A stretch of DNA of 64,000 nt from Eledone cirrhosa (taxonomy: Eukaryota): NCBI GenBank assembly GCA_964016885.1, contig OZ024740.1, forward strand, positions 118,172,001 to 118,236,000, read 5' to 3'. Positions 1 through 64,000 of the stretch are shown here, in pieces. The position numbers were made by a program, and so were the translations under genes. Below the pieces are notes generated by a model. The model was not told the DNA's origin and ran no database searches. It saw only the letters and a program-made list of their open reading frames with translations. Within the stretch, counting starts at the first letter, position 1, and every line of letters begins with the position of its first letter.

Positions 1-126
1 ACAAAACGCCAGCATCAACTGTTTTGCAAGAGATGTCAACATGAATGGACCTGTTATTTTTATCTCAAGACATTTTTTCAAATTCCATTCCACCCGTCCC
101 CTCAATCTATCTTGTTTCTCATTCTT

Positions 127-152
127 TCTTCTGATGAAGGACTAGCGCCGGA
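127..152 (+). ncRNA. Degenerate minimal hammerhead-like motif
   Basis: tctt-CTGATGA-aggactagcgcc-GGAAC-gtt-aaga, with GAAA mutated. A related decayed copy lies at about 21816-21852 (tcttCTGATGAaaaactagtgtccaaaactttaaga). Confidence 0.35.
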
Positions 153-261
153 ACGTTAAGACCATCTTGCTGCTATATCAAGCGTTAACCTAATATATCC
201 CTGCCATAATGAACCGATTGTGTTATTTCTGTTTACTTTTTACACACATATATATATATAC

Positions 262-878
262 AGTATATTAACAAATGGAAACTATATTTATAAAACCATA
301 TTTATTTCATTATACATATTTCAAGGGCCACCAAAGTAAACTATGGTGCGCTTTCATCAGATATTATTATTGTTTATCCATGTTACGGTATTCATCCACC
401 CTGTATTTATTTCTTCGCCTCTTCTCTCAAAATTACGCTATTCTCTCTCACTTAAACATACTCAGGTTTTTTTTCTCTTTCTTTCTTTCGTTTTGTCTCA
501 TTTTTTCTCTTTCTTTTTTTTTTCTCTATTCCAACGGCTTAATTTAAATATACTGTTATTTAAACCTTTCCGACTCCTAATTTGCATAATAAACCAACAA
601 TAAATCTAATAACTCCACTCCAGAATGGTTGCATTTTTTAAGGGTATGTCAATATTTATTTATAAAACTAACCTATATTATATTTTATCTGATGAAAGCG
701 CACCATAGTTTACCTCGGTGGCCCTTGAAATATGTATAATGAAATAAATATGGTTTTATAAATATAGTTTCCATTTGTTAATATATTGTATATTTACTCC
801 AATAATTTGTTGAGTGCTTTATCAGTTATAAAAATATTTTGCTTGTTGTATCCCAACAAATTAAGTATAACCTCTACA
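262..878. mobile_element. PLE pseudo-LTR fold-back insertion, family A
   Basis: 262-362 is the reverse complement of about 687-790. The right arm carries an extra ~90-nt tail to 878. Flanked by (TA)n. The same sequence recurs at 12.0-12.5 kb, 44.5-44.9 kb and 61.7 kb. Confidence 0.8.
681..746 (+). ncRNA. Minimal type I hammerhead ribozyme (family A)
   Basis: Stem I tattttat/atgaaata; CTGATGA at 689; stem II aag-cgcacc...ggtggc-ctt; GAAA; near-palindromic stem III tatgta; TA cleavage site. Confidence 0.8.
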
Positions 879-879
879 C

Positions 880-925
<46 letters not shown>

Positions 926-1029
926 GGAAAAAATGAAACGAAATTTCATTCCTCACTCTTAGTACGGCTGTTACTTAAATATAAGTATGTATACGTACAT
1001 AAATATATGTATACATACGTACAGTATTA

Positions 1030-1215
1030 GGGCGGTGAATTGGCAGTATCGGTAGAGGGTCAGACATGCTTTCTAGCATAGTTACGTCCCTTTACGATCT
1101 GAGTTCAAATCCCGCCGAGGTTAACTTTGCCTTTCATCCTTACGAGGTCGATAAAATAAAGTACCAGTAATATACTGGGAAATTGCTGGCCTTGTGCCAA
1201 AAAGTAGAAACAATT
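1030..1215 (+). mobile_element. tRNA-derived SINE (family S1)
   Basis: A box tggcagtatcgg, B box gagttcaaatcc, central domain ctttgcctttcatccttacg(g/a)ggtcgataaaataaagtaccag and 3' gtagaaacaatta. More than 10 copies in the window. Confidence 0.85.
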
Positions 1216-1461
1216 ATGTATATATGTATACATACATGCACACACATATATATATATATATGTACGTATGGATACATACTTATATTTAAGTAACAGCGTA
1301 CTAATAGTGAAGAATGAAATTTCGTTTCTTTTTTTCCGTTTATCGTTTTCGGTGCACCCGGCCGATTAACTCACTCGATATGCAAATTAGGCTGCTCAGC
1401 CGTTAGTATGCATAAGGAAAGTATATACTTTTAGGCGTTCAATCATCTGGCAGGAAGGTAT

Positions 1462-1504
1462 ACATTGCTGACGATAGCTAATAAGCTTGAAACTAGTACA
1501 GCGT
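1462..1504 (+). ncRNA. Minimal hammerhead ribozyme (family D)
   Basis: CTGACGA-tagct-aata-agctt-GAAA-CTAG(palindrome)-TA. Stem I is partly decayed in this copy. Confidence 0.65.
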
Positions 1505-2112
1505 TCCTTTGTCAGTGTTGAACAAATGAGCAACGATGTTTGCTAGACACTGTACGGCTTAATTCGGGATGTTTGTTTACAAACAGACCGAGCATTATAA
1601 TAAATATTCGGTGAATCCATACGTACATATATATATGTGTGCATGTATGTATATATATATACATACTCCTGTACGTCTGTATACATATATGTATGTACGT
1701 ATACATACTTATATTTATTATATATATATATTACCAGCGGAAAATGCTCACAGTCATATAATGCGAAAAAAACAAAAACATTGACACCTCGTCAGCAACA
1801 TTTCTAACACTGCAGTTTTGTGCATTAATGTGGTGCTATATTTGAAATGCCAGTTTCCGCAACATAACGGAGCCCGCTCTGTTGAAATGATACACGGGAG
1901 ACGATTAAAAAAAGAATAGACAGAGAAAATTTAAGAGTGTTTATCAACCGAAGTAGATGCACATATGAACATTTACAACTGGAATTAAATGGACAACCGA
2001 TTGTGCATATAATTGTATATATTCAGGGTTCCCCCCCCCCCAAAAAAAAAAAACCGTATACACACTTCAATAGCATTCTAATATAAGTGTGTATACATTT
2101 GTTAGGACACCC

Positions 2113-2148
<36 letters not shown>

Positions 2149-3090
2149 CAGATATGATATTCAAATGTACACACACATATATATATATATGTGTGTGTGT
2201 ATATATATATATATATAATTAATACAATAACAGAGATAGTTTAAAGCTAAACTCTGACTGGTAACCATCTCACTCAACAAACATTAGGTTATATTAAAAT
2301 ATAGACCCAATTTAAGTGTTTGGGGTGCTAACAATATGTATAATATGGAAAAACCAGTTGTATTATTTTATGAGATATAATTAAAGTTAAAGTATATCTA
2401 TATATATATATATACAGTGAGAGAAGGAGAGTGAGACACACACATAAGCCACACAAAAGCACGCACACTTGCACACAGTTACGCACACGTATACACTTAT
2501 TATATGCGTGTGCGTTTGTGTGTGAGTGTCAAAATATTTTCATAGGAGAAACAGTTTAAAATGCCGAATCACTATCACCCTTTTTATGAGGCTTTGTTGC
2601 AAATATTTTTTGTTATATTATTTGATATTAAAATCATTATGAAGAATTTTTTTAATATTGAAGTATATTATTGTGTTAGAAAATATATATTCGTATACAA
2701 AAGAAAAAAATGAAGCAAGAGGAAAAAGATAGCAGAAAAGAAATGTATGTAAAATAGATAAAAATGTAAAAGAATTTTAGTATGAAACTTAGTTTTTATT
2801 TTAACAATATTGCAGCATTTTTAATCACATCATACCAAAATATTATATATGCTTAACAATACTTTTGATTCGTTTGGAGGTGAAGCGGGGGAAAAAGTAT
2901 TTTGTTAAGATATTTTAGATTTTTTAAGGAGAATTCTATTGCCGTACAACATATTAATATATCAAACAACCTGTTCCTTCTCATCCAACAAATGAACTGT
3001 ATTTTTTCTTTCAGTGCATCTGTCTAAATACACAAACTTGCATGATAGAATAACTTGCTTTCTTTTCTCATCCACCAAAAGAGCAAAAAT

Positions 3091-3281
3091 AATTGTTTCT
3101 ACTTTTGGCACAAGGCCAGAAATTATCTCAGTGTATTACTGGTGCTTTATTTTATCGACCCCGTAAGGATGAAAGGCAAAGTTAACCTCGGCGGGATTTG
3201 AACTCACACCCAAAAGGGCCGTAACTCTTTGCTGGAAAGCATGGCGTCCGACCCTCTACCGATACTGGCAATCCACCGCCC
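3091..3281 (-). mobile_element. tRNA-derived SINE S1
   Basis: Reverse complement of S1. Imperfect TSD caaaagagcaaaaataat / caaaagaacaataataat. Confidence 0.85.
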
Positions 3282-5294
3282 AAAAGAACAATAATAATAT
3301 ATTTTGTGTAGTATACTAGATATAAGGAAAATACAAACCCTACATTCTCATGCAATAAGTTACAAGTAAATTATCAGTATACTTATTTAAATATATTGCC
3401 CAGTAATAGTCGGATTGTAGAACTAGTGGGTGTCTTAAAATAAATACTCTCTATCTGAGTCAATTATACAGTCTTGGTTTCGTCCACAGACTTTATGAAT
3501 TACCATCATTGCTAATATTCTTGAAATCTCACAAATTCGTCTTTTCCATTCCCGTAAAGCCAATAAACCAATAAAGTAATTCTCACAACGATATATTTCA
3601 TTTGTTTACTATTAAAACTAAAAATACAGGCTTCTGCTGTTTGAATATTGTTATTTTTTGCGAAGGCACGTGGCATACTGAATGGGGTGTTGGACTTACG
3701 ATCATAAGGTAATGAGCTTTATTTCTGGACAGATTGGTGTATTGTGTTCTTGAACAAAATACTTATTTCACACATTTCATTCTGCCAGGAGTTGGAACCA
3801 GCAGATAGTATTAGCAATGGAAAGACCAATTGAAATAATGTTTCCTTGATCCGATCTTACGGCTATCACCCCATATTTTTATATCATTTGTGTAAGTGAT
3901 ATATATAAACGTTATTTGTTGGAGAGACAACGAGAGGGGCCTGTATCGCCAAAAGACGTGGAGCTGTGATTTTGGGGCTCCCTACTTGCTTCAAGTACTA
4001 TTACTTTTATGACGTTTTAATAAATGTGCATGTAATGACCGAAAACCATATATAAACATATGTATTTATTACTGGTTAATAACGTGTTTAATTAGCAGTT
4101 TCAAATAACGTCTATATTTCATATTTGATATGAACTTATTACCAGGTTCGGGGGCCTACACCTTATATCTGAAATGGGCCGAGAAACAGCATAGGAGTGT
4201 TTCTTAACACATGGTAGGGTAGAGGTTAAATACAAAACTTATATCTCACAAAACACCAAGTATCTAGGCACGCACTTTCCTAGAACAAGACAAGAAGATA
4301 TGTCTAATAATATAATTAATTTGATTTTTGTGTTTAAATCTTGCTAATATTTATATGTTTTATTCATCTCCTTCCGACTGATAGGATAAGATTGAATAAT
4401 ATCCTGGAAGGTATTCATTCAAGTAAATACAATTGTATTTCCAAAGTAAAATGTCTTTTGACACCAGACTTGTGGAAATATTTAAACAGCATCTTCAATC
4501 ATATAATAGAAAATAACTATATACTATTTCAAGGAGTAGATATTTATAACTCAGTTATAGTGTTCCGACATGAATACATATAATTAGTAACTACTATTCA
4601 CCGTGTCAATACGAAGACTATGGTAAACTTGGGACTGAAATGCTATCTCGAAAAGCGTTAATAACGCACTGAAATTGAAATCAGATAAAAGATTTTATTC
4701 ATTTCAGAGATTTACGTTCTACGATATTACATTGTCCTAATCTTATACAAGATAATATTTCTAATGTATCAACTACATGCTTAAATATTACAGCAGTGAT
4801 TATAATTTGGATCATAGAACAAACTGTATCTTCACATAAATTACAGAATAATTGTAATAAAGAAAGAACGTGTAATGGAGTTGAATACAAGTCAAATGAA
4901 CTCAAGGAATACATAAACAGCTCAAATTCTAATGCTATTCAAATGCTATTCAATTAACAGGGCTAATCTCGTATTGACAGATATCCCTCAATATATAATG
5001 TCAAACAATTGGCTCTCTTCGTCATACTACCGTGACAGACATGATGTATTTCTTTCTTACATAGTTACAGGGCCATAAAATTTCTCGGAGAGAATTCGTA
5101 TAATGTCGATAAATTCTCTTATTTTGAGAGTGGAAATTATAACATTGCCGCCCCTTGCTAAAAGCCAGGCTAACAACAAGTTCCTATAGTCTCTGATGGA
5201 GGGCAAGGCCCTATCTACTTTTCACGAAAATCATCATAATCCTCATCTTCCCATACACACGAATACACATGCGCATTCACTCACTCACGAATGC

Positions 5295-5659
5295 AAACTT
5301 ATACACTCACACATATTCATATGTGCAAGCAATCACTTATATACAAGAACACCCACACAACACACAAACAAAACTACACTCACATAAAGACACACTTACA
5401 CAAATGTAATCCTAGCTCTCTCGTGCATGCAAGCTCAAACACACCAAACCTCAGTGATTTATTTATTTAGACAATCTCTCCTGACGTTAGTGTACTTCAC
5501 TGAGGTTTGGTGTGTTTGAGCTTGCATGCACGAGAGAGCTAGGATTACATTTGTGTAAGTGTGTCTTTATGTGAGTGTAGTTTTGTTTGTGTGTTGTGTG
5601 GGTGTTCTTGTATATAAGTGATTGCTTGCACATATGAATATGTGTGAGTGTATAAGTTT
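5295..5659. repeat. Apparently perfect inverted repeat, 163-bp arms with a 39-bp spacer
   Basis: 5295-5457 is the reverse complement of 5497-5659, with no mismatch seen by eye. Confidence 0.9.
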
Positions 5660-6599
5660 ACACCTGGCTCTGGATTCCTGGTGATTCATCTTTTCAAGGT
5701 CGATGAATACGTACTAGTCTAGTACTAGGATCGATTCTTCCTCTATATTCTATGTTACTTCCTCTCTTTCACTTTCTATTCTACTCTGAAAGAAATATGC
5801 TGTGCTCAGACCTGGAGAGGGATGTGCTTCGCCAAGATTAAAAAGCCCAAGAAACGCCGTATGTCAATACGTCGCCCGTGATTCCATCAGGTGTTACGGG
5901 AGCATACACTGAGAGTTAATTAAAATACATGATTTGCATTCGGTAAGTACCTACTTTATCATAGATAATAGTTATCATGATCATAGTTATGACTGTGTAG
6001 TTAAAATATTTGTTTCACAAACGTGTCTCACTATTCAATGTCACTGAACAGCACATGTATTTACTCCAATAACCCCACTTCATCAATACATCACGAGTGG
6101 AATTTGAAAAACAGAAATTGTGCGGAAGCGTGCCGTATATTTGTATGTATGTGAATGTGTGTGTGTGTATGTATATATGTGTATGTGTATGTGTGTGTGT
6201 ATGTGTGTATTTTGTGGATGTGCATATGCAAATGATATAAACATCGGCAAGAGAAGCAAACAAAAATATCTGATTTTTAAATGAAGTCCTGTGTGGCATC
6301 TGTTCTGCACCGAGATGCATACCCTCCCATATCTCTCTTGCGATCAGAAAGGCGAGAAGCAGAAAATGGTTCATTGGAAACTTGTAACCAATGCCTCATA
6401 TATTCACCAATTGTAATATAAAATCAATAAATTGATCGTGTGACATATTTTAGAAAACTGACAATATTAACTTTGGTTCCTTTGGTGAGGTCAACTCCGT
6501 TGCAAACATTCATGCCAGGTTTCCAGTCTGTAGATAACTTCTCATCTTTCCTTTAGCTTTGTTGCCTTTCATCCTCAGTCATGGACCCCTCTCGGTTGC

Positions 6600-6892
6600 A
6601 ACAATGAATGTCCGAGTAGTTTTAACAACCGATTAACGTGCTTCTGTAATAAATGCGCTAGTTGCTCAATATTCTACAGATATGCATGCCCTTAATTTAG
6701 TTCTCAGGGAGGTTCATCGTATCAATGAGTGTGAGAATGGTGGATCTTTGAATTACAGGTGCAACTCATTTTTCACACATGAGTGGAAAGGAGCAAGGTA
6801 AAATAAAGTGTCTTGTTCCAGGAGGCAATGTACCACCGGCAATCTTTACGATTGTGGACTGAACTCGCTAACCACTATTCCACGCGCCTTCA
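6600..6892 (-). mobile_element. Decayed tRNA-derived SINE (family S2, CORE-like)
   Basis: Contains ggagcaaggtaaaataaagtgtcttg and aaccactattccacgcgcc. Related copies at about 3660-3790, 9356-9487, 37040-37140, 38603-38742 and 44985-45240. Confidence 0.6.
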
Positions 6893-8638
6893 TCTTTTAC
6901 TTCAAAGAAATAAGGGAAAACTAATATGTATTCCTGGCTGATAGCTTAGAGTAGAGTGTTCAAATTTAATCTCAGTCAGTATAATATTTACCAACCTGAA
7001 TGAATATCATTACATTTTGGGGTACAATGTTAAAGGTGAAACGATATCTGTCAGCGGAGAAGTAAAAAAAAACCTGAAATAGTCGAAATGTAAATGTCTA
7101 TTCATTCTCTTTGTAAAGTACTTATTTATAGTTTCTTTCAGAGATTGGGGAAACAAAATCTGTCATATGGTCAGTCATATTGTCAAATGAAATTATGTTA
7201 TTCGAGAGATTAATTTGCCTGTCAAAATTCTGAATAAACACCTTGGCCACTAAAACAAAATTCTTTAGAATTGGTCATTTTATTGACAACTGCCAAAGCA
7301 TTATCGAAATATGTATTGTGTGGAGGTAGGGGCCGACACTAAATCAATGATGATGATGACAAGGATGGTTGTCATAGTGATGATGAGTAGGAGAAAGAAG
7401 TGTTGTGGTGATAGTGATGATGATAATGATGATGATGAATGCCATATTGATGTTTATAAGGATGTTAATGATGATGACGATGATGATGATAGCTCAGAAA
7501 AAAAAAACTAAATAACTTTTATCGACATTAGGATTTTAATTTTAAAATGTTTTTCAATAAGATTATTCAATCTAAAAAAAAAGAAGAAGTAAAAAACAGA
7601 GTAAATAAATATAGCTATTGAGAAGTATTTCCAAAATGTAGATGATTGGTAGTATTGAAGAAAGTATTTATTATCAGTCTTAATTTCTCAAGATAAACAA
7701 ATGACGTGGCCATCTACAGAAAAATATAAAAGGGCAATAGATTTAGATTTAGTTTCTAAGCTACAGAACCAGGGTAATTGAGTCCAGACTGACTGTTCTA
7801 GAAGAAGAATATAAGTGTGTCTCCAAAGATAGTTAGTAGCAAGAAGTACAGAAACGTATGAGACGACAAAGCACTTTCTTACCTTTCAGATATTGTTTAC
7901 TCTCTGCTTTATAGAGTAGTGTATTTCAAAGACGCTGCAAAGACATTAAGATAAATCTTACAATTCAGTACAGCTTGAGAACTTAAATACCTTTGTAATG
8001 AACCATATCATTGTCTTATTCTTTAATACAATCAGGTGAGGAATGGTTCACTTCAGTAAATTTCCTAAAAACAGATAATCTTAGCACTTAGATGAATAGT
8101 CAGTCAATACTATTTTTCTTTATTGCTAATTCTCATGAAACCAAAAGAGTTCTGATGCAAATCTATCTACAATGCGTTCCTTATATTTGTAAATTTTCAC
8201 TTGCATTATTCATGGTGTATTTGCTGGCCTTGTGCCTAAATCAGAAACCATTATCATGGTGTATATATATAGGTTTCGCTGTGCAAACAGGGACAAAACT
8301 AAACACATGACTAGAATGATATATATTTTATTAAAGCTACAAAGCTATACCAGTGACTCGAGGACCAGAGATTTTGTGTTTCAGCGCACTCTTCAAGTTA
8401 TATAATGTATTAATTCTTTCTGTAGACAGACAATAATAATCATTCTCTTTTCAAGATCTAACAGGGCCAGGGCCTCATCAGATCGATACAGGTTTCTGTA
8501 CGGAGAGAAATAAAACCTGAAGGGTAACTGCTGTTTCCTTTTTAATGTGAGCTTAAATTCTATACTTAGCAAAAAGTTATGCTTTTCATTTCACACACGC
8601 ACATGCATACGCGCAGCGCGCGCGCGCACACACACACA

Positions 8639-8695
<57 letters not shown>

Positions 8696-8796
8696 GTAAT
8701 TGTATGTATGAACATAATAGGGGCATGTCTTGAGCATTCTTTTTTAAACATGGCGGAGCCCATTCCTTCTCCAGACAGATAGAGAAAGAGAGAGAA

Positions 8797-8865
<69 letters not shown>

Positions 8866-9167
8866 TCCAATATTGAACTGTACATTTTTATCAACCTCGA
8901 ACGGACGGAAGGCAAAGTTGACCGAGGCGGGACTTGAATTCAGAGCTGAAACGAATACAGCAAAGCATTCTATCCGACGTTCTAACTAGTCTGCCAATTC
9001 GATTTCCGTCTACCACAAGAGCAAAACTCAAAACATTTGTGTAAATTCTCCCCGTGTTTGTTTTTTAAACCTAGAATTAATATATATATATATATATATA
9101 TATATGAAACCAAAAAAGTTCTGATGCAAATCTATATGTAAGGCGTTCCTTATATTTGTAAATTTCT

Positions 9168-9584
<417 letters not shown>

Positions 9585-11164
9585 CTGTGTGTGTGTATAT
9601 GCATGTATGTGTATAATTCAAAGTTATTACAATAAATCGTATTAGTTTCGCACTTATTGGAGAAGGAAGACGAATGTCGCAGCCTATTAGACGTTAGTTC
9701 TTTATCGGGGAAGCATTACATTCCGAGACTGCTGAGGTTAGAAAGGAAAGAAAGTGGAAAATAATGGTTTCTGATTTAGGCATGAGGCCAGCAATTTTGG
9801 GTGCGCGAAAAGTCGATTAAATCACCAAGATTTGAATTCAGAACATAAAGATTCATAAACTCTATACTGCGAAGCATGGTGTCCGATGCTCTACCGATTC
9901 TGCCAAAGGACAGCTTTATCAGAAGTGAGGTGGGGGTGTAAGTAGTTGTGCATGCAGTAGTTGTGTATCCAGAATTGGTGCCAGAACATATGGGTCTATC
10001 AGGGGAGCTGGTATATGTGTGCGGATGAGGTCTATCGTAAATTAGTCTCTCTGATCTGGGTGTATATATGTTTGTATGCATAATGCATAATGCGTTCAAA
10101 TCGCACTAAGGTAAATTTTGGCTTTCGTCTTTTCGTCGTTGATAAATAATGTTTCAATTTAGTGCTGGTACAGATTTCTCTATCTCTTTCTCCCCCCATC
10201 CTCTCTTTCGAAGAAATTGCTTGGCTTAAATGTTTATGTCGTGACGGCGCCCTTTCTTCGACTCCATCAGGATTTCAATGCATATATACGGAATGGTTCA
10301 TTAGAAAAAAAATACTTCCTGATTACTACTGCGAAACAACTAGACTACAAAGTGATTAAGTGGCTGAATGAATTAAATTACGTTTATCAATACACGGCTC
10401 CTAACTTGTTTACGAGCTAGTTCATAGTTAGATATAGAACGACAGATTCTTGGCTTGAAAGGATGCAGGAAATCCGCATGCGTATTTCACTCATACACAT
10501 TAAATGACACGCATGCAAGGGTTTATGAGAAGAACCTTAATTAAAAGAACACGTCTTGAATGAAAAGAAAAAAAACAACTTTCGTAAACATTTAAATTTG
10601 AAACATGCTGCTATGGAGTAATAAAAAACGGGAAAGAATGGAGAGAGGGAAGAGGGATAAAATAGATACCTAACTCAATGAGACGTTTTGGTCTAGGAAA
10701 CACTACAATATAAATTGATTTAGAGAGCATGTGATTTTGTGTGAAGAGAGCTAGTAATTATCTGCACCTTTTAGGATTACCGAATTTCACAAAAAACAAT
10801 TTGTTTTATAAGTGGAAGGTACAGTTGTGTGTGCTTGGGTGCGTGTATCAGATTTGTGTACATAATTTGCCTATCAACGTCCACATTAGTAATATATTTA
10901 GGGTTTCTCATGGTGGGAACTCTTGCTTATCTCGGGATTTTGGTGGAATGAAATCAGCTTTCCTCTTCGGATCCCAGGAAATTCCAGGATGTAATAAATT
11001 TTGTCAATATTTTCAAATGTATCTTATCATTTCATGTTCAAAATATATCCGCCAATGTATCGTACAATCGATACAACAAACTTCAAACAACTTTCAGTTT
11101 TATCTAAACATTTAACAGTATGTACAAATGATACATACATACACACACACACATACCACATATG

Positions 11165-11235
<71 letters not shown>

Positions 11236-11274
11236 TATTAAAATGACTATGCCGTCAATAATATTTTCTTTAAT

Positions 11275-11655
11275 AATTGTTTCTACTATAGGCAAAAACC
11301 AGCGATTTGAGGGAGGGGGAAATGCTTTATTTTATCAACCCCGTAAGGATGAAAGGCAAAGCTAACTTCGGCGAGATTTAAATTCAGAACGCAAAGAGCC
11401 GTAACTCTATGTCAAGAAGGATGTTGTCCGGTGCTCTGTCTATACTGCCAATCCGCTGCCCTTCATAATTGTTTCTACTTTAGGCACAAAGCCAGCAATT
11501 ACCCAGTACATTACTGGTACTTTATTTTATAGACCCCATAAGGATGAAAGGCAAAGTTAACCTCGGCGGGATTTGAACTCAGACTGTAAAGGCACGTAAC
11601 TATGCGTTAAAGCATGGCGTCCGACTCTCTACCGATACTGCCAATCCACTGCCCA
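11275..11655 (-). mobile_element. Two tandem S1 SINEs
   Basis: Two consecutive reverse-complement S1 copies (about 11275-11462 and 11467-11655). Confidence 0.8.
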
Positions 11656-11830
11656 TTCGCTGCCCTTCATAATGACGCCAAATATGTTTATCTTAATTAT
11701 ATGTATTGAATATAAATACCTATTATATTAAATCTTTAGTCTATGTCATGAAAAATGGCTGCCAATCTGGAAAGAGAGCGATTAGAGAGTCGCTGAAAGA
11801 GAGAGAGAGAGAGAGAGTGAGAGAGAGAGA

Positions 11831-11895
<65 letters not shown>

Positions 11896-11974
11896 GGTAG
11901 TGGTTGTAATTGCTGCAACATAATGAAATTCATTTTTTTTAATCCAGCTCTGTAACGACTCCTTATAAAAGTAG

Positions 11975-12015
<41 letters not shown>

Positions 12016-12019
<4 letters not shown>

Positions 12020-12490
12020 AAGTTATATTTAAAATTGTTGGGTTACAACTAGTAAATATTTATAACTGATATAAAAGCACTCGACAAATACTTGGAGTAT
12101 ATTTACAATATTAAATAAATGGAAAACTATATTTATAAAACCATATCTATTTCATTATATATATTTCATTATATATATTTCATTATATATATTTCGGGGA
12201 TATCATATTAACAATATGCTATGCCTTCATCAGACAAAATACAATATAAACAGTTTTATAGATAAATATATTCGACATACCGTAATAAACATCAACTTCA
12301 TTTGATGCTAGAGTGAACCTCTTCAAATGAAGTTGATGTTTATTACGGTATGTCGAATATATTTATCTATAAAACTGTTTATATTGTATTTTGTCTGATG
12401 AAGGCATAGCATATTGTTAATATGATATCCCCGAAATATATATAATGAAATAGATATGGTTTTATAAATATAGTTTTCCATTTATTTAAT

Positions 12491-12498
<8 letters not shown>
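12016..12498. mobile_element. PLE pLTR fold-back, family A
   Basis: Arms at about 12104-12305 and 12323-12498, spacer tgctagagtgaacctct. The left arm has the extra tail 12016-12103. (TA)n on both sides. Confidence 0.85.
12387..12452 (+). ncRNA. Minimal hammerhead ribozyme (family A)
   Basis: tattttgt-CTGATGA-stem II-GAAA-TATATA-TA-atgaaata. A mirror copy lies on the minus strand at about 12176-12241. Confidence 0.7.
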
Positions 12499-12563
<65 letters not shown>

Positions 12564-12566
<3 letters not shown>

Positions 12567-13002
12567 AAAAAATGAAATTTCATTTCTCACTCTGAGCACG
12601 GCTGATACTTAAATATAAGTATGTATACGTACATACATATATGTATAGAGACGTACAGTAGAATGTATATAGATACATGCACACATATATATATGTACGT
12701 ATGGGTTTACCGAACATTTATTATAATGCTCGGTTTGTTTGTAAACAAACGAATTATTAGCCGTACAGTGTTCGGCAACCATCGTTGCTATTTTGTTCAA
12801 CACTCAGAAAGGAACGATGAACTAGTTTCTAGCTTATTAGCTGTCATCAGCACCGTATACCTTCCTGTCAGTCGATTGAACGTTTGAAAGTATATACTTT
12901 CCTTATGCATATTAACGGCTGAGCAGCCTAATTTGCATATCGAGTGAGTTAGTCGACCGGGCGTACCGAAAACGATAAATAAAAAAATGAAATTTCATTT
13001 CC
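12564..13002 (-). mobile_element. Retrozyme-like ~420-bp element (family D)
   Basis: Homologous to 1260-1717. Terminal redundancy aaaaaatgaaatttcattt at about 12567 and 12983. Abuts (TA)n. Confidence 0.7.
12814..12856 (-). ncRNA. Minimal hammerhead ribozyme (family D)
   Basis: Minus strand: acggtg-CTGATGA-cagct-aata-agcta-GAAA-CTAG-TT-catcgt. Stem I acggtg/catcgt pairs fully. Confidence 0.75.
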
Positions 13003-15889
13003 CATTTATTGTACTATATGTTATAAAGATTGACGCTGTCTTTGCTGTTATGGTGAAATAGTTTGTGGCCAGAGAAGGTGAGAGCCTGTAAGACCAGGAG
13101 AGAGAGAGAGAGATAGAGGGAGAGAGAGAGAGTAAAGGTCTGTAGAAGTCTGTAGACCCATGTGCCACCCATTTTATCTGTCATTAGTGCATGGCTACTA
13201 CGTAGCTATTGCATTTATGCATATTGTTTCATGCATTTTCAGGCTCATATCGCCACATGAATAGGTTGGGTCCAAGCCTCAAGAATGTTGTCTCATATAA
13301 TATTGTATGCGCCATGTGCACAGTTGCGTGTGTGTGTGTAGATGTGTAGGTATTCATCAAGTATGTGCTTTTTTAGAGATGTATAAGCATGCCCATGCGC
13401 GGGTACATGTATGTGTGTCCATGCACATATGCATACATGCATGTGTATACATGTCTCGGTGGATATATTTGTATGAACATGTCTGTGTAAGTTTATGCAT
13501 GTGTATGTGTAGATCTTCCATTTTTTTATCTGTATATATGTGCAGCGTCTTAACTATTTACGCTTTCCTGAGTACAGTGTGTGTGTTTGCGTGTAGATAT
13601 GTGTATATTTATCAAAAATACCTTTGAACTAACTTTTTGGAAAGGCAATTTCAAGCATTCTTTTAAAAACGTTCTTTTTACAGGGTTTTTCTTTTTGAAA
13701 TGTGTGTTTTTTAAGATTTTTGAGGGTGTGTTTTTCTGAAAGGTTCTGTTAAATGTTTTTCCATTTTTTTTCTGTTATTTCTAAGTATTCGCTGCACATT
13801 CAATATTTACTGTGATTGTCGCATATATTACAGTTGCGGGTGTGTACGTGATCGCTGTGGGTGTATAAATGCCCATATGTATCACACCTGCGCGAAACAT
13901 GGACATGGGTGTGGGCGCCTACAGGTTGAGAAGGCGGTGACAGGGTACGAGCGGTTCAATCATACAACCCCTTACCTCCTACAGTACTAATTCTGATTTA
14001 AGAAACAACTTTCAGGTGGCGAATGAAAGGAACCAAATATAGGACGGCCATGAGTGGCCAAAAATACCGATGACGTGTACAATTCTTGACAACTCATAGA
14101 ATGACAACAACAGGATCTAAGCTGCCGAGTGAAGGCCGCGGGTGTAATTGGACATTTGGAAACTCTGCTTCGTAGAATCAAGACATATCTGAGGACCTTG
14201 CGATTTCAGAGTCAGGTTCGACCATTACATAGATCGTGCCTTGAGCAGGTCGCCAGAGAAACGATTGTAAGATGTCTAATAAACGTTATTCGTCGCAACA
14301 CTGATTCTCCGTTTCTTATGTGATATCATACCCTGCTCTGTAAGAGCATCGAGTGATCAAACGGCCTACCGCTTACGGACGCTTTAAGCATTCCACACCA
14401 ATTATATATATATATATATATATATTCTTACACAACACCAGAAACCACATAAAAGATTAAACATATCAAAATGTAACACTGAAAATAAAATTATCCTGTT
14501 ATATAATAACAAAATTAACATTGAAATCAACCTAATACACAGGTACTAAAATGACAATCTTTATCATGCCACAATCGTTCTCTAGTATCTTTCGAGTTGT
14601 GTTAACCAGATACATTACTATAAATATACATTGTTGTGCACTAAATACTTCATCTTACCATAAACAATCCCAAATGAGTAAAATTACCTGTTAAGTTAAA
14701 CTCGTCTTGAGATGAGCGACCATTAAGAAGGCTATCTGAGTAAAAGTAATTTATTGTAGACATAAAGGCGTATTTAGCGTAATATAAATGGGGAATGTGT
14801 GGTTACAATAATGTGACAGTGTGTTTTGTCAGACATGACAGTGTTTTAAGAGGTGACTGGGATGTTCTATTATGTAGTGAGAATGGATATGGAGGGACAG
14901 TGACACGTATTTGGTATGTGATAAATATCACATTTGATGAGGGTAATTTCACGTTCAATCCTGAGCAGAATATGGGCCCAGACAATGTTTTGAATTCAGC
15001 ACATCAAAGATCTCTTCATACAAGAGACCTTTCAATGTATATATATTGAATTCTGTGTCGTTCTACCATTTCCCCACACTTTATGACTTGCCTGTCACGG
15101 GTGTGTATAATCGAGATTAATTCAGGTTGTCTAATAACGCCAATGATCGCACAGACACAAACGCACTTAGTTCATTAAAACATGAATCGCGTCCCGGTAA
15201 AAATAATTTAAAACTAATATATATATATATATATATAAGTGTATGTAGTGCCACTTCATGACAACATCATCTATCGCATATGTCCCTTTCTTTAACGAAC
15301 AATATTTCCCGGCATAATTTCGTAACCAACAAATTAATGCCACAAGATTCAACTCATAACTTAAACTGACTTAGCGAAGCAACGCAAGATAATTTGTCCA
15401 ATGCCCTTACATGCGTAAATAATAACAATTCTAAGTAAACATTCATAGAAGCAAAACAATTCATTTGGTGATGTGGAAAATATTTAGCTATGATTATTGG
15501 AAACTAAAAGAAATAAATAAGGACTAAACTACATATCTTCTACTCACCACTGTGTACTAACGATACAAATATTTTAGACTTTGAAATAAGTAGAAATATA
15601 TTTATATGTACACACCGTGCCATCATCTACTTGTGTGTATCTTCTATAATACTACTATATTTGTTTCAGCAACAAGAACATGTAGACAGTATTTCTATTT
15701 AATTAAGTTTTCAAGTTACGTTTTCTACTTATTCATAACCGATTATTTTCAGGTGCCATATGCATATTGGTTTCCTATATAAGATATTACAGGCTTCCAT
15801 AACTGCACATGGAAAATATCATGCACAACCTAATTTCCTATGTGTCAATCCTCTCATAGTTTTACGCTATGCCAGAGGATTGCCACTGC

Positions 15890-15966
<77 letters not shown>

Positions 15967-16309
15967 CATACATACATGGTGGCTGCCAACTCGTTTTCGA
16001 GTACGGCCACTACTTTATATCCATGCAGGAGAACTCCTACCGATGCGCTGAACGAGTGTGACTTTAGTCCAGCCAGCGAGTTGAAAACTCTGGTACAAAC
16101 ACTACACCTGTGACAATTATTGACACATAGTGCTAGGCCCATGGTATCATGTGACGACAAGTGCAAAGAGATCTCCAGATATAAAGCAATGCCTGTGCCA
16201 TGAAGCTTTTATAGTGAGCAAAGGCACTGCACAAAGCCAGTCCCACTCTCTTAACCAAGATGATATTTACCAAAAAGAAGAACCACTCAACATCATTGGA
16301 TACAGGTGT

Positions 16310-16575
16310 TATATCAGAGTTTTCCTTCTCCTAGAATTCTGCCTTGACAAAGGCTAAGGGGTCATCTCTCCCGGTGATTTTGGATGGCCATTGACTCTTA
16401 AGAGCTCCTTTGCCCTTTGACAGGTTTTGTTTTTAGTCCTGCAGGATGTCCAAAGTCACCCTCCTCACCAAGAAACCTTGGTGGGGTTGCCAGTTTAGTC
16501 GCCAACAACCCGACCATGGGACATGTTGTACTGGGATACATGTTACCAGTAGCACCAAGTGGTGACCTGACATAA
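16310..16575 (-). mobile_element. Probable 5' fragment of an RTE-clade LINE
   Basis: Minus strand ...gtcaaggcagaattctaggagaaggaaaactctga and ggcgactaaactggcaacccc resemble RTE 5' regions. Recognised from memory only, not aligned. Confidence 0.35.
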
Positions 16576-16630
16576 TACATACATACATACATACATACAT
16601 ACATACATACATACATACATTCATATGTAT

Positions 16631-16663
<33 letters not shown>

Positions 16664-16701
16664 TATATATATATGTATATATACATACATATCCACACGC
16701 G

Positions 16702-16736
<35 letters not shown>

Positions 16737-17483
16737 GGTATATATGTATGTGTGTATATCATGTCATCATGTAAGAATGGACTTTAAATGATGTCAATGA
16801 TGGCGATGATGAAGATGACATACGCTCGCCCCAAAACATCTGCACACATGCAAATACATGTGCAATCATACACATATGAAAGCATGTAATAAATATAAAC
16901 CAACAAAAGAGAAGATGTATGTTTTTCTATTATTTTCACAAAATAAAAATAAAACATATAAATATATTTGTGCCTATGACGTTTTGTAAAAACATTTTTT
17001 TTTCTAAAAAGAAATATTCTAGCATATTCCTGTACTTCTATTCCTTTTAATATTTTCTTTACATTTTGCTACATTTTAATAATTTATATATCTAATTTCC
17101 TTACCTTTTAAAACCCAAAATATTGTCACAATTTTTTTACAACCTCTTAGGAATATGCATTCAACCACTGTAAGGTTATTTCTAAAATTCATTCATTCTT
17201 TACATGTACTTTTGTTATTTTTAAATATATTTATCTGTTTTTATATTATTCTCATTTTCTGTGTATTTGTGTTATTATTATTTCTATGTATTAATATTTG
17301 AAATATTTCTTTGAAGGTATTGACATAATCATATTTGCATTTTTTTTCTTATTGGCTCCTTAGTTATGGTTTTGGTTTATATTAGTATTTTATTGGTGTC
17401 AGTTAATGGACTGTGGGCCATTTAGTGTGCGTGTCTTTAAGTGTAAATATATATGTGCATGTGTACGTTTATATATATATGTA

Positions 17484-17565
<82 letters not shown>

Positions 17566-17637
17566 GGAGTAACAAATAATAGATTATTGCAGTCCAAACC
17601 TTTTTTGTATAGCAAACCATGTCACTCTTCTTTCCTG

Positions 17638-17766
<129 letters not shown>

Positions 17767-18199
17767 TTATTGACGAACGTAGAAATGAGTACTCAATACC
17801 GAAATGAAGTATAAATATTCTTTATTACAACTATGTGGTGAGACTTGTTACTCTACAGTTTCACCTGTGCATTCATCGCCTGATTTTAACAGAAGCGCTA
17901 GTAGGATCTGCTTTTTGGGGTGGAAAATGTACATCAAAGCTCTGTGACCCGTGTTGAGCTTGAATGTTTTACCTAGCGGGAATTGTTGGAGACGGGTAAC
18001 GGCCGATACGATGGCAAATGCTTAGCGTTTGATACTTGACCTTTTAGATTCAGTAGATGTCAATTTGTTTATTACATATAGGACCGGATGAAAGTTTACC
18101 CACCACGCTGTTCATTGAGGAATCCGTCATCAGCTCGGTGGGTAGTTTAGGAGGAAATGGTTCTTAACATAGTTCGTCTTTAATATTCACAAATTCAAG

Positions 18200-20142
18200 T
18201 TGGCACTTCTCTCTGCACTGAAAACGATCGGCAGTAATTAGTTTCTGCATGTTTATTGTTTTCTCACTGAAATTTGAAATTAATCGCCCCAATTATTCTA
18301 GTAGTCTAAGAAAGAATCGTCGTTCCTCAGTTTTCCTGTGCTGATTTAATACCATGTTTCTGTCAACGAGCAATTTAGCAGGTTTAATTACTTCTACCGA
18401 TATCACACGACCTAAAAATGTGATGCTTATAATCATTTGAACGACTTTTTCGCTGTTGATGGGGACTTGCTTCTCGCATACTCATCCGCGGGTGGTATTT
18501 TAGAGTTTATCCAGGCTCTCTTCTGTCTCAGCTAAAACGATTATACCATGGGATAAACTTCTTTAGTCCTTAGAGCACGATATCCTCCATGTCATGCTGA
18601 AAAATTGCACAACTCCTCTTCGTCCCCATCTGTAATCGCATAACCAGATAGACCCCCTCTTGTAGTATTTATGGCACAGAGCTTCTGAGTGTTTTCGAGT
18701 TCAGTCTTGCCATATGGATCAGTTAAGTCAATCTTAGCGAAGAATCTTGCACCACTAAGCTTGCTGAACATGGTTTCCATTTGTGGCAAAGAATTGGCTT
18801 CAGTACATTTCTTAACATTCAGGTGAACTTTGTAGTCAGGACACATACGAAGTCATCCATTTTTCTTTCTAACCCACATGACTGGAGAGATATTGACTAC
18901 GCCACAATGAGGGCATTTTTTAATTACATCTTTAGCTACAAATTCATCCAACTCCTTTGCTACATCTTCCTCGAGCGTAATAGGTACGCTTCGTGCGGCA
19001 CAGAATTTATCGGAGGCATTAATTATTAATTTAACAGAAGCTTGGGCTCCTTTGATTGTCGAAAGAAATGATTCAACGTTGCAAACTGTTACAACATTCA
19101 GTACATCACAATCTGGGAGACCATATTTTCGGCAGCATTTACTTACTTTGAAAGTATGGAGAAATTGTTGACCTCCTCACTAAGACAAGTGTAACCAATA
19201 CGTTCCATGCGATGTCCATCATTCTATTCGTACGAAGAGGGTTATTTTGTTACTGTCACGCCGATGTCATTTGACATTTTAGAAGAGATAAGGCTCCAGG
19301 GTGCTCCCGTATCATGCACCATGTCAATAATATGACCATTGAGGGAGATAGTTTCAAATACTGGTTTTTCAACTGTGTGATCGATAAGTCATGATTCCAT
19401 CTTGTGAAGATCCCTGGTACTGTTACAAACCTTTTCAAGTAGCTTGGATAGCAGGACATTTGTACTGTATGGACTAGGATTTACGACAGCAGTAACACGA
19501 TTTATCATTTAATCCTTTCTAGTGTCTTGTTTAGTCGTTTTGGAATAAGCAATAACCTCCTCTTTTGAATTGTCGTTACAAAATTCGGATATTTGCGAAG
19601 AACCCTGTAGAAATTGTACTGTAGCTTCCAAAGAGGGTTCGCTAACTTTATTAGCTTGAAGATCTTTTTCTCTTTCCTCACTAATTCTTAGACAACTAAC
19701 TGAGACAATATGAGATTTTCAGTCACTGTCCTTCTAAAGGTTTTCAGGCTCTCAAAATCGCAGTATTCACTGGCGTGTTGAAGATTCGAAATAAATTGAG
19801 GATTGCCTCATTGGGCTGTTGAATAGTGGGGGAAAATGTTGTTCTTTCAGACAGTTTCTTTAAAGGGGAAACATAATTGAGAATCGAATATTTGAGATCA
19901 GCGTAAATCATCTTCATGATATTCTTCAGGATGTTAATATCTCGGACAATCTTTAATGCTTGTATTCCGACCAAAGAATTGAATTTCCTAGCCGTAGAAC
20001 ATTGGGCACCATCTTGTATGTTATCATCTACTCCGTCAACGTGAGCCTTTGCTTCAAATGTCATGAGCCAGGTTGTGACGTCTTTGACCGACTGTACGTT
20101 AATGTCATCAAGAAATTGTCTTTGACCTATCGGAGACGCCAC
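18200..20142 (-). pseudogene. Decayed Ty3/Gypsy gag-pol
   Basis: The RT motif CPDYKVHLN..SLPQMETMFSKLSGARFFAKIDL..KLCAINTTRG (18592-18846) matches Gypsy RT. Gag-like ORF at 19744-20142. Many stops and frameshifts; no LTR pair identified. Confidence 0.8.
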
Positions 20143-21934
20143 TGCCGTGTCTTGTTTATATCCTTATATGTGTAGGTAATTGAACAAGGAAGAGTAAATT
20201 ACAAATTTCTTTTTAGACTCAGTGAATCGCAATAAACTACAGAACTGTTGAACTGAAGCAAACATATAATAATAATAACACTGAACGCAATTCCATGGTG
20301 ACAGAAAGTATTGTGTACTCCGCAAACGGCCAGACTGTGATTCGAATCTGTTAGATATAATTGTGTATCCCCGTTTAGCTGAAACATAATAAATAGACAA
20401 AATACACGAGCACACTTGAAACATGTGATTGTGATATGATTGCCTATCGTTATATAATTAAATAATTACACATCACATGTCAGATACCACTCAATATTAT
20501 TTCAATGCAAAACATTTTCTATTCATGATCACATTAAAGATCACTATTAACATTATCCTCCCCCACCAATATCACCACCCACAAGCAGAAATCTACCGAA
20601 CCCTTTCGTTTGATACAATCAATCCTCTATCACAATACAAAGGTCATTGATGCTTTACTATTTCTTACCATTTCTCCCTTTTGCCCACCATTGTTCCATC
20701 ATTTCCCACCACGGATTCCCAAACTTTCACGTGAAAACCGAGCAGAGCTTCATTTTTTGTTTGAAACTACTTTCCAGAATGACCACAACTTGCCACCCTT
20801 AGAGTTTTTATAGCCTCCCTTTATCTTTGCTCACAAAGACACACACGGTAGTATCCACGGTAGCAATACCCACACTCACATTCACAACACCTATATATAT
20901 ACCACCTAACACACATATAGACATCTGACACGCACATTCCTACTCCAATCATGCATATCTTCCATATTGAACCTTTCGGGCCCATCAAGCGCATGATGTA
21001 GTATTCCATGCACACAATATACACATACACATTCGTACGACCGCATCATATACGCATACGTTTGCAAACTCGATAATTTTAACACCACCTACACCGCTCC
21101 TTCCAATTCCACACCCACACACGTTTAGATGCATGCATACATATGTGTGCGCGTACAGGCATACGTATATACATGCCCTCATGCATCACACACCACCAAC
21201 AAATAATACTCCATAGCTCTCAGTTGAGAGTGCATATGTGTTTGTATCTCCTGATTGTGTAGCAGTTTCACGTTGCAACCAGTGCCGCTGCTGAGATGCC
21301 ATAGGTGTTGAATGTTTCTCAATATTTACCCCTCCTCATTCACAATTCCCGGCTTTATTCCCCTCTATACAAGCAATGACTTCACATTTCGTAGTTCAGT
21401 CGTCTGCAGTTCTGGCACCATATTTTCGTGCCCGAAGCCAAGCAGTTTCTCTTAAGCTCTGTTACGGTCTAACGCATATCCATGTGCAGCTTTGGACGGA
21501 CAAATGGACAAATGGACAAACCAACACATACACACACAGATACAGATTAACACACACGCACATACGTAGGCACACACGCACGAACACTCACACATACACA
21601 AACGCAGACACACATACACACATGTCCGCTCAAAATAAATAAGGCCTACCACTTTTTTCTAAAACAACCCTAATACCTATGATACCTACTGACCAGTAAT
21701 CAGCACATATATGATATGGCTGACTGAACGTACGTGTGTTTTCAAAGTCATTTTTTCCGTTCGATCCTCTTTTCATTCTTTATCTTTCTATTTCTTCTTT
21801 TATTTCTCCTTCTAATCTTCTGATGAAAAACTAGTGTCCAAAACTTTAAGATTCTTTTCTTACTATATCAATCATTAAACAAATGCATATCTTCATTTTA
21901 CTGTATTGTTTACTTTGTTGTTTATGTTTACTTA

Positions 21935-22012
<78 letters not shown>

Positions 22013-22729
22013 ACACGCACACGCACACACACACACACATATATATATATGTATGTATTGAAGTTTCCGTTGAAAATTGGAAAATCATAGGAGTGAATAG
22101 TGCTCTATGTAAGTACTAGAGCAAAATTTAATGTATAATAAACAATACAATATAATTACCTCATTACCAGAGGTTTCCCAAATAAGACGAATACGAAAGA
22201 AACGTCCTCATTCGTTCGTTGGACGAGGCAATATAAAACATAGTGAAATATTTGGAAAGTCTCCTCAAGAAATGCAAAAAAAATATATATATATAAATAA
22301 AAGTAATGCAATAGACATATAAAATATATAAAAACATTATAAGGAAATATAGTTAGGTGTGTGTATATCTATGTATATACACTCACAGATGTACATATGT
22401 ATGTATGTACAAATGCGTGTGTATGGTGAAAATGTGTGCGTAAATATATATATGAGGGCAAGTATAAATGTGTATATGTAACCACAAATACAGATATAAT
22501 TTGAGTTGAAAATAAATTGATAATCTAGTTGGCATGTATACAGAAACAGGGTATTAGATACATTATATGAATATGAAGGCACGCGTATAAACACACACAC
22601 ACGCGCGTTCACTTATATGCGGAAGAAAAAGAACTAAGAGAGTGTAATAGTTAAAAGAAAGTGTCATTCTCGATATATTTATAAAAATGGAACAATATAT
22701 TAGAAAGAAAAACTTTTAAAAGTACTACT

Positions 22730-23220
22730 CCTGCGGTCCCCCTATTAAATCTTATATCATCAACAAAAAATCACCTAGAGAACATCAAAATTGCTCCTGT
22801 AGAATCAAAAGTGAATGCCCATTACAATGTAAATGCAACACCAAAGTCATTGTATATGCGGCTAAAGTGACAACCATCAGCAACAGCCACCAGTGAACGA
22901 TATGTGGGTATGACGCAAAACAAATTCAAAACGCGTTATTACTCACATGTCGCATCCTTTCGACATCCAGGAAAAAGATTCACAACAGCTCTGGCTAGCA
23001 GAATATGGGATTTGAAACACCAAGGTATCCAATATAAATTGGATTGGTCTATTTTGAACCAATCTAAATAATATGCAAGAGGAACAAGAAAATGCACACT
23101 CTACATAAATGAAAAATATTGGATTTTGCAAAACCTTAAATCACCAAAGACCTGCCTAAACACAAAGACAGACATGTTCACCATGTTCACACATGAAATC
23201 ACACTTGCTTTCCAGCTCAT
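22730..23220 (+). pseudogene. PLE Cys-rich linker plus GIY-YIG endonuclease remnant
   Basis: Translates with frameshifts to NCSCRIKSECPLQCKCNTKVIVYAAKV..RYVGMTQNKFKTRYYSHVASFRHP. Close relative of 60560-61000. Confidence 0.8.
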
Positions 23221-23341
23221 ATAAACTTAACACACTTTCAGATACTTATCCTCCATAAGCTCTTATTCTTCACTTCAATTATTCTCTTTAAAGACTACTC
23301 TTTCTGATTTAATTTACTTTCATTTTTAACCTTATTATTAA

Positions 23342-23460
23342 TTTTATTTTTATTTTTATTTTTATTTTTATTTTTATTTTTATTTTTATTTTTATTTTTA
23401 TTTTTATTTTTATTTTTATTTTTATTTTTATTTTTATTTTTATTTTTATTTTTATTTTTA
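23342..23460. repeat. (TTTTTA)n hexanucleotide microsatellite
   Basis: Direct reading. Confidence 0.95.
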
Positions 23461-23934
23461 CTTCACATCCACCAGTAACCCCCCCCCCCTTTATTCTCCG
23501 ATTCACTCACCTAATATCTTCACTTTCCACATTTTACTTCCCTATTTTCTTTACTACCTGATTACACAGTCACTTGCGTTTTCCACTCCAGATATTTTCT
23601 GTTATTTCGCAGCCAATTTTATATTTTTATATTTGTACTCACTTATTCATAAGGCTGTTTTTACACCCTGTATCTATGTGTCTGAGCGTCTTTATGTGTG
23701 TATACTTTCTGCATATGTACACGAATGCCTCCGTATGTGCGCGTGCGTGCGTGTATATATATATGTGTATGTATGTGTGTTTTTATATCTGTGTTTTTAC
23801 ATCTATGTTTTTTTACATTCTTATTTTTATGTGTGCGTGTAAGCGGGTCAATGTGCGTGAATGTATGTATGTGTGTATATATGTATTGTATGTATGGATG
23901 AGTATGTGTGCGTGTGTATATATATATATGTATT

Positions 23935-23967
<33 letters not shown>

Positions 23968-24886
23968 ATACAGTCGCGTGCGTACGTGTGATTAGATATA
24001 CATGGGGCGATATGTATGTGCATTCTGTGTGTGTATGTACGCTTGCATACGCTTTTGTCTGCACGTATTGCGTGTATATATATATTTTTTTATAGATATA
24101 TGTGTATATATATGTGTTTTTATAGATATATGTGTATGTACGCGTGTACCTTGTTTCTTTTCTTTTCTTTTCTTTTCTTTTCTTTTCTTTTCTTTTCTTT
24201 TCTTTACTTTTCTTTACTTTTCTTTTCTTTTCTTTTCTTTTCTTTTCTTTTCTTTTCTCTTCTCTAGTGTTAATTGACTACTTTCTCTTTCATTTAAAAT
24301 TTGTTTCTTTCTAATATATTGTTCCATTTTTATTAATGTATCGAGAATGACACTTTCTTTTAACTATTACACTCCCTTACCTCTTTTTCTTCCGCATATA
24401 AGTGAACGCGCGTGTGTGTGTGTTTATACGCGTGCCTTCATATTCATATAATGTATCTAATACCCTGTTTCTGTATACATGTCAACTAGATTATCAATTT
24501 ATTTTCAACTCATATTATATCTGTATTTGTGGTTACATATACACATTTATACTTGCCCTCATATATATATTTACGCACACATTTTCACCATACACACGCA
24601 TTTGTACATACATACATATGTACATCTGTGAGTGTATATACATAGATATACACACACCTAACTATATTTCCTTATCATTTTTTTATATATTTTATATGTC
24701 TATTGCATTACTTTTATTTATATATATATATATATATATTTGTATTTCTTGAGGAGACTTTCCAAATATTTCACTATGTTTTATATTGCCTCGTCCGACG
24801 AACGAATGAGGACGTTTCTTTTGTATTCGACTTATTCGTGAAACCTCTTGTAATGAGGTAATTATATTGTATTGTTTATTATACAT

Positions 24887-24919
<33 letters not shown>

Positions 24920-24929
24920 ATATATATAC

Positions 24930-26432
24930 TGGATAACAGGTTATCGTTATAGGTAGTCTCCACTTAGATGTAGTCCAGTTAGAGTACTCAGTGTTGTGGA
25001 TGGTATTAACGTATGGCTGGTTGTGGATGGTATTACGTATGTAAGACGTTTCCATAGTGATGCTGCGAGTACGCGGTGATTTCTATGTAGTTTATACTTG
25101 GAGTAATAATAATTCAAGAAAGAGGAGTGACATGGCTGGCTATACAATAAGGGCTTTATTCACATTGCTGACAATTGTTTCTTTGATCTGGTCGGTCTAG
25201 AGTTCGCTAATCGCTTGATGTTGCGTCAATCGATCTCCACTACTTTGTTTATAACCAGTCGTTTCATCAGAGCGTGTGAAAGTGAGGAAGATACTCAAGG
25301 CATGGCTTTTATAGAGGAGTGGTATTAAACCAGAACAATAATATCAATAATAAAATAACTAGATACTGAATAGTTAGAATAATAACATCAATATAAGTAG
25401 GAATAGAGTATAATGATAAATCTAGCATATTAAAAGAACTGATATAATACAGATGCATGAAATTGACATGTGAAAACTGCTATATGGTACATTAGATTTA
25501 GTAGGGTGGTGAAGAGATAACTGATAAAATGTACTTGGAGTCAGGATTTAGGAGTAATTATGAGGTATATACGTGTGCTGTAGGTCTAAAAGCACACTAG
25601 CAATACACCGCAGATTGATTTATAGTTTGATAGATAAGTATTTTCGTTGTGTCAACTTAGTGAGAATTATAGAGCGGGTGCATAGAGATAAATTGGTTTT
25701 ATGTGATATTAAGTAAGTTGTAGATTCTGTATTTAAAGGTTTTAGTGGTCTATTCTAAAAGTTGGGATTGTTAGTTCGGATCATGGGGGTTTAGTTTTCA
25801 CAACATTAATAACAAATAGTGCATACATAAGAAAATAATAACAAATAGTGTATAAATAAGACAAAAATAACAAATAGTGTATAAATAAGACAATAATAAC
25901 AACAATAATAGAGACAATAAAAGTAATAAAATAATAAAATATGCATGGTAAATAAATAGAACATGATGAATAAAATTAGGGATACATTGAGATGATCATA
26001 ATAATAATAAGAAGAAAATAAGATTTCAAGGAGTGTAGGAGTAATAAGATAATGTACTTAGAATTAAGTTTATCAGTTAGAGATGATGAGTGCTAATATG
26101 AGATACGTAGATATACCTGTTTGGTCCGAAGGAATAAACAACTGCAAAGATGGGATAGATTTATGGGCTGACAAGATAATTTAATTATAGGCGTTACTAC
26201 CCCATCATAGTGGTATAGATGTAGGGAGGCTAGAAGGTGTTTATAGTAGGTTATGGTTCTGAAGTGGGCTGTGTGAGAATGCCGATTTCATATGTTAACT
26301 ACTAAGTGATATTCCATTAACATAAGGGATGCTGGTTCGAATCACAGTGGTTTAAATCTCGTGAATTTTGTAGCAATCCTATGTCTGCAGAAAATTGACC
26401 TTTCTATTTTGCTGTTGAGTAGCATTTTATCG
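24930..26432 (-). mobile_element. 3' fragment of a PLE (endonuclease C-terminus plus long 3' region with HHR)
   Basis: Minus strand DKMLLNSKIERSIFCRHRIATKF matches the PLE endonuclease C-terminal LLN..E...CRHR motif. HHR near 25.2 kb. (TA)n at both ends. Confidence 0.7.
25161..25278 (-). ncRNA. Hammerhead ribozyme with long stem II insertion
   Basis: cacacgct-CTGATGA-[~85 nt, containing ctggt/accag]-GAAAC-AATT-GTC-agcaatgtg. Palindromic stem III and GUC triplet. Confidence 0.6.
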
Positions 26433-26459
26433 TATATATATATATATATATATATATAT

Positions 26460-26652
26460 AACGAAGGAATTGTGGTAAGGAACCAGATGGACCATAACGT
26501 ACCAAAGTACTTAATACTTAGTGTAGTAGAGTGGGTAATAGGAACAAGTATGACCCCGACGGCAGAACTCAAGCCGTTTCGACGGCTATTTCTGTCCAGA
26601 AATAGCCGTCGAAACGGCTTGAGCTCTGCCGTCGGGGTCATACTTGTTCCTA
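26460..26652. mobile_element. Solo pLTR fold-back, family B (related to the 47-51 kb PLE)
   Basis: Palindrome taggaacaagtatgaccccgacggc...gccgtcggggtcatacttgttccta with an ~80-nt extra left tail. (TA)n flanks. Homologous to 50724-50860. Confidence 0.85.
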
Positions 26653-29600
26653 TATATATATATATACACTTTTACTCCAAAAGTTGGAACACCTGTAAAA
26701 TGCATGATACTTAAAAAAGAAAGAAACACTGGATGTAAAAATCCTGTTTTTTGCTTTAATTTAATTATTGTGGTTATGTGATTAAAATAAAAAAAAATAT
26801 AATAAATTGTTTTGCTTCAATTTTTATACTTCGTTCTCATTTCGATTTCTTCACCTTAAGATTTTTTTTTTATATCATTTCAATTTTTAGTGAAATTTAG
26901 GTGCAAACTACTTTTTGATTAAAATCTGTTAGTTTTTACCGAATTGTCTCATATAATTATATAATGTAACCTTTCTATCTACATTAGACATGATGGCTCC
27001 TGCTTGCAACTTCATGATACAAGTTGTTATTTTAGAATCATAAAAAAGAAAAAGAGAAAGAATGAAGATCTGACATTCCTTTAATCACTACACGCAGAAG
27101 CGTTAACCAGAATCAAGAAAAAAATTGGTTTCAAGCTACAAACTTAATTCAACGGAATATGCGTTCCGCAGATAATTGCCAAGGAAGGCTCATAAACTAG
27201 TCTCTTGCAGCGTGTAACACACCACCATTATTTCCTTACTAAAGCATTTCACTATGAGTGCTGTAGGAACATAATACAGAGACATCATTAGAAGGTGCTC
27301 AAGTGAATCCTGTATCTGTTACAGAACAGAATTTCATTTCAAAACAAAAATGCAACAAAACAATACTGGAGTTATTAAAGTGTTCTGGCTCTCTGTAATC
27401 TGAATACAAATCCCATCAAGGTCATCTTTACTTTTCATCTTTTAAGGATTGATAAAATAAAGTAACTGGCCAGTGCGGTGGACTGTCGGAATTTTCTTAG
27501 CACCGCGTGATAGGCCTTGCAGTATTTGCTCTGGATCTTTGCCTTCTGAATTCAAATTCAGCTGCAGATCTCCTTGAGTCGGAGATTTAATTCAACATTA
27601 ATTTTAACACCTCTGCAAGACCCTTGGGTGTTTTTATTGTGTCCATTCTGGTACAAGTGTCATGGCCATCTCTGCCGCCTATCAATTTCAACAGAGGCCT
27701 GAAAAGGCTCATGGGTGAGGCTTTTCCCTCCCTAACCAAGAAAGACTTTGCTGACTGAGGCAATTTCTTAAAATGTATAACGAAAAGAACTGTTGTTTTA
27801 GCAAAATCCTTCATGCTAGTCTGAGTCGAGATTATCCCACCCATATGTTTAATATAAATGTCTGAAAATAACAAAGGAAAATCTACATAAATATAGCTTC
27901 CAACTACAATAATATTTGGATGTCTGAATATTTTGACAACTACGACGTTACACTAGGCTTATTCTTTTAAAACGTCATCACTGTATTATATTACTATGTA
28001 CACATTTTACAAAGACATACTATTCTTATATAACAGGACTCTATAGTTACACCAAAGACGTGATAACATGTCTGCTGCAAGCAACATCATAAAATGCATC
28101 CAATATATTCTGTAAAATGTTTGACATTACAAAGGTCATCCAGTCGTAGAAATCTTGCAAAACATGACAACGTCTCAAGTCCTGATACCACAACAAAATG
28201 CAGCCAGTACACTATGTAAAATTGTTGACCTTAGGAAACACACCAAGCATTAGAAATTATGCAATAACTGAAACGAATGTAAACGGTGAGCCATGGTTTC
28301 TAGTCCGTCTATGAGAATGCATGCTCTCTGGGAAAGTAAACGTAAACTAATGGTAATGAATACAAAAAAGATTGGGAAAATTAGGAGCAGCTACTTAAAG
28401 AGGAAATTTCTGACATTAAAATGAAGATTAATTTTAAAAACAAGATATCTATGCCAAAAGCATTTTCATTGTACTATATTAACTGATGTGATTGCACCTT
28501 GAACAATTAAGAATTTAGGAAATAATTTAGATAGAGAAAGGTAGATATGAAATTAGATAAAGTAATAGTAAAAGGTGGAAGAGAGCCAGAGAGATAGTGT
28601 GTGTACGTATCTACACGTGTTTATAATTATCCACAGCAAACTAAGAGAAGATCTCATCTTATTTATTTTCTGTCTCAAATTATTTCTGATACTGTCAAAT
28701 AAATTATTTCTTATCTATTTATTTATTTATTTATTGTTTAAATTTCATTATTTTTACTAAACATCCTAAGCTTTTGCTATGAACATATTATTTACTCATC
28801 TATCTCATTGTTTATTAGTTTATGTCCTTTTGATTGTGTGTATATACATCTACGTGCATGTATGTATTTGAAGACATACATACATTTGTTTTTGTATGTA
28901 TGTATATATGTATCCATCTGTATGTATGTTATATTATATATCACTTCTACATATACACGTGAGAATGTACGCATGGATGGGTTTGAAGAAAAACTTCTGT
29001 TTGTGTATGCTTTGTATGCATGTATATGTTATATGGTTATAAATCACTTCTATACATACACACGTGTATGAGTTTCTGCAGTACATGGTCAAAGGTGTCA
29101 ATCTTTCACTCCAGATAAAGATTCAAATTGAGCCAGCCATCTATCTAAATTGTAGCAATCCAACACAAAGACTAATTTCTGCCATCCAAATGCCATAAAC
29201 ATTAATTGCCTAAATTATTTCTGGAATCTTAAGTTTTACATTTTCTTTGTAAATATAAAGAAAAAAAAAGAGATAAGAAGCAACTACGAAGCGTTATGTG
29301 AAAGACAATCAGCAATTAACTGTAGTAACATTTAAACCATCAATGGTGTATACAAGGAAAATGAATTAGTTTGAAGAAACATATTTGCATCCACAATAAA
29401 TTTAATTTCTGAACTGATAGTCATCTGATTATTAGCTAAAATATGTATTTTTATTATCTCTATTCATTCTAGCAGTTTCTTTTACAGCATGTCATTACCA
29501 AATAAAATAGTTTACTCAGTTCCATACAAAAATAAAATAAATAAATAAAATATACAGTGTTTCGATAGACAGACAAAGTTAAGTATTTTGTTTATTAATT

Positions 29601-32155
29601 CTGCTGTATTTTACGGTTTTGTTTTATTATTGTTTTTATCTCAGTATCAAAGCTTGAATAATTGCTTCCGCTTATCAGATGGTCTGTTGCCATACACTTT
29701 TTTCACAGGTTACTTCTAGGATACAAATAAACTTGTGACTTTGATCAGTCAAATTGCTGGTTACACCTAATAGATCGTAAATGTCTTCGCCTAACATCAT
29801 ATACGATTTTGGCTTTTATCACTTTAGTACTTTTACTTTGTTTATTAATTTGCTTTCAGTGCTTCTTTCTTTTCATTGGTTTGATTTCGCTTATTTTCAC
29901 TTTACACTGATATTTCATTTTTAATGATGAAAATATATATTTCACAAAATGTTCCAATGAGAGTGGTTTTCAAATATGCTGATATTTCCAATGAAAAATT
30001 AGTTTATTTAAATTTGCAGTTATCCTGTAGGGTTTGAATATAGGATAGGATGAAAAGAAACGTTTCACACTGGAGCTTACTATAAAGTAAATCTGAGTAT
30101 TATTTGATCAAATACATATGGTATAATTATTGCTAACTTAGTGTAAATTGTATGATAAAAATAGTATAAAAGTTTCTAGAAGAGCACACTAGAGACATGG
30201 TGCATTTTTCAAGACGCATTCAAAATTCAAAACCATTTGTTAATAATATATGATCATAATCTGTTTTATTAAGTCTCTAATTTTGCTTATATAGATGTAG
30301 TGAAATACGATTGGAAATCTTTTCAGAAACATTCTGGGTTTTGTAAATATTAGAAATACATACCAGGCCACTGGAACTGAATTCAGATATTAAGATAAAT
30401 ATATACACATGCTAAATACATATCCTCCAGACAAAAGTTTATGTTCCTGCCACTTGAAGCAATAACTAGTGCGTCGGCATCAGATGATAGTAAAAAGAAA
30501 CAAAGCAGAGAAATTAACATCGAATAGTAATAGAAAATGTCATGTCTATGTAGACATATTTTATAACATACGATATTCATCTAATATTTAAATACTCTAA
30601 AGAAGAATGTGTGGAAATGTGGCTGCTTTTTCCCGCATATGTTGTAACGAAGTAGAGGACCATTCTATGGTTCTTTGCGTACACTTCTATATTCCATCTT
30701 ATTTTATTATCATTTTGTCAGTAGTCTATAATTTCATGCATCCTATTTTTAGTAGTATATCTTTAACTTGGCCAATGATATTATTTCTACTCCACTGTGT
30801 CCGGGTAAAGCAAGTCATTCACCTGATTTTTGAAAACCAGTTTATTTAAACTGACGACTTCAAACTCTTGACCTACACTCTCTTATTTCCCATTTCTATT
30901 GCACTCAATGCATATTTTGTTGATTTTTATTCTTTTACTCTCTCATATTATACTGTGTACCTTCATTCATTTATGCTCTTACATTTTAACATTTTTTCTT
31001 CCACAAGCTCTTATATTCCTTCTGTTTAACAAATATATAGACTTGAGCTTTTTGTTATTTTCCCCTTCTTCCTATATATTCTCGTCATCTGTTTTTATTT
31101 TTCATTTTTTTTTTCTTCTATTATTTTTGTTGGTGTTGTTATGATGACTTGTTTGGTATAAGCTTAAATAATGTGTATTTTGCTATTTCCTAACGCTGTA
31201 TTCTTACTCTTACAATTTCCTATTTTTCCTACACTTTATTACCTCATTCAACAATATCAACCATAGTTCTTTATTTGACTAAGAATGGAAAAGCATTAAT
31301 CATAACTGAATTTTCGTGAACATGACATTGCGCTTGAGAAATGGGATAGGGTTTGCATATACAATATTTTTAGATGATTTTAATCATATATATTTTCATT
31401 ATGATTTATATTATCATAGTTTATATTATTATCAATATACACTATCCAGAATTATCAAAAATAGTGCTTCACCGAGTTAAATGACTTATAGCAAACTTTC
31501 CTAACCACAATTTCACGGTACACTTGCGTGTCGCAATATTTTGAGGGAAGTTGAAAAACGCCATGATATTTTTTATAGAACTTGAATGCTTGAACTCAAT
31601 TCACATTTCCATCTCCTTTTTTAACGACTTGGTTATACACATGTGAGAACGTTTAGGGGATTTCGTGAGTTTGACGGAATTACTGCGTTACATCCTTTGC
31701 TAGACCAATACTTTCATTCTATTTCATTTAATCTGCACTTTATATGTGTGGTGCGGGCGTTTCTTTTGTATAAGTGTTATGATAAATACTTCATTTTAAT
31801 TTCATAGAAATTATGACAAATGCTTTCACATTTTTTCTCTTTAACTTTATTTTTATTACGCTTTTTATCTCCTCTAAATTTATGATGTCATATAATATAA
31901 AATTTTCTGTCAGAACTGAAAATCCCTAATCCTTTATTTATGTCGTTTTTTGTCTTTTTGGTAAATGTTCTCTCACTAGAAAATAGTTTTCTTAACTATA
32001 CATATAAAGACGCCAGTGTGGGTGCATGGCTATGAAATTCACTTTACAGCCACACGGATATAGGTTCGATCTCACATTGTGTCACCTCGTGTAGTTGCCT
32101 TTTACTGTAGACTCAGGTATTGACATTTAGTAGGAGAAAACTGCAGAAGCCCGAA

Positions 32156-32205
<50 letters not shown>

Positions 32206-32499
32206 AAATTTGCAGGGCCGGGTTTATCGATGGTCGGAGGGGGCGAATATCCTGGGCACCCATTTGTCAAATTGGGATATCCCTAAGAACAGACCCGAGC
32301 CCCTTCGATTCTGAAATGCTCCGGACCTCCAAGATCTAAATATAAACTTGTGTGTGTGTTTTTGTGTGTGTGTGTGCGTGTTCTGTCTCCACATCTGTTT
32401 TTAAATTGGCACCCCTTAAAACAAAGCTTCCATATGTACATGAAATAGAGATATCAATACAATAATTACTTTAAGCAGAATTATATCTTTAAAAGATGC

Positions 32500-34110
32500 C
32501 TCACACTCATTCAGCTTCGGTGAATATAGCCTTGGCCAGAAAGAGTTGATGTCATCCGAGGGTGCCTAACATTCATTGGGTGTTTCCACCCTTAACTGTA
32601 ACACTCCTGTTGGTGAATTAGAATTAGTGGCCAAATCTTTGCCCATCTCCACCTATCTTCTTGCTTATTTCTTTTCTGAGTTCGATATAATCGACAAAAG
32701 TCATCACAGTGGCGCATTGCAATGAGTGAAAAGTGAAAAAAAGAATATCATGCATATCAAGCCTATTACTATTTCACATAAAACTCAGGAATACAGTTAC
32801 AGAAATTGTAGCGCAAAAGTGAAAAACACATACAATTGTTGAGTCAGTAATTTTAGCAACATAATATAAAATTGTAAATATTCTCTTTGACGATAAATAT
32901 GACAAAACGATTTTTACCATCTCTATGTCATTATCTCTATGCATAAAAATGTCACAAGATATTGAGTCATAAGTGAGAGTTAGCATTGAAGAATCCGATT
33001 TCTATTTTTTTTTGTTTTTGTCTATAGAGTTAGTTGAGTCAACCGACATAAAGAGAATAGCTTAGCTTCTGGCATTCAATTTTCATTTTATTTTGTAACA
33101 TATTTTCTTAAACAAGAGACATTTAATGCTTTTAAGCAATATTTCTGTTACCATGATTTGCTGTGAAAAGCATCAGTATCTGCATGGTCAGGGTCATCGT
33201 AATGGCAGTCAGGGTCCTCGTAATGGCAGGAATGCTAAAAGGATTTTCTGCATTGGCTAAAAGCAAAACCCTGCAATTGTTTTTTATACATTGTTTCTTT
33301 CTCAAAGAAATACTCATTTCAAAATAATTAACTCCTGAAGTCGAGGAAATACTGCATGATACTATTAGAATGATTAACCATACTAAGAGTAGGCAATTAA
33401 AATCAATGCTCTTTTACTCACTTTATTTTTCACTTTTTGAAAAATATTGCTCACACACAGCTACTATCATACGTAGAAGAGCAATTCAAGGTTTTACAAA
33501 TTGAAGGAAGAATTCTGCAAGACGTTGACCTGTTTTGTGGCGACTCATGTGTTAAACTGACATTTCCATGCACCTAGTGAAAAGTATGCAAGGTAAAAAA
33601 AGAAAATATTTTTTCTTGTGCTAACAAAATTAACTCTTTTAAGGAAAAGGTTATTTTAGGAAGCGTAAGGCAAAACTGAAACGTTTGATCTAACAAAATC
33701 CTGCAAGCTGGTTAAAAATATTTTTGAATTAATACTGCCAAGATTTTTTACTGCTGAATAAAAATATTGGAAATCATTTTCTGTCACTTGAGATGATTTC
33801 TTTGGAATTAAAGAGAGATCCATTTATGCAAAATGCGCGTTAATCAGCAAAATTTAATGTTTCAAAGATGAGTTGACGGAAATCAGAAGTAATAGAGGAT
33901 TGTAACGGCAACCCTCATCAATAGATTTAGTATTATTCTAGGTGTCTCACCCGCAGCAAATTTCCAATATAACACGGACATTTCTTAAAACACTCGTTCA
34001 TTTGTGAAGCTGGTTTCTTGTCTCTGGGCATGATTAAAACAAACACTGGTCGTAGCGTCAAACACTGGAGGGAGAATTCAGGTTATAATTGTCAACCACT
34101 CAACTAGTGG
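32500..34110 (+). pseudogene. Decayed hAT (Buster/Charlie-type) transposase
   Basis: Broken frames give K.HTIVESVIL, IHCFF, PEVEEILHDTIRMINHTKSRQLKSMLF and ICEAGFLSLGMIKT, typical of ZBED5/Buster transposases. No TIRs identified. Confidence 0.7.
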
Positions 34111-35675
34111 TGGATTAAGAGTGGGGTTGTAGCCAAAAGCTCAAAATATTTACAGAGCCCAAAATTAATATTTTGCTACCAAATATGTTTGGTGCAAGGT
34201 TCCCGTTTAAATTTTGGGGTGGGTGAGTGTCGCATGCAAGTTTAATCTACCCCATGCACCATACTCTGGACAAGAGACATTGAAAGACATAAGTAGTCAC
34301 AAATTAACCAGCAATACCATAAGTAAAATAAGGTGTTAACCTTCGTTCATAATCATGTTATCAAATACATTTTCTTTTTCTTCAATATTTAGAGTAAATA
34401 GAAAAGAAACGAACATGTAGCTGCTTGGTTTCTTTCTATTTACAATGTATATTATAATATTAGTTATATTTTATTATAGACGAGGAAATGTTACTAGTAT
34501 AACGATTTGAATTTGAATTATTATAATTTTAATCCAGAAATAGTAGGCACTCAGTGTATTATACCTACACCATTATTGCTATAAGATCTTTGTACCTTAG
34601 CCATATCATCTCTGTAGTTCATGGGCACAATTTGTGAGTGAAAGTTTCACTAGTTCATGTGTATTCTTTTGTAGTCAAATGCAATGCATAAACCTATGTT
34701 AAAAATTAAATTAATATTCAATTGTTACGCAATGTCTTTTAATGGCCATAATATATTTAGTGTTGCATGAAGTGTGCTGTAGATCAGATAAGATTGAAAA
34801 TCACCATATTGCATTTTATCTTGTCTTGCAGCACTCCAAGTTCAGATACTGCTCTATTTGATACTAGCCTCTTTTTGCAGTTTATTAAAATACGTACTAC
34901 TTTGACTGTCAGCTAGTCTTTGTAGACTTTGGACACAGAGATTTTGAGCAGAACCAGCATCTTTAGTATAGATGCAATATTACACAATCACTGTTGGATG
35001 GAATTCTTGTACAACTGAATTATCAACAAATCCTGTATGATGTGTTTACATGTAGAAAGAGACATCAGTGAAAATCAAGGCTATGAGATTCTGTAATGTA
35101 GTCTTTGACTATATATGAAATACACGAGGACAACTGACAATAATTATTTTCATCACAACCAATGGAGAAAACGGATAAATCATAGTACAGATCTAAATGC
35201 TTTTTCTAGAATGTCTAACAAGACTGTAGCACACTTTTAAAATTATGGTTAAATGGTTTGCTATTTTGTTACTAAAAAACATTTAGACATAATTTGTGAT
35301 GAATTAGAAACAACTAGAAGAAGCATAGTTGCATTGTCTACAAGATTGAATATAAAAATAAGGTTTGAGATATTGTATACATGAGCCCAGAGTGTGAATT
35401 CATACATCTGAGATTTAGTTGTATAGATTCTTTAGTTGCAATATCTAACGAGGATATATATTTACAATTATCGAAACAACACAATTGATAGCCACAAAAC
35501 AAATGTTAACCCTTTTGATTCCATGTGAAAGGCAAGAAAATGTGTAGATAGATTTTAGATATTTCCTTTGCTTTTCCCTCTCATTGTCCAATATTGCCAA
35601 TGTTCTCTGTTCAAATACTCAACTGTCAAGAAATCTTGCAAAGAAACAGATTTTCAAACTGCTTTGTGTGGAAAT

Positions 35676-35864
35676 AATTGTTTCTACTTTTTGCACAAGG
35701 CCAGCAATTACCCAGTGTATTACTGGTACTTTATTTTAACGACCCCGTAAGGATGAAAGGCAAAGTTAATCTCGGCGGGATTTGAACTCAGAATGGCAAG
35801 GGCCGTAACTCAATGCGTCAAAGCATGGCGTCCGACCCTCTACCGATACTGCCAATCCACCGCC
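35676..35864 (-). mobile_element. S1 SINE with TSD
   Basis: Full S1. TSD tgtggaaataat on both sides. Confidence 0.9.
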
Positions 35865-37639
35865 TTTTTGTGGAAATAATAGAACCATAATTATGTCCCT
35901 TGTGGTATCAATTGTTGAATTTTGGCAACATACTATCACATGTGCCAGAAGGAAATAGTAGATAACGTAGGAATGCTTGAGATATAAATGATAGTAATTA
36001 AAATGATTTGAGTCAGATCAAATTCTGGTTCAATCTAATTTCAGATGTTACTGCAAATTATGTTCATACTATTAGTAATTTTAGTTATATTCCCTTGAGA
36101 GGGTTTGGTTGTACTATTGCTTTAAGGCTGAATAAGATTAACACTTATGTATATCTATCTTCTGGAGAATGTTTAAAATAGAAAATATTTGCTAACACTC
36201 TGTAATTATATAATTATTTTTGCTGTTTTTATTTTCGTGATTCCCCCTCTTAAAGGGTAGTTGTTATTTAGCTCTATTCCAGTACTTATCAGCCATAATT
36301 ATTATTAAATGTATTTTAGTTGTGATCTTCTCGTCCTTTTACTAGACACAGTGCACCAAAGACCTCATTATCAAATGTTTCAGCGTTTTTAAAAGAGTAG
36401 GTTGTGATTTTAGCATGATTTGCTGATAACAGTTCAAATAGTGACATTGAGGTTTTATGATAAACTATGATTGGAAAGTACTAGAGCAGCTGGCTGGAGT
36501 TATTATTCACCATCAACTTTCATCAGTAGTCTGATAACTTATCCAATCAGCCAGCTAAAGATGTAGCTTTCAATAAATGGAAACCTTATTTAATAGAGAA
36601 TATTGTGTACTCAGGTTTACAACATCGTGTTGTGTTATTGTTTCTAGAATGATTATGAAATTGGAGAGAAAGATGCAATTGGATGCTCACTAGCAACTCA
36701 CAGATGCAATAGCACCCACATGTACATATTTGGTGGAATCAAATATGGCAGAATATATGGTTTTCACAGTTGTGTATCAGAAAGATAACAAACAGCTGCT
36801 CCCTCACATATACACATACACATTGACAGAAGGAAATACAGACAGATAAGCTAAGATATAGATGTGATCTTATTTCATCTTCTCTGATGATGGTTTGACA
36901 AGATCCCAGATCTTATACACTTACCAAGTGGGATGATACTTATCAAATCAGACCAAGAAAGCAATGTTTCCAATGGTTATTCTATTGCTGATACCATCTG
37001 TCACAACTCCTGGCAAAAAGTGGAACTTGAAATCGAGTGTCCTGCTCAAAAGACATAATGCATTACCCTATCTAGGAATTGAATCTTCAGCCTCCCGATT
37101 GCGAATCCAGTTCTCTAATCACTAAGTCATGCACCTTCATCTTCTGTAGTGAGATTCAATATCCTTCAAAAATCTTAGTTTGTCTTCTAGTATAGACTAA
37201 CAAGTTGTCTTTCTGCACGCAGTAAACTTTGTCCATTGATATTCTAAGGTCAACACAGCTTTGATATTGACTCTATTTTTATTTGTCCAATCATTTTTTT
37301 ACATCTATTTAACTCAATATTTCTGGTTAGTGAACACTGAAGATCCAACAGATCATTTCTGAATTTATTCCCCTTTAGTTGATAACAATTTTCTCTATTT
37401 ACTGCAAATATCTTACTTCTATTGATTAGCAAACTCATCATGCATATCTCATAAATCTATATTCTATAATATTCTATAAAGTAAGTGAGAAATCTTTATT
37501 CTATAGTGTAAATCCAATCATTTTCTTAGATTTTGCTTTGTTTAAATCATCTATGTATCTAAAATAGGAAACTAGTGAGCTATCTGAAATACAAAACAAT
37601 TATTAGAACCTTTTGTTGTTAATGTTTAGTTTCAGGTAA

Positions 37640-37838
37640 GGGCGGTGGATTGGCAGTATCGGTAGAGAGTCAGACGCCATGCTTTGTAGCATAGAGTTAC
37701 GCCTCTTTATGATCTGAGTTCAAATCCCGCCGAGGTTAACTTTGCCTTTCGTCATTACGGGGTCGATAAAATAAAGTACCAGTACGTACTGGGGTCGATT
37801 TAATTGACTTTCCCCCCTTGTGCCTATACTAGAAATCA
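37640..37838 (+). mobile_element. S1 SINE with TSD
   Basis: Full S1. TSD tgtttagtttcaggt on both sides. Confidence 0.9.
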
Positions 37839-38179
37839 TTGTTTAGTTTCAGGTCACTTCCAGATATGATCATTAAATTTCTGTAATCCATTGCTTCATA
37901 AAACACCACCACCTATTCTATTGACACCTTTAGTTAAGTCTACTCAGCTGCAAGCATTTGAACCTCCTTTGATCCAACCAGGTATATTAAGACGAAAATG
38001 GGTCATGGGCACAGCCCTGCATCTGACTATATGATAAAAAAATCTAGGAATATATTATCAAATGTTGTCTTCCTTTTATAGAATGATATTGTGCTAAGGG
38101 CCATTTGGTTATTGTATTCAATAAGTGGGGCAATATCATACCGACAAAATTTGGTGTTTGTTGTATTTGAGCATAGAAA

Positions 38180-38385
38180 TGTGAAGACTAAAATCCAAAG
38201 AGGGCTCTATACGGATTATATATATATGTATGAAATATATATATATAAAAACCCATAGAGCAAATATTTATTATCAGTACAGATTAAAGAATCACAGCTT
38301 TCACCCTTTGATGGAATCTTCCGAAACTGTTTCAGAAAATGGTGAAAGCAGCGTTTCTTTGATTAAACTTTAATCTGTACTTATA
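38180..38385. mobile_element. Decayed pLTR fold-back, family C
   Basis: gtacagattaaag..gctttcacc / ggtgaaagc..ctttaatctgtac inverted. The left tail matches the reverse complement of 59615-59695. Confidence 0.7.
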
Positions 38386-38409
38386 ATATATATATATATA
38401 TCATTTTTC

Positions 38410-38580
38410 ATTTCATTTTACGTCCACTTTTCCATGCTTCCAAGGGTGGGACGGGAACTGATTCGGGCTTGATTTCTACAGCTGGATGCCCTTCCTAACA
38501 CCAACCTCATTTACAGTGAGTGCTGGGTGCTTTTTTGCCGTGGCACCTCCACGACCACTTTGCAGTGGAATGATAGGGAC
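38410..38580 (-). mobile_element. RTE-type LINE 3'-end fragment
   Basis: tttctacagctggatgcccttcctaacaccaacc, shared with 40590-41030 and 46030-46500, the latter contiguous with RTE ORF2 sequence. Confidence 0.65.
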
Positions 38581-38602
38581 CCAGTTCCTATCATCTCATT
38601 TC

Positions 38603-38742
38603 TACAGCTGAGTAAACTGGAGCAATGTGAAATAAAGTGCCTTGCTCAAGGACACAACACATCGCCGCCCGGTCTGAGAATTGAACTCACAACCTTTCGA
38701 TTGTAAGGCCAATGCTCTAACCACTAAACCATGTGCCTCCAT
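38603..38742 (-). mobile_element. S2 SINE
   Basis: Minus strand: A box tggtttagtgg, B box gagttcaattc, then gtgtccttgagcaaggcactttatttcac. Confidence 0.75.
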
Positions 38743-39141
38743 GTATATAAGAGAATATATATATATATATTTATATATATATAATTCATGATACTCATTA
38801 CAATTTGGTGGAGGAACCAAATATTGCTTACTATATATAGAAAACGATGTGTTATGTACTAATTAATTGTAAGAATGATTTTGTATCTCTGTGTAAAGAA
38901 TCATAAGCTTAAGTATGTTAATAACACTTTTCGAAATCAGTTGATATGTAAATGACTATCATTAATAAAGTGAATAGAAAGTTTGACATTGGTTTTAAAG
39001 ATATTAAGATGCTATGAAATGAAATGAGGACACAATAAATAGATTGGTTTTAATGAATAAAAATGTGAAAGTAGTTAATGAATTGTTTGCATTCCACACA
39101 CACACACACACACGCACACAGACACACACATACACACACAT

Positions 39142-39204
<63 letters not shown>

Positions 39205-40589
39205 ATTTGGAATAAATATATATATTTACATATGTAAGCAATTGTAAATAGGTATAAGTAAGAAGCTAAATATACATACAAATTATATATATTTGTTTAT
39301 ATAAATGTGATCACACATTCACTGCAAGGACAGACATTATATATATATATATATATATACTCACAATGTGATGCATACATGCAAGCATGCACCCACATCT
39401 ATAAACATAATTCAGTTTTCTCCCTTTTGTAGATAAATGTGTAAGAAACATTAGTTTAATAAAATAAAATAAAATTTCTATTAGACAGTAACAAGAACTG
39501 AACCAGAAATAAAAGATCTTTTCAATATCGAATCCCAGGATATCTGCATTGTCATAAGCAGCCATATATCACAGCTATGTTTTGTGACTGAAGTTAAATA
39601 CTTCCAACTCAACTCTTCCTCATCTCTTATTTATTTGCATCCCATAAATATTCTCTATTTCATTGAAAACTGAACTGAAATCTCATTTATGTGTGATTTA
39701 TTTACAATTTTTAATGAAATAATATTGATAAAACAAAATGGTTTAATCAATAAATTATTGGGGAAAAGAAAGAACCTTCTGCTACTGACACAAGAGATGA
39801 ATCATTGAGAGATTTCCTCTATGATATTGCAACTCTAGTTTTATATACTTACAATATGGCAGTTATATTATGCATTCAGCTGTTGACAGTGAGAAAGATT
39901 GCATCAAGTTTCATTTTTTTTCCAGGTAACTAAATACCAATATTATATCAGTTCAGAGATAATTATATCCATAGTTACAATATAAATTTGGGGATGAAAG
40001 TTCCTTTATTAGAAATCTATGAACTATTTTTGCGACTTTAACTTCTCCTAAATATGTAAATACATGCCAATCCAACTGCAGTGTATCTAAACAAAGAAAA
40101 TATATAATAAAAATAAATTCATGTGAAAATGGAGAAAAAATAAACATGATAGAAACAGAATCCTGTAAAAGGAAAACTTTATCGATGTGATTGGAAATTT
40201 TGCATTGAAAACTATTTTACTGCTTTTGATATAGATTAAAATTTTCGTTTCAAAGAATCGAGATATTTATCTTGTTTTATTACATAGATGGCTAACTTAG
40301 GCAGTAACCTTTACTGAAAAATATCATACATACAAGACATAGTGTATGAATGGTAAAAGTAGCTGATTACTGATTCAGAATTCAACACATCAGATCCCAC
40401 CACTGGAATTATGCTTTGAACTTAGACAAGGCCTCATTACACTTCTCATTTCAGTAAACTTATTAGAAAATAAATAATCTTTCCATTTTATATCTGAAGG
40501 ATTAGTAGCATGAAAGACATTTATTTTTAAGCTCAGGTGCTTCAATTTATTTTAAAAATATTTACTGCATTAATGGAAGTTATAATGTT

Positions 40590-41030
40590 ATCATCATCAT
40601 ATCATTACCGTTTTACATCCATTCTGCCACGCTAGCATGGGTTAGATGAGTTGTCCTGTTGTGGGCAATGCCAGGTCAAGTGACCATGTATTGCTCAAAC
40701 AGAACTGGTTTTGGCTTGATTTCTACAGTTGGATGCCCTTCCTAACACCAACCTCATTTACAGTGAGTACCGCGTGCTTTTTACCGTGGTGCCTACACGA
40801 CCACTTTACAGTGTGGACTGGGTGCATTTTTGTCATGACACCTACGCGTCCACTTTACAGTGAGAGGGGGTGGGGGGAATACTGTCTATATGCTTCAGCT
40901 TCAGCTTGTACTCATGGGAAGTCGGGTCTTCTGTATTACTGCATAACGCCAGAGGTCTCAGTCGTGTGTCATCACCTTTGAGAGATGCAATTGGGCGAGG
41001 TCAGCTTTTATGTTGTATATTATCCCCATT
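40590..41030 (-). mobile_element. RTE LINE 3' end
   Basis: Homologous to 46030-46535. Ends in a (GAT)n-like tail on the minus strand. Confidence 0.7.
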
Positions 41031-41280
41031 TTTATTCATTAGGTTGTTAGGATATAATGCTCTCACATAATATACCAGTTCATTGCAACAGGAGGTTTTA
41101 CTCTTCACAGTGCAAGCATATATATCAGACAAGATGTCTAAGGGAAGGCAACTCTCATGTCACTTGGCATTTCTTATTGCTCACAGTTCTTATTGCTCAC
41201 AATTCTTATTGCTCACAGTGATATCTGTTACCTGCACAGTACATTAATCTGAGGCATTCCATAAAAAAATTAAAAAAACT

Positions 41281-41450
41281 CGTGGTTAAACAATAAGAAA
41301 ATGAGCTGAGCCAGGGTAACTAGGACTCACCTGTGGTTAAACAATTTGAACATGAACTGGGCCTGGGTGATTAGGACTCACTTGTGGTTAGACGATAAGA
41401 ACATGAACAGAGCCTGGGTGACTAGGACTCACTTGTAGTTAGACAATAAG
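41281..41450. repeat. 51-bp tandem repeat, about 3.3 copies
   Basis: Unit approximately tgtggttaaacaataagaacatgaactgagcctgggtgactaggactcact. Preceded by 3x ttcttattgctcacag (41171-41218). Confidence 0.85.
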
Positions 41451-42351
41451 CAAAGATAATATTCCAGATCAGAACAGTTCTCATGAAAGGAGAACTTAGT
41501 GCAGTGTCTGAAACAATGAAACGTTGTAGGTATATAAAAAGGAAAATAATAGAATGTGTCAAGTGTTCTATTGAATACTTTCATATCCATGGGAAAAATT
41601 AACTGAACAATTTCATGACTTTCCACAAACCATTAATTGCAAATTTATTGACACAAAATGTGTGAAGTGTTAGGCCATTGATGATTTTCTCATGAGCATT
41701 AATGATATGGGTAAAATAATACAGTGAAACTAAGAAATGAAATAAGTTATGAATATGGCTTATAGTGAACACTTATTTATTCCCCAACACCCTCCTAGCA
41801 ACATATATAATATTGATTTCTTTCACAAGTATTATTTGCCCAGCCAGAGGTTGTGGTGGATTATCAGAAAAAATACTGCCAAAGAAAGAATTAACCACAA
41901 AGTTTGGAAAGTGAGAAACAGTGGGGAAGGAAGATTGTGATGATGGAACATCATAGAAATTTTTAACAACTTTTATTAAGACACACCAATCAAATGTAAT
42001 CTTAGATCAATTAATTAATCATGATTTATTTGGTCTTTCTAATATAAACACTAAATAATTGGTTGAAGAAATCAATAAAAAGCCAGTTGATTTCATGAAC
42101 TTTGGGTGTTTATGATTAAAGAGAAAGTCAAACTACCTTGCAATATCTCACATCACCAAGATTATTACACAATTATTTTCTGTCCATAAGAAGCCTGAAA
42201 ATCATTGCATTCGATTATAACAATTAAACTTCAAATAGGTCTCACAGAAATGATATCCTACATTGACACTAATGTTAAAGAATGGCTTCTTTATAGAACA
42301 ATTCTAGCACAAATACTAATACTAATAATATCAAGAATGATGAATATAAAT

Positions 42352-42352
42352 T

Positions 42353-42429
<77 letters not shown>

Positions 42430-42525
42430 GATGACGATGATAATGATAATGATGATGAAGATGAGGAAGGTGAGGAGGAATATGATTATGATGAGGATAA
42501 TGATGATAATACTAACAATAATAAC
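42352..42525. repeat. (ACT)n/(GAT)n compound trinucleotide microsatellite
   Basis: Direct reading. Confidence 0.95.
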
Positions 42526-42529
42526 ACCA

Positions 42530-43020
42530 GTAGAGTATGAATCAAGGCATGACAGAGTTGGCCAATATCTATACTGGTTAACATGTCAGCATTATAAAAT
42601 CAAAACTGCTGACAAGTGGTATAAGCATCACCCTGAGTTTGTGACTGAGGAAGAAAATGTAATGATTCTTTTGGAATTTCCTGTATATACAGACAGAACC
42701 ATCAAAGTTAATAAACTGGATATTATTGTAAAGTAACCAAAATGACAAAGTCTGTTTATTGATTGATAAAAGCATCCCATGGGATCGCAATATTGTGGCA
42801 AAAGAATTTGACAAGCTCAGAAAATAAAAAGATTTGGTAAATGAAATTGAAAAATGTGACATCTCAAAGTGATTACAATAACTGTTTGTAGGAGCACAAA
42901 AAAGGATCAAACAGGGACAGGAAATTATTTGAGAGTGATCCCTGTCTTACCATCATTGCAGCAAAGGCAAATAATTTAATTTTCTTGACACAGGTATTGA
43001 AAAGAACACTATTATTGTGA
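42530..43020 (+). pseudogene. R4/Dong-like non-LTR element, restriction-like endonuclease C-terminus
   Basis: EYESRHDRVGQYLYWLTC..WYKHHP..ENVMILL..TDRTIKVNKLDII..CLLID..PWDRNIVAKEFDK matches the RHD, PD-(D/E)xK and KExxK pattern of RLE elements. Confidence 0.8.
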
Positions 43021-43164
43021 GATTACAAATCTATGTAATTTTTTTACATAAATGTATTTGATTATATTCCATAATTATGTAAGTTATTATATTATATTAT
43101 ATAATTATATTCCATAAATATGATTCAATATCATTCTGATTTAAATATGATTTGAAATAGATAA

Positions 43165-43980
43165 ATTGATGCAGTTCAGATTTGTGTCAGGTTAAAGTAC
43201 CATGGATAACTTCTTCCTTTGTGAGGCATAACTAGCAAAAAGTAACCCTCTCTACTTGGCATTTATTGGCTCAGAGAAAACTTTTGACAGAGTTCCCCAC
43301 TCAGCAATTTGGTGGGCACATAGGAAACTAGGCATAAGAGGGATCAAATGCTGTGTGCAGGAGAGATTACAATGGTATGGACATGTGATGTGTATGAGGA
43401 TTAACAGCTGCATAAAAAAGTGCAGACCACTCAGAGTCAATGGAAGCCTTGCAGTGAGGACACCCAGGAAGATTGGGATGAGGTGATAAAAGCTGACCTT
43501 GCCTAATTGCACCTCAAAGACTTTACACATTAATACAGAAGACCTGGCTTCCCATGGGCACAGGCCAAAGCTGAAGCATATATAGATTATGCCCCACCCC
43601 ACTCTCCCATACATCCTTTATGAGGACAGGCAAAAGTATGCATCCAATGTAGATCTCAACCCACACTGTAAAGTGGTCGTGATGGTGACAAGGCAAAAAA
43701 GGCCCAGCCCACACTGTGAAGTGGTCATGTAGGTGTCATGAAAAAAGTACCGTCCACACTGTAAAGTAATCATGTAGGTGTCGCAACAAAAAGCACCCAG
43801 TGCTCACTGTAAATGAGGTTTGCATTAGGAAGGGCATCCAGCTGTAGAAAGCAAGCCAAAATCAGTTCTGTATGAGCAAAACATGATCACCTGACCTAGC
43901 ACTGCCCACAACAGGACAACTCGTCTAATCCATGCTAACGTGGAAGAATGGATGTAAAACAGTGATGATGATATGGTGAT
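43165..43980 (+). mobile_element. RTE LINE fragment (RT piece fused to ORF2 C-terminus and 3' UTR)
   Basis: LYLAFIGSEKTFDRVPHSAIWWAHRKLG is joined directly to IRGIKCCVQERLQWYGHV. Confidence 0.8.
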
Positions 43981-44261
43981 GAACCTAAAGGGCTGTAACT
44001 CTATGCCATGAAGCATTTTTTCGATGCTCTAACAATACAGCCAAAATAATAATAATAATAATAATAATAATTGTTTCTACGTTAGGCACAAGTCAAGATT
44101 AAGGGATATATCCAAGAAGTTAGCTAGTTTGACGTTGTTATCAAATTGAATTTTAAGGATATTTTTCCCAATCTCATACATCAATCTTAATTTATTTTTC
44201 ATATGTTGATTTAAAACTTCACTATTCACAAGTGTTTTTTAAGCTTCATATCATGTCTCCC

Positions 44262-44332
44262 TATTTTATCTGATGAGAACGCAGATATCATCCCATGATG
44301 ATATTTGTTTTTGAAATGCGCATAATAAAATA
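44262..44332 (+). ncRNA. Minimal hammerhead ribozyme with long stem II (separate family)
   Basis: tattttat-CTGATGA-gaacgcagatatcatc-ccat-gatgatatttgttttt-GAAA-TGCGCA-TA-ataaaata. 8-bp stem I and palindromic stem III. Confidence 0.85.
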
Positions 44333-44453
44333 CTTGGAACTCTTTTAACCATCTTTTGATCTTACGTTATTTATACTCCAGTCCTACAAACTGTAGAGTG
44401 CTACTTATCCGATATTTGCATGCTTTATTGTGCTACAATAAAACTCACCTCCT

Positions 44454-44497
<44 letters not shown>

Positions 44498-44500
<3 letters not shown>

Positions 44501-44915
44501 AAAGTTCTATTTAAATTTTTGGGATACAACAAGCAAATATTTTTATAACTTATAAAAAGCACTCGACAAGTATTTGGAGTAAATATACGATATTAACAAA
44601 TGGAAACTATATTTATAAAACCATATCTATTTTATTATACATATTTCAATTATGGTATGCTTTCATCAGACAAAATACAATATATACCAGTTTTATAAAT
44701 AAATATTGACGTACCCTTTGTCTTCCAAAAGTATCCCTGATGTCTTCCAAGAGTAACGGTTGCATTTTGAAAGGGTATGTCAATATTTATTTATAAAACT
44801 GGTATATATTGTATTTTGTCTGATGAAAGCATACCATAATTTAACATGGTATCCTTGAAATATGTATAATAAAATAGATATGGTTTTATAAATATAGTTT
44901 CCATTTGTTAATATC

Positions 44916-44918
<3 letters not shown>
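44498..44918. mobile_element. PLE pLTR fold-back, family A, with HHR at 44812-44876
   Basis: Arms at about 44585-44718 and 44771-44918. Long tail on the left. (TA)n flanks. CTGATGA at 44820. Confidence 0.85.
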
Positions 44919-44951
<33 letters not shown>

Positions 44952-45756
44952 TTATTTATTCTTTTATTTATTTATTTATTTATTGTGAAGCTGCATGGTT
45001 AAGTAATTAGGGAGTTCAGTTCGTGATTGTAAGTTCATGAGTTTGATTCCCAGTGACTTGTATGCCCTTGAGCTGGAAACCTTAATTTAGTTTGCTTCAG
45101 TTCACTTAGCTTGCAAACATGTGTCTGTGGCTGTAATTTAAATGGTCAGTCTTGTCACACACTGTGTCAAGTTTGATCTCCTTGAAAACTATATCATGGG
45201 TACTTGTATCTGTGGAATAATCAGCCATTTGCACATGCTAATTTCAGATATTAAACATTAGCAAGAATGCTCATATTTATTACACTGCTAACAGTCAAAC
45301 ATGTCTTGCATTTTACTAGGGTAAAAAAAATAAAGTCCTCTTTTCTTAAATGTGTGGATTTGTGCCTAAATTAGAAACCATTATTTGGCAGTCTCAGTAG
45401 AGGGTCGGACGCCATGCTTTGCAGCATAGAGTTACGGCCCTTTATGGTCTGAGTTCAAACCCCGCCGAGGTTAACTTTGCCTTTCATCCTTACGGGGTAA
45501 TTGCTGGCCTTGTGCCAAAAGTAGAAACAATTATTATTGTTATTATTTGAACATTTCTTTGAATTCTGCTTCATTCCCATATGCTGCAAAGTGTCAACTT
45601 GACACCTGAGGCAAAATTTGGGAATACAGACATCTTACACTTTAGAATCAATTGTCATACAAATGATGCCATTAGAGCATAAACAACAGTAAAAGCCACT
45701 GGAAGGAATTTTAATTGATAATGCTTATTATTATTATTATTTTTATTATTATTATT

Positions 45757-45945
45757 GCGGCGGTGGATTGGCAGTATTGGTAGAGGGTCGGACGCCATGC
45801 TTTGACGCAAAGAGTTACGGCCCTTGCCATACTGAGTTCAAATCCCGCCGAGGTTAACTTTGCCTTTCATCCTTACGGGGTCGATAAAATAAAGTACCAG
45901 TAATACACTGGTAATTTGATGGCCTTGTGCCTAACGTAGAAACTA
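45757..45945 (+). mobile_element. S1 SINE (further copies at about 45385-45530 and 47188-47320)
   Basis: Full S1 within an (ATT)n tract. Confidence 0.85.
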
Positions 45946-46029
45946 TTATTATTATTATTATTATTTTGGCTGTATTGTTAGAGCATCGAAAAAATGCTTC
46001 ATGTCATAGAGTTACAGCCCTTTAGGCTC

Positions 46030-47185
46030 ATCATCATATCATCATCACTGTTTTACATCCATTCTTCCACGTTAGCATGGATTAGACGAGTTGTCCTGTT
46101 GTGGGCAGTGCTAAGTCAGTTGATCATGTTTTGCTCATACAGAACTGATTTTGGCTTGCTTTCTACAGCTGGATGCCCTTCCTAATGCAAACCTCATTTA
46201 CAGTAAGCACTGGGTGCTTTTTGTTGCGACACCTACATGATTACTTTACAGTGTGGACGGTACTTTTTATCATCACACCTACATGATCACCTCAGAGTGT
46301 GGGCAGGGTGTTTTTTGCCTTGTCACCATCACGACCAGTTTACAGTGTGGGTTGGGATCTACATTGGATGTATATTTTTGCCTGTCCTCATAAAGGATGT
46401 ATGGGAGAGTGGGGTGGGGCATAATCTATATATGCTTCAGCTTTGGCCTGTGCCCATGGGAAGCCAGGTCTTCTGTATTAATGTGTAAAGCCTTTGAGGT
46501 GCAATTAGGCAAGGTCAGCTTTTATCACCTCATCCCAAATCTTCCTGGGTGTCCTCACTGCAAGGCTTCCATTGACTCTGAGTGGCCTGCACTTTTTTAT
46601 GCAGCTGTCAATCCTCATACACATCACATGCCCATACCATTGTAATCTCCTCTCCTGCACACAGCATTTGATCCCTCTTATGCCTAGTTTCTCTCTCAGT
46701 TTGTTTATGATTTGCCATTCATGTATATTACTATTAAATATCCATCGAAGCATACATGCTTCATTTCTTTCCAATCTACACAAGTCTTCTGCACAGGTCA
46801 CCCAGGTAACAGAAACTTTCAATTATTTCTATGGATCCATTTAAGAATTTGATAGAGCTTGTTTCCTGTGAGCTTTGCTGCTTACTGCTCCTGTGCAATG
46901 CCTACATGTAAAACCAACATTCATTGCTGGCCTTCCTTAGATCCCTCTACATATCCGGTGTACCCACAGTTTGCGTTTATGGGAGGATGAAATTTCTATC
47001 AACATATTTCCTACACACTGACCAATACCATTTCACAGCAGGGATCAGCGTCTTCTTTTCCTTACTACTTACTAGAACTTTGGTATTTTCCAAGTTGACT
47101 TTAAGACATTATACATTCCAGGTTATGCTTCCAGGTCAGCAATTTTTCTTTAGTTCTGCTATAGATTATATCTATGAAGGTTAGA
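46030..47185 (-). mobile_element. RTE LINE 3' portion
   Basis: ORF 46505-46822 RLERNEACMLRWI..LREKLGIRGI..RRLQWYGHVM is a typical RTE ORF2 C-terminus. Confidence 0.8.
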
Positions 47186-47354
47186 TCATGGCCCTTGCCA
47201 TTCTGAGTTCAAATCCCGCCTAGGTTAACTTTGCCTTTCATCCTTACGGGGTCGATAAAATAAAGTATCAGTAATGCACTGGGATAATTGCTGGCCTTGT
47301 GCCAAAAGTAGAAACAATTATATATATATATATATATATATAGGAACCAGTAAG

Positions 47355-47448
47355 ACCCCGACGGCTGACCTCAAGCCGTTTCGACGGCTAATTCTGGACT
47401 AAATGAAAATTTATCCTGGTATTTAAATAGCCGAGCTTCTCAAGGGGT
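47355..47448 (-). ncRNA. Variant hammerhead ribozyme (U3-A8 core) in the 3' pLTR
   Basis: ACCCC-UUGAGAA-GcuCGGCUA...UAGCCGuC-GAA-ACGGCU-ugagguc-AGCCGU-C-GGGGU. All three stems pair and the triplet is GUC. Confidence 0.7.
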
Positions 47449-48566
47449 AATTCCATATATGGTCAAAGTGATTGTCAAAAGTTAGTAGTAATTTTGTGAT
47501 GGCAAATTAGTAGGGGAGATGGTGGCTAAACCTGCCAGTAGGAGAAAAGGGGGAGGGGTGGAGTAGACCCAATCATGCGTTGGTAGTGCCGGCTACAGCT
47601 GGGCATGAGGTCAAGGAAGATACTGGGAGGGGGAGGGGGAGTCGAAACGGCAGGTAGAACAATGAGGGGTAAAAATATATATATGAAAGAAAAAATACTG
47701 AGAGTGATGAAAAGCGAATAAGTGTAAAGAAAAAGGAATATATAAGCAAGTTCTACGACCTAAGTCTCTAGCTATTGTTAGGCTAGATAAATAAAAAAAG
47801 AATGAAAGAAAGAAAGAAAGAAAGAAATAACGAAATAAGTAAATAAACTAGGTGGGACGGAATAGGAAAGGACCCTTTTAAAAGGTATAAGTACGTAAAT
47901 CATACGGTGACGGGTCAACAAATGGGGCCAAAGTACTAAAGACACTACCACGAAATAAATAATAAAGGTTTCTACCCCGGGCACAAGGCCAGCAACCAAC
48001 CAGTGCAGAAAAGTGAACTAGTACGAGATAATAATTCTGAGTCCCAAAAAAAATATACTAATGCTAACTCTAAAGGTATCGCCACGCTACAAAAGTTCTT
48101 ATACAAGCTACATGAAAAGTTCGTACGAAGTAAAGGTAGAATACGGAAAAATAAATTCAGAATCCACCCCGCCCAAAAGAAAAGAGAAGAAAGAAATACT
48201 GAAACGAGAAATTAAGGCATAAGTGCCACTAAGAAATATAGAAGGCACGGAAAAAAGGAGGAGCGGTCGGAAAAGGGGGCAAGTATCCGAGGTCTAACAC
48301 AACTGCTATAAAAAGCGGAGTCCGCCAAATCTATCATAGACTAGGGGAGGGGGTGCTGAGGCTACAAGGGGCCAAGGAGCAGCCTCGGGTGGGCGAGAAA
48401 AAGATGCCGACAAAGAAGAAGAACTGGGGTAGAAGGACTAAGGAGAGATGGGGGGTAGAAGGGAATAAAGGAAGCGATAAAAGAATAAAAAGAAGATCTT
48501 ACGTCTCCCTTGGCAAGTAGGGGTTACCCATTGCAAAATCGGCAAGTGGGGTGTTATAGCCCTAGT

Positions 48567-50632
48567 CTACCCCCCTCCCGGGTCATTATGGGGTTTGAGA
48601 AGTTTCCTCCGAGCATAAATTGCACGGACGGCGTCCTCCCGTGTAAGAGTTGGCTCTGGACAGTAATCTCCAAGTGAGATCATAGGTGATGTTGTTGTCC
48701 TTGAGGTCCCATATGTGGCCCGAAAGTGTAGTGGCGTGACACCGGGCCGGGTTTCGGAAGGTATGTCTATGTTGGTATAGCCAGGTCTTGAAGTCACATG
48801 CGGTTAGTCCTATATAAGCTTTGTTGGAGGTATCCGTCCTCACGTTGCACTGGTAGATCACATTACGGTCTCTGCATCTATTGTCGAGTGGGCAAATGGA
48901 TCTATCCGGACAGTTGCACCTCCTGGTCGGCTCTCTACTGCTATTTAGGTTATTTCTTCCATCGGGGTTGAGTTTTTTGTTGTTAGAGGAGACGATGTTT
49001 TGTGCGAAGTTTGGTGTAGTGCTGTAAGAGAGTTTGATGGTATTTTTGTTAATTATGTTGTGGTAGCGGTGTTGTAGTGGGAAGTGTTTTTCAATGAGCC
49101 TAAAGAATATTTTCCCGATGGGAGTTGTCACCTCTGCGTTGTGGGGAGGATTGAACCATGTTACATTGCGTGAGCGGCGGTGTCTCCTGCTGGTTCCGCT
49201 AATGAGAGCTGGACAGTAGGATATTTCCTCCCGGAAACCACTCCGCTTGAGGGCCTGGTTGTAATAAGGCGCATGTTCATCGAATATCCGCTCATTAGCT
49301 GACAAACGGGATATGCGGAGGGAGATGTTTTTGACCAGGTTGTTGGTGATGTTCCTAGGATGGTTTGATCGGCGGTGGATGTAGTGCAGGTTGTCATTAG
49401 GTTTCCTGTATGGGTAGTACAGGTCGTTTTCGAGGTCGAGGGTCACGTCCAGGAAGTTTACTCGGGTCGGGGACGTTTGTTGGGTTATTTTAAATCCCCA
49501 ATCGCGGAAGAAGCTGATTAATTGTTACCGGACCCGATCTGTACTACTGGGGTTGTACCCTTTAAGGGTAAGGAGCCCATCATCACGGTACAATCCACCA
49601 CCGAATGCAGGAAACATATCGGTGCATTTGGCTATTAGGAATAATCCTATAAGATCTGTGAGCTACGCCGAATCCGTGGCGCCCATGCTGACGTCGAAGG
49701 GTGAGTCGGGAGCTCTTTTTATCCATTTAGAGTTGTCAAAGAGTAAGACTGTCTTCCTGGCGTGGAGGATGATTTTTCTTTCCTGGTCGGTGATGGGCAC
49801 AAGTGTTTCGGCGAAGTCCAAGGCAGCAGTAATTAGCGGTAAGGTGATTGAAGCATAGTAGCTCTCTATGTCGAACTGTATGAATTTAGTGTCTCGTTTA
49901 TCCTTCATATTGCTGAACCATGAGATTACTTCCTGGGTGTTGATCCATAGGCTAAGTCGGGCGTGTTGCTTGACTTTTGGTATCACGCGGTCTAGGATTT
50001 TTTTGCTGATTCTCCCTATGTCGGACTTCGTTGGGTTAATAAGCCTGATAGAGGGTTTGCGGTCAAAATCGGATTTATGGTCCTTCAGTGTGAAGTATGG
50101 TGTCCGTGGGTCTAGGGGTTCCGTGCGGTCGGCGACCCCGAGGCTGGAGGTAATTTGTTGTCCATCTCGATTTATGTCCTCGATGCATGAGTGGTGGGCC
50201 TTTTTATAGGTGGAGTTTAGGCTGCTCCTGATCAGTGTGTGGTATCTGTCAGGGTTGACAAAGTATAGGTTCCCAGTTTTATCCGAATGCACCATGATGT
50301 CATTGGTGTTATCATACTCTGTTAAGTTGCTACGGAGTTTTTGTAGGAATCGGTTGTGTCTGGGTTTGAATTTAATGTTCTTGACCAGTTGGAAGAGGTC
50401 ATTCTCGAAGGGTGAGAGCAAAGGGTTCGGGGGGGGGGGGATTTGTAGGTAGTAAATCCGAATCTCTCCTTGGTGCCGTGGTCCTGGTTGTCGCACTATC
50501 TGTCATAGAAAAAAGTTCTCCATCTAAGTCTTTTCGCAAATAGATCGATGTTTTGCGTGAGCATCCGAAGGTAAATTTTTTCGGTGGGATTGGGATGTTC
50601 TTGGTAGAGAAGTCGATGTTGTGTTTTCGCAT
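48567..50632 (-). pseudogene. PLE RT plus GIY-YIG endonuclease ORF, disrupted
   Basis: MRKHNIDFSTKNIPIP start; FIQFDIESYY; MGATDSA followed by a premature stop at about 49663; GGGLYRDDGL; CNCPDRSICPLDNRC; NVIY..AYIGLT; CNLCSEE. Several frameshifts. Confidence 0.92.
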
Positions 50633-50817
50633 GGTGCGGGTGAACGAAATTGAGCTTAGCGGAAAAGTCTGGATACGGCGTGGTAGGATCGGAAAGTGCT
50701 CTACTATGGGAATAGGAGCTAGATAACGAAAGAAATGTGGTAAGGAACCAGGTGCACCATAACGCACCAAAGTACTCAATACTTAGGGTAGTAGAGTGGG
50801 TAATAGGAACCAGTAAA

Positions 50818-50911
50818 ACCCCGACGGCTGAGCTCAAGCCGTTTCGACGGCTAATTCTGGACTAAATGAAAATTTATCCTGGTATTTAAATAGCCGAGCT
50901 TCGCAAGGGGT
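50818..50911 (-). ncRNA. Variant hammerhead in the 5' pLTR (core UUGCGAA, probably inactive)
   Basis: Same fold as 47355-47448 with A6 changed to C. Confidence 0.55.
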
Positions 50912-51105
50912 AATTCTATATATGGTCAAAGTGATTGTCAAAAGTTAGTAGTAATTCTGTGATGGCAAATTAGTAGGGGAGAATGTGGCTAAAGCTGCCA
51001 GTAGGAGAAAAAGGGGAGGGGGTGGAGTAGACCTACTCTACTACGCTATGTATTGAGTACTTGGGTGCGTTATGGTCCACCTGGTTCCTTACCACATTTC
51101 CTTCG

Positions 51106-51143
<38 letters not shown>

Positions 51144-51146
<3 letters not shown>

Positions 51147-54100
51147 TATAGACATAGAATATTCGAAAATATTCTGTATGTTTATAATAAACATTTTGAA
51201 GACCTAATCGCTATAGAATAGAATACGTCACGTATTACAATTAGATTCTCGATAAAAGCAAGGGAAGTAAGTCTACGCGTTTCATTCTTGTTAGAATTCA
51301 TCAGGACTACATATCCAGTGCTTTTATCGAGAATGACACAGCTAGAGACTTATAGAATACTTAGCTGTGTACAGGAACTGGTTTGAAAGAGCGGTTGCCG
51401 GTCCGGCAGAAATTAGAAATTGGAATAAATGCTCTGAAATAGCGATATATATGTGAATATAGACATAGAATATTCGAAAATATTCTGTATGTTTATAATA
51501 AACATTTTGAAGACCTAATCGCTATAGAATAGAATACGTCACGTATTACAATTAGATTCTCGATAAAAGCAAGGGAAGTAAGTCTACGCGTTTCATTCTT
51601 GTTAGAATTCATCAGGACTACATATCCAGTGCTTTTATCGAGAATGACACAGCTAGAGACTTATAGAATACTTAGCTGTGTACAGGAACTGGTTTGAAAG
51701 AGCGGTTGCCGGTCCGGCAGAAATTAGAAATTGGAATAAATGCTCTGAAATAGCGATATATATGTGAATATAGACATAGAATATTCGAAAATATTCTGTA
51801 TGTTTATAATAAACATTTTGAAGACCTAATCGCTATAGAATAGAATACGTCACGTATTACAATTAGATTCTCGATAAAAGCAAGGGAAGTAAGTCTACGC
51901 GTTTCATTCTTGTTAGAATTCATCAGGACTACATATCCAGTGCTTTTATCGAGAATGACACAGCTAGAGACTTATAGAATACTTAGCTGTGTACAGGAAC
52001 TGGTTTGAAAGAGCGGTTGCCGGTCCGGCAGAAATTAGAAATTGGAATAAATGCTCTGAAATAGCGATATATATGTGAATATAGACATAGAATATTCGAA
52101 AATATTCTGTATGTTTATAATAAACATTTTGAAGACCTAATCGCTATAGAATAGAATACGTCACGTATTACAATTAGATTCTCGATAAAAGCAAGGGAAG
52201 TAAGTCTACGCGTTTCATTCTTGTTAGAATTCACCAGGACTACATATCCAGTGCTTTTATCGAGAATGACACAGCTAGAGACTTATAGAATACTTAGCTG
52301 TGTACAGGAACTGGTTTGAAAGAGCGGTTGCCGGTCCGGCAGAAATTAGAAATTGGAATAAATGCTCTGAAATAGCGATATATATGTGAATATAGACATA
52401 GAATATTCGAAAATATTCTGTATGTTTATAATAAACATTTTGAAGACCTAATCGCTATAGAATAGAATACGTCACGTATTACAATTAGATTCTCGATAAA
52501 AGCAAGGGAAGTAAGTCTACGCGTTTCATTCTTGTTAGAATTCATCAGGACTACATATCCAGTGCTTTTATCGAGAATGACACAGCTAGAGACTTATAGA
52601 ATACTTAGCTGTGTACAGGAACTGGTTTGAAAGAGCGGTTGCCGGTCCGGCAGAAATTAGAAATTGGAATAAATGCTCTGAAATAGCGATATATATGTGA
52701 ATATAGACATAGAATATTCGAAAATATTCTGTATGTTTATAATAAACATTTTGAAGACCTAATCGCTATAGAATAGAATACGTCACGTATTACAATTAGA
52801 TTCTCGATAAAAGCAAGGGAAGTAAGTCTACGCGTTTCATTCTTGTTAGAATTCATCAGGACTACATATCCAGTGCTTTTATCGAGAATGACACAGCTAG
52901 AGACTTATAGAATACTTAGCTGTGTACAGGAACTGGTTTGAAAGAGCGGTTGCCGGTCCGGCAGAAATTAGAAATTGGAATAAATGCTCTGAAATAGCGA
53001 TATATATGTGAATATAGACATAGAATATTCGAAAATATTCTGTATGTTTATAATAAACATTTTGAAGACCTAATCGCTATAGAATAGAATACGTCACGTA
53101 TTACAATTAGATTCTCGATAAAAGCAAGGGAAGTAAGTCTACGCGTTTCATTCTTGTTAGAATTCATCAGGACTACATATCCAGTGCTTTTATCGAGAAT
53201 GACACAGCTAGAGACTTATAGAATACTTAGCTGTGTACAGGAACTGGTTTGAAAGAGCGGTTGCCGGTCCGGCAGAAATTAGAAATTGGAATAAATGCTC
53301 TGAAATAGCGATATATATGTGAATATAGACATAGAATATTCGAAAATATTCTGTATGTTTATTCTAACAAGAATGAAACGCGTAGACTTACTTCCCTTGC
53401 TTTTATCGAGAATCTAATTGTAATACGTGACGTATTCTATTCTATAGCGATTAGGTCTTCAAAATGTTTATTATAAACATACAGAATATTTTCGAATATT
53501 CTATGTCTATATTCACATATATATCGCTATTTCAGAGCATTTATTCCAATTTCTAATTTCTGCCGGACCGGCAACCGCTCTTTCAAACCAGTTCCTGTAC
53601 ACAGCTAAGTATTCTATAAGTCTCTAGCTGTGTCATTCTCGATAAAAGCACTGGATATGTAGTCCTGATGAATTCTAACAAGAATGAAACGCGTAGACTT
53701 ACTTCCCTTGCTTTTATCGAGAATCTAATTGTAATACGTGACGTATTCTATTCTATAGCGATTAGGTCTTCAAAATGTTTATTATAAACATACAGAATAT
53801 TTTCGAATATTCTATGTCTATATTCACATATATATCGCTATTTCAGAGCATTTATTCCAATTTCTAATTTCTGCCGGACCGGCAACCGCTCTTTCAAACC
53901 AGTTCCTGTACACAGCTAAGTATTCTATAAGTCTCTAGCTGTGTCATTCTCGATAAAAGCACTGGATATGTAGTCCTGATGAATTCTAACAAGAATGAAA
54001 CGCGTAGACTTACTTCCCTTGCTTTTATCGAGAATCTAATTGTAATACGTGACGTATTCTATTCTATAGCGATTAGGTCTTCAAAATGTTTATTATAAAC

Positions 54101-54171
54101 ATACAGAATATTTTCGAATATTCTATGTCTATATTCACATATATATCGCTATTTCAGAGCATTTATTCCAA
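51144..54171. mobile_element. 311-bp HHR-containing tandem array (non-LTR retrozyme-like) with inverted block
   Basis: Units start at 51144, 51455, 51766, 52077, 52388, 52699, 53010 and 53321 (partial). Orientation flips at about 53361, and about 2.6 inverted units run to 54171. (TA)n on both sides. Confidence 0.9.
53659..53702 (+). ncRNA. Minimal hammerhead of the 311-bp unit (representative copy)
   Basis: gtagtc-CTGATGA-attct-aaca-agaat-GAAA-CGCG-TA-gacttac. A second plus-strand copy has CTGATGA at 53976. Seven copies lie on the minus strand in 51144-53320. Confidence 0.9.
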
Positions 54172-54189
54172 TATATATATATATATATA

Positions 54190-54377
54190 AGCAAGGAGGT
54201 GTGGTAAGGAACCAGATGGACCATAACGCACCAGAGTACTTAATACTTAGGGTAGTAGAGTGGGTAATAGGAAAAAGTTTGACCCCGGCGGCAGAGCTCA
54301 CGCCGTTTTGACGGCTTTTCTGGACGTCCAAAAATAGCCGTCGAAACGGCTTGAGCTCTGCCATCGGGGTCAAACTT

Positions 54378-54382
<5 letters not shown>
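54190..54382. mobile_element. Solo pLTR fold-back, family B
   Basis: Same structure as 26460-26652. (TA)n flanks. Confidence 0.85.
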
Positions 54383-54409
<27 letters not shown>

Positions 54410-54413
<4 letters not shown>

Positions 54414-57400
54414 AAGAACACAAGAGCGTCTACAACATCAAAAGATTTTTATTGGCTAACAATGTTTCTTCCTTACGTGTAACCGTAGGATTCATCAGAG
54501 CTATAAAAGGGGTTTGATTGGTGTTATGGACTCTACCAACCAAACACCCAAGAACAAAGAGTAAAGAGAGTAAAGAGCAAAAGTAGGGGACGATAAGTCT
54601 AATTTTGGTGCGGGAGAGTGGGGTGTTGGTCCTTGTTTACTAACTGCGGTCATATTCATTCCCGGGGGTCGGGTGGTTAGCTGAACCATAGATGGGGTGG
54701 CGTCGATAGTATGGTGCAGAGGGTGCGCAGAGGCTACACAAACACAAAGGGCGTAGAATACATATATACATATAGCGGTGGAGAAAGTACATGAGGTAAT
54801 TAGAAATGGAAAAAGAGTAATAATAATAATCTATAATTAATAGTGTATAATAAGGCATGGGGAAGATTACACTATAATAAGGTATAAAGGTAAGAATAAG
54901 GTAAAATATAAAGGAGGATAAAAGTGGAAATAATAATAAAGATAAAAAATATATAGAGAATATATAAGGAAATATAAGCGAATATTTGGAGGGGAAAACA
55001 CAATGTAAAAAAACGATTTTTTTCAAACAATAATAAAAATATAATAATTATGGGGGGAGAAAACAGGATAGAGAAATATGATCAAGTGTGATTCGTTGAG
55101 AGAGTATAAGATGATAACAGTTATGTCCAGTTTATACATCTTAATAATAAATAATAAACAATGTGTATCAGAGTTGCAGAACCTTCAATTCACTTACGGG
55201 TTCAAGTCACGTGGCATGGTCCATTGTTTATCTGTGCGGTCATGTGCGTTTGTTTTTGACACCACAGCAGATGCACAAGTTTGTAAATTCCAATGCAGAT
55301 AGAAATCAATTTTTGCTCACCCGGACATTGACCGAGGATCCAATATTCCTAGTTCAATATGTGTTTGGTGTTATTTTGGTCGCACAAATCAATCAATTGG
55401 TTCAATATATGGAGTATGGTTTCCTCGTCTTCGTGACAGTGTCAGTGGTTGTATATTTGGAAGTCACAAGGATCACAGTACTCCGGTTTGGTGTGATTAT
55501 CGGTCATCCAGCTATGTTGTTGGTGGTTGGATTCAAATCTATTCGCCCAAACGTTGAACTTTGTTGTCGATAGGACATCCACGAAGCAGGGTGAGATCGC
55601 ATATGTGGTACAAAACGGTACGCAAGGAAATTCTTCGTCTTCGTTTCATCCGGGTCCAGTAGTCACGTGCAAGAACCGCTACGTAGTAATTGTGGGGTCA
55701 ATCAACTGACCGAAAATTCAGGCAGGCATAACAGCTTTTTTATGTGTGTACGTGTGTCCGACACACACAGACACATATCTATATGTATTTCAACCCCAAA
55801 AACTCAAATGATTCACCCAGTGGTACTACAATCGGTCAAGACAGTAACTGGCCGACAGTTCCCTTAGGAATTCAGACAGGCATGACAGGTATATTTAGGT
55901 CAAGAGCCTCCTTATGTGTTCGTGTGTTCGATATGCACAGTAACACATATGTATTGTCGAAGTTGAAACTGAGAACCACCACCCCTCCTGCTGACCTGGA
56001 TGTTTACTGAGGACCAGAACACCATTCTACGCAATATAAGAGCGAAATGCGCTTGCCGGACTATTGATGACCATAACATCACATTCCAATCTAGTGGCAA
56101 AATACAGTGAATGATATGCACGACCAGAACACCACAGCATGCATATCCAAACAGCACAGATATGATGTCAATGGGGGAATCAACTGAAATTTTTTGAGTT
56201 GAAACAGCACAGATATGATATCAACGGGGAAATCAACTGACATTTTTTGAGTTGAAATACATGTGGATATGTGTCTGTGTGTATCGAACACACGAACACA
56301 TAAGGAGTCTCTTGACCTAAATATACCTGTCATGCCTGTCTGAATTCCTAAGGGAACTGTCGGCCTGGCATGACAGGTATATTTAGGTCAAGAGACTCCT
56401 TATGTGTTCGTGTGTTCGATACACACAGACACATATCCACATGTATTTCAACTCAAAAAATGTCAGTTGATTCCCCCGTTGATATCATATCTGTGCTGTT
56501 TCAACTCAAAAAATTTCAGTTGATTCCCCCATTGACATCATATCTGTGCTGTTTGGATATGCATGCTGTGGTGTTCTGGTCGTGCATATCATTCACTGTA
56601 TTTTGCCACTAGATTGGAATGTGATGTTATGGTCATCAATAGTCCGGCAAGCGCATTTCGCTCTTATATTGCGTAGAATGGTGTTCTGGTCCTCAGTAAA
56701 CATCCAGGTCAGCAGGAGGGGTGGTGGTTCTCAGTTTCAACTTCGACAATACATATGTGTTACTGTGCATATCGAACACACGAACACATAAGGAGGCTCT
56801 TGACCTAAATATACCTGTCATGCCTGTCTGAATTCCTAAGGGAACTGTCGGCCAGTTACTGTCTTGACCGATTGTAGTACCACTGGGTGAATCATTTGAG
56901 TTTTTGGGGTTGAAATACATATAGATATGTGTCTGTGTGTGTCGGACACACGTACACACATAAAAAAGCTGTTATGCCTGCCTGAATTTTCGGTCAGTTG
57001 ATTGACCCCACAATTACTACGTAGCGGTTCTTGCACGTGACTACTGGACCCGGATGAAACGAAGACGAAGAATTTCCTTGCGTACCGTTTTGTACCACAG
57101 ATGCGATCTCACCCTGCTTCGTGGATGTCCTATCGACAACAAAGTTCAACATTTGGGCGAATAGATTTGAATCCAACCACCAACAACATAGCTGGATGAC
57201 CGATAATCACACCAAACCGGAGTACTGTGATCCTTGTGACTTCCAAATATACAACCACTGACACTGTCACGAAGACGAGGAAACCATACTCCATATATTG
57301 AACCAATTGATTGATTTGTGCGACCAAAATAACACCAAACACATATTGAACTAGGAATATTGGATCCTCGGTCAATGTCCGGGTGAGCAAAAATTGATTT

Positions 57401-58392
57401 CTATCTGCATTGGAATTTACAAACTTGTGCATCTGCTGTGGTGTCAAAAACAAACGCACATGACCGCACAGATAAACAATGGACCATGCCACGTGACTTG
57501 AACCCGTAAGTGAATTGAAGGTTCTGCAACTCTGATACACATTGTTTATTATTTATTATTAAGATGTATAAACTGGACATAACTGTTATCATCTTATACT
57601 CTCTCAACGAATCACACTTGATCATATTTCTCTATCCTGTTTTCTCCCCCCATAATTATTATATTTTTATTATTGTTTGAAAAAAATCGTTTTTTTACAT
57701 TGTGTTTTCCCCTCCAAATATTCGCTTATATTTCCTTATATATTCTCTATATATTTTTTATCTTTATTATTATTTCCACTTTTATCCTCCTTTATATTTT
57801 ACCTTATTCTTACCTTTATACCTTATTATAGTGTAATCTTCCCCATGCCTTATTATACACTATTAATTATAGATTATTATTATTACTCTTTTTCCATTTC
57901 TAATTACCTCATGTACCTTCTCCACCGCTATATGTATATATGTATTCTACGCCCTTTGTGTTTGTGTAGCCTCTGCGCACCCTCTGCACCATACTATCGA
58001 CGCCACCCCATCTATGGTTCAGCTAACCACCCGACCCCCGGGAATGAATATGACCGCAGTTAGTAAACAAGGACCAACACCCCACTCTCCCGCACCAAAA
58101 TTAGACTTATCGTCCCCTACTTTTGCTCTTTACTCTCTTTACTCTTTGTTCTTGGGTGTTTGGTTGGTAGAGTCCATAACACCAATCAAACCCCTTTTAT
58201 AGCTCTGATGAATCCTACGGTTACACGTAAGGAAGAAACATTGTTAGCCAATAAAAATCTTTTGATGTTGTAGACGCTCTTGTGTTATTTTTCATATATA
58301 AGGCTCTGCTCCAAAGCATAGAGCTAATTATTATGCTGCCAATACCTTAACGGGACACGGGTATATAATACCTAACTCCTACTAACCTAAGT
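54410..58392. mobile_element. 3.9-kb palindrome: non-autonomous HHR-bearing element inserted as two divergent copies
   Basis: 54410-56336 mirrors 56367-58293 with about 5 differences seen. HHR near each outer end. Extra ~95-nt tail at 58294-58392. (TA)n flanks. Confidence 0.88.
58195..58256 (+). ncRNA. Hammerhead ribozyme at the palindrome end (mirror at 54447-54508 on minus)
   Basis: ttttat-agct-CTGATGA-a-tcctacg-gttaca-cgtaagga-a-GAAAC-att-GTT-agc-caataaaa. The base of stem II is an A-A mismatch. Confidence 0.6.
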
Positions 58393-58406
58393 ATATATAT
58401 ATATAT

Positions 58407-59697
58407 AAAAATAACAGATTAAAGTTTAAGCAAAGAATCGTTGCTTTCACCCTTAACGGGATCTTCTGAAACTATCAAAGTCAATCTGTAAACGCAGAAG
58501 TGGATATTTCAAAAAGCGTTGCAACCGGAGGAAGACAGGAAGACGATACTTTGGTTCGTGGTAACGTTCCCTGGCAAAGAACGGGAAAAAACGAATATAA
58601 TACCTAATTAACAGGAGCGATGAAAAACAATTACACGCAAAGACAGAACCACGTTTATGGTATAAAAGAAGTCGTAGACTAATGTTCTCTTAGGTGGTTC
58701 ATAGAGACGTTCTCTGGCAATGAACGAAAAAAACGAAGATAATACGTCATATGTGGTGCGTAGAGAACAATTGCACGCAAAGACAAAACCACGTAAATGG
58801 TATAGCTGAAGTCGTAGACTAAAATTCTAACTAGGAAACCGAATGAATCTCCGCTTCAGATGTAGGGTGTGTGTGTATGTGTACTTCATGTTTTGGTTGA
58901 CATACGTCTCCGAAGATTTGTGTATTTACATGTAGGTATGTGTGTGCGCTTGTTATATACGTATTTATTTATTTATATACGTTTATTTAATTATTTATTT
59001 ATTTGTATACACGCACACACACACATATTTATATGTGCGTGGTTTTGTATACCTATGGCTAGTGTTTTCGCGTATGCTTGTGTATGTACGTATTTGGATG
59101 CGTGTATGTATTTATTTAATTTCTATTACCCCTGTATTGTATTTTATTTACTTTATTCTTAACTCTGAAGCGGAGATTCACTCGGTTTCCTAGTTAGAAT
59201 TTTAGTCTACGACTTCAGCTATACAATTTACGTGGTTTTGTCTTTGCGTGCAATTGTTATCCACGCTCCACATATGATGTATTATCTTCGTTTTTTCGTT
59301 CATTGCCAGTGAACGTCTCTATGAACCACCTAAGACACATTAGTCTACGACTTCTTTCATACCATAAACGTGGTTCTGTCTTTGCGTGTAATTGTTTTTC
59401 ACCGCTCCTATTAATGACGTATTATATTAGTTTTTTCCCGTTCTTTGCCAGGGAACGTTACCACGAACCAACGTATCGTCTTCCTGTCTTCCTCCGGTTG
59501 CAACGTTTTTTGAAATATCCACTTCTGCGTTTACAGATTGACTTTGTTAGTTTCAGAAGATCCCGTTAAGGGTGAAAGCAGCGATTCTTTGCTTAAACTT
59601 TAATCTGTTATTTTAATAAATATTTGCTCTACGGTTCTTATATATTTGATATATATTTATCCTTATCGAGCCCTCTTTGGATTTTAGTCTTCAAATT
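58407..59697. mobile_element. pLTR fold-back, family C
   Basis: 58407-58860 is the slightly diverged reverse complement of 59164-59614. Internal ~138-bp tandem duplication. Right arm has an extra ~80-nt tail. Confidence 0.85.
59549..59599 (+). ncRNA. Hammerhead-like motif with variant core CAGAAGA (family C)
   Basis: agttt-CAGAAGA-tccc-gttaa-gggt-GAA-AGCA..TGCT-T-aaact. The mirror arm has the same core. Confidence 0.5.
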
Positions 59698-59706
59698 TAT
59701 TATTAT

Positions 59707-59742
<36 letters not shown>

Positions 59743-59835
59743 ATAATAAGAAATATATATATATATTTATTTATTTATATATATAAATGAAGTATTTCCG
59801 TCAGAAAGGTACAGGAAAAAAGAGTGCTCTTCGGT

Positions 59836-61380
59836 AAAGACTTAATCAATACCTTTGCTAACCTAAACCTTAAAATTACTATAGATACGAATCTTACTAA
59901 TACTAACTTTCTTGATATCAATCTTGATGTACTTACCGCCTCTTTTAAACCTTATCATAAACCTAATGAACATTTAAGATATATATACAAAGAGTCATGC
60001 CATCCCTCTATAGTCTTTAAAAATCTTATTCCTAATATTAGCCGTAGGATTTCTACCTTATCTTCGTCTATAGACATTTTTAACAAATTACCCCTTATTA
60101 TAATTGGTGGTGGATTGGCAGTATCGGTGGAGGGTCGGACGTCATGCTTTCCAGCATAGTTACGTCCCTTTACGATCTGAGTTCAAATCCCGCCGAGGTT
60201 GACTTTGCCTTTCATCCTTACGGGGTAGATAAAATAAAGTACCAGTAATGCACTGGGTAATTGCTGGCCTTGTGCCTAAAGTAGAAACAATTATAATAAG
60301 GCCCTCAATAACAGCGGCTTCACCTTTCTAACACTAAACACAGTAACAAGAAAAGAAAATTATTTGGTTTACACCAGCCCTTCTCTCTAACTGTTAAAAC
60401 TAATGTAGGATGAAAATTCCTCGACCTCCTTCACAAACATTTTCCCCTTAATCATAGATATAATAAGATATTCAATAGAAATGTGGTTAAAATCAGTTAC
60501 TCTTGCTGCCCATCAAAGAAAACTAAAATTACCAACTCTAATAGTACTAAAGTAAATCCAGGATGCAGTTGCAGGAAGCCGTAAGAATACCCATTACAGG
60601 GTAAATGTAATACCAAATCTATTGTGTATGAGGCCAAATTGACACCAATGATTAATAACCAGCCAGCCAGGAGTAAACGATATGTTGGCATGACTCCGGA
60701 CAGATTTAAAACCAGGTATTATGCACATGTCGCTTCTTTCAAACACCCTGAAAAAAGAACAGCAACGTTGCTGGCAAATAAAGTGTGGGAGTTTAAAGAC
60801 ATAAACATTCTATACACTATTTATTGGTCTATTTTAGACCATTCAAGAGAATACCAAAGCGGCACAAAGAAATGTTCTTTGTGTACTACGGAAAAATTTA
60901 TAATTCTCCAAAACTTGAAAACCCATTGTCCCAACTCTAAGACCGAGATCTTTAGATGTTGTCCGCAGCTGAAATCGCATCTACTTTTTAACTGGATTAA
61001 CATACCAACGATTACTCAACACCTTGAGCTTCTTTATTATCACGCCTTCCGCTCACTACCAATTTCATTACCTTATGAACACATACTTCTACCAATATAT
61101 ACTTTTTCTCCCTCATCTCTTTCTATATATCATTTGACTTATATCCCGCCCCCTACTATCTACCATACCTTTAATACGTACACACCCACCACCTTTATCC
61201 TTTACCAAGATCACCTTTTAACTATATAGACTTATCCAGAACTCATCACAAATACTTACTCTCTACTACTACTTTTACACCCCTTTTCTCCCTTATCTGT
61301 TCTTAATAATTGTTTTTATTATTTTATTTCAGTTTTACTCCCCTTTGTCCTTACTTACCTACTAGGTTTTTAAGTGTACT
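59836..61380 (+). pseudogene. 5'-truncated PLE (RT thumb, linker, GIY-YIG) interrupted by a SINE
   Basis: TNFLDINLD..FKPYHKPNE; CSCRKP*EYPLQGKC; IVYEAK..RYVGMT..FKTRYYAH; CSLCTTEK; then a pyrimidine-rich 3' region. Confidence 0.85.
60105..60292 (+). mobile_element. S1 SINE inserted in the PLE
   Basis: TSD ttataat. Removing the SINE restores PYYN|KALNNSGF. Confidence 0.9.
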
Positions 61381-61424
61381 CACATATATACGTGTTTTTA
61401 TAGTTATATGTATGTGTGTGTGAC

Positions 61425-61455
<31 letters not shown>

Positions 61456-61459
61456 GTAT

Positions 61460-61544
<85 letters not shown>

Positions 61545-61564
61545 TATATGTATTTGTATATATG

Positions 61565-61635
<71 letters not shown>

Positions 61636-61698
61636 GCATACATATATACAAATACATATAAACAAATATATACATCATATATATATATATATTTATAT

Positions 61699-61778
61699 GT
61701 AGAAGTTCTATTTAAATTGTTGGGATACAACAAGCAAATATTTTTATAACTGATATAAAGCACGCAACAAATTATTTA
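61699..61778 (-). repeat. Inverted family-A pLTR tail at the 5' junction of the PLE
   Basis: tgtagaagttctatttaaattgttgggatacaacaagcaaat.. is the reverse complement of about 800-878. Confidence 0.8.
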
Positions 61779-61779
61779 A

Positions 61780-63760
61780 AATGAAATCATATCTATCATC
61801 CAAAGCATCAAATTCAAAAACAACTTCACAGGCCAGGATTACCTAAGAAATATCAAAGATAATATTGAAAACTTGGAGAAAACGGAAAAAATTCTAGTCA
61901 AGTCAGACAAAACCAATAATCTTTACGGAATACAAAAGGACATCTATAACGATCTTATATTAAAGGAATTAAGGAAGAAATACAAAATAACAACTAATGA
62001 CGACCTTGAAAAATTGAATACAGATGCCTCTTATATAATGCATGAATTAGGCATTGAAAATAGGACACAACCCTTTATGCCAAGGAAACCTAAAATTAAT
62101 ATGAAGGATCACAAAAGATACTTTGAAATTGAATTACCAGTCAGATTAATTAAACCATCTATATCGGACCTTGGCATACTTAGCAAGAATATTTTAGACA
62201 GAATAATACCGCAAATTAAGGAATTATCTTATTTAAAATTATGGAAAGGAACTAATGAAGTTATTGAATGGTTTAAGGAAATTAAATATAACTATAATAA
62301 TAAGTTTATTAAATTGGATATTGCTAATTATTACTCATCCATCACTCCTAATCTACTTAATAAAGCACTAACATATGCATTTAAACACACAGACTTAACT
62401 AGTAATGAAATGCACATTATCTTAACGGCACGGAAAACATTAATAGAATTTAACAACCAACTCTGGACTAGAGCAGATAGAAATAATAATTTCGATATCA
62501 CTATGGGATCATCCGATTCCGCTCAGGTAACGGATCTTGTGGGCCTTTTTATAAATAATTCTCTACATAGAAAAATACCTGAGATGACCGGAGGGTTATA
62601 TCGTGACGACATGCTATTATTTATCGAAAATAATAACTGTGAATTAAATAGGATAAGAAAAGAAATACAATTTTTTAATTACCTTAATCTAAAAGTAGAA
62701 ATAGAGAATAACCATAAAATAGTTAATTTTCTAGATGTAACCTTAAACCTTAACCAATGTCTTCATTATCCATTTCAAAAACTAAACGAGAACTTAAACT
62801 ACGTTAATTTTAACTCTAATCACCCCAGATCCGTTAAAAATACTACAGTGAATTCTGTACAGCAAGGCATTTCTAGAATTTCAGCTAATGAGAATATATT
62901 TGATGATAAAGCACATTATTACAACGAAGCGTTAGGTAGAGCTGGATATAGAAATAAAATTAAATACATTGATAATAATAATATAACAACTAACCATAAT
63001 CTTAACAATTGTAACAACTATAATAGAAAACCTTACAATAATTCGGAAAACAAAAAAAGAAATAGAACTAGGAATATATTATGGTTCGCTCCTCCTTTCT
63101 CATTAAATATTAAAACTCCTATTGCTAAACTATTCTTTAAAGCTCTAGACAAATGCTTCCCCAGAACACATAGCTATTACTCAATATTTAATAGACATAC
63201 TATAAAATTAACTTATTCATCCACCAAAAGTTTAGCGCAGAATATTAATAATATAAATTTAAAACCTAACCAAAATACCACTAATAACCCCAGCAATATC
63301 CAATTTAGTAATACAGCTCAATTTAATAATACAGCTCCTAGTGACTTAAATTTTGATAAATGTAACTGTAAAAATAAATCTAACTGTCCGTTAAATAACA
63401 ATTGCTTAGCTAAAAATATAGTATATAATTGTAATGTAAAAACTAATTTAAATTCATTTAATTATATAGCATCTACTTCCACAGATTTTAAATCTCGTTT
63501 TAATAACCATAAAAGCTCTTTTACGCATTTAAACAAAAACTCTTCAACTTCTCTATCTAGCTTATTATGGGACCTTAAATTAAAGAACGTTAAATATTCG
63601 TTAATTTGGAATATTGTGATCTTTGTGATCTTCAGAAAATTGTGATCTTTGTATAGAGGAAATATTCTTTATATTAAAAAGCAAAAATTCCCTGAACATA
63701 AGGAGCAATATTTTCAGTTGCTGCAAACATAGATTGAATTCAACGTTTAAATATAAATTT
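61780..63760 (+). pseudogene. 5'-truncated PLE ORF: RT, CxCx5Cx5C linker and GIY-YIG (track ORF 61873-63645, 590 aa)
   Basis: KSDKT, FIKLDIANYYSSI, MGSSDSAQ, GGLYRDDM, NFLDV, CNCKNKSNCPLNNNC, NIVY..YIAST. The C-terminal CDLCIEE..LNIRS..CCKHR lies in a shifted frame after about 63620. Confidence 0.9.
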
Positions 63761-64000
63761 AAAATGTAATATATAATTAATTCTATTAAATATATTGAAC
63801 CTATCGATAAATCATTAGATTCCTTCATTTGACTGCTTAAAACTCTCAAATATAAAAAAAAACTTTCCTAGAAAATGTTTCTAGATAAACATACTGAAAG
63901 CTCTTAAAAGGGGAAAATATTTTCTTTGAGATTTTCTCCTATTTTTGAAAGTTTCTCTTTCTCTTTTTCTTTGAAAATTTCCTATATGGTTATAAAAATT

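Follow-up and report, generated by a model that had tools for sequence, protein, structure and literature searches.

The minus strand of positions 47355..47448 in the 64-kb window (the whole stretch of DNA analyzed here) carries a hammerhead-type (HHR) motif, which we read, with a probability of roughly 0.7, as the hammerhead of a Hydra-type Penelope-like element (PLE) pLTR in which U3-A8 takes the place of C3-G8 and for which a cut after C47360 is predicted. The motif is laid out as ACCCC / UUGAGAA / G-CU-CGGCUA / 37-nt loop / UAGCCG-U-C / GAA / ACGGCU-UGAGGUC-AGCCGU / C / GGGGU (Table 1). The closing pair G10.1-C11.1 is followed by an internal loop, CU facing U, and then by 6 bp, and loop 3 of this copy is the 7-nt UGAGGUC. 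All invariant bases of a type I HHR are present (U4 G5 A6, A9, G10.1-C11.1, G12 A13 A14, A15.1-U16.1 and C17) and are also the modal state in five subfamilies of the element; among the invariant positions, the window motif departs from a canonical HHR only at 3 and 8, where it has U3-A8 instead of C3-G8. A first-pass annotation had described a full type I HHR on this strand, and every element, coordinate and string that it listed was correct.

Table 1. Positions of the hammerhead-type motif, its host element and related end pieces in the 64-kb window.
Feature	Position	Strand	Basis or remark
Hammerhead-type motif of the 3' pLTR	47355..47448	minus	sequence; sole descriptor match in window; chance estimate; family conservation
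Stem I, 5 bp	ACCCC 47448-47444 + GGGGU 47359-47355	minus	sequence
Core UUGAGAA = U3 U4 G5 A6 G7 A8 A9	47443-47437	minus	sequence
Stem II including loop 2	47436-47383	minus	sequence
G10.1	47436	minus	pairs with C11.1 at 47383, closing stem II
Stem II, 6 bp	CGGCUA 47433-47428 + UAGCCG 47390-47385	minus	sequence
Loop 2, 37 nt	47427-47391	minus	sequence
G12 A13 A14 (GAA)	47382-47380	minus	sequence
Stem III, 6 bp, from A15.1-U16.1	ACGGCU 47379-47374 + AGCCGU 47366-47361	minus	sequence
C17, triplet GUC (G16.2 U16.1 C17)	47360	minus	sequence
Predicted scissile bond	between 47360 and 47359	minus	HHR numbering
3' pLTR	47340..47569	minus	direct repeat with 50803-51033; ends ...CCUAU, then (TA)n at once
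5' pLTR	50803..51033	minus	direct repeat with 47340-47569
5' pLTR hammerhead copy	50911-50818	minus	core UUGCGAA, A6C at 50903; predicted inactive
Internal region, broken RT + C-terminal GIY-YIG ORF	47570..50802	minus	motif reading
(TA)n microsatellite, 3' flank, target site	47319..47339	.	sequence
(TA)n microsatellite, 5' flank	51106..51146	.	sequence
Inverted copy of first ~65-70 nt of internal region	51034..51105	minus	reverse complement of 50802-~50735
Mirror-image pair of terminal ~57 nt, related subfamily	26538..26653	.	turn at 26594/26595
Mirror-image pair of terminal fragments, older subfamily	54267..54383	.	turn at 54325/54326

The host element consists of two pLTRs in direct repeat (95.7% identity over 231 bp; repeat unit 3.46 kb) around a broken RT + GIY-YIG ORF, all within (TA)n, in agreement with the earlier placement of the hammerhead in a PLE pLTR. 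Pieces of the ORF lie in at least three frames of the minus strand (50782-50399, 50502-49663 and 49524-48586) and contain LRWR, SDKTG (DKT), FDIESYYASI, CNCPDRSIC (CxCX5C), VIYQCNV...AYIGLT (GIY-YIG) and CNLC, in the order RT and then GIY-YIG endonuclease, the frame being broken by frameshifts. Pfam gave no match for the ORF pieces or for three full-length homologues. Intact homologues of ~700 aa in the protein databases share 38-56% identity with 59-98% of the query covered, and one of them, P0003, carries RWK, DKT, YRDD, CxCX5C (CNCRKPNSC), GIY-YIG, CxxC (CNLC) and CxH (CRH). An ESM-Atlas look-up, taken as a lead only, points to GIY-YIG/PF26215 clusters of animals.

Hydra-clade PLEs are described in the available text of Craig et al. 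(2021, PMC8557442) as short elements inserted into (TA)n, with DKT for DKG, RWK and a CxCX5C linker, and with CxxC near a conserved E as a further feature. The family studied here combines an RT and C-terminal GIY-YIG with pLTRs, shortness, DKT, RW(R/K), CxCX5C, CxxC and insertion into (TA)n, the last being common to the window element, the mirror-image pieces described below and the flanks of family copies. Judged by these motifs, the host is probably a Penelope-like element with Hydra-clade hallmarks, its clade membership being read from the motifs. The hammerhead motif lies ~20 nt from the element's 3' end and therefore sits where a Hydra-clade hammerhead is expected. The inverted piece at 51034-51105 directly adjoins the beginning of the 5' pLTR, which thus lies between the arms of an inverted repeat; it is the inverted 5'-truncated piece typical of PLE insertions, and the same inverted piece of the internal region is also found at 26462-26537. 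The window element itself is dead, with a broken ORF, A6C in the 5' pLTR and a private change in loop 3.

Family copies were collected from the 3.0-Gb assembly, where a first look gave 2,468 candidate copies of the pLTR, the best 40 of the 2,468 being 97-100% identical. Of the 35 copies in the alignment, 34 have the core UUGAGAA; the one that differs is the 5' pLTR copy of the window element, for which UUGCGAA had rightly been noted and in which A6C is private within the 35-copy alignment. In the same alignment a G at 47369 is private to the window's 3' copy, the other 34 having C, and changes the family loop 3 from UGAGCUC to UGAGGUC. Position N7 is G, U, A or C, each in many-copy sublineages, and position 10.2 in the internal loop varies between C, U and A. 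UUGANAA is thus the state of the family and not a product of decay in the window copy.

Genome-wide counts of the core, taken as exact 18-mer matches, are independent of any tree. In the ...GCUCGG context they gave 1,075 U3/A8, 1,065 C3/A8, 11 U3/G8 and 2 C3/G8, and in the ...GUUCGG context 1,077 U3/A8 and 22 U3/G8 exact matches, together with 512 matches having C3 and either A8 or G8 (among the 100 of these listed, 98 A8 and 2 G8). Taking both contexts together, U3-A8 has 2,152 exact matches and U3/G8 has 33 copies, and C3 with a mismatched A8 amounts to ~1,570 copies (1,065 + ~500) in three successive subfamilies. A search for C3 and G8 with the family stem II strand and any stem I gave 14 matches genome-wide, two of which (L129 and L132) do not align with the family pLTR; the aligning copies are rare A-to-G changes in C3.A8 backgrounds. 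G8 as a lineage state was not found in the superfamily (33 U3/G8 and 14 C3/G8 pattern matches), and a canonical C3-G8 ancestor within the superfamily was dropped, as C3/G8 copies are few and the aligned ones are nested in C3.A8 backgrounds. Position 8 never covaries: A8 is fixed and position 3 toggles between U and C. The proposal of a compensatory U3-A8 pair therefore holds relative to canonical HHRs and fails within the superfamily, where ~1,570 copies carry C3.A8. Single G8A or C3U changes strongly lower HHR activity in classical mutagenesis.

The pattern of constraint was assessed on the modal states of subfamilies A, B, C, D1 and D2. Positions constrained by the HHR were variable in 2 of 46 cases vs 15 of 48 unconstrained ones (Fisher p=0.0009). 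Stem I (0/10) and the stem II pairs (0/14) did not vary; among the stem III pairs 1 of 12 positions was variable (the distal U-A becomes U.U in D), and among the invariant core positions 1 of 10 (position 3). Variation was seen in N7 (1/1), the internal-loop positions (1/3) and loop 2 (13/37), and reached 70/120 in the 120 nt upstream in the pLTR. This pattern, above all the free N7, is what a hammerhead predicts. The first-pass annotation had made its reading depend on a family consensus that keeps UUGANAA and the three stems, and such a consensus was found (34/35 copies and 2,152 matches, against 70/120 upstream positions that differ). The covariation that it had proposed to test in a family alignment did not appear. 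Across A, B, C, D1 and D2 no compensatory stem-pair change was seen, the stems being invariant at this level, so that the evidence is one of conservation and not of covariation; a double change, C15.2G with G16.2C, was seen in a single copy (L061). Loop 3 (0/7 variable) and the 3' part of loop 2 (its last ~10 nt) are as conserved as the core, which is beyond what the HHR needs, and some other constraint therefore also acts.

To order the subfamilies, three samples of copies were drawn. Sample 1 was taken by position on contig 1 (20 C3/A8, 8 UUGAUAA, 2 UUGAAAA, 10 of 11 U3/G8, 20 UUGAGAA and 20 C3/GUUCGG), sample 2 consisted of the best matches to the window copy, and sample 3 of the best matches to a diverged copy (4,134 candidates, 81-84% identity). 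The tree (FastTree, 277 nt, masking of the seven core columns, old D group as root), which has the limited support of short repeats, formed a ladder from D1/D2 through E/F, B and B0 to A and C. Along it the core is UUGAAAA in D1/D2, the oldest group, CUGAGAA in E/F (with GUUCGG) and in B (with GCUCGG), UUGAGAA in a B-like background in B0, to which 10 of the 20 sampled UUGAGAA copies belong, and UUGAGAA and UUGAUAA in A and C, the youngest. Mean pairwise divergence was measured on 135 nt, since the 277-nt segments are contaminated by non-homologous flanks, and was 0.020 in A, 0.025 in C, 0.046 in B0, 0.051 in B, 0.142 in E/F, where two subfamilies are pooled, and 0.085-0.099 in D, an underestimate because these were best matches and not a random draw.

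U3-A8 is present in the oldest (D) and the youngest (A, C) lineages, and from the order of the ladder it follows that position 3 was U, then C, then U again, with A at position 8 throughout; an alternative root inside the C3 part would instead imply two independent C-to-U changes. It is possible, if doubtful, that the superfamily represents a natural mutational series of the 3-8 pair, from U3-A8 (D) to C3.A8 (E/F, B) and back to U3-A8 (B0, A, C). If that series is true, either the A.C pair is catalytically tolerated in vivo or cleavage is dispensable for PLE retrotransposition, and in the latter case the reversion to U3-A8 would show only weak selection.

The signal from plain folding predictions was weak. 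The MFE structure of the window copy (-23.6 kcal/mol) is an alternative nested fold and its centroid an HHR-like fold; with the HHR pairs enforced and the core open, the energy was -22.6 vs -23.6 kcal/mol. The HHR fold was 2.4 to 7.5 kcal/mol worse than the MFE in other young copies, and an HHR-type fold was itself the MFE in an old D2 copy. The folding z-score was -0.66, with 49 of 200 shuffles folding as well. The octamer AGCCGUCG occurs twice, once as the stem II 3' strand with UCG and once as the stem III 3' strand with C17 and G1.1 (47385-47361, minus), and CGGCU is also present twice in the motif; the stem II 3' strand can thus pair with the stem III 5' strand, which is mutually exclusive with the HHR. 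This non-hammerhead pairing is the MFE in young copies. Since stem II can form before stem III has been transcribed, co-transcriptional folding should favor the HHR.

The 6-bp helix III hairpin may permit monomeric folding, and the first-pass annotation had suggested a monomeric activity that would set this motif apart from the usual minimal PLE HHRs. In the form typical of the family, helix III/loop 3 (ACGGCUUGAGCUCAGCCGU) comes close to being self-complementary, and its homodimer was predicted at -30.7 vs 2 x -7.1 kcal/mol for the hairpins. The G at 47369 in the window copy breaks the GAGCUC palindrome and weakens the dimer to -21.2 kcal/mol. With a quasi-palindromic helix III of such strong dimer potential, the monomeric claim is not supported.

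Related end pieces are found elsewhere in the window as two mirror-image pairs that turn inside loop 2 and are without the core; of these copies, at 26.5 and 54.3 kb, the first-pass annotation had said that they fold back inside stem II and lack the core. The pair at 26538..26653 has the stem II 3' strand, GAA, stem III and the cleavage site, and is without the 5' core. The regions 26462-26653 and 54220-54383 are mirror-image insertions in (TA)n, in which an inverted piece (the start of the internal region and the last ~57 nt of the pLTR) stands head-to-head with a direct copy of the last ~57 nt, the turn being no more than 1-4 nt away from the G in the loop 2 sequence GUCCAG. In four public contig runs from one study, k-mer depth was 10-15x higher over 47345-47404 (the last ~57 nt) than over the rest of the pLTR. 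Position 3 was polymorphic in the same four runs (U3/C3, seen as A>G at plus-strand 47443, at ~1/3 of the depth in three runs), as was position 10.2 at 47435. Four other contig runs gave no alignment to the stretch. Depth and polymorphisms in these contigs reflect copy structure, not transcripts.

The surroundings of the element hold further repeats. Two head-to-head tandem arrays of a 311-bp unit (51134-53362, 7.2 copies, 99%; 53361-54172, 2.6 copies, 100%) begin in the (TA)n beside the element's 5' end and look retrozyme-like. Most of their units contain a canonical minimal type I hammerhead whose helix III is palindromic (AGUC CUGAUGA AUUCU AACA AGAAU GAA ACGCGU A GACU). Other families contribute additional hammerhead-like motifs with a canonical CUGANGA at 360(-), 689(+), 1468(+), 12850(-), 44270(+), 44820(+), 54498(-) and 58205(+), none of them matched in Rfam at gathering score; low-quality matches of the relaxed script, for example at 17770 and 41678, may be chance. 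Immediately next to the 3' (TA)n of the element is an unrelated, dispersed SINE-like repeat of ~130 bp (47190-47321), which has further copies at 1098-1234, 3089-3206, 11465-11583, 35674-35804, 45819-45964 and 60176-60298 (89-95% identity), and ARAGORN found no tRNA in it.

The first alternative to a hammerhead of the Hydra type is that the motif is a hammerhead-derived relic which has lost cleavage and whose hairpins are kept as an RT 3'-end signal or a dimerisation site; the stem II arm, the near-palindrome of stem III/loop 3 and the alternative AGCCG/CGGCU pairing would be the candidates for such hairpins. Several observations speak for it, among them that C3.A8 lineages are as prolific as U3-A8 ones, that the invariant loop 3 and the 3' part of loop 2 are kept beyond catalytic need, that the terminal ~57 nt are so much more abundant by themselves and form mirror-image insertions, and that the doubled AGCCGUCG and CGGCU create a competing fold that is the MFE. 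In another PLE, HHR mutants were without effect on in-vitro insertion, according to the available text of PMC11167929. However, the unpaired core bases UGA, A9, GAA and C17 are invariant although a signal made up of hairpins only would have no use for them, N7 is the only one to appear as all four bases, and the youngest lineages have the paired U3-A8 state. We therefore consider a relic of this kind unlikely.

The second alternative is a repeat that merely happens to fit a relaxed hammerhead description, and the searches with general models bear on it. The first-pass annotation had held that a motif search would miss this site, which is the case: the pLTR lacks CTGATGA, and Rfam at gathering score gave no hammerhead anywhere in the 64-kb window. 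At E<=10, Rfam gave no hammerhead on 47250-47550 (6 chance-level matches) and none among 94 matches on four family copies, two of them natural C3-G8 copies; most of the 94 came from microRNA models that matched TA repeats and palindromes. The canonical minimal HHRs picked out in the window by our relaxed script likewise escaped the gathering scan, and the Rfam null thus carries little weight. An HHR descriptor (C3-G8 or U3-A8 core, G10.1...C11.1, minimum lengths of 4/4/3 bp for stems I/II/III, at most 3 nt in the internal loop and at most 90 nt in the stem II region) matched a single site on both strands of the window, the minus-strand 47448..47355. In 852 Mb of first-order Markov sequence of window composition there were 26 loose matches, or 0.004 per window, with 1 match at 5/5/5 bp and 0 at the motif's own 5/6/6 bp, so that chance is no reasonable explanation. 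Despite the latitude of the earlier reading, which admitted a loop 2 of 37 nt, an internal loop and a core that is not canonical, the ordinary folding z-score and the lack of an Rfam hammerhead match, a chance resemblance is very unlikely given this background rate, the coincidence of the location with the HHR site of Hydra-clade PLEs and a variation pattern that fits HHR constraints.

HHRs are nearly universal in most PLE clades. Minimal HHRs have been reported in PLE pLTRs, and those of metazoan PLEs show low in-vitro activity (Cervera and De la Pena, 2014, PMC4209133). The same source, as far as its available text goes, describes U3-A8 as a natural covariant of PLE HHRs, found in the Cercyon PLE hammerheads of S. 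mansoni with ~1,300 matches. The U3-A8 pair is isosteric with C3-G8. It is thus in line with the literature that C3-G8 can be swapped to U3-A8, as the first-pass annotation had stated, and our full-text literature search for a U3-A8 hammerhead returned PMC4209133 only. The motif described here is like the Cercyon HHRs in having U3-A8 for C3-G8 in a PLE pLTR at high copy number, and in keeping G10.1-C11.1, a long helix II and a short helix I (PMC4209133). In contrast, the Cercyon HHRs are minimal, with little or no helix III where ours is stable, and belong to a different PLE clade in a different animal phylum; the C3.A8 sister lineages present here have no counterpart described for Cercyon in the available text of PMC4209133.

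Within the Hydra clade, all 26 rows of File S2 (Craig et al., 2021, PMC8557442) place an HHR with core ctgaNga close to the consensus 3' end, with a stem III of 3-4 bp closed by a 1-3-nt loop and a loop 2 of 3-10 nt. Like these, the present motif is of type I, lies near the 3' end of a short C-terminal GIY-YIG PLE in (TA)n and combines a stem I in the range of 4-7 bp with a self-complementary helix III, and it shares with several of these families the "core + G ... C + GAA" layout and a stem II of ~7 bp (PMC8557442). Unlike the 26 rows, which have C3-G8, its core is U3-A8, or C3.A8 in the sister lineages; its loop 2 has 37 nt with a hairpin of its own, and its helix III has 5-6 bp with a 7-9-nt loop. 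The text of Craig et al. also notes that Naiads do well in the absence of canonical HHRs (2021, PMC8557442).

Fungal and protist PLEs have HHR variants with a large helix III (PMC4209133), which the present motif resembles in its stable helix III, which may permit monomer folding. Those HHRs belong to telomeric PLEs that lack an endonuclease and have canonical cores, whereas the helix III found here is also a near-palindrome; one of them was shown to cleave as a single motif (PMC4209133), and the motif here is predicted to cleave. A palindromic helix III/loop 3 is described for PLE hammerheads considered to act as dimers (PMC4209133), and the near-palindrome of the present family agrees with that design. 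The available text of Frangieh et al. (2024, PMC11167929) reports C3G/G8C rescue in a Poseidon element; it also reports ribozyme mutants without effect on in-vitro insertion, so that HHRs were dispensable for insertion in the one system reconstituted, and no RNA-seq reads ending at the cleavage site. Taken with this literature, both the U3-A8 core and the type of host element are already published, and the long loop 2 and helix III are size variations.

If the motif works as a Hydra-type hammerhead, stem II would fold first in pLTR read-through or pLTR-ORF-pLTR transcripts, followed by the stem III hairpin or, via the near-palindrome, by a two-copy helix III duplex, and then by stem I. The predicted cleavage would give ...GUC with a cyclic phosphate and GGGGU... 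with a 5'-OH. RNAs of several units would be trimmed in this way, and circles of the kind proposed for PLEs might form. The ...CCUAU tail, which lies further 3' and would be annealed to (TA)n, would be the place where reverse transcription begins. We predict measurable self-cleavage of the U3-A8 form at slightly less than even odds. Because the C3.A8 lineages reached ~1,570 copies, it seems that these elements can spread without strictly requiring catalysis.

Taken alone, the motif is what one would expect to find in an element of this known type, and it is a fairly ordinary member of its kind. Screens based on CUGANGA or on Rfam undercount hammerheads in such genomes. What the family adds is a Hydra-type hammerhead in which the core has U3-A8, helix II is enlarged and helix III is long and nearly palindromic; its sister lineages, similar in copy number, are told apart mainly by core position 3. 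Its natural variants, U-A, C.A and the rare C-G and U.G, offer material for asking whether cleavage matters for the spread of these elements.
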